From: a virus
Strand: one strand, 5' to 3'
DNA length: 37,410 nucleotides
Virus genome (UHGV): UHGV-1374559
In this document: positions 1-37,410 of the stretch, piece after piece
How positions within the stretch are numbered: position 1 is the stretch's first letter
Layout of the letters: each line of letters opens with the position of its first letter
Position numbers and translations under genes: made by a program
The notes under the pieces: generated by a model
Databases searched by the model: none
Told to the model about the DNA's origin: nothing
Seen by the model: the letters and a program-made list of their open reading frames with translations, nothing else

Positions 1-632
1 ATTATGTTCATTCTTACTTTGAATCACCAGAAATTCATGAAGCATTTAAAGAAGAAAATAAAAGCAAGATGTTCTCTTCAAGAAAACCGTATGGCCTACT
101 GAAAGATTTCCAAATTGCAGAGCAGATGATTGAAAGATTAAAACAAGAAGAAGCCTTTTTAAATATTTATCAAGGAGAAAAAGAAGTGATCGTCACAGGT
201 GAAATTGGCGGTGTAGTGTGGAAAGGGAAAATTGATTGTTTGAATTTAGAAGAAAAGTATTTTGTAGATATCAAAACAACTAAAGATATGCACGAGAAGA
301 AATGGGATGAACGTTTAAACAGAAAAGCAAACTTTATTGAACGCTTCGGTTACGTGTTGCAAATGGCTGTTTATTGCGAACTACTTCGACAACAATATGA
401 CAAAAATTTTCTTCCTCTCATTGCAGCTATTTCAAAACAAACACCTAGTGAAGCAAAACTCATCACTCTTAGTGAAGAAAAGATGATTTATGAGTTAGAA
501 GAATTAAAAGAAAACATCGAGCATGTTGTGCGAGTTAAAAATGGTGAGGAAGCACCAGTTAGTTGTGGAACTTGTGAATACTGTAGAGGACACAACAAAA
601 TTACAAATTTTACCAGTATGGACGATTTATAG
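1..632 (+). CDS. PD-(D/E)XK family nuclease, C-terminal part (5' truncated at window edge; continues from 37227..37410 if the sequence is circular)
   Basis: ORF is open from position 3 with no upstream stop. Motif VDIKTTK fits the (D/E)xK motif. C-terminal Cys cluster CGTCEYC is Cas4/phage exonuclease-like. Lies next to recT in the wrapped genome order. Confidence 0.6.
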   Translation, partial: YVHSYFESPEIHEAFKEENKSKMFSSRKPYGLLKDFQIAEQMIERLKQEEAFLNIYQGEKEVIVTGEIGGVVWKGKIDCLNLEEKYFVDIKTTKDMHEKKWDERLNRKANFIERFGYVLQMAVYCELLRQQYDKNFLPLIAAISKQTPSEAKLITLSEEKMIYELEELKENIEHVVRVKNGEEAPVSCGTCEYCRGHNKITNFTSMDDL

Positions 633-646
633 GAGGTGCATAACGA

Positions 647-1426
647 ATGAATACTGGATATATAAAATTGTATCGAAAAGTGACCAATTCATTCGTTTGG
701 ACCAACGCTAATATGTTTAAACTTTGGTCTTTATGTTTAATGAAGGCGAGCCATAAAGAAAGTAGATTTATTTTTAATGGTCAAGAGATAGCTGTGTCCA
801 GCGGTCAATTCGTCACAGGGCGCGCCGTTATTGAGAAAGAGTTCAATGAAGGTGTTCCACGTGACCAACAGATTGTCGGGCGTACGTTATGGAGATGGTT
901 AAAAAAATTTGAAAACGAGCAAATGTTGTCCATCTCATCAACCCCGAAATACAGCGTTATAACAATAAATAATTGGGATGACTATCAAGTCAATGACCAA
1001 CAAGTGTCCAACAACCGTCCAACAAGTGTCCAACAGTTGTCCACATACAAGAATGAAAAGAATGATAAGAATGAAAAGAATATTAATAATAACAATAAAG
1101 GGTCGTCCATTCGTTCAATTTGGGAAAATAACGGATTTGGATTGATGTCGTCTAAAACCATGACTGATTTTGATTATTGGATTTCTGATTTTGAAAAAAT
1201 CGGAGCTAGTCAAAAAGATGCTGAACAATTAATTGTTAAAGCTATTGAAATTGCTATTGATGCAAACGCAAGAAATTATAACTATATCAATGCCATATTG
1301 AAAGATTGGGAACAAAGAGGATTCAAATCTGTTGAGGAACGAGAAGCGGCAAGGAAGCAAAAGAAAACAACCAAACAACAGAAATCAAACACAGGTCATT
1401 CGGATTACGATGATCTTGGATTTTAG
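647..1426 (+). CDS. phage replisome organizer / DnaD-domain replication initiator
   Basis: RBS GGAGG upstream. N-terminal winged-helix rep-organizer-like region, low-complexity linker, C-terminal DnaD-like helical domain (…NYINAILKDWEQRG…). Confidence 0.65.
   Translation: MNTGYIKLYRKVTNSFVWTNANMFKLWSLCLMKASHKESRFIFNGQEIAVSSGQFVTGRAVIEKEFNEGVPRDQQIVGRTLWRWLKKFENEQMLSISSTPKYSVITINNWDDYQVNDQQVSNNRPTSVQQLSTYKNEKNDKNEKNINNNNKGSSIRSIWENNGFGLMSSKTMTDFDYWISDFEKIGASQKDAEQLIVKAIEIAIDANARNYNYINAILKDWEQRGFKSVEEREAARKQKKTTKQQKSNTGHSDYDDLGF
1003..1086. repeat. iteron-like direct repeats (putative phage ori): four 11-bp units (AGTGTCCAACA type, starts 1003/1014/1025/1036) followed by four 9-bp units GAATGA(A/T)AA (1051..1086)
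   Basis: Counted directly: GTCCAACA cores at 1006, 1017, 1028, 1039 (exact 11-bp phase), then GAATGAAAA / GAATGATAA / GAATGAAAA / GAATATTAA at 9-bp phase. Lies in the linker of the replisome organizer gene. Confidence 0.55.
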
Positions 1427-1437
1427 GAAGTGAAAGA

Positions 1438-2277
1438 ATGCAGTCAGCATCAGATGGATTTTCAAAAATGATTAAAACGTTGCTTTATATCACGCCTGAT
1501 CCATGTCCAGAGTGCAATGGAAATCTTTATGCTTGGCGTGCAAAAAACAAGGATGGGTCCGATAGATGTCCGCCAACTTGCATGGAATGTGGATATAAAG
1601 CACGCAAAAAAGCCGAAGATCTCGAAACAGAGAAAATGTTTAACGATAGTTTGAAAGCTAGAGCGATTAATTACCTGAAATATAGCTCGCTTTATACCGA
1701 CAAAAATTTAATTAATTGTCGTTTTAAAACATACAAAACAGTAGACACAGAAACCAAGCTTGCTTTTGAAATTGCCAATCGAGCCACAACTGAAATTCTT
1801 TTGAATAAACCAATTCATATGATTCTTTCAGGAAAAAGCGGTGTTGGTAAAAGTCATTTAGCTATGTCAACGGCTTGGGAAGTGTTGGAGAAATCAAACT
1901 ATGATAAACGCTGCTTATTTATTAGCTATGCGGAACTCTTAGAACAACTAAAATTTGCGATGAAAGATGAACAAGCCAGAAAGACAATAACAGGAACCTT
2001 AATGGCAGAGATAAAAAGCGCTGATTTAGTTGTTTTGGACGACTTAGGGGCCGAGTTAGGCGTTAAAGGGAATGACAGTACCAACTTTAACAATGACACC
2101 TTAAATCGCATTGTAGAAGCTCGGCAGAATAAAGCAACAGTATTTACAACCAATTTAACTGGTAAAGAAATGAGTCAAGCTTATGGTGAGAGAATTCTTT
2201 CTCGTATCATGAGTAATTCACAAGGTTTTGTGATGAAAATTGAAGGGACATCAGACAAACGAGTAGCAGGCATCTGA
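1438..2277 (+). CDS. DnaC/IstB-like AAA+ helicase loader with N-terminal zinc-ribbon
   Basis: Walker A GKSGVGKSHLAM and Walker B VVLDDLGAE. N-terminal CPEC…C…C. Immediately follows the replisome organizer. Confidence 0.7.
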   Translation: MQSASDGFSKMIKTLLYITPDPCPECNGNLYAWRAKNKDGSDRCPPTCMECGYKARKKAEDLETEKMFNDSLKARAINYLKYSSLYTDKNLINCRFKTYKTVDTETKLAFEIANRATTEILLNKPIHMILSGKSGVGKSHLAMSTAWEVLEKSNYDKRCLFISYAELLEQLKFAMKDEQARKTITGTLMAEIKSADLVVLDDLGAELGVKGNDSTNFNNDTLNRIVEARQNKATVFTTNLTGKEMSQAYGERILSRIMSNSQGFVMKIEGTSDKRVAGI

Positions 2278-2414
2278 AATGTTATTTTTAGCGAATATAT
2301 TCAGCGTAGGACAGTTTTACAATCAAGCGAATATAAATAGGCGTAAAGAAAGAAAAACGGCTTAAAACGCATTTTAAAGCCTTAAAAAAAATCGATAGAA
2401 AGGGGAATCATTCA

Positions 2415-2684
2415 ATGCCGTATGTAGTGAAAATTTCAGCCTATCTTGGCAAAGATGGTCGACCAGTAGCCAATTTAAAAGATGCTGTGCTATTTGAGCA
2501 AAAAGAGATAGCAGCTATTGCAACAATCGTATCTGGCGGAACTGTTTCAGAAGTAAAGGAAGCCATCATAATGCCAGAAAAACCGAATAGGTATACAGCA
2601 AAATCTACCAAAGTAGATTTTAAAAAGGAACCAATTGAAAAAGCAACCAAAAGTAATCAAGCCTGGATGAAAGGGGCTAAATAA
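2415..2684 (+). CDS. hypothetical phage protein
   Basis: ORF with RBS AAAGGGGAAT upstream. No recognisable motifs. Confidence 0.4.
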   Translation: MPYVVKISAYLGKDGRPVANLKDAVLFEQKEIAAIATIVSGGTVSEVKEAIIMPEKPNRYTAKSTKVDFKKEPIEKATKSNQAWMKGAK

Positions 2685-2687
2685 GAA

Positions 2688-2858
2688 TGAAGTGTGTTAG
2701 ATGTCAAGATCAGCGTGTGATTTGGGGAAAAGACAGATTTAATTATGCAACGCTCGTTCCATGTCCTGAATGCAACAAAGATGGAAAAGCAGTTCGAGCG
2801 GAAACTGCGACCAAGGAAAGGGAGTTAAAACAATGCAATCACCAACAGCCCTGAATAA
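2688..2858 (+). CDS. small zinc-ribbon protein (56 aa; CxxC…CxxC)
   Basis: ATG at 2688 preceded by AAAGGGG. Two CxxC pairs (CVRC, CPEC). Shorter than the ORF-track cutoff. Its 3' end overlaps the next gene's start in another frame. Confidence 0.35.
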
Positions 2859-3297
2859 GCGAGGAAATAAAGTCACGATTGATGGTTACACATTTGATAG
2901 CCAGAAGGAAGCTAACTTTTATACAAAGTTTGTCAAAAATTGTGGGTTACCTTTTGAGGTACACCCAAGATTTACAATACACGAGAAGTGCGAAATACCA
3001 GGAGGTAACATTTCGAGCATTGCCTATTCGCCAGATTTTATCATCAAGGACCACGATGGCAATTGGCTACATGTAATCGATATAAAAAATAGTTTTGGAG
3101 CCTATGGCATTGATCAATCAAATAAGCTTAGATTTAGACTGTTTGCCATGAAATATGGTCATCCAGTCGAGGCGGTTGTTATTAGATCAAATGATTTTAA
3201 AGTCATTACACAAGGCGTAACTAAGCCGCTTAATGAGAAAAAACCATTTATAACCGATAATTTCGATTACGAATGGAAAGATGCAACTAATTATTAA
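2833..3297 (+). CDS. DUF1064-family protein (YqaN-like putative Holliday-junction resolvase)
   Basis: Start moved to ATG 2833 (RBS AAGGGAG upstream). Motif TIDGYTFDSQKEANFY is characteristic of DUF1064/YqaN-like phage proteins (from memory). Confidence 0.5.
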   Translation: MQSPTALNKRGNKVTIDGYTFDSQKEANFYTKFVKNCGLPFEVHPRFTIHEKCEIPGGNISSIAYSPDFIIKDHDGNWLHVIDIKNSFGAYGIDQSNKLRFRLFAMKYGHPVEAVVIRSNDFKVITQGVTKPLNEKKPFITDNFDYEWKDATNY

Positions 3298-3316
3298 AAG
3301 AAAGTAGGAAAATAAA

Positions 3317-3922
3317 ATGACAAAACAAGTAAATTTTAGACCAGAAGTGAAAAAAGTGACATCTAAATCAAACGGAAATATCGAAGTGCTATTAGTGGTT
3401 AGCAACGCTTCATTAAAAGGAAAATATGAAAGTTTAAACGAATTTTTAGGCAAAACAGTATCAACGACCATTGAGCCAGAAACAGTAGAATACAAGGTAC
3501 CAGTTAACAAGCAGACCAATAAGCCGAATGTCGAATATGTTGTAAATAACGACGGGACAGTTGAAGTTCTAAAAGAAGAACAAACTTCTTTAGAAATGGG
3601 CGATGATGTGCAAGAAGTCGAAGAAGTTGCTGTGCAAGTATCGAAAGAAACCATTGACGAATTCATAAAGAAAGCAACGACTATCGAATGGCCAGAATCA
3701 GTAACAATCAACGTTCGTGGCGTATTGCATCGAATAGATGAAGGGGAAGCGCTAGAAGAAATTGCGTCTGATCATGATGTTTCAGTTGAAAATCTAATCA
3801 ACCAAGTTGAACTTGCACGCCAACATTTTGCACCGTTTGCAGATTCTTGGAGCAAAAACAAAGAGAACATCATTTTCCCTGAAAAGACAGTTGAAGATGA
3901 TGAAGAAGAAATCGAAGAATAA
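3317..3922 (+). CDS. hypothetical acidic phage protein
   Basis: ORF with a very acidic C-terminus (EDDEEEIEE). No motifs recognised. Confidence 0.45.
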   Translation: MTKQVNFRPEVKKVTSKSNGNIEVLLVVSNASLKGKYESLNEFLGKTVSTTIEPETVEYKVPVNKQTNKPNVEYVVNNDGTVEVLKEEQTSLEMGDDVQEVEEVAVQVSKETIDEFIKKATTIEWPESVTINVRGVLHRIDEGEALEEIASDHDVSVENLINQVELARQHFAPFADSWSKNKENIIFPEKTVEDDEEEIEE

Positions 3923-3937
3923 TCTCGTAGAAAGTGA

Positions 3938-4144
3938 GTGTTCATTTTGCTGGAGATTTATTATACGCCAACATCCGCAATAATTGCGGATGCATTGGCT
4001 AAAACATATGAAGTCGTTTCTTTAGACAAAGCTAGAAATATTGCCAAGAAATTTAAGGCTAGTTTAAAGCAGAAAACGGATCTTTATGTGATTGAGGGAA
4101 TTTTAATTGATGCTGGTTATAAAAAAGAGCCAGTGAATTTGTGA
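3938..4144 (+). CDS. hypothetical small protein (GTG start)
   Basis: ORF with RBS GAAAGTGAG. No motifs recognised. Confidence 0.35.
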   Translation: MFILLEIYYTPTSAIIADALAKTYEVVSLDKARNIAKKFKASLKQKTDLYVIEGILIDAGYKKEPVNL

Positions 4145-4315
4145 GAAAGGAATGGAGGATTTGGTCTACCACAAAGAATTCTTTACTCCTTTGAAATTAT
4201 GAAACTAACAACAGAAAAAATAAAAGGATTGTCTCGGATGGAAACACATAAATAATACAGGAATACAAAATTTTAGCCAATAGAAATAACCAAGCGACCA
4301 TTAATTGGAAGATAA

Positions 4316-4594
4316 TTAAGTTTTAAGAGACTTAAACCAGTTCCTGATAATATCTATAATTAATCCCAGAGAAAAATATGAAATAAAATGAATTAAAGAT
4401 GAACTAAACATTCTTACAGAATAAGGTTGATTCATATAAAATTCATCTAACTTAGGGGATTTGATAAGCAGATTCGTGCCTATAAAATCTGTAATAGCAA
4501 ATAGGAATCCCTTATTGTCATAACCACTAACCCAAGTAGTTATAACGATAAGACTGAACAAGCTTAATAGAATAGTGAATAAATACTTTTTCAT
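4316..4594 (-). CDS. small membrane protein (two predicted TM segments), reverse-oriented moron-like gene
   Basis: Strong RBS AAGGAG 8 nt upstream of the minus-strand ATG. Hydrophobic N- and C-terminal segments. Opposite orientation to all flanking genes. Confidence 0.5.
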   Translation of the reverse strand: MKKYLFTILLSLFSLIVITTWVSGYDNKGFLFAITDFIGTNLLIKSPKLDEFYMNQPYSVRMFSSSLIHFISYFSLGLIIDIIRNWFKSLKT

Positions 4595-4660
4595 TTCACA
4601 GGCTCCTTACAAATTCCGTTAATTATTCTAGAGAGATACATTTATAGTATATGGAAATGG

Positions 4661-4685
4661 AATTTAAGACAACAAAAAAGCCGGA
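4661..4685 (-). terminator. hairpin GCCGGA-ttcc-TCCGGC followed by a U-run on the minus strand
   Basis: Stem 4670-4675 / 4680-4685. The A5 run 4665-4669 on the plus strand is a T-run on the minus strand. Confidence 0.4.
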
Positions 4686-4748
4686 TTCCTCCGGCTGTTG
4701 GTAATATTCTCGACACGAATATTATACCATAAACGGGGGAATCAAAGA

Positions 4749-5216
4749 ATGGTACTTTTTGACGTAAAGAAATATGAAACACCAGATGCAAAGGATGTAG
4801 ACATGGAACAAACGAAACATAACGTCAGTGTATTCTTGTCTGCGTACCTTGCTGCTAGATGTCGTGTTGGCCAGCCGAGGGAACCAAAAGTAACAGCTTC
4901 ATTCTCTTTGGTTCCACCATCAACGGCCAATAACGTTTTCGAAGCCGAACAAATGTTAATCCAGAAAGAAGAAGCACAAGAAGAGTTTGATTATCTTCAT
5001 AAGCTTTTTGTTAGAGGTTATTCTGCGATTCAGCATCCGCACAAACCAGATGTTACCGAGCGAAGAAAGAGAATCTTCTATGACCGTTATATCAACGGCA
5101 ATCCGATCTATCTAGCAGCGCAACGGAATTGCATCAGCGAAGAATCAGTGAAACAAGAATCTAATATGATTATTGTTCAATTTGCTTCGGCACTGGAACT
5201 GGTTGCTTTTAAGTAG
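4749..5216 (+). CDS. ArpU-family phage late transcriptional regulator
   Basis: Start moved to ATG 4749 (RBS GGGGGA upstream). Motif …VFLSAYLAARCRVGQP… and the position just upstream of the packaging module are typical of ArpU-like regulators in Firmicute siphoviruses. Confidence 0.55.
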   Translation: MVLFDVKKYETPDAKDVDMEQTKHNVSVFLSAYLAARCRVGQPREPKVTASFSLVPPSTANNVFEAEQMLIQKEEAQEEFDYLHKLFVRGYSAIQHPHKPDVTERRKRIFYDRYINGNPIYLAAQRNCISEESVKQESNMIIVQFASALELVAFK

Positions 5217-5517
5217 CCATTTATTACACTTTTTATACTTCTTTTATACACTTTATCTACACTTCATATACCTTTGAAACGGGTTATTATGATAGTGTCA
5301 AAAAAATAAGAAATGCGACACACTTACACAAATACATTAACGGAACGATTGCCTACTTATTTTTTTGATTTGAGATTACAAGGAAGTAAAAAAATTCTAC
5401 TTTCTTCGTTTAGTCACTTGTGATCTCATTTAGATTCTCTCGCAAACCACCAATTATAAAACTAAAGAAGTGAGGTGAATTTCCTCTCTCTTTTTTCTAC
5501 AGGTTTGCGAGAGTTAA

Positions 5518-5589
5518 TGGAGCATAGCTTAATCGGTAGAGCAGCGATCTCCAAAACCGTTAGTATAGGTTCGAGTCCTATTGTTCCAG
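5518..5589 (+). tRNA. tRNA-Trp (CCA anticodon)-like gene, no encoded CCA end, one A·C mismatch in the anticodon stem
   Basis: Folded by hand: acceptor TGGAGCA/TGTTCCA; D-arm GCTT-AATCGGTA-GAGC; anticodon arm GCGAT-CTCCAAA-ACCGT; variable loop TAGT; T-arm ATAGG-TTCGAGT-CCTAT; discriminator G. Closely parallels Bacillus-type tRNA-Trp. Confidence 0.5.
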
Positions 5590-5770
5590 TAAGTGGCATA
5601 AGCTACTTAAATAAAAAATCGTCAATAAGTCAAATGTAACTACCTTTACGATCAGATGACGGTTAAGATTTTCTTTCCTATCCTAGACTCCGCGTAAGAG
5701 TGCAGTCTTTTTCTTATTCTTTTTTTCAAAAATCTATAGTATTATAGAGAAAAAAAGAATGAGGTTATAC

Positions 5771-6952
5771 ATGATGAATATACAATACATTGGATTCAAT
5801 GAAGAAAATTTCGCAAGTGATATTATTACTTGTTCATCTATCCTAAGTCCAAAAGATTTTGATGATTATGATTTAAACTTTATAGATTTGGATAGTGAAG
5901 AATTATGGTCTGTACTAGAAAATAGCTTCTATCAATACGGAACGAAATATGCTAACGATTTTGTAACAATTCGCAAATTGATAGATAACTCTAAACAGAA
6001 TTTAGTAATTTCATTACCTAAGAATCAAATCTATCAATACGGATTAAAAGATTATCTTGAAAAAGTTCATAAGGGCATCGATTTATTATCTGGTATTACT
6101 ATTGAGCTAATGTATGGTGCAACTCAAACTAAGGTCAATAAAGGAACACTTAGCTCTGATTTTACAATTATGAATGATTCGACTTATTATAGCACGTTAA
6201 CCCAATCTATTAGGAGTAAAAAAGCTACTACAATAAACAGTGGTAATATCTTCGTGACAACACTAAGCATAAACAATTCAAAAGAACTAATGGATTTTTT
6301 AACTGAATTAAGATTAATCAAAAGTAAAACTGAAGAGATCCCAGAATGGATGGGGGAGGTTAAGATGTTCGATGACGTTAAACAGCTTGAAACTATTCAA
6401 ATGACAAAACAAGAAATATCTGATCTTGAAGATAGAATAGAGAAGGCTGAAACACAATTGAATGAGAATAAACGGATGAAATCTATTTTATATACTCAGT
6501 CTGATGAATTGGTTGAAGTTGTTTTTGAAATATTCAAAGAAATGCTAAATGTTGATTTATCAAGATTTGAAGATAAGAAAAAAGAAGATATTTCATTTTC
6601 TATAGGGAATAATGTTTTTATTGGAGAGATAAAAGGTAAAACAAGCAATGTAAAAACGTCTTTTTTATCTCAATTAGATAATCATTTCACGAATTTTATA
6701 GAAGACCATCCAGAAATCCCGGAAGAAAATATCTATAAATTGTTAATTATTAATCATCAAAGGAATAAAGCATTAAGCGAAAGAGATCCGGTGGATCAAA
6801 AACAGATTGATATTGCTAAAGGGAAATATGGCTCTCTTATTATAGAAACAAGTGAACTATTAAAATTATTAGAAAAGTATAGGGAAAATAATCTTTCTAG
6901 GGAAACAATTGCTGAATTGATTACGCAAAAAGGATTATTGAAAGTGGAATAA
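5771..6952 (+). CDS. standalone coiled-coil protein with C-terminal PD-(D/E)XK-like motif (candidate defence nuclease; moron)
   Basis: RBS GAGG 6 nt before ATG 5771. AT-rich. Central heptad-like region (…QEISDLEDRIEKAETQLNENKRMK…). C-terminus has D(ISFSIGNNVFIG)EIKGK then QLDNH, matching D…ExK…Q. Own terminator at 7006..7036. Confidence 0.45.
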   Translation: MMNIQYIGFNEENFASDIITCSSILSPKDFDDYDLNFIDLDSEELWSVLENSFYQYGTKYANDFVTIRKLIDNSKQNLVISLPKNQIYQYGLKDYLEKVHKGIDLLSGITIELMYGATQTKVNKGTLSSDFTIMNDSTYYSTLTQSIRSKKATTINSGNIFVTTLSINNSKELMDFLTELRLIKSKTEEIPEWMGEVKMFDDVKQLETIQMTKQEISDLEDRIEKAETQLNENKRMKSILYTQSDELVEVVFEIFKEMLNVDLSRFEDKKKEDISFSIGNNVFIGEIKGKTSNVKTSFLSQLDNHFTNFIEDHPEIPEENIYKLLIINHQRNKALSERDPVDQKQIDIAKGKYGSLIIETSELLKLLEKYRENNLSRETIAELITQKGLLKVE

Positions 6953-7005
6953 TACAGACGTGAAATCAAACATTGTTTTACAATAATGATTACACCTATG
7001 TACAA

Positions 7006-7036
7006 AAAGATCACACATTCTAGTGATCTTTTTTTG
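7006..7036 (+). terminator. rho-independent terminator (AAAGATCAC-loop-GTGATCTTT + T-run)
   Basis: 9-bp perfect stem 7006-7014 / 7023-7031 followed by TTTTTT. Confidence 0.7.
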
Positions 7037-7192
7037 TATATAAAAAAACACTAGAAATGGGAACTATTGGCTAGGTAGCATTCGTGCAAAAATTGTTGGT
7101 TGCTACTTACAAAAAGAATCTTCTACCCATAAATAGTATAGCAAAAAGTAATTTGCTGAATAAAATACATAAAAACAATTAGGAGAGAGAGT

Positions 7193-7414
7193 ATGAAAAA
7201 TTATTTGTTTGTATCGTTAACACGTAAATATCCGCCACCGAACCACTCGCTCGATGCATCACGTGTTGTAATATCTGTGAGAATAAAGAAGAATGCATCC
7301 ATTGTCGAAACGATGAGAGAATCTACAACAAAAGAGATTGATGCGGCCTATTACGGCGTCGGTTGTTGGGAAGATAAACATATACAAGAGAATATAAAGA
7401 AGTACGTGAGGTGA
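7193..7414 (+). CDS. hypothetical phage protein
   Basis: RBS AGGAGAGAG upstream. No motifs. Confidence 0.4.
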   Translation: MKNYLFVSLTRKYPPPNHSLDASRVVISVRIKKNASIVETMRESTTKEIDAAYYGVGCWEDKHIQENIKKYVR

Positions 7415-7420
7415 TAACAA

Positions 7421-7735
7421 ATGAGTAAAAAAGAACAGATTAAAAAACAGCAGGCACAGTTCTTAGAGATCATGAAGAAGGTTCGTGAGGAGAAAGATAT
7501 AGATGCGCTTGCAGAATTGTTTATTGAAATCATTTCGGTATATGGGCTGAAGATGGATGAGACATCAGCATTACTTTATTACGTTCAGAAAGAAACACTT
7601 GAAGCAGATCACAATGCACAGTTCTTAAAAGAACGATTGAAACTTGATGTTAAGTCGCTAGGTATTGAAGGTGTGCTGCAAGTACAACGTGCGTTGGTTA
7701 ACACTTACCTTTCTAATATTGCCAACAATGATTGA
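7421..7735 (+). CDS. hypothetical phage protein
   Basis: RBS GAGGTGA upstream. No motifs. Confidence 0.45.
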   Translation: MSKKEQIKKQQAQFLEIMKKVREEKDIDALAELFIEIISVYGLKMDETSALLYYVQKETLEADHNAQFLKERLKLDVKSLGIEGVLQVQRALVNTYLSNIANND

Positions 7736-8039
7736 TGTATCATCCAAACAAGCACGAGCAAAGTTCTATGGCTCATCAGAGTGGAGAAGATTAAGACAGC
7801 AATGTTTAGAGCGTGATCATTACGAATGCCAGTGGTGCAAACAAGAAGGTAAGTTAACAACCCAGTATGATTCTATTCTTGAAGTGGATCACATTAAAGA
7901 GTTGGAACATTATCCGCAGCATGCCTTGAATATAGACAACCTAAGAACATTGTGCAAGGACTGTCATAATAAACGGCACGGTAGATTTAACTATAGAGAA
8001 TCGAAAAGAAAAAGAAAGTGGGATGATGAATGGTGGTAG
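7728..8039 (+). CDS. HNH endonuclease (terminase-associated)
   Basis: Start moved to in-frame ATG 7728. Motifs …CQWCK…EVDHI…CKDCHNKRHG…. Position immediately upstream of terS/terL as in cos-type siphoviruses. Confidence 0.7.
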   Translation: MIDVSSKQARAKFYGSSEWRRLRQQCLERDHYECQWCKQEGKLTTQYDSILEVDHIKELEHYPQHALNIDNLRTLCKDCHNKRHGRFNYRESKRKRKWDDEWW

Positions 8040-8356
8040 AGGACAGTTTCAAATCGTTTGATAAAGTAAGTTTTGATTTGTCGAATCAATCAGATGCAAC
8101 TAGTTATTTCGTAACGATTCTTATTCCTGAGGGTTACTTAAACGAATTCGTTAGCGTTTATAGTGAAAATAATCCATTGAAAGAACATTTTGGAGTCGTG
8201 GGAGAAACACAGCTTAAAACTAAAGAAAGTGGTGGACAGCATACCCCCCATCGAAATATTTTGCCCTAAAGTGGGGACTGCGGGAACCGGTGGATGGGGT
8301 CAACTGTCTAAAAATATACGTTAAATTTTTTTATAGGGGGGTGATTGCTATTGAAA

Positions 8357-8668
8357 ATGGCAGATTTGAAAAAACAGTTGATGAGTCAAATTGACGAAAA
8401 CGATCAACTAGAAGTTGAAAAAGTCGAGAGATATCTTGATTTAGTAAAGCTTTATAAAAAAATGAATTCGTCTATTTCTAAGTATGGAACGATTGTAGAG
8501 TTTGAAAACGGAGCGCAGAAATACTTAAAAATCAATCCAGCAATCGCCGAAAAAGTTAAAATTTCACGTGCATTGATTGCTTTAGGAAAAGACCTTAACT
8601 TAGATGAATCAACAAAAATAGTGACTAGCGTTGATGATGATAATTATAGCGAGAGTGACTTAGTATGA
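8357..8668 (+). CDS. terS: terminase small subunit (P27-family-like)
   Basis: ATG 8357 with GGGGGGTGA RBS. About 100 aa. ATGA overlap with terL start. Confidence 0.55.
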   Translation: MADLKKQLMSQIDENDQLEVEKVERYLDLVKLYKKMNSSISKYGTIVEFENGAQKYLKINPAIAEKVKISRALIALGKDLNLDESTKIVTSVDDDNYSESDLV

Positions 8669-10344
8669 TTAAGCAAAAACATGTCGATTACTATATACAA
8701 CAATATAAAAAAGGTGAAATAAAACTTAATAAAGAAAGAATTCAACTAATAGAGTATCTAGAAAGAGATATACTTTCAAGAGATGATATATATTTTAATG
8801 ACAAAATGATAGACGATTGTATCAATTATGGTGAGAAATGGTTTTTTGAATTACAGCCATTTCAAAAATTTTTGATTGCTTTCGTCTTTTTGTATTTTAA
8901 AAAGAATAACAGAAATTTTTATCGTAAATTTCTGTGGATGTTTGGCCGTGGTGGTGGTAAAAATGGGCTTCTTTCTGTCGTTCTTAATTTTTTACAAACT
9001 GAATTACATGGAATTCTAGATTACAATATTTCGATTGTTGCAAATTCAGAAGATCAAGCAAAAACTTCTTTCGAAGAGATTTATAATACAATCAAACGAA
9101 ATAAAACACTTCAAAAAGCTTTTGAGTATGGAAAAACAGTTATAACCTCTAAAAAGACTGGCAGCTATATAAGATTTAGAACGTCGAATGGCGATACTAA
9201 AGATGGTTTAAGAGATGGAGCGGTAGCTTTCGACGAAATTCATCAATACCCTTCGAACAAAGATGTAAAAGTGCATATTTCTGGATTAGGAAAAAAGCCG
9301 AATCCTAGAGAATTTTATGTAGGAACAGATGGATATGTTCGAGAGGGATTTTTAGATTCTCTTAAAGAAAAAGCCAAAAGAGTGTTAAACGGTTCTAGTC
9401 GACCTAATGCTATTTTCCCTTTTATTTGCAAATTAGATTCAGAAGACCAAGTGACAGAATCAGAAAACTGGGAATTAGCAAATCCGATGTTTCATCAACC
9501 TTTATCAGAGTATGCCGAGAGCCTTTTAGAAACTATTTTTGAAGAATACGAAGACTTAGAGGACGATCCGTCAAATAGAGAAGAATTTATGACTAAGCGG
9601 ATGAATTTACCAGTTACAGATTTAGAAAGATCAGTGGCTAGTTACGAAGAAATAATGGACACCAATCGTCCTTTACCAAGTTTAGAAGGTAGACAAGCAA
9701 TTGGATGTTTGGACTTTGCCAGCTTGCGAGATTTTGCGGCATGTGGTCTTTTATTTAAAGATAGGGATGACTATGTTTTTAAAACACATTCATTTGTTAG
9801 AAAGCAATTTGCAGACATATATTATGGATATTCCAGGAAAGCATCAGAACAAACAAAAGAACGATTCGCACCGATAAAAGAATGGGAAAACAGAGGATTA
9901 TTATCTGTAGTTGATGGAGCTACAATTGAACCACAAACAGTTGTCGATTGGTTTGTTGAACAACGATATAAATACGGAGTTACAAAAATTGTTGCCGATA
10001 ATTTCAGAATGGATGTATTGAGACCGTTACTAATAGCTGCGGGATTTGAAGTGGTTGTGATAAAAAATCCTAGAGCAGTCGATAGTTTACTTGCACCGAG
10101 AATAGAAACGGCGTTTGCTAATAGACACATCATTTTTGGAGAAAATCCGTTAATGCGGTGGTACACGAATAATGTATTAGTAAAGACCAACAATGATGGA
10201 AATAAGACGTACTTAAAAAAAGAAGAAGTCAGAAGGAAAACAGATGGATTTAAAGCATTTGTATGCGGTATGTATTTAGCAGATGAACTCACAGATTATA
10301 ATTTTGAAGATGCATTCGATATATTAGAAGAATTAGACTTTTAA
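8665..10344 (+). CDS. terL: terminase large subunit
   Basis: Walker A-like FGRGGGKNG. Size 559 aa. Typical Terminase_1 organisation. Confidence 0.85.
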   Translation: MIKQKHVDYYIQQYKKGEIKLNKERIQLIEYLERDILSRDDIYFNDKMIDDCINYGEKWFFELQPFQKFLIAFVFLYFKKNNRNFYRKFLWMFGRGGGKNGLLSVVLNFLQTELHGILDYNISIVANSEDQAKTSFEEIYNTIKRNKTLQKAFEYGKTVITSKKTGSYIRFRTSNGDTKDGLRDGAVAFDEIHQYPSNKDVKVHISGLGKKPNPREFYVGTDGYVREGFLDSLKEKAKRVLNGSSRPNAIFPFICKLDSEDQVTESENWELANPMFHQPLSEYAESLLETIFEEYEDLEDDPSNREEFMTKRMNLPVTDLERSVASYEEIMDTNRPLPSLEGRQAIGCLDFASLRDFAACGLLFKDRDDYVFKTHSFVRKQFADIYYGYSRKASEQTKERFAPIKEWENRGLLSVVDGATIEPQTVVDWFVEQRYKYGVTKIVADNFRMDVLRPLLIAAGFEVVVIKNPRAVDSLLAPRIETAFANRHIIFGENPLMRWYTNNVLVKTNNDGNKTYLKKEEVRRKTDGFKAFVCGMYLADELTDYNFEDAFDILEELDF

Positions 10345-10356
10345 GAGGTGATAGTT

Positions 10357-10524
10357 ATGTATAAACCACAATACCTAAATATTGTTAGGGCAACGAAATC
10401 AGCTTATGGAAACAATATTGCATATTTCAAAAAGACATTCGTTACTCATAACGGCTATAAATGGGATGTGCCAGCAAAAAAAGAAAATAAATCGGGTCGT
10501 CATTTTTTAGGAAAAATAAAATAA
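10357..10524 (+). CDS. small hypothetical protein (55 aa)
   Basis: ATG with AAGAGGTGA RBS. Below the ORF-track size cutoff. Confidence 0.3.
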   Translation: MYKPQYLNIVRATKSAYGNNIAYFKKTFVTHNGYKWDVPAKKENKSGRHFLGKIK

Positions 10525-10559
10525 ATAGTACTAGATGTCGACGGAAAGGGGGTGAATGA

Positions 10560-11735
10560 GTGAGTTTATTTGACTTGTTAAAAGGTACGTCAGCTAAAAA
10601 CAAAGCTATTCAAGAAATGTTGGATTTTGAGTTTATAAACGACGTATCTACTAGAGCATACTTAAAGCGCTGGGCTTTAGATTCTGTTTTAAATTTTGTC
10701 GCTAGGACCATGTCAACAATGCAGGTACAAATAAGAGGTGCCACGAAAGAAGAATGGGACTATCTACTAAACGTACGTCCCAACAAAGATATGTCAGCGA
10801 ATGATTTTTGGCAAAAATTCTTTTATACACTTTTAAAAAATAACGAAGTGTTAGTAGTTGTTTCCGATGATAATCAGTTATTGATTGCAGATGATTTTTA
10901 TAGAAATGAATATGCACTATACGAAGATACATTTTCGGAAGTAACTACAAAAAACTACACCTATCAGAGGAATTTCAAAATGTCGGAGGTTATTTACCTT
11001 CAATATAACAATGAAAAATTAGATAAGTTCACCGATGGTCTTTTTAATGATTATGGTGAACTTTTTGGTCGTATCTTAGAAGTGTCTATGCGGAATAATC
11101 AAATTCGAGCAGGTGTTTCCATTGATCAAACAGGTAGTTATGGAGATAAAAAGGACGGAAACGGAAGAACCGATCAAGAAAAAATACAGGCATTCGTTAA
11201 TAAGATATACAAATCTTTTAGAAATAACTCGGTAGCAATAGTTCCACAACTGAAAGGTTTTAAATACGAAGAGTACACAAATAAAACGGGCTCGTCTAAT
11301 CAATCTTTGGAAGAATTGGACCAAATGAAAAAGTCATTAATCAATGATGTTTGTCGTGCCATTGGTGTTCCTTCTGCATTAGTACATGGAGAAATGGCCG
11401 ATCTAGAATTTAATCTAAAAGCCTATCAAAAACTTTGTATTACTCAATTGAAGGACAAACTACAATCAGAACTTAATAATAAAGTTTTGGAAAAATATGA
11501 GTACCAACAAGGTGTACGAGTGGTAATCATGAATGTTCTTAAACGTGATCCGTATGAACAAGCTGTACAAATTGATAAATTAATTGCTTCTGGAGTATTC
11601 ACGCCTAACCAAGTGTTAATTGATTTTGAGTATGAAGAATCAGAGGAAGCATTTATGAACGAGCACCATATTACTAAAAACTATGAAAAATTGAAAGGGG
11701 GTGAAGATGAAGATGACAGTGAAAATCAAAGTTAA
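10560..11735 (+). CDS. portal protein (HK97-family)
   Basis: GTG start with AAAGGGGGTGA RBS. Size and position after terL. Confidence 0.8.
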   Translation: MSLFDLLKGTSAKNKAIQEMLDFEFINDVSTRAYLKRWALDSVLNFVARTMSTMQVQIRGATKEEWDYLLNVRPNKDMSANDFWQKFFYTLLKNNEVLVVVSDDNQLLIADDFYRNEYALYEDTFSEVTTKNYTYQRNFKMSEVIYLQYNNEKLDKFTDGLFNDYGELFGRILEVSMRNNQIRAGVSIDQTGSYGDKKDGNGRTDQEKIQAFVNKIYKSFRNNSVAIVPQLKGFKYEEYTNKTGSSNQSLEELDQMKKSLINDVCRAIGVPSALVHGEMADLEFNLKAYQKLCITQLKDKLQSELNNKVLEKYEYQQGVRVVIMNVLKRDPYEQAVQIDKLIASGVFTPNQVLIDFEYEESEEAFMNEHHITKNYEKLKGGEDEDDSENQS

Positions 11736-12477
11736 TGGGCCAATCATTTCTAATGATGATAAATGGTTCTATGAGTTGTTTGACATGGAAGCAACATCCC
11801 CGAACGATGTTTTAGATTTGTTACCTGCAAATAATGAAGATGTGGAAGTGACTATCAATTCATATGGCGGGCTAGTGGACATGGGGAATGAAATTTATAC
11901 AGCTCTGCGTTCTTATGAGGGGCATGTGAAAGTTAACATTGTAATGGCTGGAAGTGCTGCAAGTATCATTGCGATGGCTGGTAAAACAGTTGCTATTAGC
12001 CCAGTTGGTCAAATTATGATTCACAATGTCGCAATGGGAGCTGGCGGCGATTATCACACAATGGACAAAGCAAGTGAGATTTTACAGAAAGCTAATAAAT
12101 CTTTAGCTAATGCGTATGTTTCAAAAACAGGTAAGGCCAAAGAAGAAATTTTAGCGTTGATGGATAAAGAAACATGGTTAACCGCAGAAGAAGCTGTTGA
12201 AAATGGTTTTGCGGATGAAATCATGTTCGAAAATACCGAACGCCCATTATTAGTTGCTGATGGTGGAAGTGGTCTTATTTCAAAAGACATTATCAATGAA
12301 GTGAAAAAACTAAAAAATCAGCAGAACGAACCAGTAGTAATGGTCAATAAAAAAGAATTAAAAGAAATGATTGCTGAAGCAATCGTAGAAGTGAAGCAAA
12401 ACGAAATTACAATTGAACAAACTATCGAACCCAAAGAACCCACGAACGAATCGCCGTTTGCTAGGTTCTTATTTTAA
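11707..12477 (+). CDS. prohead maturation protease, ClpP-like (S14)
   Basis: …SYGGLVDMGNEIYTAL…MAGSAASIIAMAG…IHN… resembles the ClpP catalytic core. Lies between portal and capsid. Confidence 0.8.
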   Translation: MKMTVKIKVNGPIISNDDKWFYELFDMEATSPNDVLDLLPANNEDVEVTINSYGGLVDMGNEIYTALRSYEGHVKVNIVMAGSAASIIAMAGKTVAISPVGQIMIHNVAMGAGGDYHTMDKASEILQKANKSLANAYVSKTGKAKEEILALMDKETWLTAEEAVENGFADEIMFENTERPLLVADGGSGLISKDIINEVKKLKNQQNEPVVMVNKKELKEMIAEAIVEVKQNEITIEQTIEPKEPTNESPFARFLF

Positions 12478-12503
12478 TACACATTTTTAGGAGGAATTTA
12501 AAT

Positions 12504-13649
12504 ATGACAATCAATTTAAAAGGAATGGTCAATTATCAAGAAAAGCGTAAAGCTTTTATTGAATCTGTAAAAAATGGTGATCCACAGGAAAAACAAAATG
12601 AATTATACGAAGTATCTATGAATGCTTTAGCAGAAGACATGGTAGCAGAGGCTAAAAAAGAAGCTCGTATGGAAGCAGAAGAATTTATCAATGCTTCAAA
12701 AATGGATAAAGGCATTACGCCTAAAGAAGTTAAATTCTTTAACGCAGTCACTGAAACAGGCTGGAAAGATGAAGAACTACTTCCTGAAACAACAGTGGAT
12801 GAAATTTTTAATGATTTAACAAGAGAACGTCCATTATTAAAAGAATTAGGCTTAAAGTACACAGGTTTACGCTTGAAAATCTTAAAATCTGATCCAAAAG
12901 GTGCCATTGTTTGGGGTAAAATTTTCGGCGAAATTAAAGGTCAGTTAGATGCAACCTTCAGCGAAGACGATGCAAAACAAAGCAAAGCAACAGCATTTGT
13001 AGTATTACCAAACGATCTATTAGAATATGGTCCTGTTTGGATTAAACGTTATGTAACTACTCAAATTAAAGAGGCATTTGCTGTTGGCTTCGAAGATGCT
13101 TTCCTAAATGGCGATGGAAACGATAAGCCTATTGGTTTAACTCGTGACTTAGCAAAGGGAGCTACTTCAAACGGTGTGACTACTTATCCAGAGAAAGAAG
13201 CAGCAGGAACTTTAACTTTTGCCGATGAAAAAACAGCGATTAAAGAATTAAAAGAAATGCGTAAATACCATTCTGTTAAAGAAAATGGCAAACGTATTTC
13301 TGTCGCTGGGAAAGTAGTTATTGTTGCGAGCCCGGATGAAGCTTTGGATATTGAAACAGAGTTTACTTCTCGTAATGCAATGGGGGACTGGGTTACGAAA
13401 TTACCTTTTGGATTGCGGATTGTGGAATCTGATTTCCAAAAATCTGGAAAAGTTACCACTTTTGTTAGTGGTCGTTACGATGCATTTGCTGCAGGAGCAT
13501 TAGTGATCAAAGAATACGATCAAACATTAGCTTTAGAAGATTGTCGTTTATTCACTGCAAAACAATTTGCGTTTGGTAAAGCACAAGACAACAAAGTTGC
13601 AGCTGTATGGACATTATCAATTAATGGAGACCCAGAGACGGGGAAGTAG
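12504..13649 (+). CDS. major capsid protein (HK97 fold); possible -1 recoded extension to 13711
   Basis: Size and position. RBS AGGAGG. See finding on 3' recoding. Confidence 0.85.
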   Translation: MTINLKGMVNYQEKRKAFIESVKNGDPQEKQNELYEVSMNALAEDMVAEAKKEARMEAEEFINASKMDKGITPKEVKFFNAVTETGWKDEELLPETTVDEIFNDLTRERPLLKELGLKYTGLRLKILKSDPKGAIVWGKIFGEIKGQLDATFSEDDAKQSKATAFVVLPNDLLEYGPVWIKRYVTTQIKEAFAVGFEDAFLNGDGNDKPIGLTRDLAKGATSNGVTTYPEKEAAGTLTFADEKTAIKELKEMRKYHSVKENGKRISVAGKVVIVASPDEALDIETEFTSRNAMGDWVTKLPFGLRIVESDFQKSGKVTTFVSGRYDAFAAGALVIKEYDQTLALEDCRLFTAKQFAFGKAQDNKVAAVWTLSINGDPETGK

Positions 13650-13726
13650 CAATCCCCGTGATTGAAAAAGTCACGCCAACAACAGACGGGGCTGTTGTAA
13701 ATCTGAAATAACAGGGGAGGGATTCA

Positions 13727-14032
13727 ATGACTAATGAACAAGCATTAGAGTTAGCTAGTCTGAACCTAGAAAAATTTAAGAAGCGGATGAAAATTTTTGG
13801 AACGTCGGAAGATGAATCGTTAACAGAAATTTTAGCCGCTTCTTTTTTGCGCCTTGATTCTTTGATCAATCCAGTTAAACCAGAAAGTGATTTAATCTTC
13901 ATAGAACTTGTATTTGAGCGTAGCCGATATTCCTATAATGATTCATTAGAGTTTTTCGAAACAAATTTTCAGCCAGATATACTAGCACAGTCTTTAAAAT
14001 ATGCGGAGGTGTTCAACGATGATACACCCTAA
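13727..14032 (+). CDS. head-tail connector (gp6-like adaptor)
   Basis: RBS GGGGAGGGA. Size and position. Confidence 0.55.
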   Translation: MTNEQALELASLNLEKFKKRMKIFGTSEDESLTEILAASFLRLDSLINPVKPESDLIFIELVFERSRYSYNDSLEFFETNFQPDILAQSLKYAEVFNDDTP

Positions 14033-14393
14033 TTATAAAAAGCCTAAAATTAATAGTGGTAGTTTGAAAACACATGTAGAGTTTTGGGGATTTGATCCAA
14101 ATGATGGACCAGAGCCAGGAGAAGAAAAAAACGAAAAGCTATATGAATGTTTCTCTTTAGCCTACAATCCATCAATGAAAGACATAGAGATATTAAACGC
14201 CAAAGGAACTAAAGAAGGGATGACAATTAAAATCCGTGATCCACACCAAGACTATATCCCAACAAATAAACATAAAGTTATTGTTGATGATTATAGGGTT
14301 TTGCCAACTGGAAAAGAATGGGAAATCATAGATGTTTCACCAGATTTTGAAGATAACCGTTTTATCAAAATCGTTTTAGGGGTTACGTCATGA
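14019..14393 (+). CDS. head closure / head-tail joining protein
   Basis: ATG 14019 with GGAGG RBS. Size and position. Confidence 0.5.
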   Translation: MIHPNYKKPKINSGSLKTHVEFWGFDPNDGPEPGEEKNEKLYECFSLAYNPSMKDIEILNAKGTKEGMTIKIRDPHQDYIPTNKHKVIVDDYRVLPTGKEWEIIDVSPDFEDNRFIKIVLGVTS

Positions 14394-14782
14394 GTGAAGT
14401 AACAGGTGTAGAAGAAATTCTCAAAAACATGGAAGATAAACTAGGAAAAGCAAGAGTAAATAGAATTTCCAATAAAGCTTTAAAAAAACAAGGCGAAAGA
14501 AACAAGCAAATTGTTAAAAAATACATGGCTAGTTATATCGATTCAGGAAAAACACACGACTTAGTTATAAGTAGCGGTGTGAAAAGCAATCCCAAACGAG
14601 TTGAGACAGGCTGGGCTTCGAAGGAACGTGCGCCTATCGTCCATCTAAATGAGTTCGGCTATACACGCTATGGTACTTATGTGCGACCTCGTGGAATGGG
14701 AAAATTACAGGCTGCAGCTGATGAAATTCAAGCGAAAGCATTTGGAAATATGAAGTCGGATATGGAGGAATTAGCTAAATGA
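14390..14782 (+). CDS. HK97 gp10-like tail component
   Basis: Translationally coupled (ATGA). Size and position. Confidence 0.5.
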   Translation: MSEVTGVEEILKNMEDKLGKARVNRISNKALKKQGERNKQIVKKYMASYIDSGKTHDLVISSGVKSNPKRVETGWASKERAPIVHLNEFGYTRYGTYVRPRGMGKLQAAADEIQAKAFGNMKSDMEELAK

Positions 14783-15174
14783 AAGATATGATGATGGAAG
14801 TTTACAATGCCTTGATTGAAAATGGAATAATTAAAGAGCTTGTGACACCTCAAAGAATTAAATTTTACGAAGTACCAGGAACTTTGGATACTACCAAACC
14901 TTTCATTATCATTGATAACTTTCTTGGTCCACAAACCAACGCTTATTTTGCCAACAATAAAGCTTTATCAATTAGGTTTAACTATCAAATCAACGTTGAA
15001 AGCATGGACAGAATGGTAACCAAGCAAATTTCTAAAGCAGTTGAAGAAACAATGAAACAAATTGGTTTTGGTCGCCTAGATGGTGGCTTAGATCAGTACT
15101 TTAACGAAACAAAACGTTTTGTAGATGCAAGACGTTACAGAAAAAATACACAAATTCACGACACCGACTATTAA
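14779..15174 (+). CDS. tail completion / terminator-like protein
   Basis: Coupled. Size and position. Confidence 0.45.
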   Translation: MKDMMMEVYNALIENGIIKELVTPQRIKFYEVPGTLDTTKPFIIIDNFLGPQTNAYFANNKALSIRFNYQINVESMDRMVTKQISKAVEETMKQIGFGRLDGGLDQYFNETKRFVDARRYRKNTQIHDTDY

Positions 15175-15206
15175 GTTGGTGTCTATTTTTTAGGAGGAAA
15201 AAATTT

Positions 15207-15800
15207 ATGCAAACATACGGATTTAGCAGAATCACTATTCAACAATTGGACAATGAATTAAAGCCAGTCGCTGGTAAGAAACATGTCATTGATGGCAAGC
15301 CAAAAGAAGGGGCCGCAGCAAGCTTTGAAATTACAGGACTAACCAAAGAACCGTCAAAAGTTTTCGGTTCAAACATTGCATATTACGTGGCACGTAAAGG
15401 GCACGGAGATATTGCAGCAAACTTAGGTATCTTAGATGTACCATCAGCCATTGAACATGAAATGTTAGGGCATAAAAAAGCTAGCGAGGAAAGCAAAGTT
15501 TATCATATTGGCGAGGATACAGAACCACCTTACTACGCAGTATTAATCGAATCAGAAGATTTATATGGTGAAAAACTTGGCTTCGGCATGTATGCAGGCA
15601 CATTCTCATTAGATGGTGTCAAAGGCGAAACATTAAATGATGACGACTTTACACCAGAGCCTGGCGAATATGTTTATTCTGCTGTTTCTCGTCAAATTAA
15701 CGGTAAAAAAGTTACTGTCGGTTTTGCAGATAATTCAGAAGCTCTAGCAGAATTGACAACAGAATTATTTGGTGAAGAAACACCAGCGCCGGAAAAGTAG
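15207..15800 (+). CDS. major tail protein; possible -1 recoded extension to 15862
   Basis: RBS AGGAGG. Position before the chaperones and tape measure. See finding. Confidence 0.7.
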   Translation: MQTYGFSRITIQQLDNELKPVAGKKHVIDGKPKEGAAASFEITGLTKEPSKVFGSNIAYYVARKGHGDIAANLGILDVPSAIEHEMLGHKKASEESKVYHIGEDTEPPYYAVLIESEDLYGEKLGFGMYAGTFSLDGVKGETLNDDDFTPEPGEYVYSAVSRQINGKKVTVGFADNSEALAELTTELFGEETPAPEK

Positions 15801-15873
15801 CAAGCCCCACAGTGGGAGCTGTTACTCCCACCACAGATGGGGCCAATATTGAATTAAGTTAGGAGGACAAGAA

Positions 15874-16347
15874 ATGTCGTTTATTCCACCAGAAAAATTT
15901 AGACTTTATAAAAAAGGTGAAACTAATCCTGTTGCAGAAGGTGTTTCACCTTTAGCTATTACAGGAATTGCCGCAAATACGGATGTTTTAGCAGGTGACT
16001 TTACTGTCACAGGCGTTGCCACCGTTGACGGTGTAGAAAAAGAATCTGATCATGTCGATGTACCAGCGTTTAAAACACTACCTATTGCAGTAACAGGAAT
16101 TACCTTGGATAAGACTGAATTAGCTTTAAAAGTTGGTGAAACAGCAACTTTAACACCTACAATCATGCCAGAAAACGCAACAAACAAAGTATACAGTTTC
16201 AGTTCTGAAGATACAGCGATCGGAACAGTAACGCCTGTACAGGGAAAAGTAAAAGGAGTTGCGGAAGGTGTTACAAAAATTGTTGGCACAACTGAGGACG
16301 GTAATTTTACAGCAGAATGCACTTTGACTGTATCAGCAGCAGAATAA
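15874..16347 (+). CDS. Ig-like (Big_2) domain protein, tail-associated
   Basis: RBS AGGAGG. C-terminal …TGITLDKTELALKVGETATLTPTI…VTKIVGTTEDGNFTAECTLTV… is a Big_2-type Ig-like fold signature. Confidence 0.55.
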   Translation: MSFIPPEKFRLYKKGETNPVAEGVSPLAITGIAANTDVLAGDFTVTGVATVDGVEKESDHVDVPAFKTLPIAVTGITLDKTELALKVGETATLTPTIMPENATNKVYSFSSEDTAIGTVTPVQGKVKGVAEGVTKIVGTTEDGNFTAECTLTVSAAE

Positions 16348-16361
16348 AAATTTATTGATTA

Positions 16362-16391
16362 AGGACGGCTTTAATTAGTCGTCCTTTTTTT
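16362..16391 (+). terminator. rho-independent terminator (AGGACG-loop-CGTCCT + T6)
   Basis: Stem 16362-16367 / 16380-16385 followed by TTTTTT. Confidence 0.7.
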
Positions 16392-16403
16392 GGAGGTTAA
16401 AAA

Positions 16404-16751
16404 ATGGAACGCAAGATTGAACTTACTTTACGTATTGATGGCGAAGAAAAAACTTTTACACAGGACTTTGTGCCGTTTTCTAAGCGTACAGACTATATAA
16501 AAAAAGAAAATTCACTTAGAGAAGAAAAAACAAGCAAAGGATTAGAACCAACAGCTGACGAGTATTTAGAAATGCAAATTCAATTCGTCGCCGATTTATT
16601 CGATGAAAAGGAACTTACTAAAGAAGCAATCCTTAACGGTATGGATGCTTTAGACATTGACGAAATATGGGAAATTATCAGCTATCGAGTTCTAGGCCTG
16701 TCTAAGACAGATGTGGAAGAGTCAAAAAAGGAAGAGGCGGAGGAAATCTAA
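16404..16751 (+). CDS. tail assembly chaperone (gpG-like)
   Basis: RBS GGAGG. Acidic. Immediately upstream of the tape measure. Contains the slippery heptamer A_AAA_AAG at 16724-16730 in frame. Confidence 0.6.
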   Translation: MERKIELTLRIDGEEKTFTQDFVPFSKRTDYIKKENSLREEKTSKGLEPTADEYLEMQIQFVADLFDEKELTKEAILNGMDALDIDEIWEIISYRVLGLSKTDVEESKKEEAEEI

Positions 16752-16954
16752 GTTGGTCTGAATTTTATGACCTGCAGATTGGTTTTGTCCGTGATTCAGT
16801 TACAGAACTTGGGTGGACGATTCGGGATTTCATGAATACTGATTGCTTGGATATTGATGAAATTTTATTGAAGGCACCAAAGAACAAGAAAACTAAAAAG
16901 AAAAAACAAGAGGTGCGACCATTAAGTGAATTAGTCAAGCGTGGTGGTGCATAA
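16724..16954 (+). CDS. -1 frameshift extension of the tail assembly chaperone (gpGT-like product, 16404..16954 via slip at A_AAA_AAG)
   Basis: Open -1 frame from the heptamer to TAA 16952-16954, encoding …SWSEFYDLQIGFVRD…KNKKTKKKKQEVRPLSELVKRGGA. The gap between chaperone and tape measure has no other start/RBS. Confidence 0.5.
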   Translation, partial: KKGRGGGNLSWSEFYDLQIGFVRDSVTELGWTIRDFMNTDCLDIDEILLKAPKNKKTKKKKQEVRPLSELVKRGGA

Positions 16955-16972
16955 AGGGAAGGAGGTAACTAA

Positions 16973-19900
16973 ATGAGTGGTGGAACACCGTTAGGGAACA
17001 TGGTCATAAAGCTAGGCTTGGATAGTTCTGATTTCGGTCGTGGTGCAGCAAATGCTAAAAAAGAAGTTCGCTATTTAGCGAAAGAAATGCAAGCTAATGT
17101 AAAAATCGCTGATATGGCGGGCAATCAAATGGGCAAGCTTGGCACTCGTTTTGATGGCTTAACTAAAATCATTGGAGCACAAGAGAAACAAGTTGCTGCG
17201 CTGAAAAAGGCTTATGACGAATCTTTTGTAGATGGAAAAGCGACAGAATCCACCAAAAGGCTAGCAACTCAATTGCAAGATGCCAATGGAAAACTAGCAA
17301 ATTATCGATCTCAATTAATTCAAACAGCTGGTCAGATGGCAGAAATGCAAGTCAAAACCACTGGTGCAACTGGTGCCATTTATAATGCCAGCGAAAAAAT
17401 GATTTCTAGTGGGCAAAAAATGGAAAAAGTGGGCGGAGCCTTAACAAAAGGTATAACTTTGCCAATTCTCGCAGGAGCTGCAGCAGTAACAACGGCCGCT
17501 GTTAAATGGGAATCTGATTTTGCAGGTGTGAAAAAGACCAATGATGAAGTTGTTGATTCGACAGGTAAGGTTGTTTACTCATACAAAGATTTAGAAAATG
17601 GTCTTCGTGGACTAGCCAAAGAATTACCTTCAAGTCACACGGAAATTGCAAACGTTGCAGAAGCAGCAGGGCAGTTAGGGATCAAAACTAAAAATGTAGT
17701 TGGCTTCACCAAGACAATGATTGATTTAGGCGAGTCAACGAACATGAGTGCAGAAGAAGCAGCAACTGCTTTAGCTCGATTGGCCAACATTACAGGAATG
17801 CCACAAACAGAATTTGATAAGTTAGGTTCGGTTATTGTTGATTTGGGTAATAATTTTGCGACAACCGAATCAGAAATAACCGCAATGGGTTTACGTCTGG
17901 CAGGAGCTGGTCATCAGGTTGGCATGAGTGAAGCTCAAATCATGGGATTTGCGGCTGCATTGAGTTCTGTAGGGATTGAAGCAGAAGCAGGCGGTTCCGC
18001 ATTTTCTAAAGTAATGGTTCAAATGCAACTTGCTGTAGAAAAAGGAACTGGCGCATTTAGTGAGTTAGAACAAATTGCCAATGGTGCGGGATATACTATC
18101 GGAGAAGTTGGTCAAGCGGTTTTAAATGGTGGTAAACCTCTTAAGACAATGGCTTCTAACTTAGGGATGAATTCTAAAGCACTAAGTAAAATGTACAAAG
18201 AAGCCGATAAGTCAAAAACTTCCTTAGAAGATTTTGCTTCTGTTGCTGGCATGTCTGGTGAGCAATTCGCCAAAGCATTTAAAGAGGATGCTTCAGGTGC
18301 CATTATTAAATTTGTCGAAGGGCTAGGAAAAACAAAAGAGCATGGCCAGTCGGCAATTTCTGTTTTAGACGAGATGGGAATAACAGAAGTTCGTCTTCGT
18401 GATAGTCTCCTTCGTGCTGCTGGTGCCAGTGATGTATTTAAAAGTGCTGTAGATCGCGGAACGAAAGCTTGGGGTCAAAACACTGCTTTAACAGAAGAAG
18501 CAAACAAACGATACGAAACTACCGAATCTCAATTAAAGATGCTTAAAAATGAAGCGGTGGACGTAGGTATCACGTTTGGTGGTCCGTTAGTAAAAGCATT
18601 GCGAGATGTGCTTCAAGCAACTAAGCCAATGATTAAAACCGTAACGAACTTAGCGGAATCTTTCTCAAATGCTGATCCTAAAACACAGCAAACAATTGTT
18701 AAAATGATTGCATTAACTGCTGCAATGGGTCCTGCTATTAAGTTAACAGGTACTTTAACAAAGGGTGTAGGATTTTTAGGCAAAGGATTTGTTGAAACAA
18801 TGGCTGCTATGTCTAAAAAAAGAGCAATCGAAGATGTTACAAAAGCTTTTGCAGAAGGTAGTTCTGTTTCTATTGGATTCGGAAAAGACATTGCTTCTTC
18901 TGGTTCGGCATTAGGAGGATTGACTGCTAAAATCGGAGGAACCACAACACAAATTGGTTCATTGACTAAAGGGTTTAGTTTATTGAATCCTTGGGTGTTA
19001 GGTGCAACTGCAGCGATTGGGGCAGGTGTAGCAGTGTGGAAACTCTGGGGAGAAGAAGCCTGGAATAGTTCCCAACGTGTTAAGCAATGGGGAACTGATG
19101 TCGGACGAGAAGTTGACAAGACTTTAGACGGGGTGCAAGACAAAACCAAAGCCGCAAATGGTCAACTTGGCCTATTAAAAGATGGATTTAATCAATCAGA
19201 TGCTTCTAAAATGGCAGAAAATTTTGAAGCGGCTGGTCAGTCTCTTGAAAAGTCTTTAAATAAAAAAGTAGATGGATTGAATCAATTATTAAAGCAGTTA
19301 CCAGGAACCGCTACAGACTCAATGAAAGAAATCATTGAGAATGAGAAAAAACTAAATCAGTCTGCTGTGGAAGAAATCCAATCGAATAATAAGCAAATTC
19401 AAGAGATTAGACAAAGGGCTGCAAACGAAAATCGCCAATTGAGTGTTTCTGAAGCTCAAATGATTAGTGATTTATCAAAGAATACTGCGGAAGCTTATGT
19501 TAATACTCTGGATGTTTCGGCGGAACAAAAAAGAACTATTTTGAAATCAATGACTGGTGATGTAGCGAATGCTACGAAAGAAGAAGCAGAAATATGGTTA
19601 AAATCATTAGGAGAGCAAAGGAATGCATCGCAGACTCATGCCGCTAAAATGAAAGAAGAGCAAAAAAAATGGTTGAAAGATTGGGGATATAACCTTGATG
19701 GTGAATTTGCTCAGAAGTATCTTGAAGAATGGGATAAAATAAACGAAACTACGACTGAAGGTTTTGATAACCAAATGGCCGCCATTGTTGAGAAATTCCC
19801 TGAACTAAAAGATAAAATTCATTTGGCTTCTGGACAAGTAATAAAAGAGAGCGGAAATGCTTCACAATACCTTATTGAAGATAACGAGAAGTTATTGGAG

Positions 19901-21724
19901 AATGTTACCAAAACAACAAATAAAGTTGCTGAAAATGCTAAGAAGAACGCTGAACAACTTAAATATGTTGGTAATGAAGCAAGTGAATATGGGAAAATGT
20001 GGAATAATCTTGTTCTTGATCCAAAAACAGGCGAAGTCAAAACCAATGCGCAAGAAGCAGTTAACGAAGCTGCAAATTCTGAAAAAGGATGGAACCAACT
20101 CCTATATGCTTCCAAACACGCCGACCTGAAAAGTAATGCTAAATTAATGATTGCCGAAGCAGCAATTGCTAACGGAAAATGGGACAGCATGACGTTTAAG
20201 GAACAACAAGCGCTTTTAGATACAAATGTCAAGAAGACTGTAACTCAGGCATTACAAGCCAACGGAAAATGGGACAAACTTAATTTTGAAGAGAAGAAGG
20301 CCATTCTGTATTCTAATACCCCTGAAAAAATGGCTGAAAATATGCTTAATCTTGGACTTTGGGAAGATTACAAGTTACACGACAAAGAAATTAAAGCTGA
20401 TAACAAAGAGTTTTTAGAAGTGCTTAGTGATTCACAAGAAAAAATTGTCAATTGGTCTAATATACCAGATGATGTTAAAGAATTTTATGCAGATAATCAA
20501 GATTTACTGACAAAAATTTATGGATCAGAACGAGCCTTTAATGCTTGGAAAAATTTACCAGATGAAAGCAAATTGCTTTTAGCGAATAACACGGATGTGC
20601 TACAAAAGATTCTTTCTTCGGAAACATACCTAACAAATTGGAATAACCTTCCAACAGATCAGAAAAAAATGCTTGCCAATAATGATGATTTATTGACAAA
20701 GGTAATGAAGTCAGAAGAAAGTATGAATGCGTGGAAGTCATTACCTGATCCAGTAAAAAAAATGCTTGGTAATAATGAAGATTTAAAAGCAAAAATAGCT
20801 GATGGAACATTAAGCGTGCAAACTTATGACCAAATAAAGCCACAATTAAAAAAATTACTCGGAGATGCTTCCAATGTATCAAATCAATCACAGGTAGGTA
20901 TTCAAAACTTAAATGCATTTAACGCAAACAATCCAGCACAGAAAATACTACGTGGAGATTCTTCAAATGCACAAGCTGCAGCTCGACAAGGTGGCAATGC
21001 ATTGAACACCTACAATGCCAATAATCCAGGAACGAAAAACTTGCGAGGAAATGCAGGTGGAGTTGTCGGTGCGGCTTCAAGTGGTAATAGTAGCCTAAAT
21101 ATTTTCGCAGCAAACAATCCAGTAGAAAAACTATTAAGGGCTAATGATCAAGCGAGTGGACCAGCATCTCAAGCGAAAAATGCAGTAAGTGACTTTAATT
21201 CTGGCCCTTCGGTAATTACCAAAACTTTAAACGTAGTAGCTAATTTAGGCGCTGGCGTAGCAAAAATTTTAGGGCTCGAAACAGGAACCAATAATCATAT
21301 TGGTGGTCCGGCAATCGTCAACGACCAAAAAGGACGTACTTATAAAGAGTTGGTAATTCCTAAAGGTGGCGTGCCTTTCATCCCAGAAGGTAGAAATGTA
21401 TTCTTGCCAGATTTACCAAAAGGATCAAAAGTAATCAGAGCTTCAGAAACAAAAAAATTAATTCCTCATTATGAAAACGGCGTGGGTGTTCCGAGAAACT
21501 CTTCAGTTGTTAAAAATCTAATTGCTGTTCAAGATTCACATGAATCGAATGATTTTAGCGAACTTGCTTCTCTTATGCGTGAAATGGTTTCTTACTTAAA
21601 AGACGGCAATATTAAAAATATGGAAGTGACACAATATATCACAGGTGCAGACACAAAAACACCGAGAGAAACGGCGATGGAAACAAAACGCCAATTGCGT
21701 GATTTAGCGAGGGGGTTTAAATAG
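16973..21724 (+). CDS. tail tape measure protein
   Basis: 1583 aa, coiled-coil rich, central hydrophobic block, repetitive W/N-rich C-terminal modules. RBS GGAGG. Confidence 0.85.
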   Translation: MSGGTPLGNMVIKLGLDSSDFGRGAANAKKEVRYLAKEMQANVKIADMAGNQMGKLGTRFDGLTKIIGAQEKQVAALKKAYDESFVDGKATESTKRLATQLQDANGKLANYRSQLIQTAGQMAEMQVKTTGATGAIYNASEKMISSGQKMEKVGGALTKGITLPILAGAAAVTTAAVKWESDFAGVKKTNDEVVDSTGKVVYSYKDLENGLRGLAKELPSSHTEIANVAEAAGQLGIKTKNVVGFTKTMIDLGESTNMSAEEAATALARLANITGMPQTEFDKLGSVIVDLGNNFATTESEITAMGLRLAGAGHQVGMSEAQIMGFAAALSSVGIEAEAGGSAFSKVMVQMQLAVEKGTGAFSELEQIANGAGYTIGEVGQAVLNGGKPLKTMASNLGMNSKALSKMYKEADKSKTSLEDFASVAGMSGEQFAKAFKEDASGAIIKFVEGLGKTKEHGQSAISVLDEMGITEVRLRDSLLRAAGASDVFKSAVDRGTKAWGQNTALTEEANKRYETTESQLKMLKNEAVDVGITFGGPLVKALRDVLQATKPMIKTVTNLAESFSNADPKTQQTIVKMIALTAAMGPAIKLTGTLTKGVGFLGKGFVETMAAMSKKRAIEDVTKAFAEGSSVSIGFGKDIASSGSALGGLTAKIGGTTTQIGSLTKGFSLLNPWVLGATAAIGAGVAVWKLWGEEAWNSSQRVKQWGTDVGREVDKTLDGVQDKTKAANGQLGLLKDGFNQSDASKMAENFEAAGQSLEKSLNKKVDGLNQLLKQLPGTATDSMKEIIENEKKLNQSAVEEIQSNNKQIQEIRQRAANENRQLSVSEAQMISDLSKNTAEAYVNTLDVSAEQKRTILKSMTGDVANATKEEAEIWLKSLGEQRNASQTHAAKMKEEQKKWLKDWGYNLDGEFAQKYLEEWDKINETTTEGFDNQMAAIVEKFPELKDKIHLASGQVIKESGNASQYLIEDNEKLLENVTKTTNKVAENAKKNAEQLKYVGNEASEYGKMWNNLVLDPKTGEVKTNAQEAVNEAANSEKGWNQLLYASKHADLKSNAKLMIAEAAIANGKWDSMTFKEQQALLDTNVKKTVTQALQANGKWDKLNFEEKKAILYSNTPEKMAENMLNLGLWEDYKLHDKEIKADNKEFLEVLSDSQEKIVNWSNIPDDVKEFYADNQDLLTKIYGSERAFNAWKNLPDESKLLLANNTDVLQKILSSETYLTNWNNLPTDQKKMLANNDDLLTKVMKSEESMNAWKSLPDPVKKMLGNNEDLKAKIADGTLSVQTYDQIKPQLKKLLGDASNVSNQSQVGIQNLNAFNANNPAQKILRGDSSNAQAAARQGGNALNTYNANNPGTKNLRGNAGGVVGAASSGNSSLNIFAANNPVEKLLRANDQASGPASQAKNAVSDFNSGPSVITKTLNVVANLGAGVAKILGLETGTNNHIGGPAIVNDQKGRTYKELVIPKGGVPFIPEGRNVFLPDLPKGSKVIRASETKKLIPHYENGVGVPRNSSVVKNLIAVQDSHESNDFSELASLMREMVSYLKDGNIKNMEVTQYITGADTKTPRETAMETKRQLRDLARGFK

Positions 21725-22623
21725 TGAAACTAGAATTAGTTTATACGAACCAAAATGGGGAGCAACTCGTTTTTAATGAGGAAGCTCCTTATTTTTTGCA
21801 AAACGTCGAGGGATTAGAAGCACCAGAAAATGTTGTTTTAGCAGAAGAAGTGTTTGGAGAAGATGGCGCAAAAGTTGTCGGCATCCGCTTAAGCACTCGG
21901 AAACCGTTGTTAGAAGGCACTTTAATTGGAAAAACAGAAGAAGAAATTTATCAGCTGCGCCGAGATATGATTCAAAAAATCGATCTAAAACAAACAGGTA
22001 AGCTAACTCTTAAAGTCTATGACAAGGAGTATGAAACCGACGTATTACCAATCCAAGCGCCTAGTTTCAAATTATACGAGGATAATCCTTATAAGGTTGA
22101 TGAATGGAACTTATTCTCTTTACAGTTTGAAGCATTCGATTCTTATTTCCGTGATGTATCGTTTTATAACTCACTGGTTCCTTTGGCAACATTGAAGCCA
22201 ACGCTTATTTTTCCAATGGTTTTTGTTCAAGGCGAGAAGCATACGTTTGGTCGCTTTGAATCAGGGAATATTGAAAAGATTGTAAACAATGGAGATGTGC
22301 AGGTTGGAGCAGTTTTTCATATGAAATGTGTAACAACCGTGACTGATCCGCAGATTTACGATGTGACAAAACAAACCTTCTTTGGATTTAAAGGAACCTT
22401 TGAACCTGGAACAAGATTCGAACTTTCAACGGTACGTGGAAAGTTGTATGCGAAAAAAATTGTTAATGGTGTAGAAACTAATGCTGTTCCAGAACGTATG
22501 GAGGGTAGTAGTTTCTTTCGATTATCTAAAGGAGATAACTATTTACAACTAAAAGCGGCCAACAATTCTCAAAATGGAATTACATGTGAAATGCAATTTA
22601 CACCATTGGTTAGCGGGGTGTAG
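21724..22623 (+). CDS. distal tail protein (Dit-like)
   Basis: Position directly after the tape measure. Size about 300 aa. Confidence 0.6.
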   Translation: MKLELVYTNQNGEQLVFNEEAPYFLQNVEGLEAPENVVLAEEVFGEDGAKVVGIRLSTRKPLLEGTLIGKTEEEIYQLRRDMIQKIDLKQTGKLTLKVYDKEYETDVLPIQAPSFKLYEDNPYKVDEWNLFSLQFEAFDSYFRDVSFYNSLVPLATLKPTLIFPMVFVQGEKHTFGRFESGNIEKIVNNGDVQVGAVFHMKCVTTVTDPQIYDVTKQTFFGFKGTFEPGTRFELSTVRGKLYAKKIVNGVETNAVPERMEGSSFFRLSKGDNYLQLKAANNSQNGITCEMQFTPLVSGV

Positions 22624-22625
22624 CT

Positions 22626-23750
22626 ATGGATTTTATGCCATTGCCTTTTGTAGAGGTGTTCCGAAGAAAATCTGGCTTTGATTATGAGTCAACGGCAGTT
22701 CTGGACATATGGAAATCAATGAGTGTCAAAGAAAATTTCAAGTCAGCCAATACTTTTGAAACGGTTGTTCTTTTAAAGTACATGCCAAAAGAATTAATGG
22801 ACGAAGACACAGTGCTATTAATTAATAATTGCTTTTACTATATTGATTCTATTATCTGCGATGATTTGAGCAGTGGATTAATTACAATTTCTGGGAAGTC
22901 TCTTTTTGCAAAAGCTAGTAAGAGAATTGTTTATAGAATTTACAATCAAACAAAAAGACCAGAGCTGATTTGCTACGATCATTTACGGAACGAAGTGGTC
23001 TCTCCGTCAGATGCAAAAAGAAAAATAAGTTACTTATCTGTTGAACAACCGCCAGCAATTACTAATTCAAACATTAGTTATCAAAATAGTTATGGGAATG
23101 TTGAAGAAGAAATAGAGGGACTGTGTGAAAGTTACAATTTTGGTTTTGACGAAATTCCTATCTCGAATGGGCGTATTGGTTCAACATCAAACGGCCAAGT
23201 TGGAGCAAATATTCGTTTTAGAAAAAGTGAAGATGTTTCTAGTGTGGTTCAATTTAGTGCAGAGTTTGAAAATGTTACTAATGAATCATTAGAAAAGAAC
23301 AACTATGATGAAGCGACTACAGCCCTTATTTATGGAGAAGGCGAAGGAAAAGCTCGTAAGCATACTCAAGTAAATAACAATTTGAGTGGCCTCGAACGAA
23401 AAGAAATATACGTCGATGCTCGTGACTTACAACAGACTGTTGATGATGTAAAAATGCCAGATGCACAATATATTGCCACATTGCAATCAAGAGGAAAAGA
23501 AAAATTAACTGAACAACCAAGAGTTTTGGCATTGAATGGGACTATCAATTTGAATGATAGTCTTTTTGTTTATGGTCGAGATTATAAATTGGGGGATCGT
23601 GTAAAACGTATTTCTTCTTTTGGCTATTCAGATACAGTGGTTCTAAATTCTGTAACTCAGACTTGGGATGAGAAAGGCTACCATATTGACGGCGAATTCG
23701 GTAATCAAAGTAAAACAATTATTGATGTAATCAAGAGAAAAGGAAAGTAG
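22626..23750 (+). CDS. tail-associated lysin / tail tip protein (Tal-like)
   Basis: Position after Dit. Size. Confidence 0.5.
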   Translation: MDFMPLPFVEVFRRKSGFDYESTAVLDIWKSMSVKENFKSANTFETVVLLKYMPKELMDEDTVLLINNCFYYIDSIICDDLSSGLITISGKSLFAKASKRIVYRIYNQTKRPELICYDHLRNEVVSPSDAKRKISYLSVEQPPAITNSNISYQNSYGNVEEEIEGLCESYNFGFDEIPISNGRIGSTSNGQVGANIRFRKSEDVSSVVQFSAEFENVTNESLEKNNYDEATTALIYGEGEGKARKHTQVNNNLSGLERKEIYVDARDLQQTVDDVKMPDAQYIATLQSRGKEKLTEQPRVLALNGTINLNDSLFVYGRDYKLGDRVKRISSFGYSDTVVLNSVTQTWDEKGYHIDGEFGNQSKTIIDVIKRKGK

Positions 23751-23760
23751 GTGGTTATTT

Positions 23761-24816
23761 TTGGCGGAATTAAGTTTATTTTATGATGCCGTTTTGCAAG
23801 ATGATGGCACATACGATCGTGCTTATACATCGGCAGACTGGGCAAAATACTTTGAAAATATTTTTCGCAATGGCGTCATGATGTCAGTCGGTGAAGCATT
23901 AAGAGTGACTGCAGCTGATTCTGTTGGAATGAGAGTTGTTGTAAAAGCAGGTTCAGCAAGTTTAAAAGGTTATCAATATATTAATACGTCTGCTTTTGCA
24001 GTACCTATTGACGTTGCTTCTTCAACACAAGATCGAACAGATTCAATTGTTGTTCGTCATGATTTGAACGCTAGACAAGCTTATGTAGCAGTCAAAAAAG
24101 GCAATGTCTCTGTAGAGCGCTCAACAGAAGTTTATGAAATCCAACTAGCAACGGTCAAAGTACCAAGGAACAGTTCGGGGATTACTGCAGATTTAATCAC
24201 AGATAAGAGACCAGATGCAAAAGTTTGTGGTTATTCAACACCTTTTGCCAATGTTTCTGTATCAGGATTAGAAGCACAATATGAAGCAATGCTAAAAAAA
24301 ATTGTAGAAACCAACAAGACAAGTTATGAAAAAATCCTAAATGATTTTAAAAACTACGTTGCAAAAGCACAAACCGATATGGATTCTAATATTGAAGAGA
24401 TAATCCGTACAGGAAATGGAAAAGTAAATGCTTTTGATGTTTTGATTCATGAATGGTTTGCGGCTTTAAAAAATGAGCTAGATGCTAATCAAGCATCAAA
24501 TCTACAGAATCAAATCAATGAAATGAAGGCTACTGAGGAACTGCCGACTATAGTGCATGATTTACGCGGCTATCCTAGTGTACAAGTTTTGTATTGGGAA
24601 TACGGTATTGGCCTATCAGGGCTAGCTAATGAGCCAACAGGTCTAGGTGGTAGCAATGTGAAAAAGATTCCTCACAGTTTAGAATATCTTGATTTATTCA
24701 GCTTTAAAGTTAAAGTACCAATGAACTTTAAACTGGTAAATCCAACAGTAACCAAAATAGATAATAGAACTATTCGTTTTATTGAAGCATACAAAGTTAT
24801 AGAAATTAGGTATTAA
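23761..24816 (+). CDS. tail fiber / baseplate protein (TTG start)
   Basis: RBS AGGTGG 6 nt upstream of TTG. Position. Confidence 0.4.
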   Translation: MAELSLFYDAVLQDDGTYDRAYTSADWAKYFENIFRNGVMMSVGEALRVTAADSVGMRVVVKAGSASLKGYQYINTSAFAVPIDVASSTQDRTDSIVVRHDLNARQAYVAVKKGNVSVERSTEVYEIQLATVKVPRNSSGITADLITDKRPDAKVCGYSTPFANVSVSGLEAQYEAMLKKIVETNKTSYEKILNDFKNYVAKAQTDMDSNIEEIIRTGNGKVNAFDVLIHEWFAALKNELDANQASNLQNQINEMKATEELPTIVHDLRGYPSVQVLYWEYGIGLSGLANEPTGLGGSNVKKIPHSLEYLDLFSFKVKVPMNFKLVNPTVTKIDNRTIRFIEAYKVIEIRY

Positions 24817-24827
24817 GGAGGAAAAGA

Positions 24828-25616
24828 ATGTATACATTTAAAAAAGGTGATGCAGACTATCAAGTCATGCTGAACGAAAACTTTAGCGAAATAACGGATG
24901 CTTTAGAAAATGGCGCACTGGTTTCTAAGAAAACCGTTATTAAGGCACAGGACTGGGATGAAATTTTAGACAAAGGGATTTACACCGTCTTCGGTGCTTC
25001 TGGCGCAAATAGACCTTATTCGGGTGCAGCTTATGGTGCTTTAGTTGTTTATGCTGATAATACATTTGTAAGTCAAACGTATATGTATAAAGGTGAAACA
25101 TACACCCGTAGCAGACAAGGGAGCCCTGCCACGTGGACACCATGGAATAAACTTCTTTCAGATAATGAACAACCATTTGAAGTCTATTTTGGAAGAGCAG
25201 AGGATAGTAGTGATGTCAATACAGGTTTCCAGTATCCTATCGGCAGTATCGTTGCTACTGATAAATATCATAAACCAGAAGATTTACCATTTTCGATTAG
25301 CGCTGATAAAAAGAAATTAACTTTTACTAAAACAACAACGATTCATGTTAGTGGTTCAGCGAAGTTTCATGGAAACTCTTCTGGAACAGATTACGCTTAT
25401 TTTAAAATATTTTGGGGCGCTTCTAATGATCACATGATTCAATACGGTACTCCGGCAAACACAGCAATCAATGTGTCAACAACGATTGGGGGAGAAAAAA
25501 CTCTAACAATCAAGGCTGGGGATTCACTAAGATTTGAATTAGAGAGTCGACCAAACAAAAGTTTATTTAGAACACAGATTGCTTCATTATCTATCAAAGA
25601 AGTGAAAAGTATCTAA
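24828..25616 (+). CDS. putative receptor-binding / tail fiber protein
   Basis: RBS AAGGAGG. Last structural gene before the lysis cassette. Confidence 0.4.
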   Translation: MYTFKKGDADYQVMLNENFSEITDALENGALVSKKTVIKAQDWDEILDKGIYTVFGASGANRPYSGAAYGALVVYADNTFVSQTYMYKGETYTRSRQGSPATWTPWNKLLSDNEQPFEVYFGRAEDSSDVNTGFQYPIGSIVATDKYHKPEDLPFSISADKKKLTFTKTTTIHVSGSAKFHGNSSGTDYAYFKIFWGASNDHMIQYGTPANTAINVSTTIGGEKTLTIKAGDSLRFELESRPNKSLFRTQIASLSIKEVKSI

Positions 25617-25651
25617 TATGTTTCAAGTAGACATAAGTGGGAGGTGAGTTA

Positions 25652-26050
25652 GTGGAAAAATATTTTAACCACCTATCAATTGCAGCAAGTATTGTAGGTG
25701 GTATTTGCGTTAGCTTTCTTGGGGGAATGGATCAGTTGCTAGATGTTTTGTTATTTTTGATGATTGTTGATTTTGTAACAGGTTGGCTTAAAGCAATCGC
25801 TACTAAATCACTATCAAGCAAAATAGGTATGTTGGGAATCGCCAAAAAAGTAATGATTTTATTTGTAGTGGCAGTTTCTGTGAAAGTTGAAAGTATAGTA
25901 GGGAATAATATTCCTATTAGGGAAATGGTGATTATTTTTTACATTGCAAATGAAGGCATTTCATTTTGCGAGAATGTATTGGAGTTCATTCCTTTGCCAG
26001 AAAAATTAAAGGATTATTTTATTCAATTACGAAATAAAGACAAGAATTGA
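25652..26050 (+). CDS. holin (multi-TM)
   Basis: GTG 25652 with GGGAGGTGA RBS. Three hydrophobic segments. Immediately precedes the endolysin. Confidence 0.6.
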   Translation: MEKYFNHLSIAASIVGGICVSFLGGMDQLLDVLLFLMIVDFVTGWLKAIATKSLSSKIGMLGIAKKVMILFVVAVSVKVESIVGNNIPIREMVIIFYIANEGISFCENVLEFIPLPEKLKDYFIQLRNKDKN

Positions 26051-26104
26051 AGCGGCTTGTGTCGTTTCTTTTTTTGTTTAAAAAAATAGGAAAGAGGTTT
26101 TTAA

Positions 26105-27364
26105 ATGAAAAAGAAAATTTTAGCAGGAGCGCTTGTCGCTCTGTTTTTTATGCCTACCGGTGTATTTGCTGCAAAAGGAGATCAAGGTGTGGATTGGGCG
26201 ATTTACCAAGGCGAACAAGGCCGTTTTGGCTATGCACATGATAAATTCGCTATCGCTCAAATTGGTGGATACAATGCCAGCGGTATTTATGAACAATACA
26301 CATACAAAACGCAAGTAGCAAGTGCCGTCGCTCAAGGCAAACGCGCACATACCTATATCTGGTACGATACTTTTGGTAGCATGGATATTGCAAAAACAAC
26401 AATGGATTACTTCTTGCCACGTATTCAAACGCCTAAAAATTCCATTGTTGCATTAGATTTTGAACATGGAGCTAGTCCTGATGTAAACGCAAATACAGAA
26501 ACGATTTTGTATGGTATGCGCCGTATCAAACAAGCAGGATATACACCAATGTATTATAGTTACAAGCCTTTCACGTTGCAATACGTGGACTATCAGCGAA
26601 TTATTAAAGAGTTCCCTAATTCCTTATGGATTGCTGCCTATCCTAGTTATGAGGTAACGCCAGAACCATTGTATAACTATTTTCCAAGTATGGACGGTAT
26701 CGCAATTTGGCAATTTACCTCAACTTATATTGCAGGCGGTTTAGATGGTAACGTAGACCTAACAGGAATTACGGATAACGGATACACGGCTACTGACAAA
26801 CCAGAAACGGACACACCAGCAACAGAAGTTGGTGAAAAAACTGAAAAAACACCAAATTCAGATGTTAAAGTTGGCAATATGGTCAAAGTAAAATTTAATG
26901 TTGATGCTTGGGCAACTGGCGAAGCTATTCCGCAATGGGTAAAAGGAAACAGCTATAAAGTACAAGAAGTAACTGGAAGCAGAGTATTGCTAGAAGGCAT
27001 CTTATCATGGATTAGTAAAGGCGATATTGAATTATTGCCAGATGCAACAGTTGTTCCTGATAAACAGCCAGAAGCAACACACGTAGTTCAACATGGCGAA
27101 ACATTATCAAGTATTGCTTACCAACATGGCACAGACTATCAAACGTTAGCGGCATTAAATGGATTGGCCAATCCAAATCTAATCTATCCTGGTCAAGTTT
27201 TGAAGGTAAATGGATCGGCAGCAAGTAATGTTTACACGGTTCAATACGGTGATAATTTATCTAGCATTGCGGCTAAACTTGGCACGACTTATCAAACATT
27301 GGCAGCTTTAAACGGATTAGCAAATCCTAACTTGATTTATCCTGGTCAAACATTGAACTATTAA
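26105..27364 (+). CDS. endolysin: GH25 muramidase + two C-terminal LysM repeats
   Basis: N-terminal GVDWAIYQG…DFEHGAS is a GH25 signature. Tandem …[38 protein letters not shown]… repeats are LysM. Confidence 0.85.
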
Positions 27365-27500
27365 AAAAATTCCTCTCTACAAAGAGAGGGAATACATAAA
27401 GAAATGACATTGTTACTTTGAATAGAATAAGTTTTTTTTATCTTTTTTATGGTATTCTAGTTGCAGAGATATTTTATTATTGAAAAAGGATTGAGAAAAA

Positions 27501-28487
27501 ATGGGTGAAAAAGGAAAATCCATTGATGGTTTGATGAGACACATAAGAAATAACCACAATGTCAGCATTAAAGGTAGTAATGACAAGCAAAACTTACTAA
27601 ATATGGGATATTATCATGGATACAAAGCATCGATGTATATTAAAGAACGAAAAAATATGCAAGAGTTCAAAGATTTTAATGAAGTTAAAGCTGTATATGA
27701 TTTTGATATTGAAATGAAGACAATATTTTATCCTATGTTGGTAAAAATTGAAACTTCTTTGAAAAATAGGCTGATAGATTTTCTCGTAAAAGATGATCAA
27801 TGTGATTTAGAATATATTTATAAAACAAAACTAAGAGACTACGCATCAAAAGAAGTTGGTTCAAAAAAATATAAAAAATATCTTGCAAGAAACCTTAAAT
27901 TGAGAGAAAAGATAGATGAAACTATAGCATACAATTATGGTAAAGGTCATCCGGCTGTACAACATTTTTTTCACTGCAACAAACCACTACCTTTATGGGC
28001 ATATTTTGAAATAATTACATTTGGGGAGTTTGGAAACTTTGTAGCATGTCTAAATGAAGAATATAGAATTATGTTTACTAGCAGTCTGGAATTGCATCAT
28101 CGCGGTTTAAATCAAAACGGAAGAATATTAGAAAATATTATTTTCTGTTTAACAGGCCTCAGAAATGCCACTATGCATAATTCGGTGGTATTTGATTGTA
28201 GATTTAATGATTCTTCAACTTCGAATCAAGTAAAGCAGTATCTTGAACAAGTAACAGATATAAAAAATATTTCATTTGAAACGTTAACAGACTTCATTAT
28301 TCTATTAGTCGCGTTACTAAAAAGAGTGAGAATTACCAAAACAGAGCTGAATAGATATGTTTCGGATTTTGATAAAAGTAGAGAAAAACTTTTTAATAGT
28401 GTACCATTTAACACTTATACAGCAATTATGGGGACAGATGCAAAAAATAAGATTTCTAGTCTTAAATACTTTATAAAAAACAATTAA
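27501..28487 (+). CDS. Abi_2-family abortive infection protein (AbiD/AbiF-like)
   Basis: 328 aa, AT-rich, own transcription unit between lysin and att. Abi_2 assignment is from motif memory, not a search. Confidence 0.5.
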   Translation: MGEKGKSIDGLMRHIRNNHNVSIKGSNDKQNLLNMGYYHGYKASMYIKERKNMQEFKDFNEVKAVYDFDIEMKTIFYPMLVKIETSLKNRLIDFLVKDDQCDLEYIYKTKLRDYASKEVGSKKYKKYLARNLKLREKIDETIAYNYGKGHPAVQHFFHCNKPLPLWAYFEIITFGEFGNFVACLNEEYRIMFTSSLELHHRGLNQNGRILENIIFCLTGLRNATMHNSVVFDCRFNDSSTSNQVKQYLEQVTDIKNISFETLTDFIILLVALLKRVRITKTELNRYVSDFDKSREKLFNSVPFNTYTAIMGTDAKNKISSLKYFIKNN

Positions 28488-28563
28488 AATAGTTTACTTT
28501 TCTTTTTCTATATGCGATAATCTTATTATCAAATAGCGGTACATTACTTCGGTTTGTATCTAA

Positions 28564-28592
28564 AACACTCCATGCGTGGGGTGTTTTTTATT
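28564..28592 (+). terminator. rho-independent terminator (AACACTCCA-tgcg-TGGGGTGTT + T-run)
   Basis: 9-bp stem with one G·U pair, followed by TTTTTTATT. Confidence 0.65.
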
Positions 28593-28743
28593 GGGCTAAT
28601 AGCCTTAGGTGGTTAGAGCAAATGGCTTATAACCTTTCGCTCACAGGTTCTGCAGGTACATAAAAATATCCCTCCCTTTTTTAAAGGAAAGTACGCAAAA
28701 TTATTTGTTACTCATTATATAATTTGGTCAGGGATTGTGGTAA

Positions 28744-28772
28744 CTTGAAAATTTGTAGAGTAATGTTTATTA
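28744..28772 (+). promoter_or_regulatory. sigma70-like promoter TTGAAA-N17-TATTAT for the STAS/GHKL operon
   Basis: Hexamers at 28744-28749 and 28767-28772 with 17-bp spacing, about 38 nt upstream of ATG 28810. Confidence 0.45.
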
Positions 28773-28809
28773 TAAATAGTATCAATCTTACAAGAATTGG
28801 AGATAAACA

Positions 28810-29724
28810 ATGTCATTAAGTGTAAAAATACCTTCATCTTTAACAAAATATAAGATTCCACTAGTAGTGAACGAAATACTTACTCCTGACTTAGAGCCTA
28901 AGTCAGACGAAATTATTTTTGATTTGACTGAAGTTACTTGGATTGATCCTTCAGGAGTGGCAGCACTATATAATATTGGGAAGTGGATCGATTGTTTCCC
29001 CAATGACAATATAAAGGTAACCTTCAAGATTGCTGAAAAAGGTACAGGTTCGTTCAAGAATAAAAAAGCTATGGAGTATCTCGAAGATTGTGGTTTTTTC
29101 GAAGAGTTTTTTGGAGCAAGTGACATTTATAAAGAGAATCATGCATATAGAACTACAACACTTCCAATACGAACGTTGGGAGTTGAGCAAAGCTTTAGTT
29201 GGAGATACAGTGTTTTGAAAAGGTGGCTTCAAGCGTCTACGGGGAGGAACCTAGAATTTTCAGGTATACAGGTAGGTGTAGAAGAAATTTTTAACAACAT
29301 TAGGGATCATTCTAATAGGAATATTGGTTGTGTTTTTGGACAGTATTTCCCTAATAATGACGATAGATTAGTTATAACAATTTCCGATTTTGGTTTAGGC
29401 ATCCCCACAGTTATGCGACAGAAGTATGGGGATTTTAAAGATCATGAATTAGTTTTGAAAGCATTAGAAGAAGGAGTATCAACTGAGTCTACACCTGGTA
29501 ATCGAGGTGCTGGATTGCCGAATATAATGAGAAGTTTGACCTCCAATAAGATTGGGACTGTGCATATACTGACAAATTATGCTAAAATTGTTATTAAAGA
29601 TGGGAAAGTTCATTCAGCTATTACAACAAAAAATTTTTATCCAGGAACTTTCTTTGATATAGAGATTGATATTAATAATGATAAATTATATGAAGATGAA
29701 GAAGAGGAGGAATTCACATGGTAA
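28810..29724 (+). CDS. STAS-like domain fused to GHKL (HATPase_c) anti-sigma-factor-type Ser kinase-like ATPase
   Basis: RBS GGAG. N-box-like VEEIFNNIRDHS. G1 box ISDFGLGIP (DxGxG). G2 box GNRGAGLPNIM. N-terminal FDLTEVTWIDPSGVAAL resembles the STAS DxSG phospho-site region. Confidence 0.55.
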   Translation: MSLSVKIPSSLTKYKIPLVVNEILTPDLEPKSDEIIFDLTEVTWIDPSGVAALYNIGKWIDCFPNDNIKVTFKIAEKGTGSFKNKKAMEYLEDCGFFEEFFGASDIYKENHAYRTTTLPIRTLGVEQSFSWRYSVLKRWLQASTGRNLEFSGIQVGVEEIFNNIRDHSNRNIGCVFGQYFPNNDDRLVITISDFGLGIPTVMRQKYGDFKDHELVLKALEEGVSTESTPGNRGAGLPNIMRSLTSNKIGTVHILTNYAKIVIKDGKVHSAITTKNFYPGTFFDIEIDINNDKLYEDEEEEEFTW

Positions 29725-30029
29725 ATATTGAAGTGAAAACGGAAATTGTATCATATGCTTCTAATGATGACGGGAAAAAACTCTATGTCTTAATTTATAG
29801 AGCGTTGATGGACGGTGACAATGTGAATGTTTCATTTAAAGGAATAGACGGATTAAGTTCCTCTTTTATCAATTCAGCGTTCATAGAATTGTTAAATAAT
29901 TTCGATTTCGAGTATATAAAAAGAAAATTGAGTTTTTCACATTCAAATAAACAAATTAATTCTTTAATTTTAAGTCGATTCAAATTTGAAACAAAAAAAT
30001 GTACAGTAAAAAGACCCCAGCTAGTCTAG
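29718..30029 (+). CDS. small STAS-like protein (DUF4325-like), translationally coupled partner
   Basis: ATG overlaps the upstream stop (ATGGTAA). RBS GAGGAGG. About 100 aa with FKGIDGLSSSF motif, typical of small STAS-like partners. Confidence 0.5.
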   Translation: MVNIEVKTEIVSYASNDDGKKLYVLIYRALMDGDNVNVSFKGIDGLSSSFINSAFIELLNNFDFEYIKRKLSFSHSNKQINSLILSRFKFETKKCTVKRPQLV

Positions 30030-30039
30030 GGTCTTTTTT
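30011..30039 (+). terminator. rho-independent terminator (AAGACCC-loop-GGGTCTT + T-run) overlapping operon stop codon
   Basis: 7-bp stem 30011-30017 / 30029-30035 followed by T-run to 30039. Confidence 0.65.
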
Positions 30040-30264
30040 ATGAGTAATGACAAAAAAGATAGATTTATATATCGCAAAATAAGAAAATAAATATATACTA
30101 ACTTTTAAGTAAAATAGTAATTCTTTAAGGGATGTACAATCGTATTGTTAAGGTAATACATCTTTTGCAAGCAGTCTGTGTAGTAGTTATCTTAAAGTTG
30201 TCTACTCCATACATAATGAAACCAAACTCAATTAGAACAAGCTAGTTGAGTTTTTTTGTTTTCA

Positions 30265-30336
30265 GAACTATTGGTTCAGTTGGTTAGAGCCAACCGCTCA
30301 TAGCGGTTAGGTACAGTTCGAGTCCTGTATGGTCCA
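30265..30336 (+). tRNA. tRNA-like sequence, CAT anticodon (Met/Ile2-type), degenerate (T-arm one base short, A·C in acceptor): probable attP core / tRNA 3' remnant
   Basis: Hand fold: acceptor GAACTAT/ATGGTCC with 6/7 pairs; D-arm GTTC-AGTTGGTTA-GAGC; anticodon arm AACCG-CTCATAG-CGGTT; TTCGAGT T-loop but 5' T-stem lacks one G. Lies adjacent to the integrase region. Confidence 0.4.
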
Positions 30337-30342
30337 TAGTTA

Positions 30343-30384
30343 AACACCTACCTCTGTTTCTTATGAGAGATAGGTGTTTTTTAT
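30343..30384 (+). terminator. long hairpin terminator following the tRNA-like element
   Basis: AACACCTA/TAGGTGTT 8-bp stem, extended by CTCT/AGAG, followed by TTTTTTATT. Confidence 0.5.
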
Positions 30385-30455
30385 TATGTTAATATTTTTT
30401 TGTTGAAAAACAGAACAAACGTTCGTATAATGTTTCTGATAGGAGAGTGTATCAG

Positions 30456-30941
30456 ATGGTAAGACGAACTAAAAAAGAGTTTAAACCGTATAACGACTAT
30501 GTTGACCGTCCTTTTGAGTTAAAATGGCCTACAGCTTTTCCGTTAGGAGAGTTGGCAGAAGCAATAAAGAGTACAGATGAATATCACGCTCGCAATATTG
30601 AGAGACTGCCACAGCAATCACAGCGACAAATAGAATATTTTTTAGATCGCTCTATTAAGCAAAATAAAGTTTTAGAAATCCAATTAAATTCTTTAGATGA
30701 ATATGAACGAGTTAAGCCCCACGTTTTCGGTGTTTTCCGTGGGATGGCAGAATTCGATGTTGTGCTGATTGGTGAACAAGAAATCGATTTTTATGATATT
30801 AGAAACATTCAGATTCATAATTTCACTAAATGGAGTGAAGAATATACACCTGAAGAAAATCCGTTTGAGGAAGAACCAGAGCACTGCGAAACAATAGATG
30901 AATTTGTGGACGAATATTTCGATGATAAATGGATAGAATAA
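30456..30941 (+). CDS. YolD-like family protein (orphan, no adjacent Y-family polymerase)
   Basis: ATG 30456 with AGGAGAG RBS. …FELKWP…VFGVFRGMAEFDVVLIGEQEIDFYDIRNIQI pattern resembles YolD-like proteins (from memory). Confidence 0.4.
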   Translation: MVRRTKKEFKPYNDYVDRPFELKWPTAFPLGELAEAIKSTDEYHARNIERLPQQSQRQIEYFLDRSIKQNKVLEIQLNSLDEYERVKPHVFGVFRGMAEFDVVLIGEQEIDFYDIRNIQIHNFTKWSEEYTPEENPFEEEPEHCETIDEFVDEYFDDKWIE

Positions 30942-30953
30942 TTAAAAATGTAA

Positions 30954-30991
30954 AAGTTCTACTTCTCAATCATGGAAGGTAGAGCTTTTTT
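30954..30991 (+). terminator. rho-independent terminator after the YolD-like gene
   Basis: 9-bp stem AAGTTCTAC/GTAGAGCTT with one G·U, followed by TTTTTT. Confidence 0.6.
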
Positions 30992-31266
30992 GTATGTAAA
31001 ATATGCGAATAGTATTTGATGAAATAAAAATAGACTTTGAAATGATCAGAATGCAAAACCAGTGCAAAATATTTTGCATTTCTCTACATTTTTATCCTTT
31101 TCTTATAGAAATTAAAAGAGCTAAAACCTTATAAAATAAAGGTTTTAGTTCTTTTTTGTTTTTCTCTACTTTTCTAAAAATGGAGACGGCGGTCGTAAAA
31201 CCTAGCTTGTAAATGCTGGTTTTATGGCTGTTTTTAACTACTTGATGCAAAAATAATGCAAAAAAA

Positions 31267-32397
31267 TTATACATACATTTGTTTCATCACTTCATTAACA
31301 GCATTACTTTCTTTTTGTTCCATCTCGTCTAAAATGTGTTGATAGGTTTGTAAAGTGGTTACAATGTCCTTATGTCCAAGGCGACGAGATACATATTTTA
31401 TATTTATTCCTTTATACAACATTATTGAAGCATGGGTATGCCTTAAACCATGACAAGTCAATTCTTTTGTACCGATCTTTCTACAGAATTTACGAAGGAC
31501 TTTATTTACAGCTGTATTCGATACAAGTTCCATATTGTCATTTAAAAATACTAAATTATTTTCGTTGCGTAGACCAGATTTTAAATAATATTCTTTTTGA
31601 TGTAACTGTAATTTCTTTAATAAATCGAGCGTATCATCATCAATAGTGATTATTCTTTTTGATTGATAATTTTTCGTATTAGAGAATGTATTTGTATATT
31701 TATAGTCCCAAGTTTTATTTACTTTTACAGTTTTATTTTTGAAGTCGATACAGTCCCAAGTCATGCCTATAATTTCTGAAAAACGGCAACCAGTCGCAAT
31801 ACCAAACAGAATAATAAATCGAGAAGTATAAGTGGGTTTTATACCTTGTAATATTTCGTGAACTAGATGGATAGATTCTTGATAATTCAAATATTTCAAT
31901 TCCTCGTGCTTAGGATTCTTTTTGCCCATTGCTTGTACTCGATAGGTAGGGTCTCTATGAATAATGCCTTCTTCCAAAGCATCTTTAAGAGCAGCTCGCA
32001 TATACGTATGATGTTTTTTCACTGAAGCTGTAGCGTGTGTTTCCCCATAGTCATTCAGGGCCTTTTGATATTCTTGTCGAGTCAATTCTTTTAATTTTGT
32101 ATCAGGAAAATATTTCTCACTAAAATCAACAGCCCGACGAATATCACCGTCATTGTCTTGTGATAACTTGCCTTTCCTGTAAACTTCAAACCAATTTCGA
32201 AAATACTCATGAAATAATTTTTCGCCTTCTTTTAGTGAGTATCCTTTAGAATACCTAGCTTCAATTTCTGAGGCTGCCAATTGCGCTTCTTTTTTTGTTG
32301 AAAACCCATTGACGCTTTTTGTTTTATATCGGCCATCTTTATCTTTATAAGAGACTCGAAATTGCCATCCGCTTTTCAATTTTTTTATACTTGCCAT
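31267..32397 (-). CDS. int: tyrosine integrase (phage integrase family)
   Basis: Start set to MASIKKLKSG (RBS GGGGTGA). N-terminal arm-binding/SAM-like region. C-terminal …HGLRHTHAS…LGHKDIVTTLQTYQHI catalytic motifs. Confidence 0.85.
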   Translation of the reverse strand: MASIKKLKSGWQFRVSYKDKDGRYKTKSVNGFSTKKEAQLAASEIEARYSKGYSLKEGEKLFHEYFRNWFEVYRKGKLSQDNDGDIRRAVDFSEKYFPDTKLKELTRQEYQKALNDYGETHATASVKKHHTYMRAALKDALEEGIIHRDPTYRVQAMGKKNPKHEELKYLNYQESIHLVHEILQGIKPTYTSRFIILFGIATGCRFSEIIGMTWDCIDFKNKTVKVNKTWDYKYTNTFSNTKNYQSKRIITIDDDTLDLLKKLQLHQKEYYLKSGLRNENNLVFLNDNMELVSNTAVNKVLRKFCRKIGTKELTCHGLRHTHASIMLYKGINIKYVSRRLGHKDIVTTLQTYQHILDEMEQKESNAVNEVMKQMYV

Positions 32398-32480
32398 TGT
32401 ATCACCCCAAATATTCACTTAAAAACCCCTAGCATGAATCGAACATGCTAGAACTCACCAGAGAGGGGATAAGAAAAAAA

Positions 32481-33395
32481 TTAATAGCTACCCTTCCAAG
32501 AGCTGTCTGCAAAGAAAACTTCAAACGAATTCCCATCATTGGTAATATCGAAGTATGCGGATCCATTTGCAGATTTGCCGGCTTGTATATTTTCAGAAAA
32601 ATAATCCCAAGAATCCAGATTAGATTTTACATTGTTGGAATCATAAAACTCGAACATATGCGCATTCACATCAAAAGGTTTAGTTCCTGTATTTTTAACT
32701 GAAAAATCCACTTTGGCATAGTATAGTCCTTCTGGTTTATGCCAATCGTCTCCATTACTTTTTGTAACAGAGTTAATTGTTACCTCTAAACTATCATTTG
32801 TCTGCTGATTAGAAAACGAAATAGTGTCTCCGACAGTAGCTGTTTTATTATTTATATCTATACTATTAGTTTCTTCGGTAGTTTTATCATCAGAAGATTC
32901 TTCAGGATGTTGGCCATTCTCATCTAAATAATTTCGTTCACTTAAATATACAACTTTATCTGTTTTAGGATTTATCCAAATTAGAAAAGTAGAAGTAGAA
33001 GTTTTATCTTCAAATGCATACTGTAACATCTTAAGATTTTTTATGTCTTTTGCTGATTCTCCATGTTCAGATAACTTCTTATACTTTGGAACAAGTTTTT
33101 CATTATCTTTACCGTCTAATAAATCAATCATTAATTTGTCCCTATTCACAGCATTATTAAGTTCATCATAAACAAAATTACTATCCCATTCTTTCATAGG
33201 TAAACCTAATTTTTTATAAACAGTTTTGGATGAATTTCCAACTTTTATAAGTTCGATATCACTACGTGAGAGTTCTTTTTTCTCATATATTTCACTAGAG
33301 CTACTTTTACTTTCTTGTGCATTTTTAGAGTTGCATGCTGATAATGATACTCCAAATAAACTTAAGATTATTACCCCAAAAAACATCTTTTTCAC
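32481..33395 (-). CDS. prophage lipoprotein in lysogeny module (candidate superinfection-exclusion protein)
   Basis: GTG start with GAGGAA RBS. Signal peptide plus lipobox LSAC. Sits between int and immA/repressor, as the Ltp-type exclusion lipoproteins do. Confidence 0.55.
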   Translation of the reverse strand: MKKMFFGVIILSLFGVSLSACNSKNAQESKSSSSEIYEKKELSRSDIELIKVGNSSKTVYKKLGLPMKEWDSNFVYDELNNAVNRDKLMIDLLDGKDNEKLVPKYKKLSEHGESAKDIKNLKMLQYAFEDKTSTSTFLIWINPKTDKVVYLSERNYLDENGQHPEESSDDKTTEETNSIDINNKTATVGDTISFSNQQTNDSLEVTINSVTKSNGDDWHKPEGLYYAKVDFSVKNTGTKPFDVNAHMFEFYDSNNVKSNLDSWDYFSENIQAGKSANGSAYFDITNDGNSFEVFFADSSWKGSY

Positions 33396-33455
33396 TAAAA
33401 ATTCCTCATTTCTGTTATAATATTTTCATAAGTTAAATCTCGAAATGAGATTGAA

Positions 33456-33481
33456 GTCCGTGTCCCCACACGGGCTTTTTT
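33456..33481 (+). terminator. plus-strand hairpin + T6 (GTCCGTGT-cccc-ACACGGGC TTTTTT) at the 3' boundary of immA
   Basis: 8-bp stem followed by a T-run on the plus strand only. No plus-strand gene ends there. Confidence 0.35.
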
Positions 33482-33875
33482 ATGCAAAATTAATTCTTCG
33501 TAGTTTATTAAACAAAAGAGTTCTTATACACTCTTCATAACGTGCATCAATATCAGCATCTTCTATAAAACGCATATAGTTAACTTGTTCAACAGTTAAA
33601 CCAGTTTTAGACATATAATCATCTAAGAGATTGTCAATCATGAATACATCAGCTTCATGCTCCATTTTAGAATGTAAAGAAAAAGCTAAATTATATAATT
33701 GGTAGTTATGTTGATGTTCGCTAGCGTGGCCTAATTCATGAAGAAGGGTTTTTCTTTTATTCCATTCATCTAAAGAACCTTTTAAAACGATGGTATTTAT
33801 CGATGCAATATAATGGCCGTCTGCATCTAAACCCTCTTTTTCTAGGATAATTACACCTAACTCTTTAACAATCAT
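33480..33875 (-). CDS. ImmA/IrrE-family zinc metallopeptidase
   Basis: HEXXH motif HELGH. Start set to MIVKEL (RBS GAGGAAA). Immediately downstream of the XRE repressor. Confidence 0.7.
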   Translation of the reverse strand: MIVKELGVIILEKEGLDADGHYIASINTIVLKGSLDEWNKRKTLLHELGHASEHQHNYQLYNLAFSLHSKMEHEADVFMIDNLLDDYMSKTGLTVEQVNYMRFIEDADIDARYEECIRTLLFNKLRRINFA

Positions 33876-33902
33876 TTCAATTTGTTTCCTCAACAACAAC
33901 AC

Positions 33903-34244
33903 CTACTTATTTTTCTTCTCCAAATACGCTTCAATAATGCCTGACAAAATTTCTCTATCATTTTCAGTCAGCGGTTTTCCGTCACTACTCATAACAGACG
34001 ATAAAGCTTCTTCGACTGTTAGTTGATTTTTGTCGACTGGATTGGGGTTTTCAGTTCTACCAAGTAAATAGTCTACAGACACATTAAAATAGTCAGCTAA
34101 TTCTTTTAATTTTTCAGCCGATGGCTGTTTGCCACTTTTTAGACTATAGAAATAGTTTTCACTATATCCTAAATCTAATGTTACTTGTTTCATAGTTTTT
34201 GATCGATTTTTTGCAAGTATTTTGACACGTTCAAATACTGTCAT
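33903..34244 (-). CDS. XRE-family HTH repressor (cI-like)
   Basis: RBS AAGGAG. HTH region QVTLDLGYSENYFYSLKSG. Divergent from cro. Confidence 0.75.
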   Translation of the reverse strand: MTVFERVKILAKNRSKTMKQVTLDLGYSENYFYSLKSGKQPSAEKLKELADYFNVSVDYLLGRTENPNPVDKNQLTVEEALSSVMSSDGKPLTENDREILSGIIEAYLEKKNK

Positions 34245-34310
34245 ATCAGCATTCTCCTTAAATTCTTACAAAAAACAATAAAAAAGTGTAGTTTTTTATT
34301 TACAAATACA

Positions 34311-34322
34311 ACACTATAGTGT
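34311..34322. promoter_or_regulatory. operator candidate: 12-bp perfect palindrome ACACTATAGTGT
   Basis: Counted directly. Lies in the cI-cro divergent intergenic region. Confidence 0.5.
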
Positions 34323-34445
34323 ATATTGTTCTTGTAAGTTAATTGGATAGAAAAAAGCAAACTAAAAACACACCTTATAGCATTAAGTTTGGCGACCGAG
34401 TGCATAATAAAGGTTTTGTTATAGGCTTATTTCGTATGTCTATAT

Positions 34446-34463
34446 ACTACACTATAGTGTAGT
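34446..34463. promoter_or_regulatory. operator candidate: 18-bp perfect palindrome ACTACACTATAGTGTAGT sharing the ACACTATAGTGT core
   Basis: Counted directly. About 70 bp upstream of cro. Confidence 0.5.
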
Positions 34464-34532
34464 GTTCAGTCAACAATTTTATACAATTCTATCTAATTAA
34501 CTTACTAACTATTAAAAGGAGGGATAAATAAT

Positions 34533-34724
34533 ATGCCAGACACAACGACAGGCAGAACTAAAATTCGTGAATACTTTGATAAAAAAGGAATTTCTTTAGT
34601 TACTGTAGCAACATACTTCAATATTCCAAAACAAGACTTGAATGATTATCTTTCTGGGAAAAATCAAAGTAAAAAGGCTCATGAAACGCTAACCGCAATT
34701 ATTGAATACTACAAAATTAGATAG
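34533..34724 (+). CDS. Cro-like small HTH regulator
   Basis: RBS AAGGAGGG. 63 aa. Divergent from the repressor. Confidence 0.5.
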   Translation: MPDTTTGRTKIREYFDKKGISLVTVATYFNIPKQDLNDYLSGKNQSKKAHETLTAIIEYYKIR

Positions 34725-34736
34725 GGGGTCAGTAAG

Positions 34737-35066
34737 ATGACGCAACTGATAGAATCAAAAATTTCAATTGAGATACCGTCTAATTTGATTCTGATTGAAA
34801 AGGCAAAGATTTTAGAATTAGAAAATCAAACCTTAATTGGTCAGACGTGGAATGCAAAAGATGTTACTAACCGCCTAGGTGGGAAAGATATACGTGACTG
34901 GAAACTCGTTTTCTATAAATATCGTGAAGAGGTAGATATAAGAAACGGCGGATTCGTAAAGTTCCCAACTAGTAAAGGGATGCCTTGGAAGTTTCATGCT
35001 AAGATGACCGCTCATTTTATAGATATTCATTGGAAAGAATTCATGGAGACGAAAGATCGTTTTTAA
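34737..35066 (+). CDS. hypothetical early protein (DUF771-like?)
   Basis: RBS GGGGG upstream. …GMPWKFHAKMTAHFI… resembles DUF771 phage proteins (low certainty). Confidence 0.4.
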   Translation: MTQLIESKISIEIPSNLILIEKAKILELENQTLIGQTWNAKDVTNRLGGKDIRDWKLVFYKYREEVDIRNGGFVKFPTSKGMPWKFHAKMTAHFIDIHWKEFMETKDRF

Positions 35067-35073
35067 AGAAAGG

Positions 35074-35262
35074 ATGATCACATTGAGAAAAATCTATCAT
35101 TTAAGACGTATAGCGGCATTGCTAATCGTTTTTGGCTTGGGGCTTTTAGTAGGTGGCAATATTGGTCCATTAATCCAAAACATATATATAGCAGCTTTTA
35201 TCATTTGGTTGCTCTACTACGATTTAGCGTTGGAAGATCGAGAAGTAAAAAAACAAAAATAA
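35074..35262 (+). CDS. small membrane protein
   Basis: Two hydrophobic segments. RBS AAAGGATGA. Confidence 0.4.
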   Translation: MITLRKIYHLRRIAALLIVFGLGLLVGGNIGPLIQNIYIAAFIIWLLYYDLALEDREVKKQK

Positions 35263-35328
35263 AGACCCACTTCGACGGCCATCAAAGTAGGTCAGTTACA
35301 AATATCAAATTCAAGGAGAGTGTACCAC

Positions 35329-35628
35329 ATGAATAGAAAAATTGAAAGAATGATTATTGAACTTGAAAAAGAATGTAAGGCACAGAATGTTGAACTTCTT
35401 CTATGTGCTACAAATTTTGAAACAGGCCAAGGAAGTACTGCGTTTTGTGGTTCAGTTATCGGGTTAGCTATACTCTTGCAAAAACTTGTAGGTGATCTAA
35501 AAGAGCAATTAAGTATAAGCGAATCTTGTGATTGTCCAGAATGCGTAGCAGAAAGAGCCGAAGATGCTGCAAATGAAAAATCTATGGATGAATTACTAAC
35601 TGCATTTTTACGAGGTGAACTGCAATGA
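35329..35628 (+). CDS. hypothetical protein
   Basis: ATG 35329 with AAGGAGAG RBS. Confidence 0.4.
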   Translation: MNRKIERMIIELEKECKAQNVELLLCATNFETGQGSTAFCGSVIGLAILLQKLVGDLKEQLSISESCDCPECVAERAEDAANEKSMDELLTAFLRGELQ

Positions 35629-35849
35629 TTGAAGTAAGAGGTTTAAGTGATGATGTTTACGAATTAATGTTAGCGAATGCTCAAAATAGAATTGTTCAAT
35701 CAATTCGAACTGCAGCATCAAATGGTAATACAAGTTGCGTGGTGAATAGTAAAGGTCTTACATCAACGTTTTTATCTCAATTAGAAACAGAAGGATTTGA
35801 TCACGTTGAACTTGAAGAAAACAAAACCAAAATATTTTGGGAGTGGTAA
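35625..35849 (+). CDS. hypothetical protein
   Basis: Coupled ORF (ATGA overlap). Confidence 0.4.
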   Translation: MIEVRGLSDDVYELMLANAQNRIVQSIRTAASNGNTSCVVNSKGLTSTFLSQLETEGFDHVELEENKTKIFWEW

Positions 35850-35851
35850 AC

Positions 35852-36208
35852 ATGGGAGTAATTGATGTTGCAAATAAAAAGCTTCTGTATTTAGAAAATT
35901 TGATTGGCCAGATCAAAGAAGCGGAAGAATATTTAGTGAGTTTAAAGAATCCTGCTTTAAATAATAAAAAAGAAGTGATGTCAGATATAGAAATTGGTAT
36001 CCCTACACACTTTATGGGGTCTGGATTTTTCAGAGAAGAAGGACATAGTCGTTGGCACAAAGTTCGGCTAGAAGAAGATTTAGGGATAGTTGGAATTCAA
36101 GCAGATATCAAGGAACTAGTTGAAAATGCTGTAAATGACAGGATAACAGAGATGAAAGACGAACTAAGAAAATCGATTAGTAAATTGGAGGTAGATTGTC
36201 ACGAATGA
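35852..36208 (+). CDS. hypothetical protein
   Basis: ATG 35852 with GGGAG RBS. Confidence 0.4.
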   Translation: MGVIDVANKKLLYLENLIGQIKEAEEYLVSLKNPALNNKKEVMSDIEIGIPTHFMGSGFFREEGHSRWHKVRLEEDLGIVGIQADIKELVENAVNDRITEMKDELRKSISKLEVDCHE

Positions 36209-36298
36209 ATTTGATTCATTAGGGGCTAGACAAGAGCCGCCAGAAGAAAAAGAAGCATTAGAGCCAACATGGGAATATGACGAAGAAGAGGAGAATCA

Positions 36299-37264
36299 AT
36301 GATGGGGGAAATTATTTTACAAAAAGACGTTACTGATGCAGTTTCTAACAGAATTAAAGGTTTAGAGCAGGATGGGTTACAATTGCCAGCTAATTACAAT
36401 GCATCGAATGCTCTAAAATCAGCATGGTTTGCAATTCAAAAAGTACAAGATCGAAATAAAAGACCTGCTTTAGAAGTTGTTACAAAAGAATCTGTTGCTA
36501 ACACTTTATTAGATATGGTTGTTCAAGGCCTAAGTCCAGCAAAAACCCAATGTTATTTTGTTGTTTATGGAAAAGAGTTACAAATGCAACGATCATATTT
36601 TGGAACACAAGCCGTTTTGAAACGTTTATCAAATGTTAAAGATATTTGGGCGGAAGTTGTTCACAAAGGTGATGTGTTTAGGATTGGCAGTGAAAAAGGC
36701 AGAACAGTCGTTAAAGAATTTGAGCCAGACTTCGCAAATCAAGACAATGAAATTATAGGTGCTTTTGCAGTAATTGAAAAAAACGATGGCGAACGTGTTT
36801 ATACCGTTATGACAAAAAAAGAAATTGACAAATCTTGGAGCAAAGCGAAAACAAAAAATGTTCAAAATGATTTTCCAGGAGAAATGGCTAAACGTACAGT
36901 AATCAATCGAGCCGCTAAAACATTTATCAATACAAGCGATGATAGTGATTTACTGACAGATGCGATTAATAGAACAACAGAATACGAATATGATGAAAAC
37001 AGACGTAAGGAAGCAGAACCAGTTGCAGATACAGCAATAGCACTTGAAGAAAAATTATTTGCCAACAATAAAAAAGTTATTGAGAAAGAAAACGATATTG
37101 AACAAGCAAAACCAATCGAAAAAGAAGATTTAACGAAAACGGCTGAACAAATTTTAGAAGAACCAGTTCAGGAAACTTTAGATGTGATGGCTGGTTATGA
37201 AACCAATCAGAAAGAGAGTGAAGCTGATGTCTCAACGATTGAAGAAGACGATTATCCTTTCTGA
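36299..37264 (+). CDS. recT: RecT-family single-strand annealing recombinase
   Basis: RBS GAGGAGAA. …LQMQRSYFGTQAVLKRL…NDGERVYTVMTKKEIDKSWSKA… is RecT-like. Followed by the PD-(D/E)XK nuclease gene. Confidence 0.7.
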   Translation: MMGEIILQKDVTDAVSNRIKGLEQDGLQLPANYNASNALKSAWFAIQKVQDRNKRPALEVVTKESVANTLLDMVVQGLSPAKTQCYFVVYGKELQMQRSYFGTQAVLKRLSNVKDIWAEVVHKGDVFRIGSEKGRTVVKEFEPDFANQDNEIIGAFAVIEKNDGERVYTVMTKKEIDKSWSKAKTKNVQNDFPGEMAKRTVINRAAKTFINTSDDSDLLTDAINRTTEYEYDENRRKEAEPVADTAIALEEKLFANNKKVIEKENDIEQAKPIEKEDLTKTAEQILEEPVQETLDVMAGYETNQKESEADVSTIEEDDYPF

Positions 37265-37410
37265 TGAAAATTATTATTCACAAGAAGCGGACCTAGCTTA
37301 TATGTCTGTCTCTCAATATAAAAAATTTCTTGAATGTGAAGCTGCAGCTCTTGCCAAGTTAAAAGGCGAATGGACACCAGAGAGTGATCCAAAAGCATTG
37401 CTAGTTGGTA
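37227..37410 (+). CDS. PD-(D/E)XK nuclease, N-terminal part (3' truncated at window edge; in-frame with 1..632 across the wrap)
   Basis: ATG 37227 overlapping recT's 3' end. MSQRLKKTIILSDENYYSQEADLAYMSVSQYKKFLECEAAALAKLKGEWTPESDPKALLVG then continues as …NYVHSYFESPE… at window start without frame break. Confidence 0.55.
   Translation, partial: MSQRLKKTIILSDENYYSQEADLAYMSVSQYKKFLECEAAALAKLKGEWTPESDPKALLVG

What the first reader, a model, noticed from the sequence alone, without database searches (positions are those of the whole stretch)
5217..7036. AT-rich standalone module between arpU and the packaging genes: tRNA-Trp-like gene plus a 393-aa coiled-coil protein with a C-terminal PD-(D/E)XK-like nuclease motif and its own terminator
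What the sequence shows: a long AT-rich non-coding stretch, then a tRNA-like gene, then an ORF (5771..6952) with its own GAGG RBS and a perfect 9-bp-stem terminator at 7006..7036.

The protein has:
- an N-terminal domain of about 190 aa;
- a central heptad-rich coiled coil;
- a C-terminal region with D…(V)FIGEIKGK…QLDNH, matching the D–ExK–Q core of restriction-endonuclease-fold nucleases.

Its position and composition mark it as a moron rather than a conserved morphogenesis or packaging gene. Single-gene nuclease defences of this size with a C-terminal PD-(D/E)XK domain exist (for example Shedu/DUF4263-type), so a defence role is plausible. I could not match it to a specific family by eye.
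Basis: partly seen in the sequence, partly recalled or inferred. Interest (0 to 1): 0.7.

Follow-up and report, generated by a model that had tools for sequence, protein, structure and literature searches.

The report
Unnamed FokI-like nuclease in prophage hotspot
An Enterococcus prophage carries, in a swap-prone slot before its DNA-packaging genes, an unnamed two-domain enzyme whose DNA-cutting half resembles the FokI restriction enzyme and whose relatives often sit inside bacterial restriction operons, so it is probably a new anti-virus defence gene.

Summary
tRNA-Trp (5518-5589), a 393-aa ORF (5771-6952) with a GAGG ribosome-binding site, and a terminator (7004-7033) are all present. The ORF has 28.7% GC against 35.4% for the other genes.

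The protein matches nothing in Pfam, NCBIfam, PHROGs, PADLOC or PDB sequences. It nevertheless belongs to a large family of about 400-aa proteins, all unnamed (459 cluster representatives at E<=1e-30).

A confident AlphaFold model splits into two parts:
- an N-terminal domain with a class-I glutamine-amidotransferase-like fold but no catalytic Cys/His;

D273, E286 and K288 are essentially invariant in 277 members.

The gene is accessory. Near-identical phages carry other cassettes in the same slot, and it is absent from 50,697 GenBank phage records. In 16-19 of 86 loci it is embedded between hsdS and hsdR of Type I R-M operons. It has no conserved partner elsewhere.

The tRNA and the nuclease are separable cassettes, not one module. 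It is not Shedu or HamA.

Best reading: a stand-alone, sensor-gated defence nuclease of an undescribed family. No defence function has been tested.

The parts
5217..5516 (+). Non-coding stretch after arpU, shared by all cassette variants. It holds three direct repeats of TACACTT..TATAC (5225-5271), a promoter-like site (5263-5290) and a two-hairpin structured element (5371-5513). It is the left anchor of the variable slot, not part of the nuclease cassette.
   Evidence: Aligns at about 95% identity with IME_EF3 and with the E. faecalis prophage L010 up to position 5516. Repeats. Promoter-like site. RNA fold z -4.45, with 2 compensatory pairs in phiFL1A.
5518..5589 (+). tRNA-Trp (anticodon CCA). 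It is an independent cassette in the same slot.
   Evidence: ARAGORN. Rfam RF00005, 61.1 bits. Absent from L010, which carries the same nuclease. Replaced by tRNA-Asn in phiFL1A and SEsuP-1, which lack the nuclease.
5761..5764 (+). GAGG ribosome-binding site, six bases upstream of the ATG at 5771.
   Evidence: Read directly from the sequence.
5771..6952 (+). 393-aa protein of an unnamed family: an N-terminal sensor-like domain, a long helix and a FokI-like PD-(D/E)XK nuclease domain.
   Evidence: ORF. 277 homologues at E<=1e-3, all unnamed and without a Pfam domain. 459 cluster representatives at E<=1e-30. AlphaFold model with pLDDT 88.5.
5771..6325 (+). N-terminal domain (aa 1-185). It has a class-I glutamine-amidotransferase-like (flavodoxin-like) alpha/beta fold without a catalytic triad. 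Proposed role: sensor or regulatory domain.
6374..6490 (+). Long helix (aa 202-240) with heptad-spaced conserved hydrophobic residues (209, 216, 223, 230) and invariant N233 and K237. Possible dimerisation element. Probably the extended first helix of the FokI-like domain.
6500..6949 (+). C-terminal PD-(D/E)XK nuclease domain (aa 244-393). Secondary structure runs helix, two strands (a short one and a long one that may be a hairpin), helix, strand, helix, strand.
6587..6589 (+). Codon for D273, the proposed metal-binding Asp of the PD motif, preceded by E272.
   Evidence: D in 277 of 277 full-length members. Lies at the start of strand 274-278.
6626..6634 (+). Codons for E286-I287-K288, the proposed (D/E)xK catalytic motif.
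   Evidence: E in 276 of 277 and K in 277 of 277 members. Lies within strand 281-291.
7004..7036 (+). Intrinsic terminator that closes the nuclease cassette.
   Evidence: 11-bp stem, 8-nt loop and T-run. The E. avium prophage copy has its own terminator in the same place. The R-M-embedded copy has none.
7037..7192 (+). Right-hand spacer of the cassette. Homology with IME_EF3 resumes exactly at 7193, the ATG of the next ORF.
   Evidence: blastn junction mapping. The stretch is continuous with the nuclease gene in L010.

Best explanation
ORF 5771-6952 encodes a stand-alone, horizontally mobile nuclease of an undescribed family. Carried on the prophage, it most likely defends the lysogen, and so the prophage, against other phages or invading DNA.

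**Shown**
- The C-terminal half has a restriction-endonuclease (PD-(D/E)XK) fold, closest to the FokI/BspD6I cleavage domain, with an invariant D273...E286-x-K288 site.
- The N-terminal half has a glutamine-amidotransferase-like fold that has lost the Cys-His-Glu triad but keeps a conserved polar patch.
- The gene is an exchangeable cassette with its own terminator, in a variable slot between the late regulator ArpU and the terminase genes.
- Relatives are repeatedly embedded between hsdS and hsdR of Type I R-M operons. Elsewhere they have no conserved partner.

**Inferred**
- The N-terminal domain is a sensor that holds the nuclease off until it binds a signal: a phage protein, a small molecule, or a change in an R-M complex.
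- Activation lets two nuclease domains pair, possibly through the long heptad helix. FokI-type domains need this pairing to cut both strands.
- Phage DNA, or all DNA in the cell, is then cleaved. This either restricts the invader directly or aborts the infection.
For: **Nuclease fold**
- AlphaFold pLDDT 88.5.
- Foldseek: FokI E 2e-4.
- Catalytic D/E/K invariant in 277 members.
- The F. vincentii homologue gives a weak REase_AHJR-like Pfam hit (E 0.008).

**N-domain**
- GATase1-like fold.
- No conserved Cys or His, yet a nearly invariant polar set.

**Accessory and mobile**
- IME_EF3 carries a different cassette in the same slot.
- phiFL1A and SEsuP-1 carry yet other genes there.
- No tblastn hit in 50,697 phage records.
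- Low GC.
- The family spans Bacillota, Campylobacter, Fusobacterium, Neisseriaceae, Cloacimonadota, Deferribacteraceae and Methanobrevibacter.

**Defence association**
- 16 loci have a complete HsdM-HsdS-X-HsdR arrangement, 2 more are cut by contig ends, and 1 has a variant Type I arrangement, out of 86 loci. Pfam confirms this on L023 and L057.
- This is the position prrC holds in EcoprrI (my own knowledge).
- Embedding in Type I R-M is the published 'guilt-by-embedding' criterion (bioRxiv 10.1101/2024.01.29.577857).
- The F. vincentii copy is adjacent to a PADLOC PDC-S20 gene (E 9e-53) and a weak Lit-like match (E 0.0019).

**No obligate partner**
- 140 neighbours outside R-M operons hit 168 Pfam families, none in more than 3 neighbours.

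**Three unrelated prophage lineages hold the gene in the same slot**
- E. faecalis, E. avium and C. scindens prophages all carry it between the late regulator and TerS.
Against: - No experiment or published phenotype exists for any member.
- PADLOC, including its 145 embedding-derived candidates, gives no hit.
- Resemblance to FokI is at fold level only. Pfam PF09254 does not match. Profile-profile hhalign against a FokI-family alignment is not significant (E 0.044, probability 1.2%). Pairwise alignment is no better than shuffles.
- The protein is acidic throughout: median net charge is about -4 for the N-domain, -3 for the helix region and -10 for the C-domain. No DNA-binding domain is evident, so the way it engages its substrate is unexplained.
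- The sensor role of the N-domain, dimerisation through the helix, and the trigger are all inference.
- Whether the gene is expressed in the lysogen is unknown. No convincing sigma-70 promoter was found directly upstream.
- The R-M-embedded members cluster in one part of the family tree, though mixed with non-embedded ones. They are therefore not 16 independent events, and the window's Enterococcus clade is not itself R-M-embedded.
Confidence: 0.55

Rival explanations
1. It is a solitary Type IV-like (modification-dependent) restriction endonuclease. The N-terminal domain reads modified bases in incoming phage DNA, and the FokI-like domain cuts nearby, constitutively and without killing the cell.
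For: - The nuclease is solitary, with no cognate methyltransferase in the window and none conserved elsewhere.
- Type IV enzymes are typically linked to, or embedded in, Type I R-M loci. An example is the Type I-embedded GmrSD-like system of V. cholerae VPI-2 (PMC11411939, listed).
- A sensor domain joined to a nuclease domain is the modular plan of modification-dependent enzymes (PMC12191111).
Against: - The N-domain has a glutamine-amidotransferase-like fold. To my knowledge this is not a known modified-base reader such as SRA, EVE, YTH or winged helix.
- The N-domain is acidic (median pI 5.4), which is unusual for a DNA reader.
- No known reader domain was detected by Pfam.
Confidence: 0.15
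2. It is a phage life-cycle nuclease, expressed with the late genes downstream of ArpU. It might degrade host or competitor DNA, or assist DNA processing before packaging.
For: - The gene lies on the same strand between the late activator and the terminase genes in three unrelated prophage lineages.
- A promoter-like site and repeats follow arpU.
- The C. scindens copy has no terminator before TerS.
Against: - Near-identical phages lack the gene and carry unrelated cassettes.
- It is absent from 50,697 deposited phage genomes.
- Most family members are outside prophages, including about 20% inside Type I R-M operons and others in plain chromosomal sites.
- The two enterococcal copies scanned, the window's and the E. 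avium one, end in their own terminator.
Confidence: 0.1
3. It is a selfish free-standing homing endonuclease that spreads by cutting the empty slot in related phages.
For: - Presence varies among closely related phages at a fixed site next to conserved genes.
- An HNH endonuclease lies nearby.
- PD-(D/E)XK homing endonucleases exist (my own knowledge).
Against: - The slot is never simply empty. It holds alternative cassettes.
- The protein has no recognisable DNA-binding module.
- The family's fixed two-domain architecture is conserved across phyla, inside R-M operons and between housekeeping genes. That is not the distribution expected of a phage homing endonuclease.
Confidence: 0.05
4. It is a PrrC-like guard. 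The protein is kept latent by a Type I R-M complex and is released when a phage anti-restriction protein disables that complex. The prophage copies would work with a host-encoded R-M system.
For: - Sixteen loci place the gene exactly between hsdS and hsdR, co-oriented and without a terminator before hsdR.
- This is the prrC position (my own knowledge).
- Ronin and PrrC are precedents for R-M-guarded effectors (bioRxiv 10.1101/2023.04.06.535777).
Against: - About three quarters of the loci, including the window, have no Type I genes nearby.
- There is no similarity to PrrC: no ABC-ATPase domain, and a different nuclease fold.
Confidence: 0.12

Closest known systems
FokI cleavage domain and the BspD6I subunits (Type IIS restriction/nicking enzymes; Pfam PF09254 Endonuc-FokI_C)
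   Different: No sequence-level relationship could be shown: Pfam gives no hit, hhalign is not significant, and pairwise alignment has z -0.9. FokI has three N-terminal DNA-recognition subdomains and a partner methyltransferase. This protein has a glutamine-amidotransferase-like N-domain and no methyltransferase.
Shedu (SduA, DUF4263) and other single-protein defence nucleases with variable N-terminal sensors
   Same: The overall logic is the same: one polypeptide, an N-terminal regulatory or sensor domain, and a C-terminal PD-(D/E)XK nuclease. Both are found on mobile elements and in defence contexts.
PrrC/RloC and other genes embedded in Type I R-M operons (including the PADLOC 'PDC' candidates of Payne et al. 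2024)
   Same: Many family members occupy the hsdS-hsdR gap, as prrC does. Embedding is the published criterion for predicting defence genes.
   Different: PrrC is an ABC-ATPase plus anticodon RNase, whereas this protein is a restriction-fold nuclease. It matches none of the PADLOC models, PDCs included. Most members, including the window's copy, are not embedded.
Class-I glutamine amidotransferases (PdxT/Pdx2, HisH) and non-catalytic relatives (ThuA-like, GH42 middle domain, IFT52 GIFT domain)
   Different: The Cys-His-Glu triad is absent. The conserved P83-(Q)-N85 lies on the loop after strand 77-81. By analogy with the fold this may be where the nucleophile elbow sits, but the alignments give no residue correspondence, so that is inference. 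To my knowledge this fold has not been described fused to a nuclease.

Membership tests
PD-(D/E)XK nuclease superfamily | Core alpha-beta-beta-beta-alpha-beta restriction-endonuclease fold | tested here: met
PD-(D/E)XK nuclease superfamily | Conserved acidic residue followed by a (D/E)-x-K motif on adjacent strands | tested here: met
   D273 in 277 of 277, E286 in 276 of 277 and K288 in 277 of 277 members. The residues lie at or within strands 274-278 and 281-291.
PD-(D/E)XK nuclease superfamily | Metal-dependent nucleic-acid cleavage | not testable with these tools
   Needs purified protein and catalytic mutants.
FokI cleavage domain family (Pfam PF09254) | Significant sequence or profile match to the family | tested here: not met
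   No Pfam hit at E<=10. hhalign of A1 against a 15-sequence FokI-family alignment gives E 0.044 and probability 1.2% over 33 columns only. Pairwise z is -0.9.
FokI cleavage domain family (Pfam PF09254) | Closest three-dimensional similarity | tested here: met
FokI cleavage domain family (Pfam PF09254) | Double-strand cleavage requires dimerisation of two catalytic domains | not testable with these tools
   Only a monomer model could be made. The heptad-spaced hydrophobic residues in helix 202-240 are compatible with dimerisation but do not show it.
Shedu (SduA / DUF4263) | Match to the DUF4263 / SduA profile | tested here: not met
   PADLOC gives 0 families at E<=10. The Pfam hit list has no DUF4263.
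Hachiman (HamA DUF1837 + HamB helicase) | HamA profile match and an adjacent HamB helicase | tested here: not met
   No PADLOC hit. No conserved helicase neighbour: among 140 neighbours, DEAD matches 2 and ResIII matches 2.
Class-I glutamine amidotransferase | GATase1 alpha/beta fold | tested here: met
Class-I glutamine amidotransferase | Catalytic Cys-His-Glu triad | tested here: not met
   No Cys column at >=30% frequency in the N-domain. The only His column is position 25, at 53%.
Type IV (modification-dependent) restriction enzyme | Solitary nuclease with no cognate methyltransferase | tested here: met
   No methyltransferase among the neighbouring genes scanned in the window. Only 2 of 140 non-R-M neighbours each match EcoRI_methylase and N6_N4_Mtase.
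Type IV (modification-dependent) restriction enzyme | Recognised modified-base reader domain, and cleavage that depends on modification | tested here: inconclusive
   No reader domain was found by Pfam, and the N-domain fold is not a known reader. A new reader cannot be excluded. The activity itself is not testable here.
Defence candidates by 'guilt-by-embedding' (Payne et al. 2024; PADLOC PDC models) | Found embedded within a known multi-gene defence system | tested here: met
   16 complete and 2 truncated HsdM-HsdS-X-HsdR loci, plus 1 variant. Criterion as stated in 10.1101/2024.01.29.577857.
Defence candidates by 'guilt-by-embedding' (Payne et al. 2024; PADLOC PDC models) | Match to an existing PDC model | tested here: not met
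   PADLOC v2.0.0, which contains PDC-S and PDC-M models (seen), gives no hit for this protein.
PrrC-type R-M-guarded effector | ABC-ATPase N-domain plus anticodon-nuclease C-domain | tested here: not met
   No ABC or PrrC Pfam or PADLOC hit. The folds differ. Only the operon position is shared.
tRNA (Rfam RF00005) | Covariance-model score above the gathering threshold, with an anticodon call | tested here: met
   61.1 bits against 29. ARAGORN calls Trp, anticodon CCA.

The most novel reading that the evidence does not exclude
The family is a new kind of guard nuclease. A degenerate glutamine-amidotransferase-like domain senses either a phage-made small molecule or protein, or the disabling of a Type I R-M complex. 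This releases a FokI-type domain that dimerises and shreds DNA. In effect it would be a DNA-cutting counterpart of PrrC that also works alone when carried by prophages.
Probability: 0.15. Interest if true: 0.75.

Novelty: new variant of a known kind. Interest (0 to 1): 0.55.

Why it matters
If confirmed, this would add a widespread defence family (hundreds of sequence clusters across several bacterial phyla and a methanogen) that current defence-finding tools miss. The family is common in human and animal gut Clostridia and in E. faecalis prophages. It would shape which therapeutic phages can infect lysogenic E. faecalis strains. It would also provide a natural FokI-like cleavage module under the control of a non-DNA-binding sensor domain, which is of interest for engineering. 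Finally, it marks the ArpU-terminase boundary of Bacillota prophages as a cassette-exchange hotspot worth mining, and it shows that genes embedded in Type I R-M operons of uncultured Clostridia still hold unlisted candidates.

Tried and rejected
**Sequence libraries.** Pfam, PADLOC, PHROGs and NCBIfam gave no meaningful hit. A family-profile search against PDB sequences gave only a spurious histone hit, E 0.77.

**Homology to FokI at sequence level.** I then built a FokI-family alignment and ran hhalign and pairwise alignment. Neither was significant. The claim therefore stays at fold level.

**AlphaFold-database Foldseek.** The library was not available.

**Shedu and HamA.** Rejected: no profile hits.

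**Active amidotransferase.** Rejected: no triad.

**Obligate partner gene (antitoxin, methyltransferase or helicase).** Rejected: neighbours outside R-M operons are heterogeneous. The 73-aa ORF downstream (7193-7414) is also present in IME_EF3, which lacks the nuclease.

**tRNA-nuclease functional unit.** Rejected: each occurs without the other.

**Literature.** Seven full-text searches found no paper describing this family. END nucleases are PLD plus iEndoIII, so unrelated. The metagenomic-selection paper matched 'FokI' only through an author name, Fokine.

**Weak Rfam hits.** RsaD and SCARNA7 fall below their gathering scores and were treated as chance.
Full report
**1. What is in the sequence**

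The window is a temperate Enterococcus faecalis siphophage or prophage. Megablast finds only Enterococcus phages, the best being IME_EF3 at about 94% identity. The gene order is typical: replication genes, DUF1064, then ArpU at 4698-5216 (TIGR01637, 48.2 bits against a cut-off of 43.1). After the region of interest come an HNH endonuclease (7665-8039), TerS (8345-8668) and TerL (8665-10344).

- tRNA-Trp (CCA) at 5518-5589 (ARAGORN; Rfam 61.1 bits);
- a 393-aa ORF at 5771-6952, with GAGG six bases upstream;
- a terminator at 7004-7033.

The ORF has 28.7% GC against 35.4 +/- 3.0% for the other 38 ORFs (z -2.3). GC3 is not unusual.

**2. The protein family**

No curated library recognises the protein. 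Pfam, PADLOC, PHROGs, NCBIfam and PDB sequences give nothing meaningful. It is nevertheless far from an orphan.
- A word-indexed search found 277 relatives, all about 390-425 aa, all without a Pfam domain, and named 'hypothetical protein' wherever they carry a name.
- An exhaustive profile search of 1.84 billion cluster representatives found 459 at E<=1e-30. The best 150 all match end to end.
- A scan of one genome per species found it in Lachnospiraceae, Oscillospiraceae, Erysipelotrichales, Tenericutes, Streptococcus, Campylobacter concisus, a Neisseriaceae MAG, Cloacimonadota, Deferribacteraceae and Methanobrevibacter. A further copy is in Fusobacterium vincentii.

**3. Structure**

An AlphaFold model built on a 32-sequence alignment is confident within domains (pLDDT 88.5). 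The low pTM of 0.54 means the arrangement of the domains relative to each other is uncertain.

D273, K288 and G289 occur in 277 of 277 full-length members; E286 and Q301 in 276 of 277. D273 sits at the start of one strand, and E286-x-K288 lies within the next. This is the canonical PD-(D/E)XK geometry.

The N-domain has no conserved Cys or His, so it is not an amidotransferase. It does keep a nearly invariant polar set (Q5, D31, N36, D63, N85, K93, T118, S146, K151, T153). That argues for a conserved binding site.

Helix 202-240 carries conserved hydrophobic residues every seven positions. This is compatible with a coiled coil but does not prove one.

I could not raise the FokI resemblance to sequence homology. 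Pfam FokI_C does not hit. hhalign against a purpose-built FokI-family profile is not significant. Pairwise alignment is no better than shuffles.

**4. Is it a core phage gene or a moron?**

It is a moron in a cassette-exchange slot.
- IME_EF3 matches the window up to 5515 and again from 7193. In between it carries an unrelated 247-aa protein with hydrophobic, possibly membrane-spanning N-terminal segments (by eye), plus a YjcQ-like gene.
- Other E. faecalis prophages carry the same nuclease (98% identical), but a 248-aa gene replaces most of the tRNA.
- phiFL1A and SEsuP-1 carry tRNA-Asn and three other small genes there.

The tRNA and the nuclease are therefore independent cassettes, not one module.

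No homologue exists in 50,697 GenBank phage records. Yet in E. avium and Clostridium scindens prophages, whose terminases are unrelated, homologues sit in the same place, just after the late regulator (DUF722 or a sigma-70 region-4 protein) and before TerS. The E. avium copy also ends in its own terminator.

**5. Context outside phages**

I called ORFs on 86 loci and clustered the neighbours. One pattern stands out. In 16 loci the gene lies between hsdS and hsdR of a co-oriented Fic-HsdM-HsdS-X-HsdR operon. Two further loci are cut by contig ends, and one has a different Type I arrangement. Pfam confirms the assignments, and no terminator precedes hsdR.

This is the position prrC occupies in EcoprrI (my own knowledge). 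It is also exactly the 'guilt-by-embedding' criterion by which Payne et al. derived the PADLOC PDC candidates (10.1101/2024.01.29.577857). This family matches none of those models.

Further context:
- In the family tree the embedded members are mixed with non-embedded ones.
- Outside R-M operons, 140 neighbours hit 168 Pfam families, none in more than three neighbours. There is therefore no obligate partner.
- The F. vincentii copy sits beside a PDC-S20 KAP-type NTPase (E 9e-53) and a protein with a weak Lit match (E 0.0019).
- C. concisus copies are single-gene insertions between housekeeping genes.

**6. Mechanism**

*Shown.* The protein has a restriction-fold domain with an intact, invariant catalytic motif. 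It has a conserved but non-catalytic N-terminal alpha/beta domain. The gene is mobile, needs no partner, and is strongly associated with Type I R-M operons and prophage accessory slots.

*Inferred.* The N-domain gates the nuclease in response to a phage-derived cue. FokI-type domains have one active site and must pair to cut both strands (established for FokI; my own knowledge), and the heptad helix could mediate that pairing. The outcome would be restriction of the invader or abortive infection.

*Weak points.*
- The protein is acidic throughout and has no evident DNA-binding domain.
- Expression timing is unknown.
- Nothing has been tested experimentally.

*Rivals.* These are a Type IV-like enzyme with a new kind of reader domain, a PrrC-like R-M guard, a late-expressed life-cycle nuclease, and a homing endonuclease. 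The last two are disfavoured by the gene's distribution.

**7. Verdict**

Three corrections apply.
- It is FokI-like rather than Shedu- or HamA-like.
- The N-domain has a glutamine-amidotransferase-like fold.
- The tRNA is a separate cassette.

This is a new, unlisted family within a known kind of system, the single-protein sensor-nuclease defences. It is a good candidate for experimental testing, but defence is not yet demonstrated.

Noticed in passing
window 5371-5513 (+): A two-hairpin structured element lies in the conserved spacer just upstream of the tRNA and cassette junction. RNA folding gives -43.8 kcal/mol, z -4.45, with 0 of 200 shuffles as stable. Its second stem is a perfect 12-bp inverted repeat (5437-5448 / 5502-5513). 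phiFL1A keeps this stem with two compensatory C-G to U-A changes. There is no Rfam match. Only four sequences were compared.
   Followed up: partly
window 5225-5290 (+): Three direct repeats of TACACTT..TATAC (5225-5271) follow the arpU stop codon and overlap a promoter-like site, TTCATA-16-TATTAT (5263-5290). They are conserved in IME_EF3, and in L010 with one repeat missing. This may be the ArpU-dependent late promoter.
   Followed up: no
window 5516-5569, compared with L001 and L010: The recombination junctions of the variable slot fall at the tRNA. IME_EF3 diverges at 5516/5517, just before the tRNA. L010 diverges at 5516/5517 and rejoins at 5569, inside the tRNA, so it retains only the 3' 21 nt. 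Related phages hold tRNA-Asn in place of tRNA-Trp at the same spot and share the downstream flank (80-92% identity over window 5464-5712). The tRNA ends appear to act as crossover points.
   Followed up: partly
window 27400-31000: A second low-GC accessory region lies between the endolysin (26105-27364; GH25 lysozyme plus LysM by PDB match) and a reverse-strand 383-aa ORF at 31267-32418 (function not examined). It holds ORFs 27501-28487 (28.8% GC), 28810-29724 and 29718-30029 (28.5% GC), tRNA-Met at 30265-30336, and ORF 30447-30941. The two larger ORFs have no PDB sequence match.
   Followed up: partly
L001 (IME_EF3, PQ520141) 2410-4002: An alternative cassette occupies the same slot. It encodes a 247-aa protein with hydrophobic, possibly membrane-spanning N-terminal segments (by eye), with no Pfam, PADLOC or NCBIfam hit, and a 72-aa YjcQ-like protein. 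A 248-aa gene (no PADLOC hit; relationship to the IME_EF3 gene not tested) precedes the nuclease in E. faecalis prophages L010-L013.
   Followed up: partly
L023 3863-4918 and the corresponding cluster in 15 loci: A roughly 350-aa Fic/DOC-domain gene leads most of the Type I R-M operons that embed the nuclease homologue (Fic-HsdM-HsdS-X-HsdR). Several of these operons hold additional small unannotated ORFs (100-340 aa) between hsdS and the homologue.
   Followed up: no
L014 (NZ_CP084075.1, Fusobacterium vincentii) 5360-9221: This 2.1-Mb record is labelled as a plasmid but looks like a chromosome. It carries the homologue next to a divergently oriented PDC-S20 KAP-type NTPase (PADLOC E 9e-53) and a 329-aa HExxH protein with a weak Lit-like match. 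The pair sits between housekeeping genes, which suggests a small defence islet.
   Followed up: partly
L015 (Klebsiella pneumoniae plasmid pLH375-4) 732-2465: A 577-aa hypothetical protein shares only the helix and nuclease half (25% identity to aa 204-390) behind a different, longer N-terminal region. It lies beside a RelE/ParE toxin-antitoxin pair. This suggests the nuclease module combines with other N-terminal domains.
   Followed up: partly
L007 12932-14443: In a small integrase-bearing element in a Clostridia contig that also carries a nuclease homologue, a 503-aa gene hits Pfam PF05183, which by my recollection is the eukaryotic-type RNA-dependent RNA polymerase family. It follows a RepB-like regulator. 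That family would be unusual in a bacterial mobile element.
   Followed up: no

Follow-up and report, generated by a model that had tools for sequence, protein, structure and literature searches.

Candidate -1 frameshift sites that would add a short shared tag to the capsid and tail tube proteins of an Enterococcus faecalis phage

Why would a phage keep a 22-codon open reading frame, shifted by -1, directly across the stop codon of its major capsid gene? The question is raised by a virus genome of 37,410 nucleotides (UHGV-1374559; "the window" below means this whole stretch), which is that of a temperate phage or prophage of Enterococcus faecalis. The gene at 12504..13649 (+ strand, like all features below) encodes, according to the list of open reading frames and its translation, an HK97-type major capsid protein of 381 aa in the 0 frame (Pfam PF05065 Phage_capsid, E 3.5e-14). 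This protein is 56% identical to Cps of Listeria phage B025, its nearest annotated capsid relative, which has no extension. The tail tube (major tail) protein, 197 aa in the 0 frame, is encoded at 15207..15800 (PF04630 Phage_TTP_1, E 1.4e-8). A megablast search of the capsid region against annotated phages returned no near-identical record, and parts of the window are matched only by unannotated fragments of E. faecalis phages.

The 0 frame of the capsid gene ends in GAC CCA GAG ACG GGG AAG TAG. The stop codon (13647..13649) abuts a candidate -1 shift site, G_GGG_AAG (13640..13646), which is a one-base variant of G_GGA_AAG, and in the -1 frame the extension VAIPVIEKVTPTTDGAVVNLK runs to a TAA at 13709-13711 (13646..13711), as supported by the sequence, by relatives, and by the coding signature described below. 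The first-pass annotation had described this TAG end and the 22-codon -1 frame correctly; read from 13643, the frame starts E V A I P V I E K and ends D G A V V N L K, and the extension begins there, with E, if a slip on G_GGG precedes decoding of AAG. On this heptamer, tRNA-Gly re-pairs perfectly (GGG to GGG), and the A-site tRNA-Lys would move from AAG to GAA, with a G.U pair at the first position. The alignment with related phages that the annotation called for bears out its expectation of a conserved frame: among close relatives with 98-100% capsid identity whose locus reaches the site, the heptamer GGGGAAG is unchanged and the -1 frame is open in 20/20, and internal -1 stops are absent from all 26 diverse cassettes considered below. 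An identical heptamer is found at a further locus, L124, and the homologous position in other cassettes holds GGGAAAG, GGGAAAA, GGGGGAG, GGAAAAG, AAAAAAA, or GGGAAAC.

The same arrangement had been reported for the major tail gene, and it is indeed present. The tail tube frame ends in CCG GAA AAG TAG, with a candidate shift site, G_GAA_AAG, at 15791..15797, an abutting TAG at 15798..15800, and a paralogous -1 extension, VASPTVGAVTPTTDGANIELS, that ends at a TAG at 15860-62 (15797..15862; sequence and relatives). The -1 frame reads K V A S P T at its start and N I E L S at its end. The A_AAG part of this heptamer allows tRNA-Lys to re-pair perfectly on AAA, and the P-site tRNA on GAA would re-pair on GGA in a G.U-containing pairing. 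The two cassettes are identical at 43 of 72 nt and at 13 of 22 residues, which confirms the peptide that the annotation had seen as shared between the sites. The tail-site heptamer is GGAAAAG in the window and in two relatives (L127 and L164), and it is GGGAAAG, the canonical G_GGA_AAG, in a close relative (L137). Both heptamers of the window thus depart from X_XXY_YYZ; the tail chaperone gene of the same operon carries a textbook -1 site, A_AAA_AAG, at 16724-30. We know of no measurement of frameshifting for the exact heptamers G_GGG_AAG and G_GAA_AAG.

The annotation attributed the shift to a slip of tRNA-Gly on G_GGG. Perfect re-pairing is available for this at the capsid site, but G_GGG is absent from the tail site. 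Since the elements that stay constant in the family are the last sense codon and the stop, the capsid junction may be ...TGK-VAIPV and not ...TG-EVAIPV as had been supposed. We therefore take junctions that retain the 0-frame lysine, ...ETGK-VAIPV... in the capsid protein and ...PAPEK-VASPT... in the tail protein, as the most likely; a slip of tRNA-Gly on G_GGG alone, giving ...ETG-EVAIPV... in the capsid protein, is the alternative. The tryptic peptides predicted for the capsid extension are VAIPVIEK and VTPTTDGAVVNLK, that for the C terminus of the extended tail protein is VASPTVGAVTPTTDGANIELS, and the peptide VAAVWTLSINGDPETGEVAIPVIEK is predicted only with a slip on G_GGG.

Conservation and folding of the cassette

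More than 50 distinct cassettes of this kind lie behind capsid and tail genes in phages of Enterococcus, Brochothrix, and other Firmicutes. They share a purine heptamer (G_GGA_AAG with its one-base variants or A_AAA_AAA) and a stem between a C-run and a G-run, which is present, with a spacer of 5-7 nt, in most of 26 diverse cassettes. The most frequent heptamers are GGGGGAG (16), GGGGAAG (10), GGAAAAG (8), and GGGAAAA (7), followed by AAAAAAA (3), GTCAAAA (3), GGGAAAG (2), AACAAAG (2), and GGGAAAC (1). In every -1 cassette surveyed, TAA or TAG abuts the heptamer, and at least one tRNA is able to re-pair perfectly at -1. The capsid and tail genes of one phage often both have the cassette, about 2.1-2.5 kb apart. 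At several loci, a TGA closes the -1 frame one or two codons upstream of the heptamer, which confines the shift to the heptamer itself.

By itself, an open frame of 22 codons means little. The 26 diverse cassettes align without gaps, and the entropy of their alignment columns at the three codon positions of the -1 frame is 0.71, 0.63, and 1.39. Of the differences, 46% are synonymous when read in the -1 frame, compared with 10% and 4% when either of the other frames is read, and internal stops occur in 0/26 cassettes in the -1 frame compared with 21/26 and 24/26 in the others, although most cassettes were gathered by peptide motif, so that these conservation statistics are inflated. Both extensions of the window fit the pattern [SA]-P-x-[VI]-...-V-[TI]-P-T-T-D-G-A-...-L-x, with a stop after 21-22 codons, in a gapless alignment with ORF10 of E. 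faecalis phage phiEf11 and 24 other cassettes. A tblastn search with the 22-aa peptide, a query that is too short, gave no match.

Homologous peptides are also reached by other routes. The capsid genes of lytic Efquatrovirus phages have one behind a +1 site, CCC_TAG, and Staphylococcus-type prophages have one behind CCC_TAA, likewise at +1. In phiEf11, the capsid gene ends in A_AAA_AAA_TAG followed by KIEAPKVESVIPTTDGASIVLS, a homologous peptide, and the tail protein ORF15 carries the tag in frame at its C terminus (...KVDSPSVESVTPTFDGASTELS), homologous to the tail extension of the window.

Downstream of the capsid site, CCCCGU (13654-59) could pair with ACGGGG (13686-91) in a long-range stem (13654..13691) that starts 7 nt past the last sense codon. 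The annotation had proposed this stem together with an internal CGTGA/TCACG hairpin. The complementarity and the hairpin are both present, but the outer stem does not form in the minimum free energy (MFE) fold, which consists of two local hairpins (13657-63/13669-75 and 13679-85/13692-98) at -15.6 kcal/mol compared with -13.1 kcal/mol for the outer-stem conformer; the outer stem accounts for about 11% of the predicted ensemble. Furthermore, the inner hairpin and the outer stem have the CGT in common and thus cannot both form fully. The only candidate for a pseudoknot, pairing of the CCCC with the loop of the second hairpin, was rejected, since a loop of zero length would have to span a stem of 4 bp; the pseudoknot suggested in the annotation therefore finds no support, and the tail site has no counterpart of it.

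At the tail site, GCCCCA (15804-09) and UGGGGC (15838-43) form a stem (15804..15843) that starts 6 nt past the last sense codon, with a hairpin, GUGGGAG (15812-18)/CUCCCAC (15825-31), nested inside it. The MFE fold takes this form, at -22.1 kcal/mol and with z -2.3 versus dinucleotide shuffles. At both sites the structure is more stable than in shuffled controls and also than in synonymous recodes (z = -3.5 with 0/300 recodes equally stable at the capsid site, and z -2.9 with 1/300 at the tail site). Codons that are rare in this phage, CCC (3% of Pro codons) and GGG (11% of Gly codons), are both present at both sites, and the C-run is preserved across codon phases (AAC CCC, GCC CCG, and TCC CCT). 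Somewhat better folding than in recodes (z about -1 to -3) is also seen in the +1 cassettes and in the phiEf11 version that is in frame, indicating that the excess of structure is not specific to -1 sites; the combination of CCCC with GGGG is found only in -1 cassettes. As for the compensatory changes that had been claimed for the stems, one flanking pair does alternate between G-C, A-U, and G-U, but formal covariation in the gapless alignment was no better than in column shuffles (79.5% paired versus 78.7%; 123/500 shuffles reached the observed value), and the columns that pair hardly vary.

Frameshifting weighed against other explanations

We consider it probable, from sequence comparison, that programmed -1 frameshifting at the ends of the capsid and tail tube genes adds a 22-residue tag to some of the subunits, as the first-pass annotation had proposed. 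We infer that a minority of ribosomes would slip back by one base on the last two sense codons of both mRNAs. The slip would be promoted by the next 0-frame codon, a stop that would be decoded slowly, and by the GC-rich stem 6-7 nt downstream, which would lie at the entrance of the mRNA into the ribosome. Ribosomes that do not slip would terminate and yield the normal protein, and those that slip would read 21-22 extra codons and yield tagged capsid and tail tube subunits, with a tag that would be nearly identical on both proteins (V-A-x-P-...-V-T-P-T-T-D-G-A-...-L-x). This reading is favored because the cassette is conserved, because the -1 frame carries a coding signature, because homologues arrive at the same peptide by other routes, and because the geometry resembles that of Listeria phage A500. 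The features counted against it include the noncanonical heptamers, the long-range capsid stem that is not the predicted ground state, the covariation that does not exceed shuffles, the excess of structure shared with the +1 and in-frame versions, and the phiEf11 extension peptides that mass spectrometry did not find.

The first of these features is what a decaying relic would display, in which the canonical G_GGA_AAG site had been lost and the inherited frame and stem were little expressed. Both heptamers of the window are noncanonical, the tail site of L137 still reads GGGAAAG, and mass spectrometry missed the extension peptides of phiEf11 (PMC5221750). However, a dead 22-codon frame in AT-rich DNA would soon gain stops, as the other frames have (21/26 and 24/26), whereas GGGGAAG and the open frame are intact in all 20 of the close relatives that reach the site. 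The noncanonical heptamers GGGGGAG, GGGGAAG, and GGAAAAG are moreover the majority among independent lineages, and such lineages retain the open frame, the third-position variation, and the stems built of rare codons. We thus judge a relic to be improbable. The stems could instead be the functional element, with hairpins that govern the stability or processing of the mRNA or the translation of the gene that follows, and with a -1 frame that is a by-product. They are stable, they are located in the only sizeable gaps between the structural genes, and a terminator-like hairpin follows the Efquatrovirus cassette. Against this, no + strand terminator of the T-run type was found at either site, and an Rfam search gave no match at E <= 1. 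A purely structural role would also leave unexplained why periodicity is confined to one frame, why 46% of the changes are synonymous, why stops are absent, why heptamer and stop are fixed, and why the same peptide is in frame in ORF15 of phiEf11. An element of RNA alone is accordingly very improbable.

An independent small gene of 17-22 codons might start at an internal GTG, with the G-rich heptamer as ribosome binding site, and in-frame GTG codons do lie 11-14 nt past the G-rich stretch (at 13658 in the capsid cassette and at about 15812 in the tail cassette). Yet 34 of the 55 distinct cassettes lack an in-frame start codon (ATG, GTG, or TTG) within their first ten codons, a count on which independent initiation was rejected; in addition, the conserved part of the peptide begins upstream of the GTG, and in phiEf11 the peptide is fused in frame to the tail protein, so that we give a separate gene hardly any credence. 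A bare frame change, taken alone, might also reflect an assembly error or a mutation, that is, a one-base indel that split longer capsid and tail genes. Against that, the exact 381-aa protein, ending at the TAG at 13647-13649, occurs in 306 blocks of public assemblies (GCA_000157135.1 is one of the many public genomes that contain it), and the same layout is found at two genes and in dozens of independent genomes; an artifact or mutation is therefore scarcely conceivable.

An Ig-like neighbor

A new lead as to what the tag might do comes from its neighborhood. Only 11 nt past the stop of the tail extension begins a gene (15874..16347; Pfam and co-occurrence) for a 157-aa protein in which a Big_2 Ig-like domain (residues 72-150, Pfam E 6e-15) follows a conserved N-terminal beta domain of about 70 aa without a Pfam match, for which we coin the label bigN. 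The loci divide into 110 with both cassette and bigN, 90 with neither, 14 with the cassette only, and 5 with bigN only. A bigN gene adjoins the cassette in Enterococcus, Brochothrix, and Efquatrovirus phages and is present in every cassette-bearing phage examined, usually 4-18 nt past the cassette (58-62 nt in Efquatrovirus); among the phages examined, those of the same capsid family that lack the tag also lack bigN. The pairing holds whether the tag is reached by -1, by +1, or in frame, and regardless of whether the gene before bigN is that of the capsid (as in Efquatrovirus) or that of the tail. The bigN protein is always separate, and its Ig-like C-terminal domain is variable. The Ig-like protein encoded next to the tag may dock on it.

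Our working guess is that the tagged subunits, a set fraction of the total, would be the places where the adjacent Ig-like protein attaches. A more specific version, which we regard as possible but doubtful, is that tag and bigN are the two halves of one fibronectin-III-like beta sandwich, forming a donor-strand socket that would hold the Ig-like decoration protein noncovalently. Two strands, the first of the sandwich (...SPTVGAV... and ...GANIELS), may come from the tag, and the remaining five (FRLYKK, VAEGV, SPLAITGI, FTVTGVA, and VDVPAFK) from bigN. In an AlphaFold model, the SPLAITGI segment is confident and has no beta partner, and hhalign placed it, with low probability, on the E-F strands of 10Fn3. 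The tag itself was not docked in the model (pLDDT 34-43), and AlphaFold without an alignment was uninformative (pLDDT 49). Pfam gave no match for tag plus bigN, a profile search of the PDB gave nothing meaningful, and no unsplit fusion of tag and bigN was found, the one-piece tblastn matches running across stop codons. As a variant reading, the Thr-rich tag could be modified posttranslationally, which would fit two observations on phiEf11, the missing peptides and a tail protein that migrates anomalously in gels (PMC5221750).

None of the records examined includes the predicted long form of either the capsid or the tail tube protein, and in the Efquatrovirus records RioGrande, EfaCPT1, and heks the partner gene is labeled "major tail protein" though it lies beside the capsid gene. 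Such phages are candidate therapeutics against E. faecalis, and their true virion composition therefore matters. If the tag is a docking site for the Ig-like protein, the efficiency of frameshifting would set the copy number of a surface decoration, and tag and partner would form a small, natural tag-and-catcher pair that is present on the head as well as on the tail. The sites also form a natural series, G_GGA_AAG, G_GGG_AAG, G_GGG_GAG, G_GAA_AAG, A_AAA_AAA, and TCA_AAA, all with an abutting stop, which, together with the +1 counterparts at CCC_TAG, offers ready material on the re-pairings and stimulators that the Gram-positive ribosome tolerates.

Comparison with known recoded virion proteins

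Recoding of virion proteins is a known trick of Firmicute phages, of which the window very probably holds a little-described short form. One precedent is phiEf11, for whose major head protein, ORF10, a -1 shift at AAA AAA TAG that adds a 21-aa extension has been proposed (Stevens et al. 2016, PMC5221750). Its virions contain two capsid bands about 3 kDa apart, and the extension peptides were not found by mass spectrometry, for which reason the authors called their proposal speculative (PMC5221750). phiEf11 has the same cassette, with a GCCCCG/CGGGGC stem, the same host species, and a homologue of the bigN and Big_2 protein (ORF16) after the tail gene. It differs in that its capsid protein belongs to another family and its heptamer is the canonical A_AAA_AAA, and its tail protein is tagged without recoding whereas that of the window would need a -1 shift.

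In its anatomy, the window also resembles the Listeria phages A118 and A500, which are likewise temperate siphoviruses of low-GC Gram-positive hosts. The first-pass annotation had cited the A118 shift as +1; according to the summary of Dorscht et al. (2009) in PMC5009743, the 3' shift in the capsid genes of A118 and A500 is -1, and only phage PSA shifts by +1 at both genes. The cps gene of A500 ends in GCG GGA AAC TAA, that is, in the heptamer G_GGA_AAC followed by a hairpin. The -1 geometry that the annotation had assigned to the window equals that of this site: a heptamer of the type G_GGA_AAN (those of the window are one-base variants), an abutting 0-frame stop, a GC-rich hairpin within a few bases of it, and a -1 frame that would lengthen the capsid protein. 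The extensions themselves are unrelated in sequence, that of A500 having 52 aa and resembling a helix-hairpin-helix (gp7) compared with 22 aa in the window; gp7-type extensions are found elsewhere in the capsid family of the window (L005, L010, L017, L080, and L105). The tail gene of A500 gains a Big_2 domain by +1 at CCC_TGA, whereas in the window both genes have a -1 cassette and Big_2 is separate. Phage PSA recodes both cps and tsh by +1 at their 3' ends (Zimmer et al. 2003). It makes long and short capsid and tail tube proteins by 3' recoding, as proposed here for the window, with an abutting stop and downstream RNA structure as stimulators (PMC5009743); it differs in shifting by +1 on CCC proline codons and in its extensions. 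The tagged relatives with CCC_TAG (Efquatrovirus) and CCC_TAA (Staphylococcus type) are nearer to PSA in mechanism than to the window.

Outside the scheme of short tags, the tail chaperone shift of the lambda G/GT type (on G_GGA_AAG in lambda and on A_AAA_AAG in the window) has a purine heptamer of the same class as the capsid and tail sites, and in the window it is located in the same operon. Shifts of the G/GT type lie inside the overlap of chaperone reading frames, have no abutting stop, do not need a stem, and yield an assembly factor, not a virion subunit. Frameshifted C-terminal extensions of major virion proteins are found in Lactobacillus phage A2 (gp5A/5B and gp10A/10B), T7 (gp10A/10B), and SPP1 (gp17.1/17.1*), and the "promiscuity" of Ig-like domains was reportedly described by Fraser et al. 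in 2006. As in the reading preferred here for the window, a fixed fraction of the major subunits gains a C-terminal module by recoding, and one module is found on different virion proteins, in or out of frame. The extensions of A2, T7, and SPP1 are whole domains of about 80-100 aa, whereas that of the window, with 22 residues and no Pfam match, is not a complete Ig-like domain. At about 20 residues it would be too short to fold alone, and the Ig-like domain of the window is encoded by a separate, adjacent gene.

Extension frames behind the capsid and tail tube genes

The window encodes an HK97-type major capsid protein of 381 residues (12504..13649; Pfam PF05065), the closest annotated relative of which is Cps of Listeria phage B025 (56% identity), and a tail tube protein (15207..15800; PF04630). 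The capsid gene ends in ...GAG ACG GGG AAG TAG (TAG at 13647-49), and the -1 frame is open from 13643, reading E-V-A-I-P-V-I-E-K-V-T-P-T-T-D-G-A-V-V-N-L-K to TAA at 13709-11, exactly as the first-pass annotation had it, coordinates included. The tail tube gene ends in ...CCG GAA AAG TAG, and its -1 frame reads K-V-A-S-P-T-V-G-A-V-T-P-T-T-D-G-A-N-I-E-L-S to TAG at 15860-62. The two cassettes (heptamer, adjacent 0-frame stop, downstream stem, and -1 ORF; 72 nt each) are identical at 43 nt and at 13 of 22 residues, and AAGTAGCAA is common to both. The earlier observation of a capsid -1 ORF that recurs at the tail gene is confirmed by the sequence and by relatives. Comparative evidence gives good support to its reading as programmed -1 frameshifting, and both sites very probably recode in this way.

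Because E. faecalis phages match other parts of the window at 90 to 96% identity, the identical capsid protein is recorded in 306 blocks of public assemblies, and the protein neighboring the tail extension has an identical copy named as an E. faecalis protein, the window is assigned, by sequence matches, to a temperate Enterococcus faecalis phage or prophage. The annotated phage collection has no counterpart of the window's structural module.

A 22-codon open frame alone is unremarkable; the comparative picture is remarkable. GGGGAAG-TAG and an intact 22-codon -1 ORF are kept in 20 of 20 viral contigs with 98 to 100% capsid identity in which the locus reaches the site. Three arrangements are seen at this spot among more distant members of the capsid family: no extension, as in B025; a -1 extension of ~50 aa that follows G_GGA_AAC_TAA or a similar site and contains a helix-hairpin-helix motif; or a short extension peptide (tag) homologous to that of the window, reached by -1 at G_GGA_AAA_TAG or G_GGA_AAG_TAA in some relatives and by +1 at CCC_TAA or CCC_TAG in others.

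Five relatives in this capsid family (loci L005, L010, L017, L080, and L105) have a different extension of ~46 to 57 aa directly past the capsid stop, reached by -1 (by +1 in L080). It carries a helix-hairpin-helix motif (...W.V.EIK.YLD..GI.YS....K.ELL.L..), as gp7 of Listeria phage A500 does. Interchangeable modules thus fill the slot behind the capsid gene.

A pattern search for VTPTTDGA codons in viral contigs, followed by short-ORF extraction, gave >50 distinct cassettes behind differing capsid and tail genes; both genes often bear one within a single phage, ~2.1 to 2.5 kb apart. Twenty-six diverse cassettes align with zero gaps. In the -1 frame, their third codon position varies about twice as much as the other two (entropy, 1.39 versus 0.71 and 0.63), 46% of differing codon pairs are synonymous (versus 10% and 4% in the other frames), and internal stops are absent from all 26 (versus present in 21 and 24), all figures that are inflated by partial selection of the set by peptide. 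Despite this selection, the codon periodicity is unambiguous. The tail protein of E. faecalis phage phiEf11 bears a homologous peptide in frame (...EKVDSPSVESVTPTFDGASTELS), which indicates that the tag is a real protein module.

Proposed shift site and RNA structure

A 0-frame stop (TAA/TAG) lies immediately 3' of the heptamer in every -1 cassette. The heptamer is GGGGGAG in 16 distinct cassettes, GGGGAAG in 10, GGAAAAG in 8, GGGAAAA in 7, AAAAAAA and GTCAAAA in 3 each, GGGAAAG and AACAAAG in 2 each, and GGGAAAC in 1. Both window heptamers are one base from G_GGA_AAG, the lambda G-T heptamer, and GGGAAAG is present at the tail site of a close relative, locus L137. The tail heptamer is polymorphic within one phage lineage (GGGAAAG in three contigs, GGAAAAG in most; window 15791-15797), a change that also makes the 0-frame residue Glu instead of Gly; L137 and the window are a natural pair for gauging the weight of the canonical heptamer.

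Every heptamer type lets one or both tRNAs re-pair perfectly at -1. Imperfect re-pairing has G.U in place of A-U; the exceptions are GTCAAAA and AACAAAG, whose P-site codons have no -1 re-pairing. In types such as TCA_AAA_TAG and ACA_AAG_TAA, only the last tRNA is able to slip. In several loci, TGA shuts the -1 frame 1 or 2 codons upstream of the heptamer, and the shift is therefore confined there to the heptamer codons. The first-pass annotation suggested a tRNA-Gly slip at G_GGG, with the junction ...TG-EVAIPV. This needs correction, because the tail site lacks G_GGG and slippage in some types is open to the last tRNA alone. What all types have in common is a tRNA reading the final sense codon beside the stop, which favors lysine-keeping junctions; we infer that ...TGK-VAIPV (capsid) and ...PEK-VASPT (tail) are to be preferred.

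We also found a third -1 site of textbook form in the same operon, A_AAA_AAG at 16724-16730, near the 3' end of a Phage_TAC_19 tail assembly chaperone gene of the G/GT type (ORF 16404..16751); its -1 frame is open for ~75 further codons, to TAA at 16953-16955, reaching the tape measure gene. Two tRNA genes, for tRNA-Trp (cca; 5518-5589) and tRNA-Met (cat; 30265-30336), are also encoded, the first within a stretch ~80% identical to phiFL1-type phages.

In both window cassettes, a C-run lies 6 to 7 nt past the last sense codon and the matching G-run falls within the Asp-Gly-Ala codons. At the tail site, the stem designed in the first-pass annotation is the predicted minimum-free-energy fold: GCCCCA (15804-09) and UGGGGC (15838-43) form a stem that encloses a 7-bp hairpin (-22.1 kcal/mol; z = -2.3 versus dinucleotide shuffles). 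At the capsid site, the predicted ground state consists of local hairpins (13657-63/13669-75 and 13679-85/13692-98; -15.6 kcal/mol), and the CCCCGU/ACGGGG conformer is 2.5 kcal/mol worse, at ~11% of the ensemble. The pseudoknot suggested earlier is unsupported, since pairing of CCCC with the loop of hairpin 2 leaves zero nucleotides to span a 4-bp stem.

CCC and GGG make up 3% of Pro and 11% of Gly codons in the structural genes of this phage, and both cassettes use both. The C-run is retained in differing codon phases (AAC CCC, GCC CCG, and TCC CCT in different cassettes), and a stem of at least 5 bp is found in 21 of the 26 cassettes, starting 4 to 7 nt (mostly 5 to 7) past the last sense codon. 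The flanking pair alternates among G-C, A-U, and G-U, and one lineage has the stem GCUCCAUCUGUA/UACAGAUGGAGC. Folding is better at the window sites than in synonymous recodes (z = -3.5 for capsid and -2.9 for tail). The rare codons, phases, stem frequency, flanking-pair switches, and recode scores are evidence for selection on the C-run/G-run stem. A formal pair count on the gapless alignment did not exceed that of column shuffles, since there is hardly any variation in the columns. Tags reached by +1 or lying in frame likewise fold better than recodes; CCCC and GGGG are combined only in -1 cassettes. Neither site has a plus-strand terminator or a match to an Rfam family.

The tag and the adjacent Ig-like protein gene

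Of the side results, the most interesting is a strict association of the tag with the neighboring gene (15874..16347), which starts 11 bases past the tail extension stop. Its 157-residue product combines a conserved ~70-residue N-terminal beta domain (bigN), which has no Pfam match, with a Big_2 Ig-like domain. Among all fetched loci, 110 have tag and bigN, 90 have neither, 14 have only the tag (mostly loci cut off near it), and 5 have only bigN (all +1 cassettes of the Staphylococcus type, outside the tag pattern used). Within this capsid family, bigN is absent from relatives without the tag and from those with the helix-hairpin-helix extension.

The association extends to Brochothrix phage BtpYZU02, in which the tail gene end G_GGA_AAG_TAA is followed by the tag and then bigN plus Big_2, and to lytic Efquatrovirus, in which the capsid gene end CCC_TAG is followed by a +1 tag (STPPVVGQVTPADT.ATIEL.) and a bigN-only gene of 66 to 73 residues, annotated as "major tail protein" although it adjoins the capsid gene. 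The CCC_TAG +1 ORF and bigN homologue lie at 1489-1556 and 1618-1818 in Enterococcus phage RioGrande (L220), 1062-1189 and 1189-1410 in EfaCPT1 (L222), and 1062-1130 and 1192-1392 in heks (L223). In all three, a 21-codon +1 ORF (STPPVVGQVTPADTSATIELS and variants) is unannotated; current annotations have probably overlooked a recoding event here, as well as a head decoration protein.

Of 329 bigN proteins recovered by a profile search, the best 120 are all separate and small, with various Ig-like C-terminal domains and no fusion of bigN to the tag. In sequence, the tag resembles strands one and two of a fibronectin-III-type sandwich, and bigN the other five. The AlphaFold model, for which 60 homologues were used (mean pLDDT, 87.5), has a confident SPLAITGI segment without a beta partner; the tag, lacking alignment depth, remained disordered. 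Docking of the bigN protein on the tag is a tentative idea that we consider less likely than not.

Terminator-like hairpins with T-runs lie on the plus strand just upstream of the tail tube gene (15160-15183) and just downstream of the Big_2 protein gene (16361-16386), possibly bracketing the tail tube, tag, and Ig-like protein as an expression unit.

Relation to known recoding systems

In Listeria phages A118 and A500, the capsid gene is reported to shift by -1 and the tail gene by +1 at CCC_UGA, and PSA uses +1 in both (PMC5009743). The earlier description of the Listeria cases as +1 holds for PSA and for the tail genes but not for the A118 and A500 capsid genes (PMC5009743; A500 sequence). 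By inspection, A500 cps ends in GCG GGA AAC TAA followed by a GC-rich hairpin, a geometry equal to that of the window capsid site, and the -1 ORF behind it is annotated as gp7.

The phiEf11 capsid has the same cassette as the window (KIEAPKVESVIPTTDGASIVLS and a GCCCCG/CGGGGC stem) and is nearer to it than A500. Its virions show two capsid bands ~3 kDa apart (Stevens et al. 2016, PMC5221750). The authors proposed that 21 residues are added by a -1 shift on AAAAAAA-TAG, with a stem-loop of -20 kcal/mol; mass spectrometry detected zero extension peptides, and they labeled the idea speculative (PMC5221750). In phiEf11 (locus L219), the ORF10 capsid tag (3620-3690) needs a -1 shift and has the CCCC run, and the in-frame ORF15 tail tag (5650-5715) has the Pro codon CCT and no C-run. 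The tail protein ran at 28 kDa on the published gel versus 21.5 kDa predicted (PMC5221750); this anomaly and the missed capsid extension might both reflect a modified Thr-rich tag.

The window sites belong to this already known kind of 3'-end capsid and tail recoding, from which they differ in their non-canonical heptamers, in the use of one -1 cassette type on capsid and tail genes alike, and in a very short extension.

Follow-up and report, generated by a model that had tools for sequence, protein, structure and literature searches.

The addition of Ig-like domains to phage structural proteins by frameshifting has long been known, T3 being one example, and in phage A2 (gp5B/gp10B) and the Listeria phages PSA, A118 and A500 both major structural genes are recoded at their 3' ends to give a minor long form (PMC5009743). 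The extensions in these four phages are complete domains (Big_2, or HeH in A118/A500) of 53-90 aa that differ between the two genes. In the Lactobacillus phage A2 they are Big_2 domains of about 85-90 aa added by -1 shifts, and the capsid genes of the Listeria phages A118 and A500, for which -1 shifting is reported (PMC5009743), end in G_GGA_AAC-TAA. In the Bacillus phage SPP1, a +1 frameshift at CCC-TAA covalently adds a whole FN3 domain of 87 aa to the tail-tube protein, and to that protein only, giving gp17.1*. Ig-like domains can also be encoded in frame, as at the C-terminus of lambda gpV (Fraser et al. 2006, cited in PMC5009743 and PMC5221750). Ig-like folds completed by donor strands are familiar from chaperone-usher pilus subunits and, among engineered systems, from SpyTag/SpyCatcher and split FN3 monobodies; strands supplied by a second polypeptide make the attachment specific and stable.

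The described case nearest to the one reported here is that of the Enterococcus phage phiEf11, in which the major head protein of the virion runs as two bands (38-39 and 41-43 kDa) and whose authors (Stevens et al. 2016) proposed a 21-aa -1 extension of the major head gene, ORF10, which they called speculative and of which no peptides were detected by mass spectrometry (PMC5221750). They took this to be an isolated capsid event and connected it with neither ORF16 nor an FN3 fold. The frameshift itself thus has precedent, proposed and unproven in phiEf11 and described in A2, PSA and SPP1. The appended piece that we describe here is half a domain.

We analyzed a stretch of 37,410 nucleotides of the genome of an Enterococcus phage (UHGV-1374559), hereafter the window, in which the capsid and tail-tube genes end in similar cassettes. 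The features needed for the argument are the following.

12504..13649, + strand: major capsid protein gene (HK97 fold; PF05065, E = 3.5e-14, Pfam), with TAG at 13647-13649.
13640..13711, + strand: second cassette, made of slip site G_GGG_AAG-TAG (13640-13649) and a -1 tag ORF (13646-13711) encoding VAIPVIEKVTPTTDGAVVNLK followed by a stop.
13654..13691, + strand: capsid-tag stem CCCCGT (13654-13659) / ACGGGG (13686-13691) with inner stem GTGA/TCAC, 7 nt after the slip site.
15207..15800, + strand: major tail (tube) protein gene, MTP, 197 aa, with TAG at 15798-15800 (ORF list).
15791..15800, + strand: MTP slip site G_GAA_AAG with the adjoining zero-frame TAG, a 'shifty stop' (sequence).
15797..15862, + strand: MTP -1 tag ORF, VASPTVGAVTPTTDGANIELS followed by TAG (translation, tag HMM, coding periodicity).
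15804..15843, + strand: two-stem hairpin, putative frameshift stimulator, 6 nt 3' of the slip site.
15861..15866, + strand: Shine-Dalgarno sequence (AGGAGG) for the gene that follows, sharing bases with the stop codon of the tag (TAGGAGG, 15860-15866).
15874..16083, + strand: 'anchor' module, residues 1-70 of ORF 15874-16347, predicted to hold FN3 strands C-G without strands A-B.
16087..16347, + strand: Big_2 Ig-like domain (residues 72-150) with the C-terminus and stop, the putative displayed cargo (PF02368, E = 6e-15, Pfam).

The product of ORF 15207-15800 belongs to PF04630, Phage_TTP_1 (E = 1.4e-8, Pfam), and tblastn matches of the gene carry the annotation 'major tail protein'. Its zero frame ends in ccg gaa aag TAG, and the overlapping -1 frame runs from GTA (15797) to AGT (15859), 21 sense codons, before TAG at 15860-15862. 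The inference, made from the sequence alone, is that tRNA-Lys on AAG could re-pair on AAA in the -1 frame. This re-pairing is perfect, the P-site shift from GAA to GGA is mismatched, and the site is therefore near-canonical; the canonical G_GGA_AAG is present in close variants of the cassette. The capsid gene ends in acg ggg aag TAG, and its site, which requires AAG to re-pair on GAA, is not canonical. The two tags are identical at 12 of 21 residues, with VAIPVIEK and VTPTTDGAVVNLK as peptides predicted for the capsid, and across the VTPTTDGA common to both the third codon positions differ synonymously at 6 of 8. The MTP tag follows ...APEK and contains no basic residue. The lack of a basic residue may also explain, by our own inference, why mass spectrometry missed the extension in phiEf11.

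The capsid cassette is a direct homologue of that of phiEf11 ORF10, where the slip site likewise abuts TAG and a hairpin follows (published dG -20.1; recomputed here as -19.9 kcal/mol, z = -5.75). The phiEf11 heptamer is A_AAA_AAA, in contrast to the G_GAA_AAG and G_GGG_AAG of the window, and its capsid tag is IEAPKVESVIPTTDGASIVLS, 21 aa. Its tail-tube protein carries the same tag in frame, which went unnoticed by the phiEf11 authors.

An earlier, sequence-only reading of this region had proposed that the tail gene is recoded by a -1 shift at its 3' end. Its statements on the gene end, the slip context and the -1 frame as far as TAG 15860-15862 all held when checked against sequence and translation, as did the 12/21 identity with the capsid extension, and both stems lie exactly where it placed them. 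Recoding is supported, the trans-frame product being inferred only. To describe the arrangement as unusual was an overstatement, as the recoding of capsid and tail genes in A2, PSA, A118 and A500 shows (PMC5009743), and two things were overlooked: that tag and next ORF each hold one half of an FN3 domain, and that an earlier paper had put forward a homologous capsid extension of 21 aa in phiEf11 (PMC5221750). Decoding of the window cassettes by zero-frame readthrough or in the +1 frame was rejected, the resulting peptides being unconserved and ending at early stops; so was suppression of TAG, the tRNAs of the window being Trp and Met. A search of the window against Rfam returned nothing except two tRNAs.

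By our own estimate a 21-codon -1 frame is open by chance with a probability of about 0.2 in AT-rich DNA. An open frame alone is hence not significant, and the weight falls on conservation. We ran a tag HMM on six-frame translations of 151 related loci. Scores were bimodal. The 263 matches that reached 10 bits or more lie without exception on the gene strand, and 262 of them end at a stop codon; exactly two lie in the window. Codon-position entropy in the tag frame, taken over 71 distinct tags, was 0.80 / 0.73 / 1.52, so that third positions are about twice as variable as the others. The tag behaves as coding sequence with its peptide under amino-acid selection. The sequence-only reading had named lack of conservation of the -1 ORF in relatives as grounds for refutation, and the ORF is conserved across the survey. 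Its claim of selection on the peptide is supported by the entropy values and also by the diversity of decoding routes and of host genes. The route is the -1 frame in 256 of the 263 tags, the +1 frame in 2 (at CCC-TAG, SANTOR1) and the zero frame in 5 (phiEf11-type MTP, a 1-nt indel away from frameshifting relatives), and one relative (L040) has lost the adjacent stop and kept the tag. The genes that precede the tags fall into no fewer than three unrelated major-head PHROGs (840, 544, 10) and three major-tail PHROGs (820, 88, 238), and the fixed length of 21 codons is kept under purifying selection in phages of Enterococcus, Vagococcus, Oceanobacillus, Virgibacillus, Siminovitchia and Atopostipes. 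In every record inspected the tags are unannotated.

Purine-rich heptamers stand directly before TAA or TAG in 67 of the 71 distinct standard-register tags, and the other four have an A_AAA_AAG site one codon earlier. Heptamers of the X_XXY_YYZ type account for 21 of the 71, the others being G/A-rich near-matches; GGGGGAG, GGGAAAG, GGGGAAG, GGAAAAG and AAAAAAA are among the -1 heptamers, and A_AAA_AAG and C_CCA_AAA sites upstream of the stop are also found. We regard translation of the tag as very likely, although that the shift occurs, and at what rate, is inferred.

With regard to the RNA, the outer stem GCCCCA (15804-15809) / TGGGGC (15838-15843) and the inner stem GTGGGA (15812-15817) / TCCCAC (15826-15831) form the minimum-free-energy fold at the MTP site (-22.1 kcal/mol, z = -2.68), which 3 of 200 shuffles matched. 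At the capsid site the fold of 13640-13699 as free RNA reaches -22.8 kcal/mol (z = -3.3), with the C-run pairing with the G-run of the slip site instead of with ACGGGG. That the stems of the two copies differ by compensatory changes, as had been claimed, held only in part: there is one real G-C to A-T swap between the two window copies, covariation across 36 lineages is modest, and RNAalifold on 36 tags found no single consensus structure, because stem positions drift between lineages. A count of named structures and tests of codon usage therefore replaced the RNAalifold consensus. Stems derived from the window pair in 70% of cells across the 36 lineages, compared with 32-47% in slid controls. 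The stems overlap conserved Pro and Gly codons; Gly15 is GGG in 62 of 71 tags (11% in background genes) and Pro4 is CCC in 26 of 65 (4.8% in background genes). This enrichment, together with a hairpin placed 6 nt after the slip site, supports selection on the RNA, which had also been claimed. In some lineages the hairpin z-scores are weak (-0.9, -1.3), and support for RNA structure across lineages is only moderate.

The ORF at 15874-16347 begins 11 nt downstream of the MTP tag with its own strong Shine-Dalgarno sequence and ATG, and the presence of homologues of its anchor module is very closely tied to that of the tag. Among the 151 loci the anchor is present with two tags in 127, with one tag in 9 (5 cut short and 4 full-length) and with no tag in 1 (myovirus L063), while 14 loci have neither anchor nor tag; tag and anchor thus occur together in 136. 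Loci L071 and L072 have a single tag only. Tag pairs occur only where the anchor gene is present, which supports the earlier suggestion of a function common to the capsid and tail tags. Anchor-like ORFs are present in the Staphylococcus myovirus vB_SscM-1, in which no tag was detected in the approximately 76 kb scanned, a stretch that takes in the ends of its tube, sheath and capsid genes. In all lineages the stop of one tag is followed at 4-18 nt by the anchor ATG (at 58 nt in SANTOR1). Since these gaps are found in all three frames and every anchor is preceded by a Shine-Dalgarno sequence of its own, the anchor is a separate polypeptide. The capsid tag of the window, about 2.2 kb upstream, does not adjoin the anchor gene and is followed by a head-tail connector gene. 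The cargo in anchor homologues is Big_2, He_PIG, PF20622, two Ig domains or none. At 50% identity the family falls into 244 clusters. Anchor proteins commonly carry the mistaken label of major tail protein, and an anchor-only protein (predicted 7 kDa) of vB_EfaS-271 has been found in virions by mass spectrometry (PMC7503890).

Model prediction and homology to unsplit FN3 domains indicate that the tag corresponds to FN3 strands A-B and the N-terminus of ORF 15874-16347 to strands C-G. A tag-plus-anchor profile aligned end to end with the experimentally known FN3 extension of SPP1 gp17.1*, to which tag and anchor are homologous, over HMM positions 4-85 of 87 (20 bits; E = 3e-8, counted for one comparison), and with the contiguous domains P0185 (78 bits, positions 2-87), P0213 and P0143. 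In such contiguous homologues tag-like A-B strands stand directly upstream of the C-G part, and the split falls in the B-C loop. Consistently, anchors begin at residue 1-12 of their proteins, where the B-C loop would be, and the start falls at that loop in 128 of 148 representatives. The 21-aa extension is thus strands A-B only and falls short of an autonomous Ig-like or FN3 domain: the anchor is an Ig-like fold from which strands are missing, and precisely these are encoded by the tag, as judged from alignment, AF2 and co-occurrence.

A seven-strand beta-sandwich with FN3 topology is supported by AF2, by Foldseek and by the SPP1 profile alignment. AF2 of tag and anchor gave pLDDT 89 and pTM 0.73, with the tag as two strands (pLDDT 87-92). 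The model is of an artificial single-chain fusion with only two sequences covering the tag columns; the five models ranged in pLDDT from 89 down to 57, and a single fused sequence gave an uninformative 52. Foldseek against PDB and BFVD agreed with FN3, the best viral match being an SPP1-like major tail protein of 264 aa. Pfam matched no family to the anchor alone or to tag-anchor fusions even at E <= 10, fn3 included, and a profile search of PDB sequences with tag-anchor gave only a chance match (E = 1.6). What supports FN3 is thus the predicted structure together with the homology to SPP1 and to unsplit proteins.

Taken together, what has been shown is the sequence anatomy, the conservation, the selection on coding, the co-occurrence, the homology to unsplit FN3 domains and the predicted fold. 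The mechanism that we propose goes further. In this view 15791-15862 would be a cassette for programmed -1 frameshifting on the final codons of the tail-tube gene. With AAG (Lys) decoded and TAG in the A site, some of the ribosomes would slip back by one base, from AAG to AAA, favoured by the purine run G_GAA_AAG, by a stop that is slow to decode and by the two-stem hairpin 6 nt downstream. The shifted ribosomes would then read GTA, add 21 residues and stop at 15860-15862, and the same event would take place at the sister cassette of the capsid gene (13640-13711). That both genes yield a minor long isoform is inferred from sequence anatomy, and there is no direct protein evidence for it. Tag and anchor would reconstitute one FN3 fold from two polypeptides by fragment complementation, the binding being inferred; tagged capsid and tail-tube subunits would capture the Ig-like protein, and frameshift efficiency would set the number of copies on head and tail. 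On balance we favour, with some reserve, this overall explanation, in which frameshifting, itself inferred, plants docking tags on head and tail. The evidence likewise leans, by a modest margin and without binding data, toward the tag docking the anchor protein.

The comparison with described systems bears on what would be new here. While SPP1 joins its whole FN3 domain to the tail-tube protein alone, in the window only strands A-B are appended, the capsid is tagged too and the remaining strands are on a separate protein; a CCC-stop +1 site of the same kind as in SPP1 is found in the Efquatrovirus variant of the tag. A118 and A500 share the slip-plus-stop layout, and both tag and anchor HMMs scored below 5 bits in them, so that neither a common tag nor a separate anchor protein was found. 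Relative to the known donor-strand systems, the donor would here be a hairpin of two strands that ribosomal frameshifting adds to virion proteins, and nothing points to a covalent bond, the binding itself being inferred. The tag has no conserved reactive residue (some lineages have Asn, Thr, Ser or Glu in place of its Asp), and the gels of phiEf11 show no adduct of +16 kDa, the tagged tail protein running at 28-30 kDa and not at about 38 kDa (PMC5221750); covalent isopeptide capture was therefore rejected. The end result is likely the same as for T4 Hoc (non-covalent) and lambda gpV, namely Ig-like display on head and tail surfaces, probably for weak carbohydrate adhesion, but a recoded half-domain socket common to head and tail has not been described for proteins of this type. 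We found no description of a split domain in the literature searched, from which most subscription-journal papers were absent; a cryo-EM paper on Brochothrix NF5 was set aside as not being about a split-domain tag system.

Whether the tag is translated but works alone is the objection that survives best, and we consider it unlikely. The tag would then be a C-terminal arm stabilizing the capsid and tube lattices, or a decaying FN3 remnant, and the product of the neighbouring ORF would attach to the virion in some other way. In its favour, some short frameshift extensions carry no recognizable domain (T7 10B, according to PMC5009743, is not an Ig-like domain), there are no binding data for tag and anchor, the myovirus vB_SscM-1 has anchor-like ORFs without detectable tags, and L071 and L072 have one tag each. 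Against it stand the near-perfect co-occurrence (136 loci with both, 14 with neither, 1 with the anchor only), the start of the anchor exactly at the expected B-C loop and the contiguous homologues, which show the two pieces to be one domain. A decaying remnant, moreover, would not keep purifying selection and a fixed length of 21 codons across the phages of six host genera.

Translational coupling is a weaker alternative and a very improbable one. Here shifted ribosomes would end on the Shine-Dalgarno sequence of the next gene and re-initiate, with the frameshift tuning expression of the Ig-like protein and the peptide being incidental. The overlap of the tag stop with that sequence, and the short distance from a tag stop to the anchor ATG, speak for it. 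Each genome, however, has a second tag that lies away from the anchor gene (the capsid tag in the window), amino-acid selection on the peptide is strong, and in-frame tags exist without any shift.

Two further alternatives are as good as ruled out. That the conserved 70 nt are an untranslated RNA or DNA element (a duplicated terminator, which the sequence-only reading had raised against itself, an RNase site or a regulatory hairpin) is suggested by GC-rich hairpins directly after two highly expressed genes and by intrinsic terminators after the tail-tube gene in more distant relatives, but is opposed by the lack of a T-run after the stems, by three-base periodicity with free third positions, by the same peptide being encoded in +1 or in frame elsewhere from different nucleotide sequences and by the absence of an Rfam family at the cassette. 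That a second recoding event joins the tag to ORF 15874 in a continuous tail-tube-FN3-Big_2 fusion, as in SPP1 gp17.1*, is suggested by their lying only 11 nt apart and together completing a domain, but tag-to-ATG gaps occur in all three frames, the ORF has its own strong initiation signals, no slippery sequence stands at the tag end, the capsid tag precedes a connector gene and not the anchor, and the anchor-only protein of vB_EfaS-271 was detected in virions (PMC7503890).

Placing the docking-tag reading in a wider setting, we suggest, with a confidence only slightly in its favour, that many Bacillota phages carry a natural non-covalent 'tag and catcher' derived from a split FN3 domain. A -1 shift, a +1 shift or an in-frame fusion would put the A-B hairpin onto an adjustable share of the capsid and tail-tube subunits, and one downstream gene would supply strands C-G with exchangeable cargo (Big_2, He_PIG, another Ig-like domain or nothing). 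A single decoration gene could thus serve head and tail, and swaps of capsid or tail modules between phages could keep the decoration.

If true, the split-domain reading would explain why two unrelated structural genes bear the same short recoded tail, why many ORFs labelled 'second major tail protein' or 'Ig domain protein' start abruptly with F-K-I-Y-K, and how mosaic phages keep their decoration while capsid and tail modules are exchanged. The quantitative role of recoding would then be to set the number of sockets per virion, and the 21-residue tag with its 65-residue catcher would be a ready-made means of display or cargo attachment for Enterococcus, Listeria and Bacillus phages. The family, with its 244 clusters, is large enough for this to matter.

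The window belongs to an Enterococcus faecalis siphophage or prophage: fragments of IME_EF3 are 93-98% identical to it, and phiFL and EFP1 phages contain matches to its lysis genes. The late operon runs portal, ClpP-type protease, capsid, four head-tail genes, major tail protein (MTP), Big_2 protein, tail chaperone and tape measure. The capsid and MTP genes each end in a cassette whose -1 frame, continued past the stop, encodes a 21-residue peptide (hereafter the tag).

12504-13649, + strand: major capsid gene, HK97-fold
13646-13711, + strand: capsid tag ORF in the -1 frame, VAIPVIEKVTPTTDGAVVNLK and stop
15207-15800, + strand: MTP gene (PF04630)
15797-15862, + strand: MTP tag ORF, VASPTVGAVTPTTDGANIELS and stop, in the -1 frame (GTA GCA AGC CCC ... 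AGT TAG)
15874-16347, + strand: gene for a 157-aa protein with a Big_2 domain

The MTP gene ends CCG GAA AAG TAG and the capsid gene ACG GGG AAG TAG. In the tail cassette, for which every coordinate of the sequence-only reading held when checked, the minimum-free-energy fold (-22.1 kcal/mol; z = -2.68 against shuffled sequence) consists of the stems GCCCCA/TGGGGC and GTGGGA/TCCCAC and starts 6 nt downstream of the heptamer; the capsid-tag stem CCCCGT/ACGGGG lies 7 nt downstream. Over the VTPTTDGA common to both tags, third codon positions differ in six of eight codons, whereas first and second positions show no difference. The tail-chaperone gene (within 16404-16953) has a classic A_AAA_AAG -1 slippery site at 16724-16730, and its -1 ORF extends to TAA near 16953, the usual G/GT-type shift; with the two tag cassettes the late operon therefore contains three recoding sites. 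Decoding of TAG by a phage-encoded suppressor tRNA was ruled out, as neither of the tRNA genes in the phage region, tRNA-Trp (CCA; 5518-5589) and tRNA-Met (CAT; 30265-30336), is a suppressor.

We compared 56 loci collected through the tail protein, about 90 more collected through the downstream protein, and reference phages, scanning all six frames with a 21-column tag HMM (cut-off ≥10 bits). Scores were cleanly bimodal, with 263 matches of at least 10 bits, every one on the gene strand and all but one (262/263) terminated by a stop codon. Relative to the upstream ORF (≥90 aa) the tag lay in the -1 frame in 256 matches, in the +1 frame in two and in frame in five. The tag follows major head proteins from three unrelated PHROG families as well as major tail proteins from three families, and in E. 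faecalis prophages it is carried by each of three types of capsid, which share 100%, 57% and 35% identity with that of the window. Across 71 distinct nucleotide versions, the tag frame had an entropy of 0.80 at first, 0.73 at second and 1.52 at third codon positions. The comparison among relatives proposed by the sequence-only reading has thus been run, and the -1 tag ORF is conserved across related loci; that the cassette is real, conserved and coding is very likely.

The zero-frame stop lies directly 3' of the heptamer in 67 of the 71 distinct tags, and the first tag codon is therefore GTA, ATA or CTA. The -1 heptamers abutting TAA or TAG are G_GGA_AAG, G_GGG_GAG, G_GGG_AAG, G_GAA_AAG, A_AAA_AAA, G_GGA_AAC and G_GGA_AAA; alternative -1 sites are A_AAA_AAG one codon upstream of the stop (loci L115, L116 and L119, about 7690-7756) and C_CCA_AAA, the phage A2 heptamer, five codons upstream of the zero-frame stop (L064, about 12950-13035). 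Efquatrovirus SANTOR1 (L062, KX284704) has a PSA/SPP1-style +1 site, its capsid and tail genes both ending CCC-TAG, with the tag STPPVVGQVT..TSATIELS in the +1 frame (3558-3630 and 5927-5999). In the phiEf11 MTP gene (L061, GQ452243, 4386-4979) the tag is fused in frame, ending VDSPSVESVTPTFDGASTELS and stop, and a 1-nt indel separates this form from relatives needing a -1 shift at G_GGA_AAG-TAG. The variation in access routes between phages shows that selection acts on the peptide as product.

The simplest model common to the tags is a 'shifty stop', in which the tRNA paired with the final sense codon (AAG, GAG, AAA or AAC) would slip -1 to the purine codon that overlaps it, at a time when a stop occupies the A site, with assistance from the hairpin; canonical tandem slippage may also operate where the heptamer permits. 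In locus L040 (3560-3653), whose tail gene is 85% identical, the adjacent stop TAG is mutated to TTA and the zero frame continues for another four codons (EKLQAPQ and stop). The -1 tag of this gene, VTSPTVGTITPTTDGATIEMF, is still intact, so that the adjacent stop is dispensable; the capsid gene of this locus (57% identical) carries the tag VKRPTIGTITPTTDGANVELT.

Synonymous codon choice in the tags is biased, which argues for selection on the RNA too: GGG encodes Gly15 in 62/71 tags, compared with 11% usage in background genes, and CCC encodes Pro4 in 26/65 (background, 4.8%). The p-values of this bias overstate the case because the tag sequences are phylogenetically non-independent. The two-stem structure of the window pairs in 70% of cells (36 lineages) compared with 32-47% for slid partners. 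Stem covariation is modest, the observed score being reached by 3 of 500 shuffles, and RNAalifold found no common structure on the tag alignment across lineages because the inner stems shift position between them. The V-V-G codons (GTN GTN GG) are the reverse complement of the P-T-T codons (CC NAC NAC), and their pairing makes the inner stem in several lineages (15812-15817 with 15826-15831 in the window); peptide and hairpin therefore constrain each other. Of the earlier claim of selection on both peptide and RNA structure, the peptide part held, by codon-position entropy, and the RNA part moderately, by codon bias and modest covariation. The hairpin is likely to be a frameshift stimulator, although this is not proven.

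The Big_2 protein begins with a module of about 65 aa (the anchor), M..F[KR]IYKG..V.EG.SPL.ITG..PNTDV.AG.Y....V.G..ES..VD[IV]PAFKTLP, and in 128 of 148 cluster representatives the start of this module lies among residues 1-12. The cargo C-terminal of it varies (Big_2, He_PIG, PF20622, two Ig domains, or none); the SANTOR1 anchor protein (3689-3910), annotated 'major tail protein', has only 73 aa and no Ig cargo. On comparative and predicted-structure evidence, tag and anchor together resemble a single FN3 domain that has been split within the B-C loop. In SPP1 gp17.1*, the annotated +1 frameshift extension is a complete FN3 domain and can be aligned to positions 4-85 of the 87 in the tag-plus-anchor profile, matching the tag (TATTDSVTVKW / TPTTDGATIEL) and the anchor (YNVYRG / FKIYKG; LTGIQPDT / ITGIAPNT; KTLP in both). 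A search of 1.84 billion protein representatives yielded unsplit homologues with a tag-like segment contiguous with, and directly N-terminal of, the anchor module, for example P0185 (TSPTLTELTPTKDGFTVKLT-GSNEDS-TFRIYDK...SAFKTLPISV-Big_2; 78 bits, positions 2-87). AlphaFold2, run with an alignment, modelled the tag-module fusion with pLDDT 89 and pTM 0.73, the tag being predicted as two strands (pLDDT 87-92). Foldseek concurs with the FN3 reading on PDB and viral models, the best viral matches being an SPP1-like 264-aa tail protein and anchor-only 'structural proteins' of 70-92 aa. One protein 91% identical to the anchor/Big_2 protein of the window (P0005; 345 member sequences, 79 contigs) is named Listeria monocytogenes; either the module has spread between genera or the assemblies are mislabelled.

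Tags in loci with and without the anchor gene
Anchor present, two tags: 127 loci
Anchor present, one tag: 9 loci (5 cut short, 4 full-length)
Anchor present, no tag: 1 locus (the myovirus L063)
Anchor absent, no tag: 14 loci

Tag and anchor gene co-occur almost perfectly, the anchor-less loci including distant relatives of the same tail protein with terminators after the gene. Against the tag-pair rule, two Atopostipes loci have a single tag only. Staphylococcus phage vB_SscM-1 (Herelleviridae myovirus; L063, L152, L153; KX171212) carries two anchor-like ORFs close to holin and DNA-polymerase genes, namely gp153, which has Big_2, and gp154; scanning of 1-64 kb and 108-121 kb, regions that take in the ends of its capsid, sheath and tube genes, revealed no tag. 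The anchor gene starts 4-18 nt past the stop of one tag in all lineages (58 nt in SANTOR1), this being the tail tag in Enterococcus and Vagococcus phages and the capsid tag in SPP1-like Bacillaceae prophages and Efquatrovirus. Since the spacing between tag and anchor gene occurs in all three frames, and every anchor gene comes with an SD of its own, the anchor is a separate polypeptide. A single anchor gene is thus matched by tags on two distinct virion proteins, an arrangement that complementation in trans explains and simple fusion of the two halves does not. Fragment complementation, in which the half-domain on head and tail would join the anchor of a separate cargo-bearing protein, is the best-supported mechanism, and we lean towards it with reserve, as the evidence is comparative and from predicted structure only and binding is inferred.

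Virions of phiEf11 show two major-head bands, for which Stevens et al. (PMC5221750) suggested a -1 shift at AAAAAAA that would append 21 residues, together with a stem-loop of -20.1 kcal/mol; the extension peptides were not found in that study and its authors call the idea speculative. This head extension, IEAPKVESVIPTTDGASIVLS, is a member of the window's tag family. On the published gel (PMC5221750) the tail protein of phiEf11 runs anomalously, at 28-30 kDa against 21.5 kDa. In vB_EfaS-271 the 'major tail protein' gp11 (7 kDa), detected in virions with 94% coverage (PMC7503890), is an anchor-only protein. Recoding on capsid and tail genes alike is reviewed for A2, PSA, A118 and A500 by Atkins (PMC5009743), including -1 frameshifting reported for the A118/A500 capsid genes and the indifference of Ig-like extensions to +1, -1 or in-frame decoding. 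These Listeria capsid genes share the window's slip-plus-stop layout (G_GGA_AAC-TAA), but their cargo is unlike the window's, the -1 frame encoding a 53-aa HeH-type peptide annotated as a separate ORF; their tail genes, which terminate in AAA-CCC-TGA, gain a Big_2 domain through the +1 frame (L154/L155; the capsid genes finish at 3083 and 3060, the tail genes at 5182 and 5162). The open-access literature searched yielded no account of either a split FN3 domain or a common tag, most subscription journals being outside the search. As a frameshift the cassette is of an already known type; its novelty lies in its anatomy, with a recoded putative half-domain on both head and tail and the other half on a separate protein.
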